A stretch of 64,000 nt of DNA from Gammaproteobacteria bacterium. GTDB taxonomy: Bacteria > Pseudomonadota > Gammaproteobacteria > Eutrophobiales > Eutrophobiaceae. Each line of letters starts with the position of its first letter. Position 1 is the stretch's first letter. The DNA is taken from NCBI GenBank assembly GCA_965243205.1, contig CBDEUK010000002.1, positions 160,001 to 224,000 of the forward strand, given 5' to 3'. The notes under the pieces were generated by a model. It had not been told where the DNA came from. It made no database searches and was given only the letters and a program-made list of their open reading frames with translations. Below are positions 1 to 64,000 of this stretch, in pieces. Both the position numbers and the translations under genes were made by a program.

Positions 1-1
1 T

Positions 2-562
2 TGGGGAGTTTATTCACATACTGTTAATGATCGAAATCATTCTTTAGTTCGTGGAGTGAATAATCGTTTTGATGTCCCTCATTCACGTTTTAATCAGATT
101 GATGCCGAACAATTTAATCAAGCCGGCTTGAAAATCTTAGTAGAAAGTGAAGAAGCGGGGGTGCATTTGGCTGCGAGTGAAGATGGCTTTCGGATTATAT
201 TTTTCCAAGGACATCCTGAATACGATGTAATTAGTTTAATGAAAGAATATAAACGTGAAGTAGGGCGTTTTATTAATAACGAAACTGATAGTTATCCGCC
301 TTTTCCAGATAATTATTTTGATACTCGAACAAAAGGTATTTTAAACGAATATAAAAATAAACTAATTCGCTCAAGAGGTGATAACAAATCTGTTGCAGAA
401 TTTCCTGAACATTTATTAATACCTAATTTATATAACACTTGGCATGATACAGCTGAAGCGGTATTAAATAATTGGATAGGAAAGGTATATCAAATTACTA
501 ATATAGATCGTAAACAACCATTTCGAGAAGGAATATCTCCAGATAACCCTTTAGGTTTATAA
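2..562 (+). CDS. metA: Homoserine O-succinyl/acetyltransferase, 3' part (starts before window)
   Basis: Frame open from base 2 (WGVYSH...); VPHSR and FFQGHPEYD motifs of MetA. Confidence 0.92.
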   Translation, partial: WGVYSHTVNDRNHSLVRGVNNRFDVPHSRFNQIDAEQFNQAGLKILVESEEAGVHLAASEDGFRIIFFQGHPEYDVISLMKEYKREVGRFINNETDSYPPFPDNYFDTRTKGILNEYKNKLIRSRGDNKSVAEFPEHLLIPNLYNTWHDTAEAVLNNWIGKVYQITNIDRKQPFREGISPDNPLGL

Positions 563-566
563 ATAT

Positions 567-592
567 AAAAGCCCTCGGATGAGGGCTTTTTT
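567..592. terminator. Bidirectional intrinsic terminator
   Basis: AAAAGCCCTC-GGAT-GAGGGCTTTTTT between convergent metA and pilE. Confidence 0.85.
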
Positions 593-607
593 GTTCTTTA
601 GTATTAG

Positions 608-1087
608 TTACCAACAATAATTAACTTCAGTGACATCAGCAGCAGCACCCGAATCGGAACAATGTGCTCCAGAAACAGTGCATCTTACTCCTTGCTCATT
701 TAATCTTAGATCAGCACATCGTGTATCTGCTTGTTGGACTACGCTAGCTCTTGTGATTTCCATAGAGTAAGTGGTTGCGTTTTGAGGGACATTATTTCCA
801 CCATCGAAAGTAAAAGTGTAATGCGGATTATTACCTGCAGGATTTTGTAATAATCCAGCAGGAATAGCGATAGGGTTTCCTGCACGGTCTTGATCATATC
901 GACCATTCTCAGAATATACTCTTTCCATATATTGAGCTAGTTCTAGTGCTGCGCCTGTTCCATCAGCTCGTCTTGCCTTAATCATATAATCTTGATACGA
1001 AGGATAAGCTACGGCTGCGATAATTGCGACAATAGCCATTACTATTAAAAGCTCTATTAATGACATGCCTTTTTGTTTTATATTCAT
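608..1087 (-). CDS. pilE: Type IV minor pilin PilE
   Basis: Prepilin G|MSLIELLIV, AYPSYQDY..KARRAD, C-terminal CW; last gene of minor pilin operon. Confidence 0.9.
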   Translation of the reverse strand: MNIKQKGMSLIELLIVMAIVAIIAAVAYPSYQDYMIKARRADGTGAALELAQYMERVYSENGRYDQDRAGNPIAIPAGLLQNPAGNNPHYTFTFDGGNNVPQNATTYSMEITRASVVQQADTRCADLRLNEQGVRCTVSGAHCSDSGAAADVTEVNYCW

Positions 1088-1093
1088 ATTTAA

Positions 1094-1411
1094 TTACCAA
1101 AGTGAAATAAAGTTATCAGGTATTTTATCGATTATCCAAACTTCTGTAACAGTGTTTCTCTCTTTGTTGTATCCAACTGTTTGATTCTGGACTAAGTGTT
1201 GAGGGCCTATAATATCCACGCCTTTAGCATGTACTATAACTGCAGAACTTATTGGATAAGCAATATCACTAATTATTATCGTATTATCCTCATATCTTAT
1301 TGAATCTATGATTCCAGCACTATTATATGGTATGTCCTCAGCAAAAGATGCAGAAGAAAAGAATATTAAAGTAAATACTAAAGAATAAATTAATTTAATT
1401 TTTAAAATCAT
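1094..1411 (-). CDS. Small exported protein, PilY2-like by position
   Basis: Signal peptide (…SASFA); lies between pilY1 and pilE; ATG at 1411 preceded by AAGGTG. Confidence 0.6.
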   Translation of the reverse strand: MILKIKLIYSLVFTLIFFSSASFAEDIPYNSAGIIDSIRYEDNTIIISDIAYPISSAVIVHAKGVDIIGPQHLVQNQTVGYNKERNTVTEVWIIDKIPDNFISLW

Positions 1412-1421
1412 ATCAATCACC

Positions 1422-4400
1422 TTATTGAATTTGTCGCCATGAGGTACGGCCAAGAATTAAATCACCACCAGCAACTTTATTTTGTTGTGGGCGTCCACCT
1501 CCAACAAGTTTGGTATTCAAGAAATTAAGACCATCTTTGGTTACTTGTAGGCCAGGGCCACCAATAGTTCCAGAAATTTTTACAGCGCTAGGTGCAGTAC
1601 CATTCACTAAGTCATTTGAATCTACTATATCATCTGAATTAAAGTTGAATAAAGGAGCTTGGGGGCGTCTACCTTGTATGGCATCAATACCAGTGAGGAA
1701 AGAATCACCATCAAAATTACATGGTGTATTTGTAGGTATATAAGTATTAAAAAATACAAAGCCAAATATTACGATAGGGGCGCTTATGATTCTTTCCCCT
1801 GGTTCAATAAGATAATCCAAATACCATCCATCAAGGTTTGGATTTACAGGGTTGTCAGAAGTTATTCTACCTTCGGAACCATCCTGTGCGACAGTGTTGT
1901 CAACAGTTTGCGCAACTTTATTTGCCCTGGCTGCAGCTGGGCGAGAACCATTCAGCCTGTCACGTAATCCATAAAAAGTATTTTGTTGTACTGGAGGAGT
2001 CAAGAAATTATCATTTGGCTCAAGAAATTTACCTGTACCAAATAATAATACGAACCCTCCTTCGGGATGAGTTGCGATAGTAGGTTTGGAGGTTATTGAC
2101 TGAGGTGCTCCTCCAACTGCCTCAACAGCAGTGTAAAATGGTTCGGGGTTTGTAGTTGAGCCATGCGAAAAATCCCAAGCGTTTTCACTCGTTGAGGTAA
2201 TATCAATTTTCCACATATTCCCCAGTAAGTCACCAGCATATATATAATCAGCAATGCGGTCATTATCGATATCTACAACTAAAGGCTCAGCCATACCGTT
2301 ATCCTGGCCCGTTGAGGTTGCACCAGTACCGCCAGTATTGGTATCAAATTGTTTGATAATAGAACCATCTTCAGCATCGAGAATAAAAATCTGAGCTTTG
2401 TTATTTTCCGCAGTTCCAGAACCACTGTTATAGCCGTTACCAAAAATGACACCCCATTTTCCATTATATAGCCTAACTACATTTGGGCTATGGTCAATAA
2501 GGCCAAGTTGTTCGTATCCAGCATCATTACTATTGCGTTCCCATAATGCAGGATTATTGTTATTGGCGAATGGGTCAGTGATATCCAGTAAAAATACACC
2601 TCGACCACCTTCACCAAGGGCACTGGCATAAACGGTATTCCATGTACCATTAAGATAGGCATCTCCAGCAAATCCAGGAGAATTCACATAAAATTTATGG
2701 CCGTAGCTTGGGTCGGTTAAAAGATGTAAATTACTATGAACGGTTTTAGGTACATAACCGAAGACTTCAGTTCCTGACGGAGTGCCATTATTATTAAGGG
2801 TTCTGAATGCATGTAACATACCGTCGTTTGCACCCACTAAAACTAATGAATTTGCATCTCCTGAGGAAGTTGAATACCTTTGTCTTTTAATAGATAGGTA
2901 AGCATTATAGTTTGCACCTTCAGATCCTGGTAAAACATCATAACTGAAATCACTTGAGGTACTTACAAATGGAGTTGAAGAAACAATATCACCTAATAAA
3001 GTATCTTCACGATTCCTAAAGGTATTGTTTGGCGCATTTGCAGTATTATTTTGTTCTCTTGACCAATCTCCAGCAATATAATTAATTACATCACTGCCCG
3101 GAAATGCAGGTGTTGTTGCTGGTGGTAAAAGTGGTGGAGCAGTGGCGGCAACTAAATCCGGATCAGCAGTACTGAATTGTATGGGTGTATCGGTTCCTGA
3201 TTTATTAACGATCGTATATATATTGTTTCGTGGAGTAATTGCACCAGTGGTTGTTCTATTAGGACTTGTACCAGACGTAGTTCGGTTAAGGCCTGATACT
3301 GAAGCAGCATCCCAAGAAGGATTTTGCGCAACATTCCCGTTTTGAAATATTTCAAATGCTGCGAGGCTACCAGTATTATCTTCACTATCAAATCCTGCAG
3401 AAAATACAAAACTATCACCTCTTAAAATCGTATTACTTAAGGCAACTGATGTCCCACTGAAAGAGTTACGTGAATTAATATCCTGAATAGCTGCTAATAA
3501 AGAAGTGATTAATTGTTGCGGATCCTCTGCACTTAGGAATTCTCCACGGCCATTAAAAGCAGCGTGTCGTAAATCATCAATGGTCGTTTGAGCATTAGCA
3601 GTAGGCGCAGGCCACCCGCCTGTCGTAGCCACTGGATTACCCAATGGTGGCGGTGTTGCTGGATCATGGTTGGCAGGAACAGGGGCTCCCGGAACTGGGG
3701 CAGCGAGAGTACCCGTTACCCCAAATGCAACACCATAGGTGACCATGTGTTGTTGGTTATTTTCATCAATCACTGGAATAAAAGGGACGTTATCCGCTAA
3801 TGTTGATAAATCACGTTCATAATAATGCATAGCGATATCAGCTAAAGTATTCGATGAATTATCCGCATGAGGTCCTCCATCAAGTTGAATCGATTCTGGG
3901 GTATTATCGCCGTTAACATCTAATTGAATAGTTGTAGGAGTACCACCACCATCAGTATTACCTAATCCAGTAAATCCACCATTCCAGAACCCGTCAGACA
4001 TTAAAACGGTGTAATTCTGTTGGCATTCACCACCCAGAGATTGTGATAGAATTGGTGAATTACTATCGAAGCCTAACTGGTCACTATTAGGTTGTTGTGC
4101 AACACCTTCATAATATCTTCCAACGTTATCCAAAAGTCTTCTTAGTGGAGTACCGCCAGTAGAATTGATTTGGAAAACTTCATCTAACAAAGTATCCTTA
4201 TCAGTATTAATTGTCATATCTGCTACTGCAGTGCCAACATCGTTATTGTTATGTAAGGTTGCAAGTCCCATTCGAGCAGTGGATGTAGTGATTAACTCAG
4301 ACATAACACGTTTTAGAACGAGTTCACGTTTTCGGTAATAGCTGTACCAGTTCGCATAGTTTGTTGCTTCAGCTGAGCCTGTTGTAACATAAACGACATT

Positions 4401-4976
4401 CGCATTTGCGGCAGGCGCAGTATTTAGAGTTGCGGGTGTAGGGCACTCGCCATTCTCATAAACGTTATCACCGTCATCATTCCAAACGTAATAATAACTG
4501 TTGTTTAAATTTGTTATACTATTCGGGTCATACGGATCGATTCTGGCTTGTGTCAATGACATATCAGTATAAGCATTGCCTGCATTATCTTCACCTAACC
4601 AAGGTGTATAAGTAATTGCAGGGTTATAGGCTAATACGTTGTATCCCGCACATAATTCTCTTTCCACTAAATCACGAATGGGTTCGCCACCAGTAAAATT
4701 AAAAATATGAGGGAATAAAAAGATATTACCGCTGTTTCGAAAGAAATTTAAACCGCCAGGGCCATGGACATTTAATGCTTCGTTACTTAATAAAACTTCC
4801 CAATCCATACTTCCCGAATCATCAACAGCCAACATAATGTTGGGTTGAATGTTAGTACCTACAAATATAGGAGTATCAGGAATATTGATATCAGCATTTG
4901 CTGCTTGATTGATGCCTAACGTTAAAGTGAAAACACTCATCAGGCTTATGTTAAAAAATCGTTTGAAAAATTGCAT
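1422..4976 (-). CDS. pilY1: Type IV pilus tip adhesin PilY1/PilC
   Basis: Signal peptide, vWA MIDAS-like DDSGSM, YANWYSYYRKR, GANDGMLHAF, Ca-loop DIDNDRIADYIYAGD, C-terminal GRTSWRQI. Confidence 0.93.
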   Translation of the reverse strand: MQFFKRFFNISLMSVFTLTLGINQAANADINIPDTPIFVGTNIQPNIMLAVDDSGSMDWEVLLSNEALNVHGPGGLNFFRNSGNIFLFPHIFNFTGGEPIRDLVERELCAGYNVLAYNPAITYTPWLGEDNAGNAYTDMSLTQARIDPYDPNSITNLNNSYYYVWNDDGDNVYENGECPTPATLNTAPAANANVVYVTTGSAEATNYANWYSYYRKRELVLKRVMSELITTSTARMGLATLHNNNDVGTAVADMTINTDKDTLLDEVFQINSTGGTPLRRLLDNVGRYYEGVAQQPNSDQLGFDSNSPILSQSLGGECQQNYTVLMSDGFWNGGFTGLGNTDGGGTPTTIQLDVNGDNTPESIQLDGGPHADNSSNTLADIAMHYYERDLSTLADNVPFIPVIDENNQQHMVTYGVAFGVTGTLAAPVPGAPVPANHDPATPPPLGNPVATTGGWPAPTANAQTTIDDLRHAAFNGRGEFLSAEDPQQLITSLLAAIQDINSRNSFSGTSVALSNTILRGDSFVFSAGFDSEDNTGSLAAFEIFQNGNVAQNPSWDAASVSGLNRTTSGTSPNRTTTGAITPRNNIYTIVNKSGTDTPIQFSTADPDLVAATAPPLLPPATTPAFPGSDVINYIAGDWSREQNNTANAPNNTFRNREDTLLGDIVSSTPFVSTSSDFSYDVLPGSEGANYNAYLSIKRQRYSTSSGDANSLVLVGANDGMLHAFRTLNNNGTPSGTEVFGYVPKTVHSNLHLLTDPSYGHKFYVNSPGFAGDAYLNGTWNTVYASALGEGGRGVFLLDITDPFANNNNPALWERNSNDAGYEQLGLIDHSPNVVRLYNGKWGVIFGNGYNSGSGTAENNKAQIFILDAEDGSIIKQFDTNTGGTGATSTGQDNGMAEPLVVDIDNDRIADYIYAGDLLGNMWKIDITSTSENAWDFSHGSTTNPEPFYTAVEAVGGAPQSITSKPTIATHPEGGFVLLFGTGKFLEPNDNFLTPPVQQNTFYGLRDRLNGSRPAAARANKVAQTVDNTVAQDGSEGRITSDNPVNPNLDGWYLDYLIEPGERIISAPIVIFGFVFFNTYIPTNTPCNFDGDSFLTGIDAIQGRRPQAPLFNFNSDDIVDSNDLVNGTAPSAVKISGTIGGPGLQVTKDGLNFLNTKLVGGGRPQQNKVAGGDLILGRTSWRQIQ

Positions 4977-4999
4977 AGTCAGTCTCTCCAAGAGAACTA

Positions 5000-5602
5000 T
5001 CAGAAGATTTTATAAGTAGATTGTAAGATGGTGGATGTTTGGTCATTTAAACCTTGGCTTCTGGCCGTTATTCGATAAATTCGATTTTCGCAGGAAGAAC
5101 CGGCCGGTGTTTTTAAATCTATATTACAGTCAACATCAATCAAAGAGCCTGTGTAATTTTCGATAATAAAACTTGGGTCAAAACTATTAGGATTACTGGG
5201 ATCTTGGCCTGAAATTTGTAATGTAGCTGCATCATCAGTGGAATTAGCATTGTTTGCGTTGGTGTACCATCCATTTGAGTCTTTACCATTAGCCGAATCC
5301 CATACTGGATAATTTACTGTATCACTCGGTGGAATTTTATCGTAACAACCTGTTTCACAATTAGCAAAATCAGTTGCAATGTTTATAAAATTTTCTGCGT
5401 AATCTTCACCGTCACGTAGTACTGCTTCAGCAGCCTGGAAAGATGCTTGTTTGTTATACACACTACCCGTCATTTTTTCTTCAGTCGTTGTGGTAGTAAT
5501 GCCACTTAACCCAATTAAGGTTAAAACGACTAATAAAGCTAAACAGGTAATCAAAGCAGCGCCTGTTTGTTTATGAAGATTAGGAATAGTTAATTTATTC
5601 AT
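5000..5602 (-). CDS. pilX: Type IV minor pilin PilX
   Basis: G|AALITCL (no E5, typical of PilX), FQAAEA, YRITARS, C-terminal LQSTY. Confidence 0.88.
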   Translation of the reverse strand: MNKLTIPNLHKQTGAALITCLALLVVLTLIGLSGITTTTTEEKMTGSVYNKQASFQAAEAVLRDGEDYAENFINIATDFANCETGCYDKIPPSDTVNYPVWDSANGKDSNGWYTNANNANSTDDAATLQISGQDPSNPNSFDPSFIIENYTGSLIDVDCNIDLKTPAGSSCENRIYRITARSQGLNDQTSTILQSTYKIF

Positions 5603-5614
5603 AGTAGATTCTCA

Positions 5615-6682
5615 CTAAGGTAGCTGGTTACGAATAGAAATGGTTGAACTATAGACTGTACGTAATCGACGATCAGCTGGAGCAGGGATATTGCCACCAT
5701 CAAAAAATACAGTTTGTCCTGCTTGTGTTGTAATCCCATCAGCGCTCCTTAAAAGTAAATTAATTCGAACACTACGAACAGTAGACATGTCTAATGCTGC
5801 ATCAACAGCTTGATATGTATCTGGATATGTATCACCACCTGTATCAACTCCATAAAGAATTTCTAAGTCTTCAACTCCATCAGCCAGCTCAATTGAGTTA
5901 TAGCCTCCAGTTGATGGGTCCCATTGGTCAACCCATAGTGCAGGTTCTCTGTTTGCAACAGGAATACTAAGATCAATTTGGCTTGGTGCTATATAGTATG
6001 TATTGGATAGAAATTGATAGACGAATGCGTCATCAGCATACGCTTGACTTAGTGCTGCATTTGGAGTGATATCTTGACTATTACCATTATCAGCAAATGC
6101 TTGAATATCAAAAATATCTGAACGTACGCAATTCGTTATAATTGCGCCCTGGCCATTTCGAAAATTACATTGGTTTGGTGCAAAAACATTAATGGAGGCA
6201 CCTGGATTAGTTGTAGTAGTAACTGCGGCACCACATTGATTGGCGCGTTGAATGGTTATTGTATCGGTTGCAGGTAAAATAGTCGCAATGGTTGCGCTAT
6301 TTAAATTAACTGGTAATACAGGATCTCTAACGCCACCTTGTCCGTCGGTTCCGGCAATAACGTTGGTTAAATTGCTGTTAGCATCAACTATTGGATAAGG
6401 AAGAGCAACAATCGTCGTATTATCAGTGACAGGAGCGTTCCCTTCTCGACTGGCACATCCTGTAAACCCTACCATACGAATGTCATTGGCAATTGTTTCA
6501 ACGATAAATCGTCCAGACTGTTGCATGCGTGATAATGCACTTTCTGAGCGGTAAGTTTGTTGGTTGCTGATAAATAATTGGGCTGCTCCAGCAGTTAGTA
6601 TTAAGCCAATAACCAAGGCAACTTGTATTTCAATTAATGAGAGTCCAGTTTGAGATTTTTTTGTCATTATTAGAGTTTTCAT
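5615..6682 (-). CDS. pilW: Type IV minor pilin PilW
   Basis: G|LSLIEIQVAL, DIRMVGFTGC, LADGVEDLEILYGVD, C-terminal IRN. Confidence 0.9.
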   Translation of the reverse strand: MKTLIMTKKSQTGLSLIEIQVALVIGLILTAGAAQLFISNQQTYRSESALSRMQQSGRFIVETIANDIRMVGFTGCASREGNAPVTDNTTIVALPYPIVDANSNLTNVIAGTDGQGGVRDPVLPVNLNSATIATILPATDTITIQRANQCGAAVTTTTNPGASINVFAPNQCNFRNGQGAIITNCVRSDIFDIQAFADNGNSQDITPNAALSQAYADDAFVYQFLSNTYYIAPSQIDLSIPVANREPALWVDQWDPSTGGYNSIELADGVEDLEILYGVDTGGDTYPDTYQAVDAALDMSTVRSVRINLLLRSADGITTQAGQTVFFDGGNIPAPADRRLRTVYSSTISIRNQLP

Positions 6683-6684
6683 AT

Positions 6685-7194
6685 TTATAGCTCTGAATTA
6701 AAAACAAATTCGGTTGTAGTTACATCATTGTCAAAATCAGAAACTTGGCTTTGAGTACTACCACCGATCCTGTTTTCATCCCATTGAATGACAACCTGGC
6801 AAATTGTATTTGCTGCACCAACACCAGCAAGTGGACAAGTAATTTGAGCATCAGCTGCGCCAGGTAAGGCTTGCTGTAGATTTGCATACCAAGAGCTTAA
6901 GTCCGCAGCAGATAATGGTGCTACAGCGGGAGCAGGCGCTAGATCATCTAGATCGCGATTATAAGCTCCTGCTAAAGCTTGGGTTTGATTTGCTCGCATT
7001 CTATCCATAATGTCATAAGCTAAAAAAATAGCTTGTCCTCGGTTGTATGCTCCATGGTTTGTTTTTAATGATGTTGCTTGTAAAGCAGCCAAACCTAGTA
7101 AGCCAATCGACATAACTAGTAATGCAACAAGAACCTCTATCAATGTAAAGCCTTTAGGTGATTTAATAATTTTAAATTTAGTTTTCATAATCAT
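6685..7194 (-). CDS. pilV: Type IV minor pilin PilV
   Basis: G|FTLIEVLVAL..SIGLLGLAALQ, AYDIMDRMRAN. Confidence 0.92.
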   Translation of the reverse strand: MIMKTKFKIIKSPKGFTLIEVLVALLVMSIGLLGLAALQATSLKTNHGAYNRGQAIFLAYDIMDRMRANQTQALAGAYNRDLDDLAPAPAVAPLSAADLSSWYANLQQALPGAADAQITCPLAGVGAANTICQVVIQWDENRIGGSTQSQVSDFDNDVTTTEFVFNSEL

Positions 7195-7201
7195 TTTGTT
7201 C

Positions 7202-7732
7202 TTAACAATTTTGATCGGTCGAAATTCTTGTCATGCCACCTGGACTAAGCAAGATAATGCGTTTGTATGTTCTACCAGGATTACAATTGGTTAGAGCACG
7301 GTAAGTAAATTGCTCAGCTGCTGGGAGGCCTCCTGCAGATAATGCGAGTTGCCCTGATGGTTGAAATTGTATGGTCCCATTAGCCAAGATATTATTGTCT
7401 AAAGTAAGAGTGCTGTGATTACTAATGCCTCCGTAAACTTTTAAAACTGTGTCAGCAGCGGTGAATGCATTATCATTATTAGTATCAGCAATAACTTGCC
7501 ATCCATTTGCCCAATTTACATTATCTGTTGGACTTATTTGCACATTTACACTACGGATTGCAGCTTCACTTCTTGCATAAGCTAATGTAGCAAGCATTGT
7601 GTTAGCAATTGTTGTCGCACGATTTCTTTTAGTGATATCTTCAAAAGACGGTAATGCAACTGCTGCTACGATTGCTATCACAGCGACTGTCATCATCAAT
7701 TCAACTAATGTAAATCCAGAATATTTTTTCAT
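7202..7732 (-). CDS. fimT: GspH/FimT/FimU family minor pilin
   Basis: ATG at 7732 gives MKKYSG|FTLVELM; LAYARSEA, WANGW motifs; first gene of operon. Confidence 0.85.
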   Translation of the reverse strand: MKKYSGFTLVELMMTVAVIAIVAAVALPSFEDITKRNRATTIANTMLATLAYARSEAAIRSVNVQISPTDNVNWANGWQVIADTNNDNAFTAADTVLKVYGGISNHSTLTLDNNILANGTIQFQPSGQLALSAGGLPAAEQFTYRALTNCNPGRTYKRIILLSPGGMTRISTDQNC

Positions 7733-7777
7733 GGTTATACCTATAGCAATTGAAAAAAGAAATGTCAGGTGTAATAG

Positions 7778-7807
7778 GATAAACGGTAAATTTAAGCAGA
7801 TAAACGG
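7778..7807 (-). promoter_or_regulatory. Candidate LytTR (AlgR-like) binding site: CCGTTTATC direct repeat
   Basis: Exact 9-bp repeat at 7778-7786 and 7799-7807 (12-bp spacer, 21-bp period) upstream of fimT. Confidence 0.65.
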
Positions 7808-7825
7808 CAATTCATCTTTCTAGAG

Positions 7826-7841
7826 TTTGAACTGGTTCACA
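7826..7841. promoter_or_regulatory. Candidate CRP/Vfr-family site
   Basis: TTTGA-ACTGGT-TCACA, one mismatch to TGTGA-N6-TCACA. Confidence 0.5.
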
Positions 7842-7983
7842 TACAAGATTTGGCTGGGTTTCAATATAACTACCGCTTGTATTAGAAATCTATTGGGATA
7901 CTCCTGCAGCCAATCGTAAGTTCTGGCATAATTCTACTTATCAATTCATACGTAGTGTTTTGTCACAGCAAAATAAAAATAAA

Positions 7984-8700
7984 ATGAATACGCTAAACAA
8001 ATATCAGTTTTCTTTTCTAATCCCGATTTTAATCTTTCTTCATGGTTGCTCTGGTACGGTTGGTCATGAGTACTTTCCTTTGCAAGAAGGCGCTTATTGG
8101 CGTTATCAAATGAATTACAAAACCATGGATGGGCGTTGGGATACGTTTTTTGCCTACGAAAACTATCCATCTCTTTCGAATGATGAACAGACGATACATG
8201 TACGTAAGACGATAGATGGACGTGAATATCATTATACGACCGATGATGAGGGCATTAAGGTTGAAAATTATGAAATAAATGAGGGCATGGAAAGGCGGAT
8301 TGAATCCAATCAGCATTATGTTTTTAAATATCCGTTAGAAGTTGGTCAAACCTGGAATGATAAATCGTACAGTCAGGTATTGATTAAAACAGGACCTCCA
8401 CAAAAGACGGTATTTAGAATAACGGCTAATTTACCAGTGAATGTGACAGTCGAGGCCGATAATGAAACCGTAACGGTTCCTGCAGGAACCTTTGAAAATT
8501 GCATTAAAATCAGCCTAAAAGGCAGTGGATTTCATGATGCTGGTAACTATGTTGGTCATACAATTGTGTCAATTGATGAGCTGCGTTGGTATGCACCAGG
8601 AGTTGGTTTAGTGAAGTCGATTCGTAAAGAAAAAACCACTGATCTTGTGGTCACTGATGGCCAAATTACCCTAGACTTGGAGGAGTTTCGCCCAGGCTAA
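7984..8700 (+). CDS. Lipoprotein of unknown function (beta-rich)
   Basis: Lipobox LHGC after hydrophobic stretch; YFPL..G..W.Y, VTVPAGTF, WYAPGVGLVK motifs; start uncertain (7960/7984). Confidence 0.7.
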   Translation: MNTLNKYQFSFLIPILIFLHGCSGTVGHEYFPLQEGAYWRYQMNYKTMDGRWDTFFAYENYPSLSNDEQTIHVRKTIDGREYHYTTDDEGIKVENYEINEGMERRIESNQHYVFKYPLEVGQTWNDKSYSQVLIKTGPPQKTVFRITANLPVNVTVEADNETVTVPAGTFENCIKISLKGSGFHDAGNYVGHTIVSIDELRWYAPGVGLVKSIRKEKTTDLVVTDGQITLDLEEFRPG

Positions 8701-8703
8701 TAA

Positions 8704-9282
8704 CTAGGAATCAGTATCTATAACCCTTTGTTCTGTAATGACTTTATCTACTAGCTGATCGTATTCATCAGTTGGAATATCATCAACGACCTGTGCTTCA
8801 TATGTTAGGGCAATCTTTTTAGCGACAGAATTTTCACTAAACCAACGATCGTAATAGCCAGCACCGAAGCCAATTCTCTTACCTGCAGTAGTAAAGCCTA
8901 AGCCAGGCGTAATACATACATCAAAATGACTTTGCATAGGCTCTATCGATTTTGGTGTCAAAATGCCTAATTCAGCTTTCTTTAAATCGTCCCAGTCAGT
9001 AAATTTTACTGAAATCATTTTATTAGATGAGAGAATTTTCGGTACCGCTAATATCTTACCTAAATCGAGTAAGTCTGAGATCAAATCATGCGTTTCAACT
9101 TCCGAAGCATAAGAAATATAGATAAAAATCACATCACTATCGATGATTTCTTGTTGAGCTAAGATTCGTGTGCTTATTTGCTGAGAATACAGTCTTCTAA
9201 GTTCTGGTGATATAGAAGAACGCGTGTTTTTAAGTTCTTGTCGAAGTTCTTGTTTTTTTTGTTTTAAATCATTGATATTCAT
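8704..9282 (-). CDS. fau: 5-formyltetrahydrofolate cyclo-ligase
   Basis: K..LRQ N-terminus, PGLGF...G.RIGFGAGYYDR, D..VD.VITE. Confidence 0.92.
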   Translation of the reverse strand: MNINDLKQKKQELRQELKNTRSSISPELRRLYSQQISTRILAQQEIIDSDVIFIYISYASEVETHDLISDLLDLGKILAVPKILSSNKMISVKFTDWDDLKKAELGILTPKSIEPMQSHFDVCITPGLGFTTAGKRIGFGAGYYDRWFSENSVAKKIALTYEAQVVDDIPTDEYDQLVDKVITEQRVIDTDS

Positions 9283-9492
9283 AGACTTATTCTATATTTT
9301 AGTATGATTTCTAATAATCAAATTAAGTTATATCCAGCAGCTGCCTATTTATATGCCAAGGATTTGTTTAAGAAAGGAAAATTTTGTGGTTTTAGCTTTC
9401 ATTTTCGGCGTTTTTCCGTACAATACCGCTCTTTTTTAAGGGCAGCGTATATTTGCCCGAATATTATCGAATAATTTCAGGATACAAAATAC

Positions 9493-9744
9493 ATGGTAAC
9501 AATCCGTTTATCTAGAACTGGTGCTAAGAAAAAGCCTTTTTACCACATTGTGGTTTGTGATAGCCGTCGTGCTCGTGATGGTCGTAACATTGAGCGCTTA
9601 GGTTTTTTTAATCCATATGCAGCTGGCCAAGAAGAGCGAGTTCGATTGAACTCCGAGCGTATTGAATATTGGATAGGTCAGGGCGCGCAAACTTCAGATC
9701 GTGTAGCAAAAATTATCAAAGACGAAGCTAAAGCCAGCGCTTAA
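9493..9744 (+). CDS. rpsP: 30S ribosomal protein S16
   Basis: [33 protein letters not shown]. Confidence 0.98.
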
Positions 9745-9806
9745 TTATTCTGTTTCGAATGCCCAATTAAGCAAAGAGGGTATTCTAGTGGCCTGGGAGA
9801 ATTCAT

Positions 9807-10328
9807 ATGTCCCAAGGTGATATAAAAAATGATAATGATGTCTTGGTTGGCAAAATCGCTGGCGTTTATGGCATCAAAGGATGGGTGAAAATAGTTTCAT
9901 ATACTCGTCCAGTAGAAAATATACTGAATTATAAACAATGGTTTATTGGTTCAACGGATAAGCGAGACCAATTTACTGTTGAAGCCTGTAAACAACATGG
10001 CAAAGGTTTTATCGCTAAACTTGAGGGTTTAGATGATCGTGATAAAGCCATGGAATTACATCAACAAGATATAGTTATCTCACGCGATGATTTACCTGAA
10101 TTAGAACCAGGTGAATATTATTGGCATGACTTAATAGATTTAGAAGTTATTGACCAAAACCAAAAGGTATTGGGAAAGATTAGCAATATACTTGAAACTG
10201 GCGCTAATGATGTGTTTGAAGTGAGCGGAGATAAAAAACGATTGATACCTTGGGTTACGGAGGTTTATATCCAAGCAATCGACCTTGAATCAGGAGTAAT
10301 TCAAGTTGACTGGGAAGACGATGAGTAA
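9807..10328 (+). CDS. rimM: Ribosome maturation factor RimM
   Basis: [29 protein letters not shown]; operon position. Confidence 0.97.
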
Positions 10329-11067
10329 GCCCTTTAAAATTGGGGTTATTTCGGTTTTTCCAGAAATGTTTTCGGCGATGACGGTTTTTGGAGTTTCAAG
10401 TCGAGCGCTGGAACAGAATATATATTCAATGGATTATTGGAATCCGCGTGATTTTACCGAAGATGTCCATAGAACCATTGATGATAGGCCTTATGGTGGT
10501 GGCCCAGGTATGGTGATGATGGCTGAGCCATTATTTCAATCGCTTAATGTAGCTAAGCAATCAATGCCAGAAGCTAAAGTGGTTGCGATGAGTCCTCAAG
10601 GCTTGCGATTGGATCAGGCTTTGACAACAGAGTTAGTCCAACAAACGGAATTGATTATTTTATGTGGTCGTTATGAAGGAATAGATGAGCGGTTGATGGA
10701 TTCTGTTGTCGATTATGAAGTTTCGATTGGGGATTATGTCCTAAGTGGCGGTGAGCTAGCAGCAATGGTATTGATCGATACTATGGTTAGAACATTACCA
10801 GGAGCGTTAGGTAATGATGATTCTGCGAATGAAGATTCATTTCAGGCAGGTTTATTAGACTACCCGCATTATACAAGGCCTGAAAGTTGGCAGAACGAAT
10901 CAGTACCTGAAGTTTTATTAAGCGGTAACCATGAAAAAATAAAACGTTGGCGATTAAAACAAGCTTTAGGTAGAACCTGGTTAAGACGACCTGATTTGCT
11001 TGAAGGACGTGAGCTAAGCTCAGAAGAGCAAGTTTTATTAGACGAATTTAAACAAGAAATTAAATAA
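10321..11067 (+). CDS. trmD: tRNA (guanine-N1)-methyltransferase TrmD
   Basis: [34 protein letters not shown]. Confidence 0.98.
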
Positions 11068-11112
11068 GATTAATTAGAGATATAAACAGCGTAGTGATAC
11101 GGAGTAAAGACA

Positions 11113-11469
11113 ATGACTAATATCATTCAAGAATTAGAAGCGGAACAAGCAAGCCAGAAACAAATTCCTGAGTTTGGTCCTGGGGATACGGTTGTCGTTC
11201 AAGTTAAAGTAAAAGAGGGTAACCGTGAGCGATTACAGGCCTATGAAGGTGTTGTCATTGCAAAGAAAAATCGCGGTCTTAATTCTTCGTTTACTGTTCG
11301 TAAAATTTCCTATGGCGAAGGCGTAGAACGTGTGTTCCAAACGTATAGCCCATTGGTTGCTGAAATTGAAGTGAAACGTCGTGGTGATGTTCGTCGAGCT
11401 AAACTCTATTATATGCGTGGGCGTCAAGGTAAGGCTGCTCGTATTAAAGAGAAAATTAAAACCAGCTAA
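11113..11469 (+). CDS. rplS: 50S ribosomal protein L19
   Basis: [35 protein letters not shown]. Confidence 0.98.
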
Positions 11470-11477
11470 AATTTATT

Positions 11478-11512
11478 TGAGACTGCAACGAGTTTCGTTG
11501 TAGTCTCAGTTT
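11478..11512 (+). terminator. Stem-loop after rplS, probable terminator
   Basis: TGAGACTGCAACGA-GTT-TCGTTGTAGTCTCA with short T run. Confidence 0.6.
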
Positions 11513-11983
11513 ATGACTTCTAATCCGTTTGCCTACTCAGCGATTTATTCTTCGCCCCTCGGCGAGTTAGGTATACAGTATCAAGACCAATTTCTTTCAC
11601 ATATCGACTGGCTCAAACCTGAGCAATCATATTTTAATTCAGATGATCCAATTGCTGATGATACCTTAAGATATCTTGAGCAATATTTTTTGAAATCTGA
11701 ATGGAAAAAAACAAAATCACTCAATTTAAGTGGAACAGAATTTCAAAATAAAGTTTGGAATGCATTGATAAATATCCCTTTTGGCACAACGAAAACGTAT
11801 GGTGAATTAGCTAAAGAATTAAATACCAGTAGTCGAGCAGTTGGTCAGGCATGTAAACGTAATCGTATACCTATCATTATTCCTTGTCATCGAGTGGTTG
11901 CAAAGGATCATATAGGAGGTTTTTTTGGAAAAGCAGAACCTTCCCATATTAAACAATGGTTAATTCAACATGAAACTTTATAG
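11513..11983 (+). CDS. ogt: Methylated-DNA--protein-cysteine methyltransferase
   Basis: GTEFQ..VW..L..IPFG, RAVG, IPCHRVV active site. Confidence 0.93.
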   Translation: MTSNPFAYSAIYSSPLGELGIQYQDQFLSHIDWLKPEQSYFNSDDPIADDTLRYLEQYFLKSEWKKTKSLNLSGTEFQNKVWNALINIPFGTTKTYGELAKELNTSSRAVGQACKRNRIPIIIPCHRVVAKDHIGGFFGKAEPSHIKQWLIQHETL

Positions 11984-11997
11984 CTGTCATAATATCC

Positions 11998-12894
11998 ATG
12001 TTCGAGCAAGATACCAAACTTGTTGAACGTTTTTTAGATGCTCTTTGGATGGAGCGAGGCGTTAGTGATAATACGTTATCGGCTTATCGAAATGATCTTG
12101 TTCAATTTATAAAGTTTATAAATATTAAAGATATAAATCTTATTTTAGTTAGTAGAGAACATATTCAAACATATTTATCAGAACTCACGAAAAATAAATC
12201 TTCGAATAAAACATCAAGTCGTCGTTTATCCTCACTACGAGGATTTTATCAATATTGTTTGCGTGAAGGTTTGATTGAATCTGATCCTACTGCTTTAATT
12301 GAATCTCCAAAAATAGGACGTTCTTTACCAAAATCGTTAACTGAATCAGAAGTAGAAGATTTGATCAACGCACCCGATCTCTCAACCCCAATTGGCTTAA
12401 GGGATAAGGCGATGTTAGAAATACTTTATGCTTGTGGTCTACGAGTATCTGAATTAGTGGGATTAACATTAACTCAACTCAATCTTCGACAAGGAGTTGT
12501 CAGAATTCTTGGTAAAGGTAATAAAGAGCGTTTAGTTCCCTTAGGTGAAGAAGCTTTAGAATATATAGAAATGTTTCTTCAAACTGGTCGGGATGTGTTA
12601 TTAAAAGGTAAATCAAGCGATATTATCTTTCCGAGTAGTCGTGGACAACAAATGACTCGCCAAACATTTTGGCATGCTATTAAACGCCATGCTATTAATG
12701 CTGGTATTTCTAAAACGATTTCTCCTCATGTATTACGCCATGCTTTCGCGACTCATTTATTAAATCATGGAGCTGACTTACGTGTGGTACAAATGTTATT
12801 AGGCCATACAGATATATCAACAACACAGATTTATACGCATATTGCGAAAGAACGTCTAAAAGAAATGCATGCTAAACATCATCCAAGAGGTTAA
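11998..12894 (+). CDS. xerD: Tyrosine recombinase XerD
   Basis: LWMERGVSDNTLSAYR, LYACGLRVSEL, HVLRHAFATHLLNHGADLRVVQMLLGH, HHPRG end. Confidence 0.96.
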   Translation: MFEQDTKLVERFLDALWMERGVSDNTLSAYRNDLVQFIKFINIKDINLILVSREHIQTYLSELTKNKSSNKTSSRRLSSLRGFYQYCLREGLIESDPTALIESPKIGRSLPKSLTESEVEDLINAPDLSTPIGLRDKAMLEILYACGLRVSELVGLTLTQLNLRQGVVRILGKGNKERLVPLGEEALEYIEMFLQTGRDVLLKGKSSDIIFPSSRGQQMTRQTFWHAIKRHAINAGISKTISPHVLRHAFATHLLNHGADLRVVQMLLGHTDISTTQIYTHIAKERLKEMHAKHHPRG

Positions 12895-12994
12895 ATATAT
12901 AACCCATATGGGTAATGTTTATTATGTATTGCTTTTGATAATCTCCTAAATTTATAGAATAAATTAGCTAATTAGATTTTAAACAGGAGGTTTT

Positions 12995-13696
12995 ATGATA
13001 AGGAGATGTCGTCGTTTTATGCCACATATCCCTGTTCACATTGTATTGTATGGATTCCATAGAAGAGCTTGTTTTTTTACTGAAGATGATTATCAGTTAT
13101 ATATCTATCAATTAGCAAGTGTACTAAATAAAAATAACATATCGATGCATGCTTATGTATTGATGCCAAATCATATACATCTATTATTAACACAACATGA
13201 TGAAAGTAGTATTGATAATGTCATGCGTACTCAAGCTAGACAATATCAAACTTGTATTCAAAGACGTTATAAAATAACCAATCCTATTTGGCAAAAAAAC
13301 TATAAAGCTTGTCATATAAATGCTAAAGAATATTTAATAAAAGTTTGTCAGTATATCGATTTAAATCCTGTGAGATCTGGCTTGGTAGATTTAGCGCAAG
13401 AATATGTTTGGAGTAGTTTTTCATTTAATGCAATGAATGAAAAAAATATTTTATTAAAAGAACATAATGTTTTTTTATCTATTAATAAGAATAAAACTGA
13501 TAGAAATAAATATTATTTAAATCTCTGTGAACAAAGTTTATCTGAAAATGATTTGATAGATATTAGATCTAGTATTCAAAATGAAGTTGCTATGGGTAAT
13601 AAGTTATTTAATGATCGGGTTCAGACTTATTTATTAGGGAAAAAATCGAATGATATAGAAGATGAAAAAGTTATTTATCATACAAGTAGGAATTAA
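12995..13696 (+). mobile_element. HUH Y1 transposase (RAYT/IS200-like), solitary
   Basis: AYVLMPNHIHLL (HUH), YIDLNPVRSGLV (Tyr), Y.WSS; very AT-rich; no IS ends recognised. Confidence 0.8.
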
Positions 13697-15078
13697 TAAT
13701 TATAGGTTAGAAATAATTTGAAATGGTCATCACGTGTTACAAAAAAAGCTGGGTCAGTTCTGTCTTGATCAATAAAGAACCGACTTTGTAATTCTAGGAA
13801 AAAATTATTTGTTAAACGTCGGTTAGCTTCTATATTAAAAAATTTTCCACCCGTATTTCTATCCCAAACAAGACCCGCAAGTAACTCAGATGATTGCGCA
13901 TCATTAAATGCGACACGTGTTCCTACCGCTATATCGTCCTCAAAAATATTTAAATTATTTTCTCCACGACTATCATAGTAATACTCTGCTAGAACACCGA
14001 CATCTATACTGCTTTCAAACGCGCCAACAAATGTGTATTCAAAACCTCCGCCTAATGTTGTAAAAGGCGAACCTTGTCCCCTGCGATATAAGGCTTCTAA
14101 CTTCCATAACCAACTGCCTTTGGTGGCTTGGAGATCCAACGAGGTTTGATTAATAATCTCATACAAAGGCCGAAAAACTGGGTTTCCTGATGAATCAGTC
14201 GAAGGGATAAAGCGTGGTTCACGGCTAGTTCCATAAAAATGTGAAATACCAATATCCCAATCGCCAAAATAGTGTGAGTAACGTACCGCAGCATCAATAT
14301 GTTTTTCTTTACGGCTGGATTCATATATTGGGTTATCAGTATCGACTCTGGGTTGAGTTCTTAGACGACCTTCAATACCAGGAAATGTTCTTTCGCGAAA
14401 ATAGGGCAATATAAAAAAATCCATTGTGCCCCAGTCTTGGATCCATGCGACATTAAGCATGGGTTGGCCTAGCTTATCTTCAGTATCGATATTTTCAACG
14501 AGATCCGTTTGATTGATGATGTCTACTAGATGTTGAAACTCAGTAACACCCCAAAAAACTTTTCCTGCACCAACACGTAATTCCCAGTCTCTGCTGGCTC
14601 TTTCATAAATCAATTCTCTGACATCAAAATGACTTCGTTGGTTATCGTGTTGGTCAAGGCGCAAAAACGGTTTAAAGGCGATGAGTTGATTTCCATTATC
14701 CCATTCGTAGAGAAATTCAGGTTCTGCTACAAACGATATATTATTCGTATAATCTTGTTGCGGTGCGGCAGCTGATTGAGTGAATACGATATTTTCAATT
14801 CCCAACATTCCGGAATATTCGATTTGAGAACGTTGAGTTTTTGCTTCGCTGTGAGAACGCATTTCATCAGAAATATCGAAATCAACCTGTTCTCTTTCAC
14901 GTATTTTTTCAGCACGAGCAACTAACACTTCGGCAGGAAGTCCCTCTAACCCGAGTAATTTAGCCGGATTATTCAGGCTTTCAATACCTAGCAATCCCGC
15001 GATTTTGGGGCTAGCTAGGCTTACGCTTGAGCAGATGATGCCAAGTATAAAATATGGGTATATGCCGAGGTTTTTCAC
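13693..15078 (-). CDS. Putative outer-membrane beta-barrel protein of the MMPL/LolA-like cluster
   Basis: Signal peptide; G.GKVFWGVTE..HLVDIINQTD, EDKLGQPM; C-terminal aromatic YNY. Confidence 0.75.
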   Translation of the reverse strand: MKNLGIYPYFILGIICSSVSLASPKIAGLLGIESLNNPAKLLGLEGLPAEVLVARAEKIREREQVDFDISDEMRSHSEAKTQRSQIEYSGMLGIENIVFTQSAAAPQQDYTNNISFVAEPEFLYEWDNGNQLIAFKPFLRLDQHDNQRSHFDVRELIYERASRDWELRVGAGKVFWGVTEFQHLVDIINQTDLVENIDTEDKLGQPMLNVAWIQDWGTMDFFILPYFRERTFPGIEGRLRTQPRVDTDNPIYESSRKEKHIDAAVRYSHYFGDWDIGISHFYGTSREPRFIPSTDSSGNPVFRPLYEIINQTSLDLQATKGSWLWKLEALYRRGQGSPFTTLGGGFEYTFVGAFESSIDVGVLAEYYYDSRGENNLNIFEDDIAVGTRVAFNDAQSSELLAGLVWDRNTGGKFFNIEANRRLTNNFFLELQSRFFIDQDRTDPAFFVTRDDHFKLFLTYNY

Positions 15079-15170
15079 GGCAATAAAGTTAAACCTTTAC
15101 TTTAACTATTTCAATAAAAAACTATTAATTCAATAAGTTTTAGAGGTTTTTTAAAGAAAAAATCAAGATT

Positions 15171-15956
15171 TTATCTGGATCGTTTTAGGCTGTTTCGATC
15201 AAAATCACGATCTGTGAAATCATTATTGAAACGATAGCTGAGCCATAATAAGTCAGTTTCTTTACCGGTTTGATGATTTATCATATGCATTTTTGCGGGA
15301 CGCCAATATTTATCAAGATATTGTTTATATCCGCTGGTAGTGAGGGTTTTCAATAGAGCGTTTTTTCGGTCGTAATATTCAATTTTTAGAGGGTGGTATA
15401 TGGTTTTATCTAACCAGACAATTTGCCTTTGGTAGCCGGAATTTTCGTATTGAGGAAAGCGTTCGATGACAAAGCAGTCCTTTCCATCAATGACTTCATC
15501 TTTTAACCATTTATATTTATATTTTTCTACCTCTTGAGAAGCGATATCTTCATAGGCGAATTCACTACCAACAAAAGGGCCAGATTTATTGGCCGAAGCA
15601 ATACGCTTCACGCGTTTGAGTGCGGGGAGATATAACCATTGCTCATCTGGTTTCAGAGCATGAGAGTAGCTTAAAAATGCTGTACCACTGACGTCCTTAG
15701 GAGTATGAAATAAACTTAAGCTCTTATCGCCATCATCCAAAACTTCAAGAGTTTTAATATCAAGGTCACGAGTGCTTTCCTGTCCACCTTTATTTCGTAA
15801 GATCATTTTTAATTCAGAAAATTGGTCACTCCAACCTGTGTCTCGTTTATCCGATTCGATTGTAATTGCGAGTCCTTTTTCTTCAGGTGTTTCAGCTTGG
15901 GCAATAAAGCTAATTGGGTTGAGTAATAGTAGAAGTGGAAGCCAACTTCTTCTCAT
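15171..15956 (-). CDS. Outer membrane lipoprotein-sorting (LolA-like) periplasmic protein
   Basis: Signal peptide; DEQWLYLPALKRVKRI, KSGPFVGSEFAYED, YYDRK. Confidence 0.85.
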   Translation of the reverse strand: MRRSWLPLLLLLNPISFIAQAETPEEKGLAITIESDKRDTGWSDQFSELKMILRNKGGQESTRDLDIKTLEVLDDGDKSLSLFHTPKDVSGTAFLSYSHALKPDEQWLYLPALKRVKRIASANKSGPFVGSEFAYEDIASQEVEKYKYKWLKDEVIDGKDCFVIERFPQYENSGYQRQIVWLDKTIYHPLKIEYYDRKNALLKTLTTSGYKQYLDKYWRPAKMHMINHQTGKETDLLWLSYRFNNDFTDRDFDRNSLKRSR

Positions 15957-18246
15957 GGTATTCCTCCAATTTAATCAATAATGGTGGCAGAAAGAAGAAG
16001 TCTGCGACCAAAGCAAAAATAATTACAATACTGGTTAAGAGTCCCATTCCTGAATTTAATTCAAAACTTGAAGTCGATAGCAGAAAAAAGCCTGCAGCTA
16101 AAATGATTGATGTAATTAAAAGAGCTCTGCCGACTGTCCTAAATGCATAACGTACAGCGCCTTTGGGTGGTAAATTTTGTTCTCTTCTGGCACGTAAATA
16201 TTTACTGAGCATATGAACAGTATCATCGACCACAATACCTAATGTCATCGTAGTTACTACTGATAGGGATAAGCCGATTTCCCCGACCATCAGTCCCCAT
16301 AATCCAAAGCCCATCGCCGCAGGCACCAAGTTAGGAATTAAACTTACAAAACCAATTTTGAATGATTTTAAAGCGATAATTAAAATTAAAGAAATAAACA
16401 CTAACGCAATAGTTGAACCAAGTAGCATACTTTTAATATTTCGTTGTCCAATATTTGCAAACATTAAACTACTGCCTGTACCGCTGTAATTTTTTATATG
16501 AGTTGTATATGAAGATAACCAATTTTTAGCGCGTTTATCAAAATCGATTAGTTCTTGTGAGGATAATACTTTGGTTCTAATAACGGTCAGTAATAAAGAT
16601 TTATCAATATTAATTTGATTATTTAGATCCAATCCATAGGGCAGAGAGTTTTCATATAATAATATATATTGTGCGGCTAGTTCACGAGATGTTGGTAATT
16701 TATATTGTTCTATATCATCTCCATGAAGATTTTTATTTAACCTTTTCATAGTGTCAGTAAATGAAATAACATTGGTTACTTCAGGTTGTTGTCTAGCCCA
16801 TTGAGCAAAATTTTCAGCATCCTGTAAAAATTTTGCTGCATTAATACCGCTTTCTTCACCAGAATCTAAGGTGTATTCGATATTATAAAGACCCGTTAAA
16901 TTATTATTGATAAAATCAGTATCATTTCTGAATTGAATCGAGTTATCAAAATAATGTACAAAAATGTCATTTAGTTCATTACGAGGTATTGAACAGATTA
17001 ATATGATTATGCCGATAGCGACAGACCAAAATAACAGATTGTAATTTCGTACAACATAACGTCCGAGAGAATCCATAGACGATTTTTTGAATTTCTTTTG
17101 GGATAGTCGATGTATAGGTAATAAAGATAATAAAGCAGGTAGTAAAGTCACAGATAGTAATAGTGAAACTAAAACTCCAATTGCCACAAAATTACCAAGG
17201 TGTCTAAAAGGCGGGACATCAGAAAAATTCATCGCTAAAAAACCAATAGTTGTAGTAATAGAAGCGATGAATATAGGTTGTAGATTAATCCGTAAGCTTT
17301 CTAAAATAGCATCGATTTTTTTATGGCCAATAGCGTATTCATAATTCATATTAGATAGGATATGTACGCAATTAGCTATCGCTACAGTAAGGATAATAGT
17401 TGGAGCAGAAATTGAAGCAGGCGAGAGTGGGAAGCCAAGCATTGCACCCAACCCCATTGCTGTAATAATGGCAAATAAAATAACGACTAATGAACAGATA
17501 GTACCGATGATTCCGCCAACCATGATGGCAAGAATTAATAACATTAATGCAAAACTTAATGGGACAAGGAAGCTTATATCTTTTTTAGCTGATTCTGAAA
17601 AAGCATTATTCATCATTATCATGCCAGTTAAATAAAGCTTAACACTTGGGTGCTTTGCTTCTATTTCACTAACCATTTTTCGAACATGCTCGACTATTTC
17701 AGGTGTTTCTTTGTCTTTATCAATACCAGGTAATTGTACTGTTATATTGATACCCGCTACATGTCCTGATTTAGAGCTTAAACTATTAACAATTAATGGT
17801 TCTGTCGTTGCTACATGTCGTATCTTTTCTATGTCTTTCTCTGTTAGATTATCTGTATCAGGTACAAGGTCAGCGACAATGACATCATCTTCAACAGATT
17901 CTGTATGTTGATAATTTGTAATTGAATCGACGCGATTTGAATAAGGTATTTGCCAGGCTTTTTCTGTTATCTCTTTTAGAATGGCTAAATTTTCTTTGGT
18001 AAATATATTTTTATTATCTGGCGCAATAGCAATCAGAACATTATCTTTTTTGGAAAAGATTTTTTCCATGGTTTCAAACGCGATCAGTTCGGGATTATCT
18101 TCACTGAAAAAAATACGATAGTCGGTGGTGAAATGCAGCTGCTTAGCGCCTTGTAACCCAGCGACAACTAGACACAAACTGAGAGTGATAATTAAATATC
18201 GATAACGAATTACCCAGCCGCCAAATCGTGTTTCAAAATCTTGCAT
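15910..18246 (-). CDS. MMPL/RND superfamily transporter
   Basis: Two repeats of 1 TM + large loop + 5 TM; GIVVDDTVH, TTTIGFL; overlaps downstream gene. Confidence 0.9.
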   Translation of the reverse strand: MQDFETRFGGWVIRYRYLIITLSLCLVVAGLQGAKQLHFTTDYRIFFSEDNPELIAFETMEKIFSKKDNVLIAIAPDNKNIFTKENLAILKEITEKAWQIPYSNRVDSITNYQHTESVEDDVIVADLVPDTDNLTEKDIEKIRHVATTEPLIVNSLSSKSGHVAGINITVQLPGIDKDKETPEIVEHVRKMVSEIEAKHPSVKLYLTGMIMMNNAFSESAKKDISFLVPLSFALMLLILAIMVGGIIGTICSLVVILFAIITAMGLGAMLGFPLSPASISAPTIILTVAIANCVHILSNMNYEYAIGHKKIDAILESLRINLQPIFIASITTTIGFLAMNFSDVPPFRHLGNFVAIGVLVSLLLSVTLLPALLSLLPIHRLSQKKFKKSSMDSLGRYVVRNYNLLFWSVAIGIIILICSIPRNELNDIFVHYFDNSIQFRNDTDFINNNLTGLYNIEYTLDSGEESGINAAKFLQDAENFAQWARQQPEVTNVISFTDTMKRLNKNLHGDDIEQYKLPTSRELAAQYILLYENSLPYGLDLNNQINIDKSLLLTVIRTKVLSSQELIDFDKRAKNWLSSYTTHIKNYSGTGSSLMFANIGQRNIKSMLLGSTIALVFISLILIIALKSFKIGFVSLIPNLVPAAMGFGLWGLMVGEIGLSLSVVTTMTLGIVVDDTVHMLSKYLRARREQNLPPKGAVRYAFRTVGRALLITSIILAAGFFLLSTSSFELNSGMGLLTSIVIIFALVADFFFLPPLLIKLEEYHEKKLASTSTITQPN

Positions 18247-18278
18247 GATATTATTAAGTCCTTTTTATCGAATACGAG

Positions 18279-18893
18279 CTAGTAAGCACGTTGCTCGATT
18301 CCTTTAATAATGAGTTTAAATACTTCATTCGCAAGCACTTCGAATGTTTCGAGAGGATAAAAGCCCATGAAAACTGGAGTATCGAATAGAGCAATCGAAG
18401 TATAAATGGCTCTGCTGGTTTCATCTATGTTGTCTATCACAAATTCATCAGATTCAAGGCCTTGAAGAAGGATGCTTTTGATTTCTGATTGTATGACAGA
18501 TATTTTATTATGAATGACAGCAGGTTTTTCATCTGTTACATAAGCGATCAGCTCATAAATTTTTTCATCATTCTCAAAAATATCATGACAGAGTCTAAGG
18601 GTGGTTAAAATTAAGATTTGAAGCTTTTCGCTAGCAGAAGCTGATTCATTACTCTGGATAGTTTGTTTGATTGTCGTTAAGCGTTTTTCAATACAACCTT
18701 CAACACATGCACAGGCGATTTCTTGCTTATTTTTGAAATAGCGGTAAAGGTTAGCCGCAGACATGCCACAATCTTCGGCAATTTCTGCCATGGTGGATTT
18801 GGTATAGCCATATTGACGAAAACGATTAAATGCTGACTCGATAATCCTTTCGTGTGTGGCCTCGTTTATATTAATTATTAATGCCGATTCCAT
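18279..18893 (-). CDS. TetR/AcrR family regulator
   Basis: F...GY..STMAEIAEDCGMSAANLYRYFKNK HTH. Confidence 0.92.
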   Translation of the reverse strand: MESALIININEATHERIIESAFNRFRQYGYTKSTMAEIAEDCGMSAANLYRYFKNKQEIACACVEGCIEKRLTTIKQTIQSNESASASEKLQILILTTLRLCHDIFENDEKIYELIAYVTDEKPAVIHNKISVIQSEIKSILLQGLESDEFVIDNIDETSRAIYTSIALFDTPVFMGFYPLETFEVLANEVFKLIIKGIEQRAY

Positions 18894-18988
18894 GCCCTAA
18901 GTATGCTTTTCTTAGGGTGAATAATCAACGAAATATTCAGTGTTCAGTTTTGCGTAAAATTTGGTGGTTTCTGGTTATTTGAGAGAGA

Positions 18989-19342
18989 TTATTTTGTAAA
19001 ACACTGCATTTCGCCCAAACGACGACGTAAATAAGTAAGTTCTTGATTTACTTTAGAAGCTTCTATTTCACTTTTAAACGTCATGGCATGTGAAAAGCCC
19101 ACAAAGAAAACAGCCGGCGTGAAAACCGTACTAGTTACTGACGCAATGGTGTTATTACGGCTATTGTAGATTGGTGATTCATAATTCAGAGTGTGAATTT
19201 CTAACTCACTGACTTGATAGTACAGTTCTTCGCAGCTTTGATGGTCATAGATACTGGTATCTAATTCGGCTTTGACTGAGATTGCCCAACTGATATTGCT
19301 ATTTAATAACAGCAGGCAGAATAGTAAATTGGATCGAATCAT
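18989..19342 (-). CDS. Hypothetical exported protein
   Basis: Signal peptide, SCEEL...C Cys pair; start 19342 or 19354. Confidence 0.55.
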   Translation of the reverse strand: MIRSNLLFCLLLLNSNISWAISVKAELDTSIYDHQSCEELYYQVSELEIHTLNYESPIYNSRNNTIASVTSTVFTPAVFFVGFSHAMTFKSEIEASKVNQELTYLRRRLGEMQCFTK

Positions 19343-19376
19343 AGCTCTTCTCATTCAATAATCATAAGAAGAAATC

Positions 19377-19393
19377 AGCAAGCTCTATGCCAG
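19377..19393 (-). promoter_or_regulatory. Sigma-54 (-24/-12) promoter
   Basis: Minus strand CTGGCATAGAGCTTGCT = GG-N10-GC with TGGCA and TTGC, just upstream of the 19342 ORF. Confidence 0.65.
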
Positions 19394-19417
19394 TGATTTA
19401 ATGTAAACAGAAAATAA

Positions 19418-20377
19418 TTATTTTTCGATAAAAAACTGGCCGTAGGCGCGGGAACCCTCTCCAGTAATCAACGTATCAGTGACTTTCAGAGTATTTGTAT
19501 CAATGACCGAAACTGTGCCATCAAACCAGTTTGCGACATAAATATGTTTGCCATCAGGATGCATATTGATTCCTTCTGGCATTTCACCAACATCAATTCG
19601 TGTTATTTCTTCATAGGTTGTTCGATCAACTACGGATACATTACTGGCTCGTTTATTCGTAATAAATAACTGATTATGTATTTCATCGACTGAAACGATA
19701 TAAGGAAAAGTATCAACAGGAAATGTATGAATGACTTTCGCAGCTTCAATATCAATAACACTAACATCTTCAGACTGTACATTCACTGCATACAGACGTT
19801 GCGTATCATAATCTGCGGTGATTCCAAACGGGGCAGTGCCAACATTAATTTCTGATTGTTTCTTACCGGATTCTATATCGATAAACAACACGGCATTATC
19901 ATTTTTATTAGCAACAAATAATGTTTTGTCATCACTCGATATTGCAAGACCAGAAGGTGCATTGCCAACAGGGAATTCGTTTTCAATGTTAAGTGTTTCG
20001 GTGTTGAGCACAAACACACTGTCTTGATACCAATCGGCTATAAACAATCGTTTATCATCATTACTGATAATCATAGCCAGAGGTGCTTGGCCAATTTTAA
20101 TTGCTTTAATGACTTCTAAAGAATCAGTATCTATCACACTGATTTCTTGACTGCCTGGGTTGCTTATATAGACATATTTATTGTTATGACTTGCCACAAC
20201 TCCAGCGGGTTTAATTCCAACCTGAATGGTTTTTATGATGGAATTTTGTTCCGTATCAATAACGGAAACTGTGTTTTCGAGTTGATTGGTAATGAAGGCT
20301 AAATTTTGGGCCTTAACAAAACTTGCTAAGGCCCAAATAGATAATAATAAAATGATTTGAATGAATCTAAATTTCAC
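19418..20377 (-). CDS. YVTN beta-propeller repeat protein (MxaE-like)
   Basis: Signal peptide; ~7 repeats of V.N..S..VSVID/VG..P.G; directly downstream of mxaD-like gene. Confidence 0.82.
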   Translation of the reverse strand: MKFRFIQIILLLSIWALASFVKAQNLAFITNQLENTVSVIDTEQNSIIKTIQVGIKPAGVVASHNNKYVYISNPGSQEISVIDTDSLEVIKAIKIGQAPLAMIISNDDKRLFIADWYQDSVFVLNTETLNIENEFPVGNAPSGLAISSDDKTLFVANKNDNAVLFIDIESGKKQSEINVGTAPFGITADYDTQRLYAVNVQSEDVSVIDIEAAKVIHTFPVDTFPYIVSVDEIHNQLFITNKRASNVSVVDRTTYEEITRIDVGEMPEGINMHPDGKHIYVANWFDGTVSVIDTNTLKVTDTLITGEGSRAYGQFFIEK

Positions 20378-20394
20378 TATTTTAGAAAATTAGA

Positions 20395-20931
20395 CTATTT
20401 GCTTTCGAAGTGAGCTTTCAGACCATCTAATGTTTTTTGGTGTAAAGCTTCAACAGCGGCTTTACATACGGCATCAGTGCGATCAGGTGGAGGAGATTTA
20501 CCTTCAAATGAGCTATAGGCAGTACCACGAATTTGTACTTTTGAGCCTGAACCGCTTTCAGAGACAGATAAAAAAGACCCCATAGAACGGATTGGCATAC
20601 CTTGTATCACACGACCATCTTCCACCTTTAAGGTTGTTAGCATACGTTTTCGATCGGCTTGAACTTTGGTGACTTCTTCTTTTAATTTTTCACCATTATC
20701 AAGAGTAAAATCTCGAACAGCGCCTAAGCCGTCACCAGTTGAAGAACATTCAGTAATCGATTCATTCCAATCTTTTAAAGCGCATAGCTTATTTACAGCT
20801 GCCCAAACTTCATCAGGGCTTGCATTTACTTCGGTTGATAGATCAAATTTTAAAGGGGTTGGTCCGTGGCCAAAGGCCAGGGCAGGAATTAGGCTTAACC
20901 CAATCAATCCTAATTTCATTGCTTTGAGCAT
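20395..20931 (-). CDS. mxaD: SRPBCC-family periplasmic protein, MxaD-like
   Basis: Signal peptide followed by HGPTP (typical MxaD mature N-terminus), ASPDEVW, G.GAVR.FTL. Confidence 0.75.
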   Translation of the reverse strand: MLKAMKLGLIGLSLIPALAFGHGPTPLKFDLSTEVNASPDEVWAAVNKLCALKDWNESITECSSTGDGLGAVRDFTLDNGEKLKEEVTKVQADRKRMLTTLKVEDGRVIQGMPIRSMGSFLSVSESGSGSKVQIRGTAYSSFEGKSPPPDRTDAVCKAAVEALHQKTLDGLKAHFESK

Positions 20932-20962
20932 ATTTATCTCCACTGCTGTTTATTAATAATGA

Positions 20963-21484
20963 TTGTTAAAAATTGCTAAGTTCTTACAATTAAGAGCTTG
21001 CGGTATTCTAAATGAAATCGAAGGAATAAATCCAATTTACACTCAAAAATACCAATTTTTCTTGGTTTGTTTTTTATTGCTGTTGATTACATTTTGTTCT
21101 GCAGCTGAAGTTCCTTTGTCGATTCAAACTTCGACAAATCCAGTGGTTTTTAACATAGAAATTGCTAATACACCTGAAAAGAGGCGTTTAGGCTTAATGC
21201 ATCGAACCACGTTAGCGCCATCTGCTGCTATGTTATTTGAGTATCCTGAACCCAGAAAAGTTTCGATGTGGATGAAGAATACGGCTATCCCTTTGGATAT
21301 TATTTTTATTAATAAAGAGGGAACTATTGTAAAAATACATACTCATGCTGAGCCGTTTAGTGAACAAAGTATCTCATCTGAGCAACCAGTATTGGCTGTT
21401 TTAGAAGTCAATGCTGGTTTGGTTGAAAAGTTCAATATAAAGATTGGTAATAGTGTTATTTATGATTTATTCATAAAGAAATAA
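20963..21484 (+). CDS. DUF192 family protein
   Basis: EIANT...R..GLMHR, MWMKNT.IPLDIIFI, VLEVNAG; start uncertain. Confidence 0.88.
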   Translation: MLKIAKFLQLRACGILNEIEGINPIYTQKYQFFLVCFLLLLITFCSAAEVPLSIQTSTNPVVFNIEIANTPEKRRLGLMHRTTLAPSAAMLFEYPEPRKVSMWMKNTAIPLDIIFINKEGTIVKIHTHAEPFSEQSISSEQPVLAVLEVNAGLVEKFNIKIGNSVIYDLFIKK

Positions 21485-21491
21485 ACAAGCA

Positions 21492-22481
21492 ATGAAACTT
21501 TTTAAAATCGTTATATCTTATGTATTTCTAACATTGTTATTTGCTACCTATTATTTCTTTTATACACCAGGAACTAATTCAAAGTTTGAAAATAATCTAT
21601 TAACTGCTTCGGAAACTAACTTAGAAAATCGTTTAAATAAACATATATGTGTACTTTCTGAAGAGATCGGTGAGCGTCATTATTTAGCAGAAGGTTCGTT
21701 ACAAAAAACAGCTGATTATATTCATACTGAATTTTCTCGACTCAATTCAGATGTATCCACAATTGAATATGGTGAAAATAAACAATACAAAATTGTATCA
21801 ATAAAGTTACAGGGAAAAAGTAATAAGCCGCGCTCAATTATTATTGGAGCACATTATGATACTGTGCCTTTAACCTTAGGAGCTGATGATAACGCATCGG
21901 GAATAGCGGCTTTAATAGAATTAGCCAGTGAATTAAAAAACGAATCGTTAAAACACAATCTCATTTTTGTTGGCTTTCCAAATGAAGAAGCGCCTTTTTA
22001 TGGAACAGGATTGATGGGTAGTTATGTATACGCACGGTCCCTTAATAAAATTGATGTAATAGGAATGATCTCTCTGGAAATGTTGGGGTTTTATTCTTAT
22101 GAGAAAAACAGTCAAGAATTTCCATTTCCTTTGCAATGGTTTTATCCAGATACGGCTTCTTTTATCGCGTTTGTCGGCAACTTAAAATCACGGCAGTGGC
22201 TGCATCAATCAATTAAATCGTATAGAGAACATGCAAAAATTCCTGCTGAAGGTTTAACCGCACCAGAAATTTTAGTGCCCGATATTTCTAGATCGGATCA
22301 ATTATCGTTTTGGCAGCAAGGTATTCCAGCATTCATGATAACCGATACAGCGGAATATCGTTCACCGCATTATCATTTTGCGGATGACATTATAGAAACC
22401 CTGGATACGCAAACAATGACGAAAGTTGTTGTCGGGCTAAAAGCCATGTTAATGAATTTAGCCAATATGGATTATCCTTAA
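21492..22481 (+). CDS. M28 family zinc peptidase
   Basis: IGAHYD, GADDNASG, NEE, SLEMLG, RSDQ, YH..DD. Confidence 0.88.
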   Translation: MKLFKIVISYVFLTLLFATYYFFYTPGTNSKFENNLLTASETNLENRLNKHICVLSEEIGERHYLAEGSLQKTADYIHTEFSRLNSDVSTIEYGENKQYKIVSIKLQGKSNKPRSIIIGAHYDTVPLTLGADDNASGIAALIELASELKNESLKHNLIFVGFPNEEAPFYGTGLMGSYVYARSLNKIDVIGMISLEMLGFYSYEKNSQEFPFPLQWFYPDTASFIAFVGNLKSRQWLHQSIKSYREHAKIPAEGLTAPEILVPDISRSDQLSFWQQGIPAFMITDTAEYRSPHYHFADDIIETLDTQTMTKVVVGLKAMLMNLANMDYP

Positions 22482-22572
22482 ACAAGTATAAGAACTGACT
22501 ATCCCTGATCCCCAGACCATAATATAATGCGCCACTTTGATTTAGACACATAGATATTCTGAGAGACATTGA

Positions 22573-23733
22573 ATGAAAATTATTATTGCCCCTGATTCCT
22601 TTAAAGAAAATATGACCTCATTGCAGGTTGCCACAGCCATTGAAAAAGGTATTCACAGAGTTTTACCAAAAGCAAAATGCATTAAAGTACCAATGGCAGA
22701 TGGTGGTGAAGGAACAGTGCAATCATTAGTCGATGCGACAGGTGGAAAATTTATTCGTAAAAAAGTAACGGGGCCAGCTAAGAAACCCGTTAGTGCACGA
22801 TATGGCATGTTATCTGATGGCGAAACCGCGGTCATTGAAATGGCTGAAGCGTCAGGTTTGCATTTGGTGAGTGGAAAAACTCGAAATCCATCGATTACTA
22901 CAACATTTGGCACTGGACAGCTAATGCTTGATGCCATTAACAAAGGCGCTAAGCACATCATTATTGGTATTGGTGGCTCAGCCACAACTGATGGTGGTGT
23001 CGGCATGGCACAAGCTCTAGGCGTTAAGTTTTTAGGCAAGACGGGTAGAGAGATAAAAGAATTAGGTGCTGGTGGCATGTTAAACAAAATCCATCAGATA
23101 GATATGTCTAATATCGATTCACGTATTCGTAAAACAAAAGTGACGGTTGCATGCGATGTTGATAACCCATTATGTGGCTCACGTGGAGCCGCAGCAGTGT
23201 TTGGACCACAAAAAGGCGCAACTCCAGCTATGGTAAAAACCTTAGATGCTAATTTAAAACATCTTGGCTCTTTAATTAAAAGCGATTTAAAGAAAAACGT
23301 CATGTCTATCAAAGGCGCAGGTGCCGCTGGCGGTTTAGGTGCAGGCTTGATGGCATTTACTGGAGCAAAACTGAAAAGTGGTGTGGATATCGTTGTCGAT
23401 GCAACAGGTTTAAAAGATGTCATCAAAGGTGCTGACTTAGTCATTACAGGCGAAGGGCGTGTAGATTTTCAAACGGCCTTTGGTAAAACACCCGCTGGTG
23501 TTGCTAAAGCAGCGAAAAAATTTCGAGTGCCTGTAGTCGCCATTGGCGGTGGCTTAGCGGATGATGCTAGAGGGGTATTTGAATATGGTATTCATGGATT
23601 GGATAGCGCAGTCGCAGCACCCATTTCATTAGATGAAGCTTTTGCAAAAAGTAAAATTTTAGTCGCCAATGCAGCAGAGCGAGTAATTAGAACTATTTTG
23701 ATTGGTAAAAAAATGCAAAAGCCTAAACGCTGA
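22573..23733 (+). CDS. glxK: Glycerate kinase (GlxK/GarK class)
   Basis: IIAPDSFKE, PMADGGEGT, GIGGSATTDGG, GAGAAGGLG, ITGEG. Confidence 0.93.
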   Translation: MKIIIAPDSFKENMTSLQVATAIEKGIHRVLPKAKCIKVPMADGGEGTVQSLVDATGGKFIRKKVTGPAKKPVSARYGMLSDGETAVIEMAEASGLHLVSGKTRNPSITTTFGTGQLMLDAINKGAKHIIIGIGGSATTDGGVGMAQALGVKFLGKTGREIKELGAGGMLNKIHQIDMSNIDSRIRKTKVTVACDVDNPLCGSRGAAAVFGPQKGATPAMVKTLDANLKHLGSLIKSDLKKNVMSIKGAGAAGGLGAGLMAFTGAKLKSGVDIVVDATGLKDVIKGADLVITGEGRVDFQTAFGKTPAGVAKAAKKFRVPVVAIGGGLADDARGVFEYGIHGLDSAVAAPISLDEAFAKSKILVANAAERVIRTILIGKKMQKPKR

Positions 23734-23773
23734 ATTAAACCTATTTAGTAATAGTGTTAGTTTCCTTTAATTC

Positions 23774-25021
23774 ATGAAATTTTCTAAATTTGCTCATCGT
23801 TTTTCAGCTAATGCTGGCATCGTGCAATTGATGGACGATCTGGGGTCTGCGATGGCTGGCAACGATATGTTAATGTTGGGTGGAGGTAATCCCAGTCATA
23901 TTCCGCAAGTATTGCAATATTTTCACGAACGTTTGCAACGTATTATTGATAGCCCATCTCAATTTACTGCTTTAATTGGAAATTATGATTCGCCTCAAGG
24001 TGAGCCTGAGTTTATTGCAGCATTGGTAGCGTATTTAAATGACGAGTATGGTTGGAAGCTAACGAATAAGAATATTGCTTTAACCAGTGGTAGCCAAGCT
24101 GGATTCTTTGCTTTATTTAATATGTTTACGGGCGAATATGAATCTGGGCAGAGAAAAAAATGTTTATTGCCGGTTTCTCCAGAATACATTGGTTATAAAG
24201 ACATTCCTTTAGAAGATGATTTATTAATTTCACAACGCCCATTAATTGAAAAGTTAGGTGAACACTTTTTTAAGTACCATGTGGATTTTGAAAATTTAGT
24301 CATTGATGAATCTATTGGAGCCATTTGTGTTTCTCGTCCTAGCAACCCAACGGGCAATGTCATAACAGAGCAAGAAATTCATAAACTATCAGAATTAGCT
24401 GATGAACATTCCATTCCGTTAATCATTGATAATGCTTATGGACTTCCGTTTCCTAATATCATCTTTGAAGAAACAAAGCCGTTTTATAACGACAATACCA
24501 TTTTGTGTATGAGCCTTTCTAAACTTGGTTTACCAGGTTGTCGTACTGGTATTGTGATTGCGAATGAAGAAGTCATTAGTCATTTAAGCAGTATGACGGC
24601 TATTATGAATTTATCTCAAGGTAGCATTGGGCCTGCATTGGCTTATGATGTGATTAACTCAGGCGAAATTACTTCTTTATGTAAAAACGTTATCAAGCCT
24701 TATTATGAAAGTCGAAAAGATGCAGTTGTTGAATGGATAAAAGAATTATTTACCGATATTGATTATTTTATCCATAAACCAGAAGGCGCTATCTTTTTAT
24801 GGTTGTGGTTTCCAGAATTGACGATTACAAATCAGATTTTATACGAAAAATTAAAAGAGCAGGGGGTGTTGGTGCTTTCTGGTCATCATTTTTTTCCAGG
24901 CTTGAATGATGAATGGGAACACAAACAACAGTGTATTCGTATTACTTATTCACAATCACCAGAAGTTGTACGCAAAGCCTTAGAAATTATTGCGGAAGAA
25001 GTTAAGCAAAATACACGCTAA
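23774..25021 (+). CDS. avtA: Valine--pyruvate transaminase
   Basis: MLGGGNP, NYD.PQG, SRPSNPTGNV, DNAYG, SLSKLGLPG.R.G. Confidence 0.92.
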   Translation: MKFSKFAHRFSANAGIVQLMDDLGSAMAGNDMLMLGGGNPSHIPQVLQYFHERLQRIIDSPSQFTALIGNYDSPQGEPEFIAALVAYLNDEYGWKLTNKNIALTSGSQAGFFALFNMFTGEYESGQRKKCLLPVSPEYIGYKDIPLEDDLLISQRPLIEKLGEHFFKYHVDFENLVIDESIGAICVSRPSNPTGNVITEQEIHKLSELADEHSIPLIIDNAYGLPFPNIIFEETKPFYNDNTILCMSLSKLGLPGCRTGIVIANEEVISHLSSMTAIMNLSQGSIGPALAYDVINSGEITSLCKNVIKPYYESRKDAVVEWIKELFTDIDYFIHKPEGAIFLWLWFPELTITNQILYEKLKEQGVLVLSGHHFFPGLNDEWEHKQQCIRITYSQSPEVVRKALEIIAEEVKQNTR

Positions 25022-26004
25022 ACAGCAGGTGTGAAATAGGCATGTACCGTTGAGAATAGTTTTTCGATAAATGATTTTTTCTTAACGTTCTCGACTAAAT
25101 AAACATTATACTCATCAATCGCATTCATTAAGTAAGCTTCACTGGTAGAAAGCTCATCCACTAAATTAAGCTCTAGTGCTTGTTTACCATACCAATGTTC
25201 CCCGGTCGCTATTTTTTCAACATCGACTTGCTCACGATTGGTTTTTACAAAATCTTTAAAGAGAATATGAGTCTCTTCCAGTTCTTCTTGGAGTTTTTCT
25301 CGGTCTTCATCCGTGTTCTCACCAAACATAGTGAGTGTGCGTTTGTATTTACCTGCGGAAACTTGTTCAAAGTCTATGTTATGTTTTTTCAATAGCTTAT
25401 TAAAATTAGGAATTTGAGCGAGCACACCAATAGATCCAATAATTGCGAAAGGTGCTGCAATAATTTTATCGGCAACACAAGCCATCATATAACCGCCACT
25501 GGCAGCGACTTTATCAACTGCAACGGTTAGATGATTACCGTTATCTTTGATTCTTAATAGTTGAGAAGCCGCATAACCATAACCATGTACAGTGCCGCCG
25601 CCGCTTTCTAAAACGACAACCACTTCATCATTAGATTTTAAAATAGATATGATCGCTGTAATTTCATCAGCAAGGTTAGAAGCATCGCTAGCACGAATGT
25701 CACCTTTGAAATTTAAAACAAACATACGCTTCTTAGATTCGGGTTGTTTTTTCCGTTCCTTTTCTTCTTTTTTATTCTGTTTGGATAACTCTTTTAATTC
25801 TTTTTTATCTAATATTAATGAGTTAATAGAACTACGTAGAGTGTCTACTTTATTGTTGAAGTGTTTTATATCAAGCTGTTCAAATGATTCAGATTTAGCT
25901 TTTACGACTAAAATAAAAATAATAATCAATAAAAAAACTACAACGATAAAGATAGAAACTAATTTGGCTAAAAAAAGCCCATATTCAGGGAGAAATTCGA
26001 TCAA
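25018..26004 (-). CDS. sohB: Protease SohB (S49)
   Basis: EYGLFLAK, LESGGGTVHGYG, VAASGGYMMA, AGKYKRTLT; likely TTG start at 26004. Confidence 0.93.
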   Translation of the reverse strand: MIEFLPEYGLFLAKLVSIFIVVVFLLIIIFILVVKAKSESFEQLDIKHFNNKVDTLRSSINSLILDKKELKELSKQNKKEEKERKKQPESKKRMFVLNFKGDIRASDASNLADEITAIISILKSNDEVVVVLESGGGTVHGYGYAASQLLRIKDNGNHLTVAVDKVAASGGYMMACVADKIIAAPFAIIGSIGVLAQIPNFNKLLKKHNIDFEQVSAGKYKRTLTMFGENTDEDREKLQEELEETHILFKDFVKTNREQVDVEKIATGEHWYGKQALELNLVDELSTSEAYLMNAIDEYNVYLVENVKKKSFIEKLFSTVHAYFTPAV

Positions 26005-26026
26005 CTTAATAGTACCTAATTGTAGA

Positions 26027-27355
26027 TTATAACCATTCCAAACCAATGATTATATCATTGGCATTTTGAAAACGTTCGGACTGGTCTTTGGCCATTAAAC
26101 CACTAACCAATGGCTGATATTTGCTTAAATGTTCTGGTAGAGGAGGTGGCTCTTCGTTAATGTGAGCAAATATAAGTTGTGAAATACTATTGGCAGTAAA
26201 AGGTCTTCTGCCAGTTAGCATTTGATAAAACATGACGCCTAGGCTGTACATATCACTTCGTTTATCAACCTTCATGCCCGAAGCTTGTTCAGGACTCATA
26301 TAATACGGTGTACCAACTACCATATTATTAACCGTTAAATCTTCGAATTCACCACTGATATTTTTTGCCGCTCCGAAATCTGTAATTGTTAGGGAGTTGT
26401 CATTACGGAATAATATGTTTCCAGGTTTTAAGTCTCTATGCACGACATTAATATCATGCACGGCTTGCAAGCCGACAGCCATCTGTCTTAAGTATTCAGC
26501 AGCTTCTTCATGATGAAGACCGCCACGTTTTATACGGTGTGATAAATCACCATTAGGAAAATATTCCATCGCAATATAAGCGAAGTCGGTAGCAAACGCT
26601 CTTTCATAAATATTAATAATATGAGGATTGTTTAAGCAAGAAATCAAAGTATATTCTTGCATGAAGCGTTTTAAAGCTAATGGGTCTTCTTGGCCTTTAG
26701 TAAATAAAACTTTTAATACGATTTTTTTATTATCTTCCAGTCTTCGAGCTAATAAAACAGTAGACATCCCGCCTTGGCCGATTTCACGAATAATTTTATA
26801 ACCAGGAACATTAATAATACTATCTTCCATGCCAGGAATCAGAGATTCGTCCGTACTCAACATCACATCCGTAATAGTTTCGTTATCTTCTGCAAGATTA
26901 TCAGTTTTTTCAGAAGGTACGGATGTTAGGTTGGTTTGTTTTTTAGGTGAAAGATCGTGATGTTTATTAGCAAAATCCAAAGCATCATTTATTTTGGCTA
27001 AAATGATTTCTTCATTAGTTTCGTGTTTTAATAAAAAGTCTGTTGCACCCAGCTTTAATGATTCGACTGCTATTTTTGTACTGTCTTGACCAGTTAGCAT
27101 GATAACTGGTGGGATATCCATAACATCCTTGACTTCATTGAGAGATTTAAGGATATACAGGCCATCGACTTCGGGTAAACCAAAGTCATAATCCAAAAAC
27201 ACAAGAGAATAATCTTGATAGTTAATGGCTTCTACGGAAACATCTTGATGAACTGGATCACATTCAGTAATTTCAGTATCAGGGTAGCTTGATTCGATAA
27301 ATCGTTTTAATAATTTCCGATAATCGCTGGAATCTTCAATAATCAGTATACGCAT
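26027..27355 (-). CDS. Receiver domain fused to Hanks-type Ser/Thr kinase
   Basis: REC (IIEDS, LVFLDY, MLTG, K) then GQGGMS, VLK, HRDLKPGN, DFG, GTPYYMSPE. Confidence 0.92.
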   Translation of the reverse strand: MRILIIEDSSDYRKLLKRFIESSYPDTEITECDPVHQDVSVEAINYQDYSLVFLDYDFGLPEVDGLYILKSLNEVKDVMDIPPVIMLTGQDSTKIAVESLKLGATDFLLKHETNEEIILAKINDALDFANKHHDLSPKKQTNLTSVPSEKTDNLAEDNETITDVMLSTDESLIPGMEDSIINVPGYKIIREIGQGGMSTVLLARRLEDNKKIVLKVLFTKGQEDPLALKRFMQEYTLISCLNNPHIINIYERAFATDFAYIAMEYFPNGDLSHRIKRGGLHHEEAAEYLRQMAVGLQAVHDINVVHRDLKPGNILFRNDNSLTITDFGAAKNISGEFEDLTVNNMVVGTPYYMSPEQASGMKVDKRSDMYSLGVMFYQMLTGRRPFTANSISQLIFAHINEEPPPLPEHLSKYQPLVSGLMAKDQSERFQNANDIIIGLEWL

Positions 27356-27391
27356 CTAGGCCTGCAAAATAATTATTACTTTTTTGAATTA

Positions 27392-30300
27392 TTATACATC
27401 TTCACTGAGTAAACTTGCTACATCATCAAGCAAATTATCCTCAGAAAATGGTTTGGTGGTATATCGATTAACACCCATATCAAAAGCGAGCTGTTTATGT
27501 TTATCAGTCGAGCGAGACGTTATCATGATAATTGGGATATGTTTTAAATCCGACATTCCTCGTACATGAGAGGTTAGCTCTATTCCATTCATACGAGGCA
27601 TTTCAAAGTCGACTAAAATAATCGACGGTTGTTTCTTTTCCATGAGGCCGATTGCCTCAATTCCGTCTTTTGCTGTCATAATTTCATAACCGGCGTCTTT
27701 CATTACCTGAGATAATGCGCGTCGAGTACTAATCGAATCATCAATAATCATAACAGTAGGGGCGAGCTTAATAATACTTGTGTGCGATAAATTTAAAGTT
27801 GTAGAGGTTTTGCCAAATACTTTTGTTCTGATGAGATCAGACATATCTAAAACAGGTACAACACTTCCATCACCAACAATGGTTGCACCTATGACACCTT
27901 GTACGTTTTTAAGATATTCGCCCATATTCTTTACGACAATATTCTTGCTGTCGGCAATAGTATTTACAAATACGACTCGATTCGAATTGTCATAATTAAT
28001 TAACAAAGCAGGGCGTATATTATCTTTATCTATCGTATTTTCATTGCTTGAATGTAACAAGTATTCAATAGTGTAAAAATCTATTTTATTACCATCTACA
28101 ATAAGTTTTTGAGAGCTATTTTGCTCGATCACTTCTATGTCATTAGGATGTAAAATTCTCTCAACATCATAATTGGAAATAGCAAGCAATTGTTTTTTAT
28201 GTTCGATAAAAATAGCATGCGAAGTCATTAAACTGACTGGCATGCTCAGTTCAATATTAAGACCTTTGTTTTCTTCAGAATCGATATTTAAACGACCGTT
28301 TAAAGATAATAATTCTGAATAGACGACATCCATGCCAACACCTCTACCCGATGTTTGGGTAGCTTTTTCTCTAGTGGTGAACCCTGGTTGTAGAATTAAT
28401 CGATATATTTCTTCCTCAGGTATATCAGAATCTGAATTTATAATCCCCTTGTCCTCTGCTACTTGGAGAATTTTTTCTTTATTTAGACCTGCGCCATCAT
28501 CTGAAAATTGAATGTTAATTTGAGTGCCGATCCGGGTGATGTTAAGTATTATTTTGCCTGTTTGGGATTTTCCTTGTTTAACTCGTTCTTCTGGTAATTC
28601 AATGCCATGATCAACGGAATTTCGCAGCATATGCATTAATGGATCAATAATTCTATTTAAAATACTTCTATCGATTAAAGTATCTTGCCCTGTACAATAT
28701 AATTTTGCCTTCTTTTTAGTTGTTCTACATGTTTGCCTAACACATCTTTCTAATCTTGCCACAATCGAACTTATCGGAACCATACGCGAACGCATCATGG
28801 TGTCGTAAATTTCATGTTGTAGATTGGTTTGGCTATAAAGAATTTCGTTGATGTTTTTTAATTCAGAGCCAATATCAATATTGATTTCATTAGAATCTGT
28901 TGCTGCTTCAATAATTCGGTTAGAAGCAGTATGTAACTCGTTATATTCTTCTAGTTCTAATGGATCAAAATAATCAGATTGATTGACTACTTGCTGTTTC
29001 GAAAGGGCGTTGCCGCTCATTTCTATAAAACGCTCTAATTCATTACTGAGCTCGCGCACAGTAGTATTCTGTTCTTTTAAATTATCAGTTTTCATCAGTG
29101 AATCGTTGATTTTTTCTTTCAACTGTAAATTTAAAATCATAGACTCACCAACCAAACGTAATAGGCTATCTATTGTATCTATTGGCACAGAAATCATTTC
29201 TGTAGGTTTATCTTCAACTTTCTCCTCTATTTTTTCTTGTTTCAGAGTGGATGTAAGTTCAAAACTTCTAGTCAATTCCGAATCTATTTCATCATCATCA
29301 GAATCAATTATGTCTATGCCTTTTGTTTGTAATAGATTTAGCCAACCCAATATCTCTTGAGCAATATCATAGGTGTAATCAGGTGACTCCTTTCGTTCCA
29401 TTAAAGATTCGGACATATCTTCTAAACAATCAGTTGCTGAAATTAACATTTCGGATAATTTGGAAGATGGAAATTTTTGATGTTGACTAAGAATAGAAAA
29501 AATATCTTCAAGTTTATGTGTTAAATACGCAATACCTTTTATACCAACTGTATTTGCAGCACCTTTTATAGTATGTGCTACACGTTTTGCTTTTGTTAAC
29601 GCATTGATGTCAGGATTATTACTACATAATAATTGTATGGCTTCTGATAGATCAGACATTTGGCCAGGAAGTTCTTGCAATAAACCATCGAGTAAATCTG
29701 AATTGATTTCTTCAGTAACTGTAATAGAAAGGTCATTGTGATCAATTTCTGTAACAATATTATCTTCTGTTAATTCATCTTCAGACACGCACGATGCATT
29801 ATTCAATAATTCAATCAGTACATTCGATTGTTCTTCATTGATAGGAACTGGCAAGTCAATATTTTTAAGAAGCTGAATTATCTCATTCGATTGTTGGGGT
29901 GAACCTACATTCATAAGATAATCAGTAACGGTTTGTATCCAGTCTTTTAGGATAGATGAATGCTCAGGGCTAAAGACTTTTTTATCGACTAAATAATTAA
30001 TATTTTCTAAAAATACAGTGTTTGCTTGATAAAGGCCGGTTAGTTCTGCTGCCTGAGAGGCATTGGCAAACCGTTCAATTCTTAAATGATATTTAGATAT
30101 TTTTTCTAACTTAGTCTCTATGACATCATCTTTTTCCGGGATCAATTCATTAATTTCATCGGCAATTGATAACATTTCAGATAACAACATATCAATAAGA
30201 TCTGAACTGATAAATGCATCATCTTCAGGATTATCTGATGGTGTAACTTGAAAGTGGTTAGTTTTATTATTTTCTTCAATCGCTGAAGCTAATAAATTTC

Positions 30301-31558
30301 CATGAAAAGTATGTATGCCTGTATTTTCATTAAAATCAATAAGAATATTTTTTAATAATTCTGCATCTTCAATGCTTAATGGATTAATCCAAAATGGTTT
30401 CTGTAAGTATTGGATGATTGCACTGACGTTTTCAGAAGCTCCAGGTGCTTGATAATAAATTTGGATTAATTCAGGAAAGTGAGATAAAAATTTAATTTCA
30501 TCATGGGTTAATGTTGTTTTCTCTTTAATTAAAAGAGACATGGCCTCTTGAAAATATAAACAGATATCTTGTATACCTAAAAGGTTTTCTCTGGCAGCAA
30601 TTTTAACTATATGTTGTATTGTCTGTTCTATCTCTTCAATTCTAGTTTTTGATTGGTCAAAACTTAAAATTAAATTTTTAGTTTTGGTTAATGTTTGGGT
30701 GAAATTTAACTCTAATTTCTCACTCTTATCTTTCTCTTCTAATAGAGTATCTTGAAGACCAAGTATTTCTAAAAGAATTACTTTATCATCATCTGTTATA
30801 GCAACAGGCCAATGAATATTAGATAAGTTATTTATTAAACCAATTGTATATTCTTGGTTCTCAGGATTTTCAATATATTTATTCGCTAAACTAATCCATG
30901 ATGCAATTAATGTCATTTGAGTGTCTGTAACATTCTCTATATCTTCACAGAGTATTGAAATGTTATCTAATGCCATTAGACATAGATCATGAAAACCAAG
31001 GAAGCCAGATGTTTCAGCAACTTCAGAAATGTTGTCTATTTTTTCTTTAAAATCCAATAACGTATTAGAATCATCGCCTAATAGTTTTGTGGCCGTTGTG
31101 ACTAAATGTGTTATGGTTTTTGATAGTCCATCTTCGTTTGCATCCTCTTCTTTAACATCATCTTCGTTAGATGTATGTGTTATTAAGAGTTCTTTTAGTA
31201 CATCACAATCATTTTCTTCTATGGGAATAGGCCAAGTAATATCACTTAAATTTTGGATAATATATTCAACGGTTTCTTTTATGTCTTTATTATTGAAATA
31301 GTCATCTAAAAGTTTTGGCCATTCTTTAAGTAGAGTATGTTCAGAATCAGATAGCATTTTATGTTCTTCATAGATACATAAAATATTATCTTGTAGTAGG
31401 AGTGATATATTATTTAAAGGAAGATAATCAAGAGTATTGGTTTCTTTAGAAATACTCTCTAAACAGTCAATAATACGTGTAAGAGAAGCAGGGTTATCCT
31501 GATTATATTCTTGAACCGAATATAATAAATTATCTAGCGACTCTTGAATATCATTCAT
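27392..31558 (-). CDS. ChpA/CheA-like hybrid chemosensory kinase (pseudo-Hpt repeats, Hpt, HATPase, CheW, REC)
   Basis: AHTIKGAA Hpt, HMLRNSVDHGIE, DDGAG, PGFTT..SGRGVGMDVV, C-terminal REC. Confidence 0.92.
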   Translation of the reverse strand: MNDIQESLDNLLYSVQEYNQDNPASLTRIIDCLESISKETNTLDYLPLNNISLLLQDNILCIYEEHKMLSDSEHTLLKEWPKLLDDYFNNKDIKETVEYIIQNLSDITWPIPIEENDCDVLKELLITHTSNEDDVKEEDANEDGLSKTITHLVTTATKLLGDDSNTLLDFKEKIDNISEVAETSGFLGFHDLCLMALDNISILCEDIENVTDTQMTLIASWISLANKYIENPENQEYTIGLINNLSNIHWPVAITDDDKVILLEILGLQDTLLEEKDKSEKLELNFTQTLTKTKNLILSFDQSKTRIEEIEQTIQHIVKIAARENLLGIQDICLYFQEAMSLLIKEKTTLTHDEIKFLSHFPELIQIYYQAPGASENVSAIIQYLQKPFWINPLSIEDAELLKNILIDFNENTGIHTFHGNLLASAIEENNKTNHFQVTPSDNPEDDAFISSDLIDMLLSEMLSIADEINELIPEKDDVIETKLEKISKYHLRIERFANASQAAELTGLYQANTVFLENINYLVDKKVFSPEHSSILKDWIQTVTDYLMNVGSPQQSNEIIQLLKNIDLPVPINEEQSNVLIELLNNASCVSEDELTEDNIVTEIDHNDLSITVTEEINSDLLDGLLQELPGQMSDLSEAIQLLCSNNPDINALTKAKRVAHTIKGAANTVGIKGIAYLTHKLEDIFSILSQHQKFPSSKLSEMLISATDCLEDMSESLMERKESPDYTYDIAQEILGWLNLLQTKGIDIIDSDDDEIDSELTRSFELTSTLKQEKIEEKVEDKPTEMISVPIDTIDSLLRLVGESMILNLQLKEKINDSLMKTDNLKEQNTTVRELSNELERFIEMSGNALSKQQVVNQSDYFDPLELEEYNELHTASNRIIEAATDSNEINIDIGSELKNINEILYSQTNLQHEIYDTMMRSRMVPISSIVARLERCVRQTCRTTKKKAKLYCTGQDTLIDRSILNRIIDPLMHMLRNSVDHGIELPEERVKQGKSQTGKIILNITRIGTQINIQFSDDGAGLNKEKILQVAEDKGIINSDSDIPEEEIYRLILQPGFTTREKATQTSGRGVGMDVVYSELLSLNGRLNIDSEENKGLNIELSMPVSLMTSHAIFIEHKKQLLAISNYDVERILHPNDIEVIEQNSSQKLIVDGNKIDFYTIEYLLHSSNENTIDKDNIRPALLINYDNSNRVVFVNTIADSKNIVVKNMGEYLKNVQGVIGATIVGDGSVVPVLDMSDLIRTKVFGKTSTTLNLSHTSIIKLAPTVMIIDDSISTRRALSQVMKDAGYEIMTAKDGIEAIGLMEKKQPSIILVDFEMPRMNGIELTSHVRGMSDLKHIPIIMITSRSTDKHKQLAFDMGVNRYTTKPFSEDNLLDDVASLLSEDV

Positions 31559-31585
31559 AATGATAGGTCTAATTTATAAAATTAA

Positions 31586-32965
31586 TTAAATATCATCTTC
31601 TGAAAGTTTAAATACGCCAACCGATGCTACTAACGACATCGCTTGTTCCACTAATTGATCGGTATGATGAGTTTGTTCTTTTAAATGAGTACCTGTTTTA
31701 CGAACACTATCACGAATAATATCTGTACGTTCTCGTAATTGAGTACTTGTCTTAGCTTGTTGTACAGCGCTGTCTGAGATTTTTTGTACCATATTTACTA
31801 GATCAGCTGTAGAAGTTTGAGTTTCTCTCATTTGTTGACCTGCTTTTTCAGCCAACTGACTTCCCCCAACAACTTGACTAATCAATTCGTTCATGGTGTT
31901 AACAGTACCCGATGTTTCAATTTGAATATTATTAACTAGTGTTGTTATTTGATGAGTAGATTCTTTTGCGTTTTCAGCAAGTCTTTGTACCTCATCAGCA
32001 ACCACAGCGAAACCTCGACCAGCTTCACCTGCTGAAGCAGCGTGCATACTCGCATTCAACGCTAAGATATGTGTTCGTTCAGAAATATTGTTAATTAAAT
32101 TTACCGCAGTACCAATTTCTTGAGAACGTTCCCCTAAACGTTTAATTCTTTTTTCTGTCTCACGAATGGTATCTCGAATTTTATTAATACTATCGACTGT
32201 ATTGGTTACAGTCGTCATAGCGGTTATGGTCGATTTAATGGCTTCTTCTGCAGCAGAGTTAGAGTCTTGAGCAAGCTTGGAAATATTAGCCATAGCTTCA
32301 GCTGCTCTTCTTAATTCTTTGGCGGCACTATCAACTTCTTCTTGTTCTTTATCAGCTAATAATAATACATTATCTGATTGATTCTTAACTAAGTTAGATG
32401 TTTCAGCAACTTCGGTTGAAATTTCTGTTACAGAGTTCAGGACTTTTGCTGTTTCGTTCGTCATCATGTTTAACGCATCAGCTAATGGACCTGTTATGTC
32501 TTCATTCACAGTCGCTTTAATTGTAAGATTTTTTTGAGCTAATTGAGCAACTGTTTCTAATAACATCACGACAGAATCGTTTAACTGCTCATTTTCTTCT
32601 TCAATTCTTGAAAAAGCAGTAACACGATCGTTTAACATTGTGTCAATATAATTTCCGATTTTTCCAAACTCATTTTTTTCTTTTAAGCCAGTTCGTGCTT
32701 CTAAGTCGCCTTGAGATATTTTTTCAAGAGTTGAAAGTAAACGAAAGGTTGGCGTATAAAATTTATTTGCAAGAAAAACTGCCCCCACAGCGATTAAGAA
32801 TAAAGTGATAATTAGAGCAATTACAATGGGAATAAGGTTTTGAGAAAGTGCTTGGAAATTATTTTCAGCTCCAAGTGTATAAACAACATATCCAAAAAAG
32901 CTTAAGAATATTAAGCTGCCTATAAATGCAGAAAAATAAATGGTGTTTTTTGATGTGAATTTCAT
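31586..32965 (-). CDS. Methyl-accepting chemotaxis protein (PilJ-like) without periplasmic sensor
   Basis: Two close TMs, HAMP, signalling tip ILALNAS..AASAGEAGRGFAVVADEVQRLAE. Confidence 0.92.
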   Translation of the reverse strand: MKFTSKNTIYFSAFIGSLIFLSFFGYVVYTLGAENNFQALSQNLIPIVIALIITLFLIAVGAVFLANKFYTPTFRLLSTLEKISQGDLEARTGLKEKNEFGKIGNYIDTMLNDRVTAFSRIEEENEQLNDSVVMLLETVAQLAQKNLTIKATVNEDITGPLADALNMMTNETAKVLNSVTEISTEVAETSNLVKNQSDNVLLLADKEQEEVDSAAKELRRAAEAMANISKLAQDSNSAAEEAIKSTITAMTTVTNTVDSINKIRDTIRETEKRIKRLGERSQEIGTAVNLINNISERTHILALNASMHAASAGEAGRGFAVVADEVQRLAENAKESTHQITTLVNNIQIETSGTVNTMNELISQVVGGSQLAEKAGQQMRETQTSTADLVNMVQKISDSAVQQAKTSTQLRERTDIIRDSVRKTGTHLKEQTHHTDQLVEQAMSLVASVGVFKLSEDDI

Positions 32966-32982
32966 TTTAAGCTCTCAGTTCT

Positions 32983-33549
32983 TTATAGGGCATCATCTTG
33001 AATTTCTTCTTCAGAGTATTCTTTTGTGATGTAACGCATAAACCCTCTGAAGTCGACCTCTGACCATATAGTGCTTTCTATAGAATAAATAGATTTAATA
33101 AATAGACTTAATTCGCTAGGAATATTGCTAGTTTGATCAAAACTAGATTCTTTAGCGTTATCAAAATCTAATGCGATAGGAAATGCATCTAAATAAATAG
33201 CAACATATTGACCACCATGATCAAAAATAACTAATGGATTGGTTTCATCTCTTGTTTTAAATGACCATAACGCATGTAAATCAAATACCGGAATTAAATT
33301 TCCTCGATGATTAATTAAACCTCGAATCCATTCATGAGTGTTGGGAATAGGGTAAATAGAATAACTACGAATGATTTCGCATGGAATTGTTTGGTCAAAT
33401 AATAAATTTAAATCACACACTTTGTATCCGTATCGAATATTTTTTTCATCTGAACTCGATAAATCGACGAGTCCTTCAAACGGATCAAAGTGTTCAAGCT
33501 CAGGACTCAGTCTTATCCAATCAGGTGTTTTATTTGTATCTGAGTCCAT
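32983..33549 (-). CDS. CheW/PilI-like adaptor
   Basis: PIPNT..WIRGLINHRGNLIPVFDL. Confidence 0.88.
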   Translation of the reverse strand: MDSDTNKTPDWIRLSPELEHFDPFEGLVDLSSSDEKNIRYGYKVCDLNLLFDQTIPCEIIRSYSIYPIPNTHEWIRGLINHRGNLIPVFDLHALWSFKTRDETNPLVIFDHGGQYVAIYLDAFPIALDFDNAKESSFDQTSNIPSELSLFIKSIYSIESTIWSEVDFRGFMRYITKEYSEEEIQDDAL

Positions 33550-33557
33550 GGGAAATT

Positions 33558-33926
33558 TTAATTAGAAAACGTTTTGATCTGGTCAAGAATTTGTTCGGGT
33601 GTATAAGGTTTTGAGACAAGCTCTTTACCACCTTGCATTTTAGCCCAAACACGGTCAGCTTTTTGTTTTTTGCTGCTTACAAAGATCACTGGTATAGCTT
33701 GTGTGTCAGCATCATTACTGAGTTCTCTTGTTGCTTCATAACCATCCATTTCATCCATGACGATATCCATAAAGATGATGTCAGGTTTTTCCGTCTTTGC
33801 TAATTCAATGGCAATCTTTCCATTCTTTGCAGTTATAACTTCACAACCAGTTGCTTTTAAAATTTGTTCTAAGTTTTGTCGATCAGTAGAAGAATCATCA
33901 ACAACCAAAACTTTTTTTATCGCCAT
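33558..33926 (-). CDS. Single-domain response regulator, PilH-like
   Basis: VLVVDDS.T, DIIFMDIVM, DGYEATREL, SSK.QKADRVWAKMQG. Confidence 0.9.
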   Translation of the reverse strand: MAIKKVLVVDDSSTDRQNLEQILKATGCEVITAKNGKIAIELAKTEKPDIIFMDIVMDEMDGYEATRELSNDADTQAIPVIFVSSKKQKADRVWAKMQGGKELVSKPYTPEQILDQIKTFSN

Positions 33927-33961
33927 ACCTTATACTCTCCAAATATAACTCTATACAGATT

Positions 33962-34807
33962 TTAATTAATATTATTATTTATGTTATTTGGTATTTTTAC
34001 ATATTGATTAATAATTTCTTGAAATACCGCCTCACCAACAGGTTTGATTAAATAAGTATCACAGCCTGATAATTTACCCTTAATTCGATCGGCTGGTGAG
34101 GAGTTACCTGTTAACATTATTACAGGCGTTGATTTTGCATTACCTTCTTTTATGGTTTTACAAACCTCATAGCCATCAACACCAGGTAAGACTACATCTA
34201 GAAAGATAATATCGTATTGATTTTTATCAATCAGGGTATAAGCCTCTTCACCAGTTACAGCAAAATCTACATTAGCGTATTGTTTCAATGCTTTATCCAT
34301 TTGGATTCGCACCGGTAAGCTATCATCAACGACAAGTGCTTTTAATTCATTACCATTATTAGATGATGTTTTTTGCGATGCTGTTACATTGAAAGAAGTA
34401 TTTTCAAGTGTAGCATCTTGCATTGTAATCGTTTTCGCTAAAATAGCAGGTTGTTCTTGAAGCTGTAGTTCATTCTCCGCAACCTGATCCAATACACTAA
34501 TAACGCGTGTTGCTATTAATGGACGTTTAACTTGATAGTGTTTTGTTTTAAATTCTCTATCTTGTGAAACTAATACCGAAGAAGGTTCACTATAACCTTG
34601 TCTTTCAAGGTTATCTCGATATACACGCCATTTGATTAATGCAGAAGGTTCATCTGCATTCACCATTAATATATTTGGTCTGTCATCTAACGACTGTGCC
34701 GCGTAACATTTATTTCGAGTCTGAGAATAAGTAAAAGCCGAGTTTAATCGTCTCTCCTCGATATCAGGAATACCAATTAAACCAATTGTGACATTCTGCT
34801 TCTGCAT
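33962..34807 (-). CDS. PilG-like response regulator with extra N-terminal domain
   Basis: C-terminal REC (FLDVVLPGVDGYEVCK, DRIKGKLSGCDTYLIKP); ~150-aa unassigned N-terminus. Confidence 0.85.
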   Translation of the reverse strand: MQKQNVTIGLIGIPDIEERRLNSAFTYSQTRNKCYAAQSLDDRPNILMVNADEPSALIKWRVYRDNLERQGYSEPSSVLVSQDREFKTKHYQVKRPLIATRVISVLDQVAENELQLQEQPAILAKTITMQDATLENTSFNVTASQKTSSNNGNELKALVVDDSLPVRIQMDKALKQYANVDFAVTGEEAYTLIDKNQYDIIFLDVVLPGVDGYEVCKTIKEGNAKSTPVIMLTGNSSPADRIKGKLSGCDTYLIKPVGEAVFQEIINQYVKIPNNINNNIN

Positions 34808-34818
34808 AGCCTTTAGAA

Positions 34819-35820
34819 TTATGTATTATCAATCGTTAAGTACACTAAGGTTTGGTTTAATAATTGATATGCAATTTCACCAAATGTCATTGGGCCTGTA
34901 ATCTCACCAGTCTTTTTCCCTTCTAACTCAAGCCATAAATAGTTTAAGACACAGTTACATGAAAAAGTAATCGCGTTATCAAGATTAGGTAATGCTTTTT
35001 GAAATTCAGATACATAATCACTTGCTGGTGATGCTAATTTGTATTCAACACCACTAAATACAGGAGCATAAAATGAAACATTTTTATTTTCTGTATCATT
35101 TTCTTGAAAACATACGTTGATCATTGCACCAGAATAATTGGCGACTAATGGCAATTGAGTATCGATGTCATGTTCTGTCATGTAATCAGAAAGTGATTGT
35201 TCAACACCATTGACCAAACATTTTTGCGCAGAGAAACCCGTTTCTAAAAATTCAAAGGTATCCCCATCACCTTGTTGCACAGTGTTGATGATATTTAAAT
35301 TGGCAACTTTGTTTGGTGCAAGAGTGACATGCATTGCTACAGCTTTATCGCCAGAAGACTCACCTGTACCACCATTGAATACTTTCGGAGAAACAGAACC
35401 TAGATCGTCTAAGTGAATACCAGTTACCCATCCAATAATAGGTTTGATAAACATTTCTTCGTATTCAGGAGCTTTTTGTGCATAGTTTAGATGTATATCA
35501 CTGAATGCTGGAATCAGTAATACTGTAAATCCATCGTCGGGTGCATCTTTCGCAATATTTTCAATACTATTAGTGTTATAAAATTTAACTTGAATACGCT
35601 TAGCTAAAGAAGTGTCTAATTCAGCTGCATAAATTTCAGATTTTGTTGTTTTTCCACCGTCTTGTGACATGAAATAAGGAATTGTTCCACCAATCCATCG
35701 ACCTTTAGGCAGTTGTTTTAATAGTTCTTCATCTCCCGCTAACCAAAGGACTTTACCTGCTTCAATCGCAGCAGTCGCTTCAGCAACTGAAATTAATTTT
35801 GTGTTTACACTCTGACTCAT
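34819..35820 (-). CDS. FIST-like (DUF6976-type) cytoplasmic protein
   Basis: LAGDEELL..LPKG.WIGGTIPYFM, FSCNCVLNYL, GPMTFGEIAYQLLNQTLVY; no signal peptide. Confidence 0.7.
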   Translation of the reverse strand: MSQSVNTKLISVAEATAAIEAGKVLWLAGDEELLKQLPKGRWIGGTIPYFMSQDGGKTTKSEIYAAELDTSLAKRIQVKFYNTNSIENIAKDAPDDGFTVLLIPAFSDIHLNYAQKAPEYEEMFIKPIIGWVTGIHLDDLGSVSPKVFNGGTGESSGDKAVAMHVTLAPNKVANLNIINTVQQGDGDTFEFLETGFSAQKCLVNGVEQSLSDYMTEHDIDTQLPLVANYSGAMINVCFQENDTENKNVSFYAPVFSGVEYKLASPASDYVSEFQKALPNLDNAITFSCNCVLNYLWLELEGKKTGEITGPMTFGEIAYQLLNQTLVYLTIDNT

Positions 35821-35842
35821 ATCTATTCCTCTGACTCTCTAT

Positions 35843-37375
35843 TTATGCTGCAACCAACTGGTTAAGTTCAGCACGATGTTTTTGTTGATGTTTAATAAAG
35901 TATTGTCGAAGTATTTTCGCTCCAGCCATGCGGGTTGATTCCGAAGGATTTTTTTCGACTGAAATACGAATTCGCTCTAGCATCATTTTTAAAGCAACGA
36001 CATCAGTAACGATCTCTAATTCGCCATTGATTAAACGCTGCCAGCTAGGATGATCTTCAGCTGGAATTTCAGTATGTATATCTTCAGCTATTGTAGGGTT
36101 AGCGACTACTTGACCCAGTAAGATCAAAATTTCTTCACGATGCCTTGCTTGGTGTTTAACGAAATATTGATGCAAAATTTTAATACCAGCGGCTCGGTTT
36201 GATTCGGTCGGATTACGTGCAATCGACATTCTTACACGCTCTAACATCATTTGTAAGCCGACAGCATTAGTATCCAAGTTAATTGAACCGTTGAGTAATT
36301 TTTGCCAGCACTCATGATTAGTAGCAGGTACTGTAACTACTGCAGGCATGGTTACAGTCGTTGCTAATGGTTCTGAAGCTGAATCAATTCCAAGTTGTTT
36401 TAATTCCTCACTCAAACGGGTTTTGTGTTTTACAAAGAATTGTCTAAGAATTTTTGCTGCTGCATGTCGAGAACTTTCAGAAGGTGAGTTAGCAACTGAT
36501 AGGCGAACTCTTTCTATCATCATCTGCAAGCCAACATGAGCTGTATCGATGTTTTGCTCGCCAGAAATAATTTGTTTCCAACATTCATGTTGTTCTGCTG
36601 GTATACCACCCTGGATAACTTCTAGATTCGGTTTATCAGTAGCTAGGTTGGCTAAGTTGCCATTTAAGATATCAATATCTTCTCTATGAGTTGACTGATT
36701 CTTGACAAAATATTGCCTTAATAGCCGAATACCCGCTAATTTTGTTGTTTCGCTCGGTGTTTGAGTTACTTCTTGGCGTACTCTTTGAAGCAACATTTTC
36801 AAACCAACTGCATTGCTAGGTAATTCCAGTTGGCCTTGGATGAGTTTCATCCAGTTTGGATGTGTTTCCAGTGGAATTTCTTCCATTTCGATCAAATCGA
36901 AAGAATGAGCAACTGTTTCTTGGAATTCAGGCTCTATATTAATGCTTGGTTCGATTGGAGCTTCAATTCGTTCAATAGCCACTCCAGAACGCTCCGAAAT
37001 CTCTCGAACTTCAGAAGCTAATAAGCCAGTAACTTCGCTAACACCTTGAATTGACTTGGATATTTTTATAGCGCTAGTAACTAAATCCTCCATAGCTTTA
37101 GTGTAATGAGAACTTACATAGCGCCAATTATTTTCGTTATTCTCAAGAGCTGATTTCGGGATATGTAAAAATGTCCTCATCCCAAAAACAGGTAGATGTC
37201 GGAGTATTTCATACTCTTCATCATTATCTTTGCGCCAGGAGAAAAAAGAGCGAGTTGCCTCGGATTGAGCAATTGAGATATCGACACGATTCGAAGGACC
37301 GTCAATCTCAATATTAGTTGCGGACCAGCCTTCGTCCAACTTTAACACTTGGGTGCAGAATTCACTATCCCGCAT
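35843..37375 (-). CDS. Uncharacterised protein: ISL3-transposase-like N-terminus plus four ~90-aa tandem repeats
   Basis: Intact 510-aa ORF with RBS; see findings. Confidence 0.8.
   Translation of the reverse strand: MRDSEFCTQVLKLDEGWSATNIEIDGPSNRVDISIAQSEATRSFFSWRKDNDEEYEILRHLPVFGMRTFLHIPKSALENNENNWRYVSSHYTKAMEDLVTSAIKISKSIQGVSEVTGLLASEVREISERSGVAIERIEAPIEPSINIEPEFQETVAHSFDLIEMEEIPLETHPNWMKLIQGQLELPSNAVGLKMLLQRVRQEVTQTPSETTKLAGIRLLRQYFVKNQSTHREDIDILNGNLANLATDKPNLEVIQGGIPAEQHECWKQIISGEQNIDTAHVGLQMMIERVRLSVANSPSESSRHAAAKILRQFFVKHKTRLSEELKQLGIDSASEPLATTVTMPAVVTVPATNHECWQKLLNGSINLDTNAVGLQMMLERVRMSIARNPTESNRAAGIKILHQYFVKHQARHREEILILLGQVVANPTIAEDIHTEIPAEDHPSWQRLINGELEIVTDVVALKMMLERIRISVEKNPSESTRMAGAKILRQYFIKHQQKHRAELNQLVAA
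35855..36877 (-). repeat. Four intragenic protein repeats (start aa 167, 258, 349, 437)
   Basis: Consensus IP.E.H..W..LI.G......VGL.MMLERVR.S....PSE..R.AG.KILRQYFVKHQ..HR.E. Confidence 0.95.
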
Positions 37376-37524
37376 GATGACCCCCTCTGATCTATCTTAA
37401 TGTGAATTATTTATGCAGATCCTTCTGTATTATTACCGTGATTAATTATTTAACTATCAAGTTTAGACAGTGTTTCTGCTTTTACATGCAGCAATTGGCA
37501 AAATTAAGAATTATTTCACTGCTT

Positions 37525-37540
37525 TGTGATTGTTTTCTCA
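37525..37540. promoter_or_regulatory. Candidate CRP/Vfr-family site upstream of chemosensory operon
   Basis: TGTGA-TTGTTT-TCTCA, one mismatch to consensus. Confidence 0.45.
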
Positions 37541-37660
37541 ACAATTCTTAATGGAAATAATTAAAAACTACAGGAGTTTTACAAATTTATTACTATTTAT
37601 CAATAACTTTGATACATTATATAATAAGATTGTGAGCAGTATTTTATTTGATATTGCCCA

Positions 37661-37673
37661 TAAGTTATTGATA
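37661..37673 (-). promoter_or_regulatory. Candidate IHF site
   Basis: TATCAATAACTTA matches WATCAANNNNTTR; AT-rich context lowers specificity. Confidence 0.35.
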
Positions 37674-37764
37674 TTAATATAAATATTATATTTTTAATGC
37701 ATCATGTCTAAACTCCCTTTCATAACAACAAATTAGAAAAGTTTTATAAAGTACTCTATTGATT

Positions 37765-38520
37765 ATGGCCGTACTCTGGCAGCAACAGAAACATGATATC
37801 AAATATGAGATTCGTACAGCAGGAGCGACCAGGCGTTTATACAAAAATGGTGTTTGCCATTCTCAATATAATCCAAATCGCATTCTCACAGGCAGTGTTT
37901 GGGATTTATTATTTATTCCGAGTTTATTATTTGCTCAAAACTCTTCATTAAACGTCTTGGTGTTAGGGGTGGGTGGCGGCGCTGCGATTCGTTTATACGA
38001 TTATTTTCTGCCAGAAACGGTGATTCATGGAGTAGAACTCGATGCTATGCATATCGAGCTGGCCCAGAAATTTTTTGGTATCAGCCAAGATAATATTCAT
38101 ATTCATGAAGCTGATGCCAAAGAATGGGTTAAAGACTATGGTGGAAAACCATTTGATATTGTTATTGAAGATGTGTTCATGGAAGAAAAAAAACAACCGA
38201 TACGAGCTATTGATGCAACAAGTCATTGGTATCAAGACTTATTATCGTTGATGAAAGACGATGGTATGTTGATTATGAATTTTGCGAGTCTAAAAGAATT
38301 TCGTCAGTCGTCGGCATTACGCATAAAACAACTTAATCAACGGTTTAAAAGTATTTTCCAATTAACAACACCATCATTGGATAATGTGATAGGAGTTTAT
38401 TCACTTCAAACGTTCCAAACACAAGACTTGCACAATGCTTTGATGGGGTGCGAGCAGGTTAGAAAAGCGATCGAAACGAAGTATCTTCGATACAGAGTGC
38501 GTAAACTCAGAAATTTATAA
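37765..38520 (+). CDS. Spermidine synthase-like SAM-dependent methyltransferase
   Basis: VLVLGVGGG, GVELD, EADA, FDIVIED. Confidence 0.8.
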   Translation: MAVLWQQQKHDIKYEIRTAGATRRLYKNGVCHSQYNPNRILTGSVWDLLFIPSLLFAQNSSLNVLVLGVGGGAAIRLYDYFLPETVIHGVELDAMHIELAQKFFGISQDNIHIHEADAKEWVKDYGGKPFDIVIEDVFMEEKKQPIRAIDATSHWYQDLLSLMKDDGMLIMNFASLKEFRQSSALRIKQLNQRFKSIFQLTTPSLDNVIGVYSLQTFQTQDLHNALMGCEQVRKAIETKYLRYRVRKLRNL

Positions 38521-38524
38521 AGTT

Positions 38525-40414
38525 TTATAGTCTTGAAGAAACAAACTCGTCTGATTCAATCTCAACAGATTGGATTGCATCTTCTTCTTCAAATGAAGCT
38601 TTAGCAGCACCAACAAATTCTCCCATTGCTAAATCAGTACCATTAGCTATAGCGGTTGTTAAAGAGATTGAATCATTAATGTCTGTTACAACTACATATC
38701 GATTTGTTCGACGTAAGTAACTAATAAAGTTTTCAGATTTATCATCGACAGTCTCAACCAATTTTAATTCTGATAATTTATCATGATTGATGATCACCAT
38801 CCTAATATCGATCTTTGTCATGATCTCAGATAGTTCAGACAGTTCATTGATGTCACTTATCGCAAAGTTAAAACCATGCGAACTATGAAGATAGTTAATC
38901 AAAGCGATGATTTGTTTTTTATTGTCCTTAACAATCGAATGTGAAATATCAAGAATAATATTATTGCCTGGAGCTTGTTCCTCGTAATCACTCAGTAATG
39001 TTCTTAGCCAATTAAAAAATGTTGGGTCATCAAGTGTTTGTTGATTCAGTTTTAGTAAAAAATAGGATGGCTCAACTCCAGTTTTGATATCCATAATATT
39101 ACTGATGGTTTCTTTCAATAACCAACGATCGTAATATTTTATAACATCGTCTTCATGAATGTTTTCTAATAAATCGTTGCTATTTATTTCCTTGTCTTCT
39201 TTATCCATCAGTAATGAAGATAGATAATATAAATCATGTTCTGCTAGAAAAGAATCTTCACGTCCAGACAACATAATAATTGGCTGAAAAGTTTTAATCA
39301 TACTATTGTCATTAATAGATGAAACTAAAAGAGTAGCGTTTTCATCTAACTTATCAATATTAAGTTCAATATCGTATATTTCATTATTTGCTTCACTTTC
39401 ATTTTTAGGATCTGCTGCTTCTATTTCTTTATCAAAATCATTTTGCGATAGTATTTGTTCTGAGTCAGATTCTTTTTCAACAGGGGTTTGTAATTGTTGA
39501 ATATTTGTTATGTAGATTCGTTTAGATTCTAATTCTATGTTTGCTGCTTTATTGCACGCGATGTGAAAATATTTGATTAAATTCTGTTTGCTAACGGTTT
39601 TTTCAGTTAATGATAATCCACATGAAACGAAATTATATTCAACATTAGTTTCAGTATCGTTATATGGTGTTTCCAGGTGATACTCATGCAGGTTCTTTAT
39701 TAATTCTTTTTCGTCGAAAGATACATTATCAACATCTAATAACACAGCAACCATCGAACCACTGAATAATGTTATATATGGTTGAAAATTATTAGACATA
39801 AAATAACGACAACTTTCTTTTGCGATATGACGAGTGATTCTGTCTTTTGCAAAATCATTGATAGGCTGCTCTTTATTTTTTTCATAAATTCTAAAACCTA
39901 TAATGATTCTTTTTTGAACATTATCAATGGTTTCAATGTCTTGGTTTAAGGTTTTATAGAAATATTTTTTATTAAAAATTTGTTGAATGTTTTTTAGATT
40001 TTCTTGTTGCTTTAATTTTTTCTTTTTAGCAACAATCGCTTCATTGATTGACGCAAAAAGAATTTTCTTTGTGAGCTCTTGTTTGCGTATAAAATCTGAG
40101 ATGCCTAACTTAAGTGCTTTGAATGCAATTTCTTCGTCGTTACTTGCAGTAAGCATGATAGTAACTGGAAAGTCGGGGTTATCCTTATTTTGATGGAGGA
40201 TATCTAAACCAGTTGTATTTTCTAACCTTAAATGATGATCTAATAACAGGACATCATGCTGGCTCCAATCAAAATTTTCATCAGGCGCACCTGATACTAA
40301 AGGATCGTATTCGTGCAAAATATCGCTATCGAACTTTGTTTTTAAAATGCTGTGAGTGAGTTTTCGAAAATCAGGTTCATCATCAAAAATAAGAATTGAT
40401 TGGATATCAGCCAT
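38525..40414 (-). CDS. REC + degenerate GGDEF-like + degenerate EAL protein (FimX-like)
   Basis: REC (FDD, LLLD, MLT, K); FNKKYF at GGDEF start but no GGDEF; FQPII, DRW.L but no EAL or DDFG. Confidence 0.72.
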   Translation of the reverse strand: MADIQSILIFDDEPDFRKLTHSILKTKFDSDILHEYDPLVSGAPDENFDWSQHDVLLLDHHLRLENTTGLDILHQNKDNPDFPVTIMLTASNDEEIAFKALKLGISDFIRKQELTKKILFASINEAIVAKKKKLKQQENLKNIQQIFNKKYFYKTLNQDIETIDNVQKRIIIGFRIYEKNKEQPINDFAKDRITRHIAKESCRYFMSNNFQPYITLFSGSMVAVLLDVDNVSFDEKELIKNLHEYHLETPYNDTETNVEYNFVSCGLSLTEKTVSKQNLIKYFHIACNKAANIELESKRIYITNIQQLQTPVEKESDSEQILSQNDFDKEIEAADPKNESEANNEIYDIELNIDKLDENATLLVSSINDNSMIKTFQPIIMLSGREDSFLAEHDLYYLSSLLMDKEDKEINSNDLLENIHEDDVIKYYDRWLLKETISNIMDIKTGVEPSYFLLKLNQQTLDDPTFFNWLRTLLSDYEEQAPGNNIILDISHSIVKDNKKQIIALINYLHSSHGFNFAISDINELSELSEIMTKIDIRMVIINHDKLSELKLVETVDDKSENFISYLRRTNRYVVVTDINDSISLTTAIANGTDLAMGEFVGAAKASFEEEDAIQSVEIESDEFVSSRL

Positions 40415-40416
40415 AA

Positions 40417-41037
40417 CTAATTATTTTCCTTACTGATCTCATCTTGACGAAGTTCGACTAATTTTGTGAATGCATGAGCTACTTTTGGAGCGTGTTCAAA
40501 ATAAAAGGTTAGATCTGAATAATCTGCGCATAACAGTTCAGAGTTTTCTAATGTCCTGACTGATGCCGTGCGTAAGCCGCCAGTGAAATAGGCCATTTCA
40601 CCGATGGGATCGCCAGGGCCTAAGATTGCGATCACTTTCATTCGGCCTTCTAAATTCGTGTGGTATACAGCAGCGCTTCCTGTAGCCATAACATACATAG
40701 TGGGATCGTCATCACCTTGCATAATGAATTCATTTTGTTCTGGAACAGATACTTCTTTGAATCGACTACTTAATGCAGCCAAGTCGGTTTGACTTAAGGT
40801 TGAGAAAACAGGGCAGCGAGATAAACGACGAATTCGCTGTAATTTTACAGCGTTTTCTAATTCTTCTTTGCTAATGCTCCCTGATTCTAAGAGTAGTTGT
40901 CCGATAGGTTTATTATGCGTTTGGTCACCTGGATCGAGCACTTGTTTAGATAATGCTTTATTTATAGCACCATTCGAAATCGCTAAGTATTCACCGAGTC
41001 GTTTATCAAATTGATTTGTTTCATCAAAGTTGGTCAT
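40417..41037 (-). CDS. MshEN-like N-terminus fused to cyclic-nucleotide-binding domain
   Basis: RLGEYL...L..Q and IGQLLLESGSISKEELENAVKLQ; cNMP domain with GEMA...RTASV. Confidence 0.75.
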   Translation of the reverse strand: MTNFDETNQFDKRLGEYLAISNGAINKALSKQVLDPGDQTHNKPIGQLLLESGSISKEELENAVKLQRIRRLSRCPVFSTLSQTDLAALSSRFKEVSVPEQNEFIMQGDDDPTMYVMATGSAAVYHTNLEGRMKVIAILGPGDPIGEMAYFTGGLRTASVRTLENSELLCADYSDLTFYFEHAPKVAHAFTKLVELRQDEISKENN

Positions 41038-41442
41038 GTGAAATTGGCTCTGAGAAAGTCAATAATCATTATATTGAATTATTTTAGTAATAAACAGATT
41101 GTTAAAATTTATTATAGGTTTTTTATACAAGTCATTCAAATTATTAGCTTTTCAGAATAAACTTTATATTTCTTCTTAAGTTATACAGGCAATTCTTAGA
41201 CCATTATTATGGATGATGTATTCGTTCATCATATCTACTAAGCATCTTACTATTCGTTATTTATTCAAACTTAAAATATTAATTCCATGCATGGACAAAA
41301 TATTGTCAAAAAATGAAATATTCGTAATTATTCACAATTAAGCAACTATTTGTCATATTATTGACCATATAATTTGTTGTTAATAAGTTAAATGTATAAG
41401 TATTGTATAGAAAAGTAATTATTTAATAGATGAGGTCTAATT

Positions 41443-42441
41443 ATGAGTGCAAATATGAATGAAGAATTTGATGGAATTGAAAATAACAAATTCCGTATCG
41501 GTTCTGTATCACGATTAACAGGTATACCGACGGATACCTTAAGAATTTGGGAACGCCGTTATCAAGTAGTAACGCCAGAAAGAAGTGAGTCCGGCACACG
41601 CTATTACAGTCACTCTGATATTACTCGCTTAGCTTTGATAAAAGAGCTAGTAGAAGAGGGCAATGCGATTAGTACTGTTGCTAATTTAAGCAAACAAGAA
41701 TTAGAACAACGTGTTAGTTTGATCAAATCCTCTACAAAATCGACTAATGTCGTTGAAATGGCGAAATCGTGTAAGTTGATTGTTTGTGGTGATGCCCTAC
41801 CATTGTTCATGCGTAATACTCACGAAGACTTCCCTGAGATTGAAGTGGTTGCTGAGTATAAAAATCCTTTTCAAGCAGAAGCAGAATTACCAGATATAGA
41901 TGCTGATGTATTATTGATGGAATTTCCCGCTTTTCAAGATCAAGACATTGGTCCTTTGCAAACTATCTTAAAACGTCATCCTAATCTTTATCCGATTTTA
42001 GTATATGGTTTTGCAACGCGATCAACTATCGAACTTTTAAATAAATTGCATATTAGTACTATTCGCGCGCCTTTAGATGTTTTTAGATTGAGAAGTGAAT
42101 GCCAGAAAGCATTAAATAACTCGAATTCAACATTTGCCGTTTCACAAATGGAGAGCGAAGAATTAAATGTAATACCGAAAAGGCGGTTTACTCAAGAACA
42201 GATAATGAATTTAATGAATAAACCTCAGCCGAATTCAGTAAATTGTGAATGCCCGAAGCACCATGGTGACATTTTATATAATCTATATGCTTTTGAAGAT
42301 TATACGGTTGGTTGTCAGACAAATAATTCTGACGAAGCGGCCTTACATTGTTATATACACGACTGCACCGTTAAAGCACGTTATATGATGGAACAAGCGT
42401 TAACGAAGTTAATCGAAATAGACAACTTAGATATTAATTAA
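41443..42441 (+). CDS. MerR-family regulator (CarH/LitR-type HTH) with Cys/His-rich C-terminal domain
   Basis: [31 protein letters not shown]; CECPKH...C...AALH. Confidence 0.85.
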
Positions 42442-42449
42442 CTAAAACA

Positions 42450-43097
42450 ATGTTGAGTAAATTAGAAGCCTTATTAAACAAACAGTATAAAATGCCAACA
42501 GAGACAGAAGCTTTGCCTGGTAGAAATGAAGAGTTATCGATTAACAATGTTCATTTCGTAAATGGCAATGTCATAAAGCCACCATTCGATAGTTCATTAG
42601 AATGCATTGTGTTGGCCTTAGGATGTTTTTGGGGTGCTGAAAGACGTTTTTGGCAACAATCAGGTGTATATTCAACAGCGGTTGGATACATTGCTGGCTA
42701 TACGCCTAACCCTACGTATGAAGAAGTGTGTACAGGTAGAACAGGTCATACAGAGGCGGTATTGGTTGTTTATGATCCAAATGAAATAAACTTCGAAACT
42801 ATTTTAACTGTGTTTTGGGAAAGTCATGACCCTACTCAAGGTATGCGTCAAGGTAATGATGCAGGCACGCAATACCGTTCGGGGATATATTATTTTAATG
42901 AAGAACAAAAGTATTTAGCTGAACGTTCCATGACGGAATATCAGCAAAAGCTCATCAATGCGGGTTATCCAAAAATAACGACAGAAATTAAACCTGCTAA
43001 TAAATTTTATTATGCAGAAGAGTACCATCAACAGTATTTAGCAAAGAATCCAAATGGATATTGTGGCCTAGGCGGTACGGGTGTTAGTTGTAAATAA
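42450..43097 (+). CDS. msrA: Peptide-methionine (S)-S-oxide reductase
   Basis: [46 protein letters not shown]. Confidence 0.97.
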
Positions 43098-43105
43098 AGA
43101 CTCGA

Positions 43106-43127
43106 TAAGCCAAGGAATCTTGGCTTA
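43106..43127. terminator. Stem-loop after msrA
   Basis: TAAGCCAAG-GAAT-CTTGGCTTA between convergent ORFs; weak U-tract. Confidence 0.5.
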
Positions 43128-43145
43128 ACTATAAAATATATTAAT

Positions 43146-43331
43146 TTATATATCTGTTTGGTTGTTATTTACATGAACAACAGATGCATGTAGTACACCG
43201 ACAGAATCACTATCTTCATTAGTATGTAATTCTCTTTTCAATGTATCGAATTTTACAACTTCATCATCATATGAGTTTGATGAATAAATACTACCGTTTT
43301 GGCTTCTAAATTGATTTTGTAGGTCTTTCAT
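43146..43331 (-). CDS. Small hypothetical protein
   Basis: 61-aa ORF with purine-rich RBS (AAGGGG) directly after PilZ-like gene. Confidence 0.4.
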   Translation of the reverse strand: MKDLQNQFRSQNGSIYSSNSYDDEVVKFDTLKRELHTNEDSDSVGVLHASVVHVNNNQTDI

Positions 43332-43354
43332 ATATTTTCCCCTTACTTAACTGA

Positions 43355-43852
43355 CTAGATACTTGGAAAAACATTGTGCAAAAAATCTGACCATTTTTTA
43401 TCGCTAATAAAAGAATCATTATTTGCATGTTTCTCTCTTATATAATTTTCTAAATGACAATATTGTTGTAGAGCACGTAATCGCTTTACTGCTTCAACGT
43501 CATTTAGCCAAACGCCTATTAAAAACTGATTTTCTAAGTTCTCGATCAATACGACATCACCATAAAAACAATGTTCCCTGTCTTTTATAGTTATACAAAT
43601 TTGTAATCTTTCGTTAAGAAAAAAACTCTTATTGGAATAAAAACGAATCCCCAAACCTAAACAAGGTTTGTAGTTATTCATATCTAAAATTTTATTAGTT
43701 TTACTTTTTGCCTTAAGCGGAATACTTGGTGGGTGGTCTATAAATCCTTTTTTGATATCTAATGAGAAATAGTAATTAGCGATGTCATCGATAGATAGGC
43801 CGTCAAATTCTTTATCAATAAACATAGAATTTTCAGTGAAATCTATTCTCAT
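43355..43852 (-). CDS. PilZ-like domain protein
   Basis: FIDHP..IP, GLGIRF, G.V......F.IGV.L, Q.CHLENY...W....FP tail; RxxxR motif degenerate. Confidence 0.55.
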   Translation of the reverse strand: MRIDFTENSMFIDKEFDGLSIDDIANYYFSLDIKKGFIDHPPSIPLKAKSKTNKILDMNNYKPCLGLGIRFYSNKSFFLNERLQICITIKDREHCFYGDVVLIENLENQFLIGVWLNDVEAVKRLRALQQYCHLENYIREKHANNDSFISDKKWSDFLHNVFPSI

Positions 43853-44120
43853 ACATTAAACCTTAGATGTAAATTAAAACTATAATAAAATCAATTATTT
43901 AATATATTTAATTAATTTAAAATATTATATGTAATAATTAAAAAAATATCAATAACATATTGATATTAAATAATTTATTTGAATAAATTGGAAAAAAAGA
44001 ATTAGTGTAAAAGATTAACTGTTAATCAAACGATTAACGAATTACTATAAAAATCAGTCAATTATGATTTTATAGAATAATTAAGATTAAAATTTTTTAG
44101 AGAACCTAAGGTATTGAATA

Positions 44121-44597
44121 ATGAAATTGGCGTTTATTAGTTTAATCATTTTAATCATCGTTCTGTGTGGGTATTTTTTTATGCCGCAAGGTAATGATGA
44201 GTTAGAAATAGAAATTTCAAACATAAAACAAGATATCGCTGTCGTAGAAGCTAAGAGTGCATCAGATAAGTCATCAGCAGATGAATCAGAAAGTGAAGAT
44301 TTATCGTATCAACAAAAAGTAGATACCTACCAGCAGTTAGAAAAATCCAGACGTAATTTGGATCGGGTAGTTGCTCGGATCAAAGCCTTGTCATGGAAGA
44401 AAAATTTACCGAGAGAAAAGGCCGAAGCTATAAATAAAGAATTACTCAATGCTCATGGTTTATTGAAAAATAAAAAATTATTAGGAGCCTTTAAAGATCT
44501 TGAGGCAATTCAAGACGAATTAAATAAGGTGCAATATTCACACGGTCAGATAAGTGATTATGTTAAATATATCAAGAGTTTAAAAGATACTAAATAA
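44121..44597 (+). CDS. Hypothetical membrane-anchored coiled-coil protein
   Basis: N-terminal hydrophobic helix, helical acidic/basic body. Confidence 0.6.
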   Translation: MKLAFISLIILIIVLCGYFFMPQGNDELEIEISNIKQDIAVVEAKSASDKSSADESESEDLSYQQKVDTYQQLEKSRRNLDRVVARIKALSWKKNLPREKAEAINKELLNAHGLLKNKKLLGAFKDLEAIQDELNKVQYSHGQISDYVKYIKSLKDTK

Positions 44598-44697
44598 CAT
44601 AACATAAACAACTGTAACGTATATTGAACAGACGTCATAAAACTCGGTCTGATATAATCTGTTTTTTAATGAATTGTTATTTTTTTGGAGTTTTTGA

Positions 44698-45435
44698 ATG
44701 AAATTTTCAACTTTTGTATTACCGCTTCTTTTGATAATCAGTATGCCAATTTCTGTATTGGCAGTTGATGATTCTGTGAAAGAAAAAATAATATCAGGCT
44801 TACAAAAAGTCGATCCGGATTTAGTACCAGATAAAATATCAGCATCTGAAATTCCAGGTCTCTACGAAGTTATAATGGGTGCTGAAGTGATTTATGCATC
44901 AGAAGATGGTAATTACATTTTACAGGGTGAGTTATTTGAACTGCAGGAGGCAGGGAAAGTGTTAAGTATTACTGAAGAAACTGAAAAGAAACAACGTTCA
45001 ACAATATTAAAAACACTGACTGAAGATGATTATATCGAGTTTGCTGCAGATGAAGTTAAACAAACGGTGTATGTTTTTACTGACATTACTTGTGGCTACT
45101 GTCGTAAACTTCATAATGATGTTCCTGAATTAAATGCGAATGGTATTTCAATTCGTTACTTAGCATACCCACGTGGAGGAATTGAAAGCACAGGGGCATT
45201 CGAATTAACCTCTGTATGGTGCGCTGAAGATAGAAATAAAGCCATGACAGAAGCAAAAGCTGGAAAGGCACAAAATTTTAATGAATGCGACAATCCGGTA
45301 GCAAAGGAATATAAACTAGGCATTTCATTTGGCGTTAATGGAACGCCAGCAATGTTTTTAGAAAATGGATATAGAGTACCTGGTTATTTGCCTCCTGCCA
45401 GATTACTGCAAATGATTCAGAAAGAATCATCTTGA
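44698..45435 (+). CDS. dsbC: Thiol:disulfide isomerase DsbC
   Basis: Signal peptide, N-terminal dimerisation domain, FTDITCGYCRKLH, GVNGTP. Confidence 0.93.
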   Translation: MKFSTFVLPLLLIISMPISVLAVDDSVKEKIISGLQKVDPDLVPDKISASEIPGLYEVIMGAEVIYASEDGNYILQGELFELQEAGKVLSITEETEKKQRSTILKTLTEDDYIEFAADEVKQTVYVFTDITCGYCRKLHNDVPELNANGISIRYLAYPRGGIESTGAFELTSVWCAEDRNKAMTEAKAGKAQNFNECDNPVAKEYKLGISFGVNGTPAMFLENGYRVPGYLPPARLLQMIQKESS

Positions 45436-46152
45436 TTACTTTATTATTTTTACGTCATTAATTATCGCGGTATACGTTTTACCTTCTTTGTCGACGTTTT
45501 CTACTTTGACAGGAAGGTAATCTTTATCGATAGCATACCAAATGGATACCGATTGTTTCGTATTCGATTTATGACGTTCTAGCTTTAATGTTCTTAATGC
45601 GCCAATAGCTGTTGATAATGTTTCTTCACCGATAGTTTTGAAAGAATAAGTTTTTAGTTCGCCACCATCTGCAATTTTAAAATCATTTATTGGAAGTTTC
45701 TGATTTAATCTTTGCATGATCACAACTTCATAAAGTAATTTATCATAAACTTCATCTTGTAAAGGCATATTCCATTTACTCTGGTTGGCTTCAGTAATGA
45801 TGGTTTTTTTATTGTGATCGAATTGAATATTAACTTCTCGTATCTTACCGTTTTTGTCACGATAATAATCGTATTCAATAGGTACAATTTTGTCATTTAT
45901 CATCTGCCATATTGATTCTTCTTTAACATCATTGGTATAAAATAGCGACACTAATCCAGTTGTTTTAGTTACCGAGCGAAAACGGTAATTTCCATTTTCT
46001 TTAAGTAAGGAGCGTTGAATTTCTCCTACCACAGAGCCTTCTCGCTTAAGAGTATATGTTGTATCAAACTCGTAAAAATAAAGAGGAGCCGGCCCTACTG
46101 CGAAGCAGATAGTTTGGGGGAAAAATAATAATAGGAATAAATACTTTTTCAT
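45436..46152 (-). CDS. DUF3108-like exported protein
   Basis: Signal peptide from ATG 46152; G.E.L.T..G.L.T.K, WYA....YLPVK. Confidence 0.7.
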   Translation of the reverse strand: MKKYLFLLLFFPQTICFAVGPAPLYFYEFDTTYTLKREGSVVGEIQRSLLKENGNYRFRSVTKTTGLVSLFYTNDVKEESIWQMINDKIVPIEYDYYRDKNGKIREVNIQFDHNKKTIITEANQSKWNMPLQDEVYDKLLYEVVIMQRLNQKLPINDFKIADGGELKTYSFKTIGEETLSTAIGALRTLKLERHKSNTKQSVSIWYAIDKDYLPVKVENVDKEGKTYTAIINDVKIIK

Positions 46153-46231
46153 TAACAGATAAGACCTGCACTCTATGATATGATTCATTATCTAATATAC
46201 ACAACTAAAGTTAAAACAACATTTCATCGTT

Positions 46232-47497
46232 TTGAGAACACTCTATTCTTTTTTTTGGTATATCATTTTACCATTTGTTTTTTTAAGACTGCTCTTATTA
46301 AGTATTAAAAATAGAGCTTATCTTGATCGTTTTTGGCAGCGTTTTGGTTTGGTAGCAAAACGATCGATTGAAAATGAATGTATTTGGATACATGCGGTAT
46401 CGGTCGGAGAAGTGATGGCAACTCAGGCCATTGTTAATAAAATACGTATCGAGAGTCCAAACTATCAAATTATCCTGACGACAGGCACACCAACAGGCGC
46501 TGATACAGTAGATAAATTATATGGCCAATCAGTAAAACATTATTATCAACCTTATGATGTAGCTTTAATCATTAAGCGTTTTATAAAACAAGTTAGCCCT
46601 AAATTATTATTAGTAATGGAAACGGAGTTGTGGCCCAATCTTTTTCATTATTGCAAACTTGAATCGATACCTGTCTTATTAATTAATGCTCGATTATCTC
46701 AACGTTCGACCGAGCGCTATAAAAAGATTCCTCGTTTGACTTTCCCTATGTTTAAAAATGTAAAAGCGATTGCCGCTCAAACGGAGTTCGATAAACAAAA
46801 TCTAATTAACATAGGAGCTAATCCAAATATTATTACTGTGACTGGAAGTATTAAGTTTGATCTAGAGATAGATGAACAATTGAAAATTGCTACAGAGAAA
46901 TTTAAACAAGAACAATTAGCAGAAAGAAAAGTTTGGATAGCAGCAAGTACACATAGAGGTGAGGAAGCAATGATATTAGATATTCATTCATCATTGTGTA
47001 AACAATATCCAAATAGTTTATTGATTATTGTTCCTCGACATAGTGTACGAGCTGATGAAGTTGTTGAGCTATTAGCTAAACGCAATCTAAGTTATCAAGT
47101 TAGGAGTCAGTCAAACAATATTGATTCTAATGCTCAAGTCTTACTCGTGGATACCATGGGCGAATTATTATTATTTTATGGTGTTTCCGACGTTGCATTT
47201 ATAGGTGGAAGTTTAGTTCCTCATGGTGGACATAACCCGATTGAAGCTGCTGTTTTTTCTGTTCCTATACTAATCGGCCCACATGATTTTAACTTTTCTG
47301 AAATCGATTTGAATCTGATTAATAACAACGGAGCAATACGGGTAAATAATACTGAGGAGTTGCAATCTACATTAATAGGTATTTTCAATGATTCTAATAG
47401 GCAACATGAAATTGGTGAAAATGCACATCAGTATGTGCAACAATCACAAGGGAGTAGTCAAAAAGTTTGGAACGTAATCACGACTTTCCTAGACTAA
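46232..47497 (+). CDS. waaA: Kdo transferase WaaA
   Basis: WIHAVSVGE, METELWPN, NARLS, AASTH.GEE, GGSLVPHGGHNPIE. Confidence 0.96.
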   Translation: MRTLYSFFWYIILPFVFLRLLLLSIKNRAYLDRFWQRFGLVAKRSIENECIWIHAVSVGEVMATQAIVNKIRIESPNYQIILTTGTPTGADTVDKLYGQSVKHYYQPYDVALIIKRFIKQVSPKLLLVMETELWPNLFHYCKLESIPVLLINARLSQRSTERYKKIPRLTFPMFKNVKAIAAQTEFDKQNLINIGANPNIITVTGSIKFDLEIDEQLKIATEKFKQEQLAERKVWIAASTHRGEEAMILDIHSSLCKQYPNSLLIIVPRHSVRADEVVELLAKRNLSYQVRSQSNNIDSNAQVLLVDTMGELLLFYGVSDVAFIGGSLVPHGGHNPIEAAVFSVPILIGPHDFNFSEIDLNLINNNGAIRVNNTEELQSTLIGIFNDSNRQHEIGENAHQYVQQSQGSSQKVWNVITTFLD

Positions 47498-47625
47498 TGA
47501 ATTACTAGAGTAAGGAATATGTCCTAAGCATATTTTTTCTTAGATTGTTTCGACTGCAAATGAATCAATTATTTGTTAGGATTCAGTCATAATATATTTT
47601 CTTAATTTTCCTATTGGAGAAACTA

Positions 47626-48009
47626 ATGCAAAAAATAACATTAACTTTACTGCTAATGTTTGGCTTAACAGCAAACACTTCTGCAAAAAATCAATATCCA
47701 ACCGATGAAGTCGTACGTTATGTAGTTGGTTGCATGAGTGAGTTGGGAGGGCAATCTGAAGAGAATCTTTATACCTGTACTTGCCGTATTGACCATATTG
47801 CTGAAGCTCTTACCTACGAAGAGTACGATGGTGGTAATCTCATGGAACGAAATAAAAAAATGCCAGGTAAGAAAGGTGGTTTCTTCCGCGATAATGAATA
47901 CGGTGATGAGCTATACGATAATTTAAAAGCCGTACGAGAGGAAGCTTTTGCTCAATGTCCTACGGTAAGGCGAATTGAAACAAAACGGCCAGGTGCTGCA
48001 ACTGAGTAA
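47626..48009 (+). CDS. Small exported Cys-containing protein of PQQ-dehydrogenase neighbourhoods
   Basis: Signal peptide; YPT...RYV.GCM...CTC.ID.IA...YEEY; four Cys. Confidence 0.65.
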   Translation: MQKITLTLLLMFGLTANTSAKNQYPTDEVVRYVVGCMSELGGQSEENLYTCTCRIDHIAEALTYEEYDGGNLMERNKKMPGKKGGFFRDNEYGDELYDNLKAVREEAFAQCPTVRRIETKRPGAATE

Positions 48010-48019
48010 AAACTCTTAA

Positions 48020-48052
48020 AATAAAAAAGGGCCATTAAGGCCCTTTTTTATT
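48020..48052. terminator. Bidirectional intrinsic terminator
   Basis: AATAAAAAAGGGCC-ATTAA-GGCCCTTTTTTATT between convergent genes. Confidence 0.88.
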
Positions 48053-48070
48053 AAGTATGTAATATAAAGT

Positions 48071-48922
48071 TTAAGATTTATCAACTTCATAAGTTTCAGA
48101 AAAAGCATTCTTCTTACTATCGGTTCCTTTCACAGTTATGGTACCTGCTTTATCCGGTATAAAATAAAATCGAAAAGCAGGATCCATACTTATAGAAAAA
48201 GTTAATTGTGCTTTCATAATGTTTTTACCATTAAAGTCGATTTCTAAATTATCGACAAAATGTGGTGGTGGCATAACACGTGAACCGATTCTTAATGGTT
48301 GCATACCTGTGATGCTTGGGTGTTTGATTTTTACTTGTACAAGATTAGGTTTACTGAATTCAAGATCACCAATAGTTTTAATTTTCATTTTACCTAAGTT
48401 AGCGAACGAATCATCGATGCTTTTTGGTGGTGGAGCTGAGCAAGCGCCGGAGGCACGTACAAAGCTCTTAGTCATATAAAGTTCACCGTTATTCATTTCT
48501 GCAATAGCGCGAACAAAAGTGAATTGATCAACACGAATTCGCATTGCTACATCAGCTTTGCCACTATCTGGTGTAAATTCAAAAATACCTACTAATGGAG
48601 TAGGGTTTTTATCAACGTATACATGTAATTTCTTTATGTATAAATCGGTTGTTTGATCTATTTTAGAATGAACTGAAACAGGAACAATAGCAGCATCTTC
48701 GGCACGGAACGGTGCTTTTAACTCAATAACGTTTTGGCCAGCACCTTCAATAATTTCTTTTTCACCAAACAATGCAGGCTTTAATTCTTCATTCCAGACT
48801 TTATCTGAAGCTTGTTGTCGAAAATCTGCAGGCATAACATCAGCAACGCTTACGAATGATGTTATTGACAATAGGGTACTAAAAACTACGATAGCGATAT
48901 GACTTTTAGTGATGTATTTCAT
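48071..48922 (-). CDS. Quinoprotein dehydrogenase-associated SoxYZ-like fusion carrier
   Basis: Signal peptide; AP.RAEDAAIVPV, D.NP.P, ASGACSAPP (SoxY-like Cys), SoxZ-like HP..TGMQ and SISMDP. Confidence 0.85.
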   Translation of the reverse strand: MKYITKSHIAIVVFSTLLSITSFVSVADVMPADFRQQASDKVWNEELKPALFGEKEIIEGAGQNVIELKAPFRAEDAAIVPVSVHSKIDQTTDLYIKKLHVYVDKNPTPLVGIFEFTPDSGKADVAMRIRVDQFTFVRAIAEMNNGELYMTKSFVRASGACSAPPPKSIDDSFANLGKMKIKTIGDLEFSKPNLVQVKIKHPSITGMQPLRIGSRVMPPPHFVDNLEIDFNGKNIMKAQLTFSISMDPAFRFYFIPDKAGTITVKGTDSKKNAFSETYEVDKS

Positions 48923-49229
48923 AATAGTTTCCTAATAAATAAAAATTTATAACTTCATCAATATATAGATAGATTAAATATTTATTTGTTCAATATATAA
49001 GGATATTTCGATATGTCAATATAAAAACGATGTATGACCGTATAATTTTTATTAAGATTAAGTAATATCTTAGAGAGTCATTTATAGATATCATCTTATT
49101 GTATGTTCATGAATAGATTGAAGGCTCATGATATAGAATGAAAACAAGATAATTTATAAATGATCATGAAGTATGCCATATTGCGTTGCAATATTAGTCG
49201 TCTTGTACAATCAATTTATTTATTAAATA

Positions 49230-49270
49230 TTTAGGAAATTTTCTTGCTAATAAAATAAAAATTTCCTAAA
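49230..49270. promoter_or_regulatory. 13-bp perfect inverted repeat upstream of xoxF
   Basis: TTTAGGAAATTTT-N15-AAAATTTCCTAAA. Confidence 0.5.
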
Positions 49271-49459
49271 ATTCCCAAACTTAGTATTTGAAGTGCTTAC
49301 GAAAAATAATAATACATATCTTAACTTACAAGAATGTTTTTTCGTAAATTTCCTGTAATAGGTTTGCGCAGAAATAAAACGAGAAACAACTGCCGAATGA
49401 AGATTGGTTTGTTAATCCTAAAATATAGACATATTAGATCTAACGCTTTTCAAACTAAT

Positions 49460-49609
49460 AGCTTAGTGAACGCTACGGCTTTATTAAGCTTGTGCCAATT
49501 TTTCATTAGTCATTTCCAACGAATTCATCATATTTATAAAAGTTTTAAACGCTCTTCGGTGCTTTTTGATCTCGAGGTACCGACGGGTTTGTACTCTTTA
49601 CGAGATCAA
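49460..49609 (+). other. Structured 5' leader of xoxF (candidate cis-regulatory RNA)
   Basis: Hairpin 49460-49490 with G-U pairs and cUACGg loop; weak cUUCGg hairpin near 49548-49566; hairpin 49566-49609 closed by TTGATCTCG/CGAGATCAA. Confidence 0.5.
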
Positions 49610-49641
49610 CACATGATCAACTAAATCTAGAGGAGGAGGTC

Positions 49642-51609
49642 ATGAGTAAATTAACTTTAAAATCAGCGATTATCGCTGCCGTTGCTCTAGCGGTTCCTAT
49701 GTCAGCATCAGCAAACGACGAAGTTCGTGCGTTGAGTGACAATCCGAACTACTGGGCATACCCTGGCGGTAACTACAACAACTGGCGTTATTCAGAGTTG
49801 AAACAAATCAACACTGGCAATGCTAGCAAAGTAGTTGCAGCTTGGACATTCTCAACAGGTCGTCTACAAGGTCACGAAGGTGGTCCATTGGTATTACCTA
49901 CCAGTGCTACTGGTTTACCTCATGACACCTTATACATCCATTCATCATTCCCGAATGATGTTTTCGCGATTAACTTAGACACTTTCGAAATCGTTTGGTC
50001 TTTCGAGCCACAACAAGACGAAGCTGAAACTGTTCCAGTTATGTGCTGCGACATTGTTAACCGTGGTTTAGGTTATTCAATGGGTCAAATCTACTTACAA
50101 CAAGCTGACACCAAATTAGTTGCTTTGAATGCTAAAACTGGTGAAGTAGTTTGGGACGTCTTCCAAGGTAGTGAGGTCGTTGGTGACCTTAACTCTAAAG
50201 AAGGTCGTGGCGTAAGCCCTGCAAGTGGTATGACCAACACCAACGCTCCACATCCTATTAAAGACAAAGTCTTCACAGGTTGTTCTGGTGCGGAATTCGG
50301 TGTTCGTTGCTGGATGGCTGCTTACAATGCGAAAGATGGTTCTTTAGCATGGCGCGCATTCTCAATGGGTCCTGATGAAGATATCCTTTTCGACGCTAAC
50401 ACCACATCTTTAGGTAAAAAAGTGGGTAAAAACTCATCTTTAAACACCTGGTGTGCAAACAGTGATTGGAAAGCTCCTGCGACTGGTCCTAACAAATGTA
50501 AGTCTCTAAGTGAGCAATGGAAATCAGGTGGTGGTTCTGTTTGGGGTTGGTGGCCTGCTGACTTCGATGAAAACCTAATGTATTACGGTTCAGGTAACCC
50601 ATCTACTTGGAACCCAGTTGTACGTCCGGGTGACAACAAATGGTCTATGACTATTTTTGCTCGTGACATCGACACAGGTGTTGCTCGTTGGGCTTATCAA
50701 ATGACTCCACATGATGAGTGGGATTATGACGGTATTAACGAAATGATCCTTGCTGACATGAAAGTTAAAGGCAAAATGCGTAAAGCATTAGTTCACTTTG
50801 ACCGTAATGGTTATGGTTACACCATGGACCGAGTTTCTGGTGAATTATTAGTTGCTGAGAAATACGACCCTGCGGTTAACTGGTCAACTCATATCGATAT
50901 GAAAACTGGTTACCCACAAACTTTAAATCAATATTCTACTCACTATAACGGTGAAGATGTTGTATCTAAAGACGTATGTCCTGCTGCTCTAGGTACCAAA
51001 GACCAACAACCTGCGGCTTATAGCCCACGTACAGGTCTTTTCTATGTTCCTACAAACCACGTTTGTATGACCTATGAGCCTGTATCTTATGCGGCTGGTG
51101 GTAACCAATACGTTGCTGGTCAAGCTTACGTTAACGCTAACTTAACCATGTATCCTGCTGGTGCTGTATGCCCAGATTGCCCTAACAATAACGCTGCTAA
51201 AGACAACATGGGTAACATGATTGCTTGGGATGCGGACAAAGGCAAAATCGTATGGTCTATTGCTGAGCAATGGTCTGTATGGTCTGGTGTTTTAGCAACC
51301 GCTGGTGACGTAGTTTACTACGGTACATTAGATTCATACGCTAAAGCAGTTGATGCGAAATCTGGTAAGCTTCTTTGGAAATTCAAAACTCCATCAGGCA
51401 TTATCGGTAACTTCAACACATGGGCACACAAAGGCAAACAATACGTTGGTATCCTTTCAGGTATCGGCGGTTGGGCTGGTGCTGTTGTTGCTATCCCAGG
51501 CTTAGCGGCTGCTCCAGGTGAAGCGGCTCTAGGTGCGGTTGGTGGTTATCGTAAACTATTGAACTCTGCTCGTAACAGTGGTGTTCTAATGGTTTTCTCA
51601 TTGCCATAA
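49642..51609 (+). CDS. xoxF: Lanthanide-dependent PQQ methanol dehydrogenase XoxF
   Basis: Signal peptide; vicinal CC (135-136), E218, N319, HDEWDYDG with D361 and Ln-ligand D363; RBS AGGAGGAGG; no mxaI nearby. Confidence 0.93.
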
Positions 51610-51649
51610 GCAACATAGTTTAAGGAACTTAATGTTCCTATAAGACTAG

Positions 51650-51676
51650 AAACCCCGACTTCGGTCGGGGTTTTTT
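51650..51676 (+). terminator. Strong intrinsic terminator after xoxF
   Basis: AAACCCCGAC-TTCG-GTCGGGGTTTTTT. Confidence 0.92.
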
Positions 51677-51838
51677 ATTATTTGTTTAGAACAATCGTTG
51701 TAAAGAAAGAACTCAAACAATCTAACTTTGTCAGAGTTAGCCAAGGCGCGGGAAAAAATCAGACATTTGTAATGTGGTTTCTATGTTAAAATTTGATTTT
51801 TTATATGCGATAGAAACTAACTAAACAGGAATACTAAA

Positions 51839-52717
51839 ATGAAACTAATTACTGCATTTACTTTGTTATTAATGACAATTTCAAATGTTTCGTCAGCTGC
51901 TACAGGACCAGATTATGAAAATGGTATATTAAAAGTTTGTGCCGATCCCTACATGCTACCTTTCTCTAATCAAGAAGGTGAAGGATATGAAAATAAAATA
52001 GCAGAACTGATGGCTGATAAATTAGGCATGGAGTTGCAGTATGAATTTTTTCCACAGCGTATGGGGTTTATACGCAATAGTTTAAAAAAAGAAAATGACA
52101 GTGGTGGCTATAATTGTGACTTAGTGATTACTGTGCCAGAAAAATTCGAACTGGCATCAGCAACGGATGCTTATTATACAACCACATATTCTTTGGCCTA
52201 TGTGAAAGGTAGGAATTTGGACGGCTTAACCGACCCTGAAGATCTAAAAGATATGGTTGAGAAAAATAATATTGATTTAAAGTTTGGTATTTCTGATAGA
52301 GGTCCTCAACAACTTTGGCTTTTCTATCAAAATTTAATGCAATATATGAAGACTTACCAAGGCCAGCCTGGAGATATTAAAGTTCATCCAGGTCAAAAAA
52401 TGATGGAGGCATTAGCAAAGGGTGATATTGATGCAACAATCGTGTGGGGACCGACCGCAGCTTATTATGCTAGAGAATATAAAGATCAGGCTGAAATAGT
52501 TTTATTGCCTATAAAAAATCTGAAAGAGAATGCTGAAGGACGTTTTGAGTACAGTATGTCTATGGCTGTACGCTATGGTGAAAAAGAATGGAAAGAAAAA
52601 ATCCAAAAAACAATTAATGAAAACATTGATGGCATTCATGCAATCTTAAATGAGTATGGTGTACCATTGATTGAAAGAACTACTCCGAAACAAACTGATG
52701 AGGACGATGATGATTAA
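51839..52717 (+). CDS. xoxJ: XoxJ/MxaJ-family periplasmic binding protein
   Basis: LKVCADP..LPFSN..GEGYENKIAEL, PQRMGFIR, VWGP.A.Y, MAVRYGE; next to xoxF. Confidence 0.9.
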   Translation: MKLITAFTLLLMTISNVSSAATGPDYENGILKVCADPYMLPFSNQEGEGYENKIAELMADKLGMELQYEFFPQRMGFIRNSLKKENDSGGYNCDLVITVPEKFELASATDAYYTTTYSLAYVKGRNLDGLTDPEDLKDMVEKNNIDLKFGISDRGPQQLWLFYQNLMQYMKTYQGQPGDIKVHPGQKMMEALAKGDIDATIVWGPTAAYYAREYKDQAEIVLLPIKNLKENAEGRFEYSMSMAVRYGEKEWKEKIQKTINENIDGIHAILNEYGVPLIERTTPKQTDEDDDD

Positions 52718-53483
52718 TAATAAATTATTGGTAGCTACGTTTTTAGTATTAACCGCTACTGTATCACTAACCAATGCAGGGCCTGTTCCTGGCAAAGAAA
52801 AGCAGGAGATGACTCAGGAAGAGATCGATAAAACAATGGGACGAATGGGTGAGGTCGATGAAATTCCAGAGGGTTTTCAATTTTCTGAGATGGAAGTTCA
52901 ATTATGGCAAACGAATCACCTAGACAATATTACATCACCTGTAAGATTATATTATGAGTTTTCTAAAACAGGATCCTATGAAGAAGGATTTGAAGATTCA
53001 GTATTCCTTGATGTCTTACAATTAAACGATGACGGTTCAAAAAATACTAACCTTGAATTCTTTACAGGTGAAAGAGCACAATCTATTCGTCCAGATAATG
53101 TTACTAATGTTACAGGAAATCCAATTTTAGGGATTTTCATGCAAGGTGATATGTACGAAATGGATCGTTTTACAGGAGGTAGCTGGCGGCACTTCATGAA
53201 ACAGATGAAGATATCTTTTCGTGAAGATGGAAAAGTTGAACCTGTTACGTTTGAATATAATGGCAAAACTGTTAATGGAAAAAAATACAGTGTGCAACCG
53301 TTTTTAAAGGATGAAAGAAAACGACAATATGAAGAGTTTGCTAATAAGGTTTATGAGTTTACATTTTCTGATGAAGTACCGGGTCAGTTATATGAAATTC
53401 ATACTTTAATTGCTGGTAAGGAAGGCGATACTGAACCATATGTCGAAGAAAAACTGACGTTAGTTGAAGTAACTAAAGAATAA
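52707..53483 (+). CDS. Exported hypothetical protein coupled to xoxJ
   Basis: Signal peptide; HL.NI, EEGFED, GNP, VPGQLY; start overlaps xoxJ stop; no CxxCH. Confidence 0.7.
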   Translation: MMINNKLLVATFLVLTATVSLTNAGPVPGKEKQEMTQEEIDKTMGRMGEVDEIPEGFQFSEMEVQLWQTNHLDNITSPVRLYYEFSKTGSYEEGFEDSVFLDVLQLNDDGSKNTNLEFFTGERAQSIRPDNVTNVTGNPILGIFMQGDMYEMDRFTGGSWRHFMKQMKISFREDGKVEPVTFEYNGKTVNGKKYSVQPFLKDERKRQYEEFANKVYEFTFSDEVPGQLYEIHTLIAGKEGDTEPYVEEKLTLVEVTKE

Positions 53484-53512
53484 GAAAAGATAGTAGATTA
53501 ATTACGTAAGTT

Positions 53513-53543
53513 ATAAAAAAGCCCCTATAAGGGGCTTTTTTAT
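53513..53543. terminator. Bidirectional intrinsic terminator
   Basis: ATAAAAAAGCCCCT-ATA-AGGGGCTTTTTTAT between convergent operons. Confidence 0.88.
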
Positions 53544-53564
53544 TGTTTCAGGTTTTATAAAAAA

Positions 53565-56315
53565 TTAACTAACAGAAACTTTAACTGCACAATATTTAAA
53601 CTCAGGGATTTTTCCATATGGATCCAGAGCTTCATTAGTGAGTAAATTTGCAGCCGCTTCATTATAGGCAAATGGGATAAAGATATTTTTGCGTTGTAAT
53701 CCTGCATCAGGTCTTACTTTAGCAATAATTTCTCCTCGTCTTGATGCAACTTTCACATCATCACCGAGCTTTATACCGTGTTCTTGCATATCTAATGGAT
53801 GAATCGAGATGGTTGCAGCAGATTCTATTTCATCAAGTTTACTAGCTGAACGTGTCATGGAGCCAGTATGCCAATGTTCAAGTTGGCGTCCTGTAATAAG
53901 TACAAATGGATAGTCATCATCTGGTAACTCATCGGCTTTAGTTGGTGTTGCCGGGACGAATTTAGCTTTACCATTTGCAGTTGGGAAGCCATCGATAAAA
54001 ATCACTGGTTCACCAGAGTCACCTTCGTTTTCTAGTGGATAGGTTAAAGAATCTTCTGCTTCAAGTCGCTCCCAGGTGATACCTGCCATGCTTGGAACTG
54101 CTTTACGAATTTCAGCGAAGACATCTGCTGGGCCAGAATAGTTCCAGCCTAAGCCAAGTCTATTTGCAAGCTCTTGGATAATCCATAGATCTTGTTTTGC
54201 ATCGCCTGGAGGATTAACCGCCTGACGACCTATTTGAACTCGACGGTCTGTATTAGTGAAAGTACCATCTTTTTCAGGGAAAGCAGAAGCTGGTAGTACT
54301 ACATCAGCAAAGCCTGCTGTTTCAGTTAAGAAGATATCTTGAACCACTAAATGATCTAACATCGCTAATGCATGACGGGCATGGTTTAAATCTGGATCAG
54401 ACATGGCTGGGTTTTCACCCATTATGTACATACCATTTAATTTACCATCATGAATAGCGTGCATGATTTCTACAACGGTCAGTCCTGGATTTGGATCTAA
54501 TTCAGTATTCCAAAGATCTTCAAAAGATTTACGGATATCGTCGTTAGCAACAGGTTGGTAATCAGGGTATACCATTGGTATAAGGCCAACATCTGAAGCG
54601 CCTTGTACGTTATTTTGTCCGCGAAGAGGATGTAAACCAGTACTTTCACGACCAATTTGTCCAGTCATCAGTGATAAGGCAATTAAACAACGTGTATTAT
54701 CGGTTCCATGAACATGTTGTGAAATACCCATACCCCAGAAAATAATCGCTGTTTCAGCAGTTGCGTAGGTTCTTGCAACTTCTCGTATCCTATCTGGTTC
54801 AATACCACAGATTTGACTGGCTACTTCAGGAGTAAAATCTTTTACATTTTCTTTGATCGCTTCAAAGTTTTCTGTGTATTTAGCAATGTATTCATCATTT
54901 TGCAGGCCTTCTGAAATGATGACATTCATCATCCCATTTAATAGAGCAACATCACTTGAAGGGCGTATTTGTAAGAAGTGGCTCGCATGTCTTGCTATTT
55001 GTGATTCATAAGGTTCAATCACAATTAATTTTTTACCACGCTTGGTAGCATTCTTTAACCATGTTGCAGCAACAGGGTGGTTTACAGTTGGTCTTGAACC
55101 TATGACGATAATAACGTCAGAATCTGCTCCATCCGCTACTTGATTTGAAACAGCCCCAGAACCTATACCTTCTAATAGTGCTGCAACTGATGATGCATGA
55201 CACATACGAGTACAGTGATCGACATTATTTGTATGAAAGCCAGTCCGTACTAATTTTTGAAATAGATAAGCTTCTTCATTCGAACCTTTTGCTGAACCAA
55301 ATCCTGCTAAAGCATTTGGACCTTTTTCATCGAGGACTTTTTTCAACCCTTCTGCAGCAAAGTCTAATGCTTCATCCCAACTAGCTTCCCGGAAATATTT
55401 ATCAACATCTTCGCGAGGTATAATGTCTGCAGTTTTTGCAACGCCTTCTCTACGAATTAGCGGTTTAGTCAAACGGGTAGGGTTGTGGATGTAATCAAAA
55501 CCATATCGTCCTTTAACACAGAGACGACTCATATTGGTTTCACCATTACGACCATCAACGTATTTAATTTTATCGTCTTTTACATTGAATGTTAGAAGAC
55601 AGCCAACACCACAGTATGGGCAAACCGACTCGACTTTTTTATCCGGTTCAATTAAACCAACATTGTCTGCTGGCATTAAAGCACCAGTTGGACAAGCTTG
55701 AACACATTCACCACAAGCAACACAAGTGCTATCGCCCATAGGATCTTTTAAGTCGAATACAATCTCAGAGTGATGACCTCGGTTAGCATAACCAATGACG
55801 TCATTGACTTGTTCTTCACGACAGGCACGTACACAACGAGTACATTGAATACAGGCATCTAGATTTACAGCAATGGCAGGGTGTGATAGATCCGCTTTAG
55901 GTTGTTCACGTGATTCAAAGCGGGGGTTAGATACTTCAAGCTTTTCCGCCCAATAATCTAACTCAGAGTTATTATTGTATGGTGACTTGCCTTGGTCAGG
56001 CATATCAGAAAGTAATAACTCTAGAATCATTTTTTGTGAGTGAACGGCACGTTCATTGTCGCTCGTAACTTTCATATCTTCAGAAGGCTTACGGCAACAA
56101 GAAGGAGCTAAGACTCGTTCTCCATCAATTTCTACCATACAGGCACGACAGTTACCATCAGGACGGTAGCCATCTTTGTAACATAGGTGAGGTATTTCGA
56201 TATCGTTTCGTTTTGCCGCTTGAAGAATGGTTTCATCACCATAAGCTTCGATGGTTTCACCGTTTAAGGTAAAGCGGGTTACGGGTTCATTCATATAATC
56301 TGGATTTGCAGCCAT
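53565..56315 (-). CDS. NAD-dependent formate dehydrogenase alpha subunit (Mo/W-bisPGD, Cys ligand)
   Basis: N-terminal 2Fe-2S and 4Fe-4S motifs, CPYCGVGC, DHCTRMCHASS, LRGQNNVQG, PEFKYCAV. Confidence 0.93.
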   Translation of the reverse strand: MAANPDYMNEPVTRFTLNGETIEAYGDETILQAAKRNDIEIPHLCYKDGYRPDGNCRACMVEIDGERVLAPSCCRKPSEDMKVTSDNERAVHSQKMILELLLSDMPDQGKSPYNNNSELDYWAEKLEVSNPRFESREQPKADLSHPAIAVNLDACIQCTRCVRACREEQVNDVIGYANRGHHSEIVFDLKDPMGDSTCVACGECVQACPTGALMPADNVGLIEPDKKVESVCPYCGVGCLLTFNVKDDKIKYVDGRNGETNMSRLCVKGRYGFDYIHNPTRLTKPLIRREGVAKTADIIPREDVDKYFREASWDEALDFAAEGLKKVLDEKGPNALAGFGSAKGSNEEAYLFQKLVRTGFHTNNVDHCTRMCHASSVAALLEGIGSGAVSNQVADGADSDVIIVIGSRPTVNHPVAATWLKNATKRGKKLIVIEPYESQIARHASHFLQIRPSSDVALLNGMMNVIISEGLQNDEYIAKYTENFEAIKENVKDFTPEVASQICGIEPDRIREVARTYATAETAIIFWGMGISQHVHGTDNTRCLIALSLMTGQIGRESTGLHPLRGQNNVQGASDVGLIPMVYPDYQPVANDDIRKSFEDLWNTELDPNPGLTVVEIMHAIHDGKLNGMYIMGENPAMSDPDLNHARHALAMLDHLVVQDIFLTETAGFADVVLPASAFPEKDGTFTNTDRRVQIGRQAVNPPGDAKQDLWIIQELANRLGLGWNYSGPADVFAEIRKAVPSMAGITWERLEAEDSLTYPLENEGDSGEPVIFIDGFPTANGKAKFVPATPTKADELPDDDYPFVLITGRQLEHWHTGSMTRSASKLDEIESAATISIHPLDMQEHGIKLGDDVKVASRRGEIIAKVRPDAGLQRKNIFIPFAYNEAAANLLTNEALDPYGKIPEFKYCAVKVSVS

Positions 56316-56326
56316 AACAACTCTTC

Positions 56327-57991
56327 CTACTTAAATTCTTCTGGAAAATATTTGATAGCACAACGTAATGGGTTTGGAGCAGCTTGTCCTAAACCACAGA
56401 TTGAGGCATCGACCATTGCGGTTGCTAACTCTTCTAACAATGGTTTATCCCAATCTTGTTTTTCCATTAACTTAACCGCTTTTGATGTTCCTACGCGACA
56501 TGGCGTACATTGACCACAGGATTCATCTTCAAAGAAACGCATTGCATTTAAAGCAGCTTGTTTTGCACTGTCTTTATCGGATAAGACAATAATTGCTGCT
56601 GAACCAATAAAACAGCCATGTGGTTGTAAGGTATCAAAATCTAAAGGCACATCACCTAGTTCCGCAGGTAAAATCCCGCCCGATGCGCCGCCTGGGAAGT
56701 AACCATAGAACTCATGGCCATCTAACATACCGCCACAATATTCTTCAATTAACTCTTTCATGGTGATACCTGCTGGTGCTAGATGTACACCAGGATTTTT
56801 TACGCGACCACTGACAGAGAAACTTCGTAAGCCTTTACGATCATGTCGGCCGTGAGAAGCAAACCAATCAGCACCTTTTTCAATAATCTCTCGAACCCAA
56901 TGCATGGTTTCCATATTTTGCTCAAGGGTAGGGCGACCGAATAAACCTACTTGTGCAACATATGGCGGACGTAAACGCGGCATGCCTTTTTTACCTTCAA
57001 TGGATTCAATCATCGCAGACTCCTCACCACAAATATAAGCGCCTGCACCACGACGTAAATAAATTTCAGGAAGCTCACCAGGAGGGTTTGCTTTGAGTTT
57101 TTCTATTTCTTGTTCTAAGAGTTCTCGACAAGCTGCATACTCATCACGCAAGTAAAGATAAATTTTGTCAGCTTGAATAGCCCAATGAGCGATTAATGTA
57201 CCTTCGATGAATCGATGAGGATCGTGTTCTAAATAATAACGATCTTTAAATGTTCCTGGCTCACCTTCGTCAATATTAATGGCGATCATTTTAGGGGTCG
57301 GTTGTTCGTTAAGGATTCGCCATTTACGCCCTGTTGGGAAACCTGCTCCACCCAAACCGCGTAAGTTAGAGTTTTCCATTAAAGCAATTATATCTTCGCG
57401 TTTATGTTTTCCATTAACACAATCTTGCCAAAGTTGATAACCGCCATTCTTTTTGTAGTCTTCAAATTGGATTGCTTCGTTAAGCGATTCAGGAGAAGTG
57501 GATTTTGCTTTTGCTAATTCAACAACTTGTTCTTTACTTGCCTTTGCAACAGGGTTCATGCCGACAACAGCGACAGGAGCATCGGCGCATCGACCGACAC
57601 AAGGCACAGGTTGAATACGAACATTTTCAATGTTTTCTGATTCTAATTGTGTGATTAATTCTTTACCACCAAACATTTCACAACTAACTGAATCACAAAC
57701 ACGGACAGTTAATTCGGGTGGAGGAGTTTCATTTTCTTTGATGACATCGAAATGATGATAAAAAGTGGCGGTTTCATAAACTTCTGCCATGGAGAGCTTC
57801 ATTTCAAAAGCCAATGCTTCTAAATGACGAGATGACAGATGTTGGAATTTATCTTGAAGTTTATGTAGGTGTTCAATTAGATAATCACTTGCTCGTGACT
57901 CATCACCTAAAAGTTCACGAACTTCTCTCAGCGCATCTTGGTTAATTACGCGATCTTTTGCGCGTATTCTATTACTTCGTGTTTGTTTCAC
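56327..57991 (-). CDS. Formate dehydrogenase beta (NuoE-NuoF-like diaphorase) subunit
   Basis: EVYETATFY, C..C/CVGRC, LRGLGGAGFP, DEGEPGTFKDR, GAGAYICGEE, ESCGQCTPCR. Confidence 0.92.
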   Translation of the reverse strand: MKQTRSNRIRAKDRVINQDALREVRELLGDESRASDYLIEHLHKLQDKFQHLSSRHLEALAFEMKLSMAEVYETATFYHHFDVIKENETPPPELTVRVCDSVSCEMFGGKELITQLESENIENVRIQPVPCVGRCADAPVAVVGMNPVAKASKEQVVELAKAKSTSPESLNEAIQFEDYKKNGGYQLWQDCVNGKHKREDIIALMENSNLRGLGGAGFPTGRKWRILNEQPTPKMIAINIDEGEPGTFKDRYYLEHDPHRFIEGTLIAHWAIQADKIYLYLRDEYAACRELLEQEIEKLKANPPGELPEIYLRRGAGAYICGEESAMIESIEGKKGMPRLRPPYVAQVGLFGRPTLEQNMETMHWVREIIEKGADWFASHGRHDRKGLRSFSVSGRVKNPGVHLAPAGITMKELIEEYCGGMLDGHEFYGYFPGGASGGILPAELGDVPLDFDTLQPHGCFIGSAAIIVLSDKDSAKQAALNAMRFFEDESCGQCTPCRVGTSKAVKLMEKQDWDKPLLEELATAMVDASICGLGQAAPNPLRCAIKYFPEEFK

Positions 57992-58012
57992 GTAGAGTTC
58001 CCGTTGGTCTAT

Positions 58013-58828
58013 TTATTGTAATAATAATATTTCTCCGAGACCTTTGTTGCCGAGGTCTCCAGCATAACGAATTGCCTTGGGAGAATACTGGTTCAGTTTA
58101 GATAACGGTTGCCCCATCTGCGCAAACTGTTTGAACAACAGATTAAGATAACCCAATTCAAGCTCACCACAGTCTCTGAATGTGGCAGATAAATTCGGTT
58201 GGTGCGTTAGTATAATCGTTCCGCGTTTCATTGCATAGCCGGAATATGCACCAGTTTCACCCATGACTATGACAGTGCCAGCGATCATTCGAGAACCACA
58301 GTAATTTCCAGTGTTTTTGCCAATAAAAATAGTGCCTCTGCGCATCCGATCAGCAACTCTATCACCAGCATTACCAGAAATTGTGATCATGCCGCCGCTC
58401 ATACCTTGCATTTCACCTGTTCTACCGGCACCAACGAAGTTACCAGCATTGCCTTTGATATCAATTCGGCCTTTTTTCATATTAGCGCCTAAAAAATCAC
58501 CAACAGAACCTCGAATGCTTAATTGGCCCCCTGACATGCGACTGCCAGCATAATGACCAGTAGGTCCTTGGACTTCTAGGTTGCCAAACGACATTCCTTC
58601 GCCAATATGATGTAGTTTTTTATCACTGTTAATGATTTGAATGTTCTCGGTATCAGAACCTTTGACTTTGAATAATTCACTGACACGGATTGTTTTCTTA
58701 GCCGTTTCTAAACGAATGTTTTTAATTTTATCCAGTGTCTTACCAGCGAGGGCATCGGGAGTAAGAGGAGAAACATCGATAGCCAGCTCCGGTTTTACCT
58801 TAAGTTCAAATACTAATGGGCGAGGCAT
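58013..58828 (-). CDS. fhcC: Formyltransferase/hydrolase complex subunit C
   Basis: GXGXG repeats (G.GM..G.L.V.G), RMRRG, RMIAGT, YAGD....G.GEIL. Confidence 0.92.
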   Translation of the reverse strand: MPRPLVFELKVKPELAIDVSPLTPDALAGKTLDKIKNIRLETAKKTIRVSELFKVKGSDTENIQIINSDKKLHHIGEGMSFGNLEVQGPTGHYAGSRMSGGQLSIRGSVGDFLGANMKKGRIDIKGNAGNFVGAGRTGEMQGMSGGMITISGNAGDRVADRMRRGTIFIGKNTGNYCGSRMIAGTVIVMGETGAYSGYAMKRGTIILTHQPNLSATFRDCGELELGYLNLLFKQFAQMGQPLSKLNQYSPKAIRYAGDLGNKGLGEILLLQ

Positions 58829-59721
58829 TATGCTATCTCCTGTAAATGAAAATGGAACGGGCCTAGTTTCCCACCATAGTTACCAGCGCTTATTTTATAA
58901 ATACCGCGTTTAGCACCAATAGAGCAGGCGGCATGTATACCAACCCGCATGGCTTCCGCTGTGGCTTCTTCAGTCATACCATCAATAACAATCTCTAATA
59001 CAGAGCCAATGCGTTCATCTAGGTTGCTTTTCACCTGACCTTTTAAAGTCGGGCAATAAGCTTGGTTGGTTGATGCAGGCAGGTAACTGTATTTTGAACC
59101 GACTTTTGAACCAGAGCCAACCACACCTCCAGGGAAAGAGGTCACAACATCATCAATTTTATTAATTTCTTTTAAGGCTTTTTCGCAGGCTTTAAGGCCT
59201 ATTTCTGCATTTTTAGCTAGGATTAAAAAGTTACCACCACCAACGGCATTCACCATACCAGTTGTGTGTTCACACACAAACTCACCATGCATAACAGGAA
59301 TTCGCCAATACCGAATGCCATTAATTTGTTTTGAGATTTGATAGCCATCGCCAAAGTAGCGTAGGCTTTTTCCCATAGCGAGTTTCTTTTCGCTTGGGCT
59401 ACCAGAAAAACAGGCAGAGGTAGCACAGGTCATAACGGATTGACCCACACGTTTGACGATTTGATCTTGTAATTGTTTTTTCGACATAGCAAAGATCAAA
59501 ACAGAATAACCAGGTCGGCCATCAGGCGTTTCTTTAGGGCTGAGTTTTTTCTCAATGCCGGCTTCACAACCACAGGCAATCACAGAAGAAGCAAAGCCGG
59601 TTAAATGGTTAGCGGCAGCATAAGCCCAATGATCCGACATGCCAGTAATAATTAAACGCGAAGCCTTCATAGGGAAGGCTTCGGCAAAGGTTTTTTCGAT
59701 TTCTACACCGTTTATTTTCAT
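58828..59721 (-). CDS. fhcD: Formylmethanofuran:H4MPT formyltransferase (FhcD/Ftr)
   Basis: TFAEAF, SVIACGCEAG, ETPDGRPG, GGGNFL, SGSKVGS, SAGNYGGKLG. Confidence 0.95.
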   Translation of the reverse strand: MKINGVEIEKTFAEAFPMKASRLIITGMSDHWAYAAANHLTGFASSVIACGCEAGIEKKLSPKETPDGRPGYSVLIFAMSKKQLQDQIVKRVGQSVMTCATSACFSGSPSEKKLAMGKSLRYFGDGYQISKQINGIRYWRIPVMHGEFVCEHTTGMVNAVGGGNFLILAKNAEIGLKACEKALKEINKIDDVVTSFPGGVVGSGSKVGSKYSYLPASTNQAYCPTLKGQVKSNLDERIGSVLEIVIDGMTEEATAEAMRVGIHAACSIGAKRGIYKISAGNYGGKLGPFHFHLQEIA

Positions 59722-59729
59722 TGTAATTA

Positions 59730-61388
59730 TTACCTCACTGTAGGATGAACAGTGACGGAACCATGACAGTGTTCGACGATTTCATCATTATCAATTTTAA
59801 AGTTGTTTAAATTCATTGTGTGGTAGCGATCAAAGTATCGTTTTAAAGAGCGTTCAATACCTTTATCAAAATCCGGTTTAACAGTATGAGTTGTACCAGT
59901 AGTGACATTAACAATCTTGCCTTTTTCAGCGACAATAGTGCCATCTTTGAATACGAAATCGGGTTTCTCAAACATTCGTTCAGCATTTTTGTTTGGAGTG
60001 TAAACCGTGATATCAGCATCAGCTCCAGCACCTAAATGGCCTTTGCTGGATAAGCCAAGACTTTTCGCTGGAGCGGCTCGAGTCATAATAGCAATTTCTT
60101 CAAGACTGTATTCTCGATCAATACTGGCCAATGTGGTCATTGCTTGGGCTTCAGGATGTATTGTCGAAAGAATTCGATTTCTAAATGATCTATCCATTAA
60201 TAGACGAATCAAATGTGGATAGCTGGTAAACGGTGCACCGTTAGGATGATCGGTGGTTAAGAAAATACGCCACGGATCATTCACTAATAAGAAGATTTCT
60301 AAACCAATACACCATTGCAATGCATTTACAAAACTTTGGTCGCTATACTTGAATGGAACAACACCACAACCAGCATCACATTCAATATCCATTGCGACCC
60401 ATTTATTGGGTTTTGCATTTTTAGAGCCTAAGTATTGCTTCATAGTATCACCTGAAGCGGTTACGGTTTGACCAAATAAAATCTGTCCAACATCTAACGT
60501 AATGTTTTTATGATGATTAACTGCCTCAGCAATTTGTGCTGCGCCAGAGGAGAATTTTTTATCACCTTCAGTACCATAACTATGGAACTGAATATGGGTT
60601 AAATGCATGGGTAAACCTTCAATACCTGTAATGGTATCTAGGGTGGTATGAACATTACCTGGAACACCTAAGTTACAACCATGAACGTGTAATGGATGTG
60701 GCACACCGAGTTCATGCAAAGCGGTGGTTAAGGAATGTAAGATTTGTCTTGGCGTTACACCATAGAATTGATTTTCTTCATCTAAATCCAATTTTCGTTG
60801 ATTGAATTTGAATGCATTAATACCGCCAGGGTTAACAACTTTCATTGCCATGGCTTGGCTTGCATTCAGTGTCCATGCAACATAATCGTTGATGGCTTTT
60901 TGATCATTTTTTCCAGCAAGCATACGCAGAAAGAAATCATCACTGCCCATCATAGCGTATGCACCTTTATCTATGATTGGAGTATCGGCCATCTCCATAT
61001 GGGTTTGTCGGGCATTGCTGGGTAACATTGCAGGCTCAAAGCCAGCGGTATAACCCATCTCTGCATAACGATAACCTGTGGTTAATGTAGAAGGAGCAAT
61101 ATGACCACAGCCTGAACGAGTTAACCCGGTCTTCTTATCAGGATGTGCATCGTGATCTTCAGGTAACATCATCCGAGCTAAATTGACTTTACCACCACCA
61201 ATATGGGTATGGATATCAATAGCGCCAGCCATAACGACTTTGCCTTTTAGATTATAAACCTTATCAATATTTTCATTAGGATCAGGTTTATCGATGATAC
61301 GAGTATCTTTTATATAGATATCTTTTCGTTTGCCATTTATGCCATTAGCGGGGTCATAAACAGTTGCGTTGGATAATTTAATTAACAT
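59730..61388 (-). CDS. fhcA: Formyltransferase/hydrolase complex subunit A (amidohydrolase)
   Basis: DIHTHIGGGKVN, KVVNPGG, HPLHVHGCNLG, TTDHPNG. Confidence 0.95.
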   Translation of the reverse strand: MLIKLSNATVYDPANGINGKRKDIYIKDTRIIDKPDPNENIDKVYNLKGKVVMAGAIDIHTHIGGGKVNLARMMLPEDHDAHPDKKTGLTRSGCGHIAPSTLTTGYRYAEMGYTAGFEPAMLPSNARQTHMEMADTPIIDKGAYAMMGSDDFFLRMLAGKNDQKAINDYVAWTLNASQAMAMKVVNPGGINAFKFNQRKLDLDEENQFYGVTPRQILHSLTTALHELGVPHPLHVHGCNLGVPGNVHTTLDTITGIEGLPMHLTHIQFHSYGTEGDKKFSSGAAQIAEAVNHHKNITLDVGQILFGQTVTASGDTMKQYLGSKNAKPNKWVAMDIECDAGCGVVPFKYSDQSFVNALQWCIGLEIFLLVNDPWRIFLTTDHPNGAPFTSYPHLIRLLMDRSFRNRILSTIHPEAQAMTTLASIDREYSLEEIAIMTRAAPAKSLGLSSKGHLGAGADADITVYTPNKNAERMFEKPDFVFKDGTIVAEKGKIVNVTTGTTHTVKPDFDKGIERSLKRYFDRYHTMNLNNFKIDNDEIVEHCHGSVTVHPTVR

Positions 61389-61406
61389 TCAGGTTCTCGG
61401 TATTTG

Positions 61407-62696
61407 TTAAACGAGTTCGTGTATTTGTTTGAGTATGTTGCTAACACTGAGTAATTCAGATTTCCTGACAGAAGATAAGGTCATTGAAACAACATTATCG
61501 GTTCTGATCATTTGACCTCCATGATCCAAACCTGGAGTTCCAACGGAAATAAATACATCGGGTTCTTTTTCGATTTTGCTTTGACTATCAGCAAGTACGA
61601 TTGTCGGTAATTTTGTTTTGGGTGGTGGAGTGTCAGCGCCAAAAGAAGAAATCCAGGTTAAGCTATCAACTTCTGAGTTTGCGAGCAGACTTTCAGTATC
61701 GAAGTTATTGGGATCAAATTCTGGATATCCTTTGGTAAAACGAATAGGTAATGGATAACCACTTTGCCAAGCCGCAACATTATTAGCAGTGATACCACCA
61801 TTATTGCCGCCTAAAGAAAGACCACCGAAACGTTGTTCCACATTACGGTCTCTAACAAAATTACATAAGCTTTCGATGGTTAATTCAGCGTGTTCAAAAT
61901 CCAAAGCTGTCGGTGACCATACGACTACGCCGTAACTGGCCGAGGTGATTTTTTCTTTTAGTTCATTTAGTTGTGTGATCGAAACACCGTTAATGCGTTT
62001 CTCTGTAAATTCTTGGCCTGCCAATATGGCGTTTAATATACCAATCACTTCACCAATTTGGTTTTGTTCGCATTTAATGTGCGTTGGTTTTTTACCTGTT
62101 GGTGAGATTCCTGCTTTGGTTTTTAATTTATCGCCGATGTAGATAATTTCACGTTCACTGGTTTTCAAATCAAACATGGAATGTTCATTCCATACAAAAC
62201 GCTCAAAAAAGCGTTCGTAGCCTTGAGAAACAGCATCGGTGCCGGCCATAATGATTAAATCAGCTCGGTTCTTAACCTCAGTCAGCGTAGTTAGCATATA
62301 ACCGCGATCTTGCAATACACGATAATTTTTTAACGCGTCTTTGCTTCCCATGTGGTCGACGTAGGCGCCTTTCTTATCTGCCAATGCTAAGACAGCACGA
62401 GTCCCATCTACATCTGTGCCGAGGCCAGTGAATAGCGGTATTGAAGAACGCTTTATAATTTTCGCTGCGGCAGCTAAAGCTTCTTCTAACTCAACCTCTT
62501 TACCGTGAACACGGTAACTGGTGGTTGCGGTAGTTTTGGTAAAGCCTCTTTTGGAGCGTGCAGAACAATCGCTAGTTACATTGAGTTGGTTATTGTGATT
62601 TTCAATGGTTAAGTCATCACACAATAAACTGCTAAAAGGACATATGGTATTTTTATGGATTTTTGGTTTTACAGCTTTGGATCGCGTCTCATTCAT
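61407..62696 (-). CDS. fhcB: Formyltransferase/hydrolase complex subunit B
   Basis: CPF..LLCDDL, GLGTDVDG, TTL.EVKNRAD, WQSGYP, VGTPGLDH.G...R.D. Confidence 0.92.
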   Translation of the reverse strand: MNETRSKAVKPKIHKNTICPFSSLLCDDLTIENHNNQLNVTSDCSARSKRGFTKTTATTSYRVHGKEVELEEALAAAAKIIKRSSIPLFTGLGTDVDGTRAVLALADKKGAYVDHMGSKDALKNYRVLQDRGYMLTTLTEVKNRADLIIMAGTDAVSQGYERFFERFVWNEHSMFDLKTSEREIIYIGDKLKTKAGISPTGKKPTHIKCEQNQIGEVIGILNAILAGQEFTEKRINGVSITQLNELKEKITSASYGVVVWSPTALDFEHAELTIESLCNFVRDRNVEQRFGGLSLGGNNGGITANNVAAWQSGYPLPIRFTKGYPEFDPNNFDTESLLANSEVDSLTWISSFGADTPPPKTKLPTIVLADSQSKIEKEPDVFISVGTPGLDHGGQMIRTDNVVSMTLSSVRKSELLSVSNILKQIHELV

Positions 62697-63021
62697 AAAA
62701 TATTCTTCAAAGTTTATAATATTGATGGGTTTGAGTTTGTTGTAAATTTCATTTTGCTGAACGAAATTTTTCCGTAAAAAATTATGATCAAAATAAATGA
62801 AATGAAGAAAAAAGAAGTGGCAGAACCTTACAGCTCCCCCATCGCCACATGTTGCAAATCATAACAGTTCAAATTACAACATTCCAACAATACTCTGTTT
62901 TATCAATAAGTTCCCCATCTATAGATTTATAAATTGGATTTTGTCATTTGCAAATAAGAATAAGATGCTAAAATCGCGCCATAAATATGAAATTTAAACG
63001 GTTTGATAGTTACAGGATTTA

Positions 63022-64000
63022 ATGAACGATATTATTGATGAACAAGTAAAGGTCTCCGCCCCTGCAAGATTGCATATGGGCTTTATGGATATGCATGGTG
63101 GCTTAGGGCGTAGTTTTGGCAGCTTAGGGCTATGTATTGATAATATCGCAACGAGACTTACTGTTAGCCATTCTCATCGTATCAGCGCTTCAGGTCCTTC
63201 TGCAGAAAGAGCCAAAAAAATGGCATCTGACATCTTTGAGATACTCTCTATCCCAGGTGGTGTGCATATCGAGGTACACGAATCGATTCCTGAGCATGTT
63301 GGTTTAGGATCGGGCACTCAATTAAGTTTGGCCGTGGGAACAGCAATTACCCGATTAAAAAAATGTGATGTGCCTATTAAGCATATCGCTAGATTACTAG
63401 GTCGTGGCGACCGTTCGGGAATTGGTATTGGCGCTTTCCAATATGGTGGTTTTTTAGTTGATGGAGGACGAACGATTGATTCAGTTGTTCCTCCGATCAT
63501 TGCCCACCATTCTTTTCCTGAAGCATGGCGATTATTATTAATTTTTGATAAAGGTTTATCTGGTGTACATGGAGACTCAGAAAAAAAAGCCTTTGAAAAT
63601 GCGGCGCCGATGTCAGAAGATATATCTCAGCATTTATGCAGAGTATTACTCATGCAAGTGCTGCCTGCCTTAGTCGAGGAAGATTGTTCAAACTTTGGAA
63701 AAGGAATAACAACCATTCAGAACCATATCGGTGACTACTTTTCAAAATGGCAAGGTGGTCGTTATATTAGTGAGGATGTTGCGAATGTATTGGAATGGAT
63801 AGCTGATTCGGGTGTTGATGGGTTTGGACAAAGCTCCTGGGGCCCAACAGGCTTTGCTATCTACGATAATGAAACCGATGCTTATCATGCCGCTAAGAAA
63901 GCCCGAGAAAAATGGCAAGCAAATAGTAAGCTTGAATTTATTGTATGTCAGGCTCGTAACCATATGGCTGATGTTGAATTTATTACCCCCGAAAATCCGT
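63022..64000 (+). CDS. mptG: Beta-ribofuranosylaminobenzene 5'-phosphate synthase (runs off window; absent from ORF track)
   Basis: Manual translation: APARLHMGFMD...IPEHVGLGSGTQL...GRG.RSGIGIGAF..GGFLVDGG...GQSSWGPTGF; no stop before 64000. Confidence 0.92.
   Translation, partial: MNDIIDEQVKVSAPARLHMGFMDMHGGLGRSFGSLGLCIDNIATRLTVSHSHRISASGPSAERAKKMASDIFEILSIPGGVHIEVHESIPEHVGLGSGTQLSLAVGTAITRLKKCDVPIKHIARLLGRGDRSGIGIGAFQYGGFLVDGGRTIDSVVPPIIAHHSFPEAWRLLLIFDKGLSGVHGDSEKKAFENAAPMSEDISQHLCRVLLMQVLPALVEEDCSNFGKGITTIQNHIGDYFSKWQGGRYISEDVANVLEWIADSGVDGFGQSSWGPTGFAIYDNETDAYHAAKKAREKWQANSKLEFIVCQARNHMADVEFITPENP

What the first reader, a model, noticed from the sequence alone, without database searches (positions are those of the whole stretch)
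35843..37375. Apparently domesticated ISL3-transposase N-terminus fused to a fourfold repeat, heading a chemosensory operon
Seen: aa 1-130 (MRDSEFCTQVLKLDEGWSATNIEID...RVDI...LRHLPVFGMRTFLHIP...SHYTKAMEDLV...SIQGVSEVTGL...VREI) followed by four ~90-aa repeats; no DDE catalytic region and no flanking inverted repeats seen. Knowledge: ISL3 transposases begin with a similar pattern (MRD..L...LGL..PW.V..V, RHL, SRFT..FE..V, then an HTH) and carry a CxxC zinc finger, which is missing here. Inference: the transposase N-terminal/HTH module was co-opted as a DNA- or protein-binding domain. The repeats, with conserved H..W and RQYFVKH, may be a ligand-binding or scaffold domain I do not recognise. It is the first gene of the operon, 22 bp from the next gene.
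Basis: partly seen in the sequence, partly recalled or inferred. Interest (0 to 1): 0.88.

Follow-up and report, generated by a model that had tools for sequence, protein, structure and literature searches.

The report
Transposase-derived adaptor heading chemosensory operon
A single-copy bacterial gene keeps only the front end of an ISL3 transposase and joins it to four copies of a new small helical domain that probably docks the sensor-like protein encoded next door, forming a conserved, undescribed signalling module.

Summary
A 510-aa ORF lies on the minus strand at 35843-37375. It has a ~135-aa N-terminal domain and four 72-aa helical repeats, and sits 22 bp upstream of a DUF6976 gene.

The N-terminus is homologous to ISL3 transposase N-termini: hhalign probability 98.9%, E 1.8e-17. 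Relatives pass Pfam thresholds for Zn_ribbon_ISL3 and HTH_Tnp_ISL3. There is no DDE domain and there are no flanking inverted repeats. The gene is single-copy, syntenic and under purifying selection, so it is domesticated rather than mobile.

The repeat matches no Pfam family above its cut-off and no PDB structure. It occurs in 1-6 copies behind the same N-terminus, and also as stand-alone ~74-aa proteins.

The conserved core is the pair "repeat protein + DUF6976". They are adjacent in 29 of 29 loci and at all 10 DUF6976 copies found in 400 sampled genomes. DUF6976 is a remote FIST relative.

A complex model supports repeat-DUF6976 binding: score 0.64, best control 0.00.

Best reading: a multivalent adaptor for a FIST-like sensor. 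Whether the N-terminus still binds DNA is open.

The parts
35843..37375 (-). Whole gene: 510-aa protein made of an ISL3-transposase-like N-terminal domain and four helical repeats
   Evidence: ORF. 114 relatives. Single copy in the 2.79-Mb genome. AF2 model has mean pLDDT 85.3, with folded domains joined by linkers of pLDDT below 50.
36971..37375 (-). N-terminal domain, aa 1-135, homologous to the ISL3 transposase N-terminus (leader helix, four-stranded sheet, three-helix HTH)
   Evidence: hhalign probability 98.9%, E 1.8e-17 against 6 ISL3 transposases. The ISL3 HMM hits aa 1-129 at E 3.5e-6, and a reversed-sequence control gave no hit. Secondary structure.
37157..37327 (-). Four-stranded sheet, aa 17-73: the remnant of the ISL3 zinc ribbon with all four cysteines lost
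   Evidence: Sub-threshold Zn_ribbon_ISL3 hit at aa 59-74 (12.2 bits against 25.5). Alignment A1 shows CxxC and CxC retained in a subset of relatives and deleted here. 34 of 105 relatives keep CxxC.
36986..37099 (-). Three-helix HTH, aa 93-130, corresponding to HTH_Tnp_ISL3
   Evidence: Helices 93-105, 109-116 and 120-130. HTH_Tnp_ISL3 is above cut-off at the aligned position in relatives P0018 and P0075. No Pfam hit in the window protein itself.
36875..36970 (-). Disordered acidic linker, aa 136-167
   Evidence: pLDDT below 50 for aa 140-162. Variable in alignment A1.
36659..36874 (-). Repeat 1 (aa 168-239), a four-helix unit
   Evidence: First repeats form their own clade.
36386..36601 (-). 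Repeat 2 (aa 259-330)
   Evidence: Falls in the 'middle' repeat clade.
36113..36328 (-). Repeat 3 (aa 350-421)
   Evidence: Falls in the 'middle' repeat clade.
35849..36064 (-). Repeat 4 (aa 438-509), the most conserved copy; it ends one residue before the C-terminus
   Evidence: Single-repeat AF2 model has pLDDT 90.6. This repeat was the partner chain in the complex model.
34819..35820 (-). DUF6976 gene (333 aa), a FIST-like protein and the invariant downstream partner
   Evidence: PF22396 at E 6e-142. hhalign against 12 FIST proteins gives probability 92.9%, E 5e-8. Adjacent in 29 of 29 loci.
26027..34807 (-). Rest of the cluster: 281-aa REC protein, 122-aa CheY-like protein, CheW, MCP, 1388-aa Hpt-CheA-CheW-REC hybrid, REC-Ser/Thr kinase
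   Evidence: Pfam hits. The same order is seen in related loci.
37376..37758 (.). 383-bp AT-rich intergenic region between the gene and a divergent methyltransferase-like gene; the presumed promoter region
   Evidence: Sequence. A promoter-like site on the minus strand at 37712-37685 matches 10 of 12 positions, but such sites are no more frequent than in shuffles. An inverted repeat lies at 37598-37630 / 37641-37673 and is not conserved in relatives.

Best explanation
The gene encodes a domesticated, non-mobile descendant of an ISL3 transposase. It keeps only the N-terminal sheet-plus-HTH module. Behind that module it has four copies of a ~72-aa four-helix domain, separated by flexible linkers.

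Each repeat is proposed to dock one molecule of the FIST-like protein DUF6976, encoded 22 bp downstream. The protein would then be a multivalent adaptor holding up to four sensor subunits on one polypeptide.

The two genes form a self-contained module.

My committed reading of the N-terminal head is that it still binds DNA, so the sensor-loaded protein regulates its own operon. I rate that step at about 40-45%.

Shown: homology of the head to ISL3, absence of the catalytic domain, single copy, purifying selection, the repeat architecture, and the strict gene pairing.

Inferred: repeat-DUF6976 binding (model only), a sensor role for DUF6976 (remote FIST homology only), and DNA binding.
For: ISL3 origin:
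- hhalign probability 98.9%, E 1.8e-17 over ISL3 positions 1-142.
- A 6-sequence ISL3 HMM hits 153 of 239 family proteins at E<=1e-3, never beyond model position 167 of 422. The reversed control gave no hit.
- Pfam thresholds are passed in relatives.

Not mobile:
- One copy in the genome and no bracketing inverted repeats.
- Against ortholog L001, synonymous sites are saturated (pS 0.75-0.97) while pN is 0.09-0.13 in the repeats and 0.28 in the head.

Pairing with DUF6976:
- DUF6976 lies directly downstream in 29 of 29 loci that have downstream DNA. 31 loci were fetched and 2 end at the gene.
- In one sample of 400 genomes of the class, the repeat was found in 8 and DUF6976 in 9, as 10 copies.
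- Every copy has a repeat-protein gene immediately upstream. This includes G017, where an 86-aa stand-alone repeat ORF overlaps the DUF6976 start.
- One metagenomic protein (P0164) reads repeats and DUF6976 in one frame.

Binding:
- The complex model of DUF6976 plus one repeat scored 0.64 (runs 0.64, 0.67, 0.39), with the best of 3 controls at 0.00.
- That mark was reached by 58 of 80 solved complexes and 2 of 110 mismatched pairs. The runs agree in at least 86% of contacts, and partner pLDDT is at least 76. My own alignments were used, so the counts hold only roughly.
- The predicted DUF6976 interface is more conserved than the rest of the protein (permutation p 0.0135).
- The repeats are basic (median pI 9.7) and DUF6976 is acidic (pI 4.5).

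Positional identity of repeats: first, middle and last copies form separate clades.

DNA-binding step:
- The HTH fold is retained at high pLDDT, with R124, E125, S127, E128 and G131 invariant in alignment A2.
- The head is also present where no chemosensory genes are adjacent.
Against: Binding rests on one structure-model score. It is not a measurement, and the model used the same alignments that define conservation. The repeat's interface residues are not significantly more conserved than its other residues (p 0.165).

Against DNA binding:
- The head is acidic. Its pI is 5.0 with net charge -7 here, and the family median pI is 5.6. Six ISL3 transposase heads have pI 7.0-8.8. The whole operon's proteins are acidic, which weakens this argument.
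- The zinc-ribbon cysteines are lost in 71 of 105 relatives.
- No k-mer is shared by upstream regions of 18 representative loci beyond shuffled expectation.
- The window's upstream inverted repeat is absent from the closest locus with DNA in hand, L001.
- Stand-alone repeats work with DUF6976 without any head.

The window protein itself does not reach Pfam's cut-offs for either ISL3 N-terminal model.

The related loci are kin, not independent samples.
Confidence: 0.55

Rival explanations
1. Array or pathway scaffold. The ISL3-derived head no longer binds DNA and instead docks a protein, for example the 281-aa REC protein, the MCP or the hybrid CheA. The protein would then feed up to four FIST-like sensors directly into the chemosensory complex as a cytoplasmic input module.
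For: The head is acidic and most lineages have lost the zinc ligands. No conserved upstream DNA motif was found. Chemosensory genes follow in 25 of 26 loci that extend beyond DUF6976. A head-less stand-alone repeat plus DUF6976 sits next to CheR and CheB in G017.
Against: The head-plus-repeat/DUF6976 pair also occurs with no chemosensory gene adjacent: in G374, followed by aroA, cmk, rpsA and an HU/IHF-type DNA-binding protein gene, and in L008.
Confidence: 0.3
2. The repeats are not DUF6976-docking sites. They are basic helical modules that bind nucleic acid, membrane or another partner, or simply oligomerise. DUF6976 would be a co-transcribed but physically separate enzyme or sensor.
For: The repeats are basic, with median pI 9.7. 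The fold is a simple helical unit with no informative structural neighbour. One protein carries repeats behind a GrpE domain. Interface residues on the repeat are not significantly more conserved than the rest.
Against: Adjacency is strict at every DUF6976 copy examined. The complex model scored 0.64 against 0.00 for the best control. The predicted DUF6976 patch is conserved. Genes overlap or abut, and one protein appears fused.
Confidence: 0.2
3. A decaying or truncated insertion-sequence remnant with no host function.
For: The N-terminus is homologous to ISL3 transposases, and NCBI names one relative 'transposase family protein'.
Against: The frame is intact and the gene is single-copy. No inverted repeats bracket it. 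The same architecture and synteny persist in relatives down to ~30% identity. pN is far below saturated pS. No family member seen carries a DDE region.
Confidence: 0.02

Closest known systems
ISL3-family transposases (Pfam Zn_ribbon_ISL3 + HTH_Tnp_ISL3 + DDE_Tnp_ISL3)
   Same: The first ~140 residues are homologous: leader helix, sheet/zinc ribbon with the RHL motif, the 'W..GS.FT' segment and a three-helix HTH.
   Different: There is no DDE catalytic domain and there are no terminal inverted repeats. The gene is single-copy with fixed synteny. The zinc ligands are lost here, and the C-terminal two thirds are replaced by an unrelated repeat.
FIST-domain sensor proteins (Pfam FIST / FIST_C). 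As I recall and did not check, they include the NO sensor NosP and were predicted to be small-ligand sensors
   Same: The partner protein DUF6976 aligns end to end with 12 FIST proteins (hhalign probability 92.9%, E 5e-8), including the C-terminal G-E-I...N-Q-T signature. The protein atlas also gave FIST as a weak lead, score 0.88.
   Different: DUF6976 is a separate Pfam family. It gets no FIST hit in hmmscan and has no solved relative. No known FIST protein is described as docking on a tandem-repeat adaptor, though that statement rests on recall plus searches, which found no paper.
Domesticated transposase DNA-binding domains in eukaryotes, such as SETMAR
   Same: The logic is the same: the DNA-binding head of a transposase is kept and fused to an unrelated functional module, and mobility is lost. 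I saw only a search listing and the start of an abstract (PMC9062482, PMC10027918).
   Different: This case is bacterial, the source is ISL3, and the fused module is a variable tandem array. Retention of DNA binding is not shown here.
Pil-Chp / cyanobacterial Pix-type chemosensory operons (recalled)
   Same: The downstream gene order is REC with an N-terminal extension, CheY-like protein, CheW, MCP, then a large hybrid CheA with Hpt and REC domains.
   Different: Those systems are not known (by recall) to begin with a transposase-derived protein and a FIST-like protein. This operon ends with a REC-Ser/Thr kinase.

Membership tests
ISL3 family transposase | DDE_Tnp_ISL3 catalytic domain (PF01610) | tested here: not met
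   No hit in hmmscan at E<=1. The ISL3 HMM match stops at model position 141 of 422. The repeat profile against ISL3 gives E 0.8.
ISL3 family transposase | Zn_ribbon_ISL3 (PF14690) with four cysteines | tested here: not met
   The window protein scores 12.2 bits against a cut-off of 25.5 and has no CxxC. The feature is met in relatives P0080, P0099, P0102 and P0113, at 26.8-30.5 bits.
ISL3 family transposase | HTH_Tnp_ISL3 (PF13542) | tested here: inconclusive
   There is no Pfam hit in the window protein. The hhalign and HMM alignments to real ISL3 transposases do cover this segment. Relatives P0018 (33.9 bits) and P0075 (33.0 bits) pass the 27.4-bit cut-off.
ISL3 family transposase | Terminal inverted repeats and multiple mobile copies | tested here: not met
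   No inverted pair lies at the gene ends. There is one copy in the genome. The neighbours are fixed across 29 loci.
New family: ISL3-like head plus 1-6 four-helix repeats, paired with DUF6976 (defined here) | Head homologous to ISL3 positions 1-142, followed by at least one 72-aa repeat ending at the C-terminus | tested here: met
   Of 180 proteins with the head at the N-terminus, the repeat counts are 1:28, 2:15, 3:35, 4:69, 5:28 and 6:5.
New family: ISL3-like head plus 1-6 four-helix repeats, paired with DUF6976 (defined here) | DUF6976 gene immediately downstream on the same strand | tested here: met
   A 22-nt gap in the window and 29 of 29 related loci.
DUF4783 (PF16022) | Score above Pfam's gathering cut-off with an individually significant domain | tested here: not met
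   The window protein scores 22.9 bits against 24.1. In relatives the summed score passes, but no single stretch is significant ('stretches 0'). Only ~35 of 102 model positions are matched.
FIST superfamily (for the partner DUF6976) | Profile-level homology over both the FIST and FIST_C parts | tested here: met
   hhalign global probability 92.9%, E 5e-8 over 301 columns. Local probability 91.9%, E 7e-7 over the C-terminal 121 columns. Ligand binding is not testable here.

The most novel reading that the evidence does not exclude
This would be the founding example of a bacterial signalling module with three features. A DNA-binding head captured from an ISL3 transposase carries a copy-number-variable array of 1 to 6 docking sites. 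Those sites hold a FIST-like cytoplasmic sensor. Sensor occupancy is then integrated multivalently and coupled to DNA, either as transcriptional control of the chemosensory operon or as nucleoid anchoring of the pathway. It would also be a clear case of transposase domestication in bacteria and would define a new protein-binding domain.
Probability: 0.3. Interest if true: 0.8.

Novelty: new variant of a known kind. Interest (0 to 1): 0.64.

Why it matters
Co-option of a transposase DNA-binding head by the host is well documented in eukaryotes but rarely in bacteria. This is a clean bacterial case, with intermediates that still hold the zinc ribbon.

The work also gives a first, testable functional context to three things:
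- an unannotated ~72-aa domain, with 385 profile hits at E<=0.001 among 1.84 billion representative proteins;
- Pfam's DUF6976, shown here to be FIST-like;
- the input side of a class of PilG/H/I/J-ChpA-like operons whose signal is unknown.

The variable repeat number (1-6) suggests that the valency of sensor docking can be tuned. One cultured species, Methylohalomonas lacus HMT 1, carries the module, so experiments are feasible.

Tried and rejected
1. My own idea that the repeat derives from the C-terminal 'SNG.VEG...KR..YGF' helix of ISL3 transposases is rejected. hhalign of 473 repeats against 6 ISL3 transposases gave E 0.8.

2. Structural neighbours: Foldseek against PDB gave no match at E<=0.001, either for the full model (best E 0.78) or for the single repeat (best E 3.9). 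A PDB sequence search found 0 hits. The Atlas gave no usable hit for the repeat.

3. The precomputed label PF23271 on some relatives is HEAT_GCN1. It does not match in this genome at E<=10, so I treat it as noise from helical repeats.

4. Operator search: shared 8-10-mers in 400 nt upstream of 18 representative loci did not exceed shuffles. I picked those 18 from the 26 upstream regions I had. The window's 11-nt inverted-repeat arm recurs without mismatch only in L009. No conclusion follows for or against DNA binding.

5. dN/dS cannot be computed as a ratio because synonymous sites are saturated. In one search my gene finder picked wrong ORFs in L001, L004 and L011, and those rows are discarded. 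The L094 rows compare a 48%-identical relative and are also saturated.

6. A word-based search with the head of P0102 (aa 1-150) found only family members (10 hits) and no transposase. The link to ISL3 is therefore visible at profile level only.

7. The context of the divergent 3-repeat subfamily (P0135-like) could not be obtained:
   - alignment A6 was too diverse to scan;
   - metagenome scans with P0135 and P0195 found nothing;
   - a phylum sample of 401 genomes held it only in G000 and G161, as weak matches to the known gene.

8. Rfam found no family in 35000-38600.

9. Papers: no paper was found for 'DUF6976', 'ISL3' with 'domesticated transposase', or 'FIST domain' with 'chemosensory'. 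One unrelated paper mentions HTH_Tnp_ISL3. I read no paper. From I saw only listings and abstract starts. Supplements were not consulted.
Full report
WHAT IS THERE

The finding's coordinates hold one ORF on the minus strand, 35843..37375, 510 aa. It has a strong Shine-Dalgarno sequence. It ends 22 nt before the start codon of the next minus-strand gene.

Four repeats are anchored at H..W at aa 172, 263, 354 and 442. An HMM built from them delimits 72-aa cores at aa 168-239, 259-330, 350-421 and 438-509.

An AlphaFold2 model made with 95 relatives has mean pLDDT 85.3 and pTM 0.33. It shows:
- a folded head of aa 1-135: one helix, four strands and a three-helix HTH;
- four units of four helices each;
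- linkers with pLDDT below 50 between the units, like beads on a string.

A single repeat modelled alone reaches pLDDT 90.6.

THE HEAD COMES FROM AN ISL3 TRANSPOSASE

Pfam sees only a sub-threshold Zn_ribbon_ISL3 match in the window protein (12.2 bits, E 0.25, aa 59-74). The protein has 114 relatives of 300-800 aa in the large protein collection.

Alignment shows that a subset of relatives keeps a CxxC and a CxC at exactly the place where the window protein has deletions. By a regular-expression count, 34 of 105 keep the CxxC.

Of 10 relatives scanned, 4 pass Pfam's cut-off for Zn_ribbon_ISL3 and 2 pass it for HTH_Tnp_ISL3.

I took six real ISL3 transposases from genomes of the same class. Two comparisons followed:
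- hhalign of 105 family heads against them gives probability 98.9%, E 1.8e-17 over 135 columns, covering transposase positions 1-142.
- An HMM of the six transposases hits the window protein at aa 1-129 (E 3.5e-6) and 153 of 239 family proteins. It never extends past model position 167 of 422. It finds nothing in reversed sequences.

So the catalytic DDE part is absent in every member seen.

IT IS NOT A MOBILE ELEMENT

- There is one copy in a complete 2.79-Mb genome.
- No inverted repeats lie at the gene ends.
- The neighbours are identical in distant relatives.
- Against the 70%-identical ortholog L001, synonymous sites are saturated (pS 0.75-0.97). Non-synonymous differences are 0.09-0.13 per site in the repeats, 0.28 in the head and 0.32 in the linkers.

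THE REPEAT IS A NEW DOMAIN

No Pfam or NCBIfam family reaches its cut-off. The weak DUF4783 and HEAT_GCN1 signals are noise from helical repeats. There is no PDB sequence match, no fold match and no usable Atlas neighbour. It is not related to any part of ISL3 transposases.

A profile of 67 repeats was scored against 1.84 billion representative proteins. It finds 385 proteins at E<=0.001, of which I saw the best 150. Classified with my own HMMs:
- 180 proteins carry the head at their N-terminus, followed by 1 repeat (28 proteins), 2 (15), 3 (35), 4 (69), 5 (28) or 6 (5).
- 12 are 58-88-aa proteins that consist of one repeat only.
- One has a GrpE domain before two repeats.
- One fragment reads two repeats and DUF6976 in a single frame.

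A tree of 86 repeats shows that first, middle and last repeats form separate clades in the main lineage. The array is therefore old and its positions have their own identity. Middle copies were gained and lost.

THE INVARIANT PARTNER IS DUF6976

31 related loci were fetched from species-representative genomes. All are Gammaproteobacteria MAGs, except two contigs of one MAG labelled Gemmatimonadota and the cultured Methylohalomonas lacus HMT 1.

Two loci end at the gene. In the other 29, DUF6976 follows directly.

Of the 26 loci that extend beyond DUF6976, 25 continue with the 281-aa REC protein. The long ones show the whole series CheY-like, CheW, MCP, hybrid CheA and REC-Ser/Thr kinase. The CheY-like gene is missing in four closely related loci.

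L008 has the pair but no chemosensory genes, only a 75-aa REC fragment.

In a sample of 400 genomes of the class, the repeat occurs in 8 and DUF6976 in 9, as 10 copies. Every copy has a repeat-protein gene immediately upstream. Two cases stand out:
- In G374, a one-repeat form is followed by DUF6976 and then housekeeping genes.
- In G017, an 86-aa stand-alone repeat ORF overlaps the DUF6976 start and is followed by CheR and CheB.

A phylum-wide sample of 401 genomes added only a decayed remnant and a truncated DUF6976.

These genomes are related to each other, and one of them (G296) is unpublished.

WHAT DUF6976 IS

It is highly conserved: 73% mean column identity over 23 sequences. It has no solved relative by sequence.

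It aligns with 12 FIST-domain proteins at hhalign probability 92.9%, E 5e-8, including the C-terminal signature. The Atlas had given FIST as a weak lead. FIST domains are regarded as small-ligand sensors; that statement is from recall.

DO THE REPEATS BIND DUF6976?

One complex prediction of DUF6976 with a single repeat scored 0.64 (runs 0.64, 0.67, 0.39). The best of three controls scored 0.00. That mark was reached by 58 of 80 solved complexes and 2 of 110 mismatched pairs. The runs share at least 86% of contacts, and partner pLDDT is at least 76. My own alignments were used, so the counts hold only roughly.

The contacts lie on helices 2 and 3 of the repeat, including invariant M27 and K58. 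On DUF6976 they form a patch that includes invariant P118, P127, Y229, G231, F255 and A317-Y318-Q319.

That patch is more conserved than the rest of DUF6976 (p 0.0135). The repeat side is not (p 0.165).

The repeats are basic (median pI 9.7) and DUF6976 is acidic (pI 4.5).

This supports binding but does not show it.

WHAT THE HEAD DOES NOW

For retained DNA binding:
- the HTH is well folded and its third helix is nearly invariant;
- the head is kept where no chemosensory genes are nearby.

Against it:
- the head is acidic (pI 5.0 here, family median 5.6) whereas six transposase heads have pI 7.0-8.8;
- most members have lost the zinc ligands;
- I found no conserved upstream motif.

The proteome of this operon is acidic throughout, so the charge argument is soft. 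I rate DNA binding at roughly 40-45% and a protein-docking role at about 30%.

COMPARISON AND NOVELTY

The protein shares ancestry with ISL3 transposases but fails their defining tests: no DDE domain, no inverted repeats and no mobility. It should not be filed as a transposase.

In logic it resembles eukaryotic domesticated transposase heads. My searches of the paper library found nothing on DUF6976, on ISL3 domestication, or on FIST in chemosensory systems.

I rate it a new variant of a known kind: a new protein family and a new two-gene module, with its mechanism inferred rather than shown.

Noticed in passing
L032 733-1914 (+), which is G000:C2, about 2059628-2060809, outside the window: In the same genome, a 394-aa ORF joins a fatty-acid desaturase domain (PF00487, aa 12-227) to a C-terminal segment. 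That segment matches DDE_Tnp_ISL3 positions 66-196 of 240 at 50.7 bits, above the cut-off of 23. This may be a second ISL3-derived piece in a host gene. It is the genome's only DDE_Tnp_ISL3 match.
   Followed up: partly
window 38525-41037 (-) and 37759-38520 (+): Upstream of the gene lie a cNMP-binding protein, a REC-EAL protein and a divergent spermidine-synthase-like methyltransferase. The cNMP-binding gene, and often the REC-EAL gene, recur upstream in several related loci, for example L001, L004, L005, L008, L009, L015 and L019. Cyclic-nucleotide signalling genes therefore travel with the module.
   Followed up: partly
L030 and L031 (two contigs of one MAG): Two copies of the whole operon have almost every gene split into several frames. 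This looks like long-read indel errors rather than decay, and I did not resolve it. A second genome (L020 and L029, the same as G015) has two intact paralogous pairs, one with 4 repeats and one with 2.
   Followed up: no
L122 (G643:C1:2204017-2207337): A decayed remnant. A fragment of the ISL3-like head (model positions 1-80) abuts pieces of DUF6976 with a stop codon and internal deletions. This suggests the module has been lost in that lineage.
   Followed up: partly
P0209 and P0164 (metagenomic proteins): P0209 has a full GrpE domain followed by two repeats. P0164 is a fragment in which two repeats run into DUF6976 without a stop codon. Each is a single sequence from a short contig or read set, so assembly or gene-calling artefacts are not excluded.
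   Followed up: no
L008 12935-13162: In the one long locus that lacks the chemosensory genes, a ~75-aa fragment matching the REC domain of the REC-Ser/Thr kinase lies just after DUF6976. This fits a deletion of the intervening genes.
   Followed up: no
Source names: Automatic source names given to relatives disagree with each other: 'phage anti-repressor protein', 'alkylated DNA nucleotide flippase Atl1', 'transposase family protein' and 'hypothetical protein'. Only the transposase label has any basis in the analyses here.
   Followed up: no
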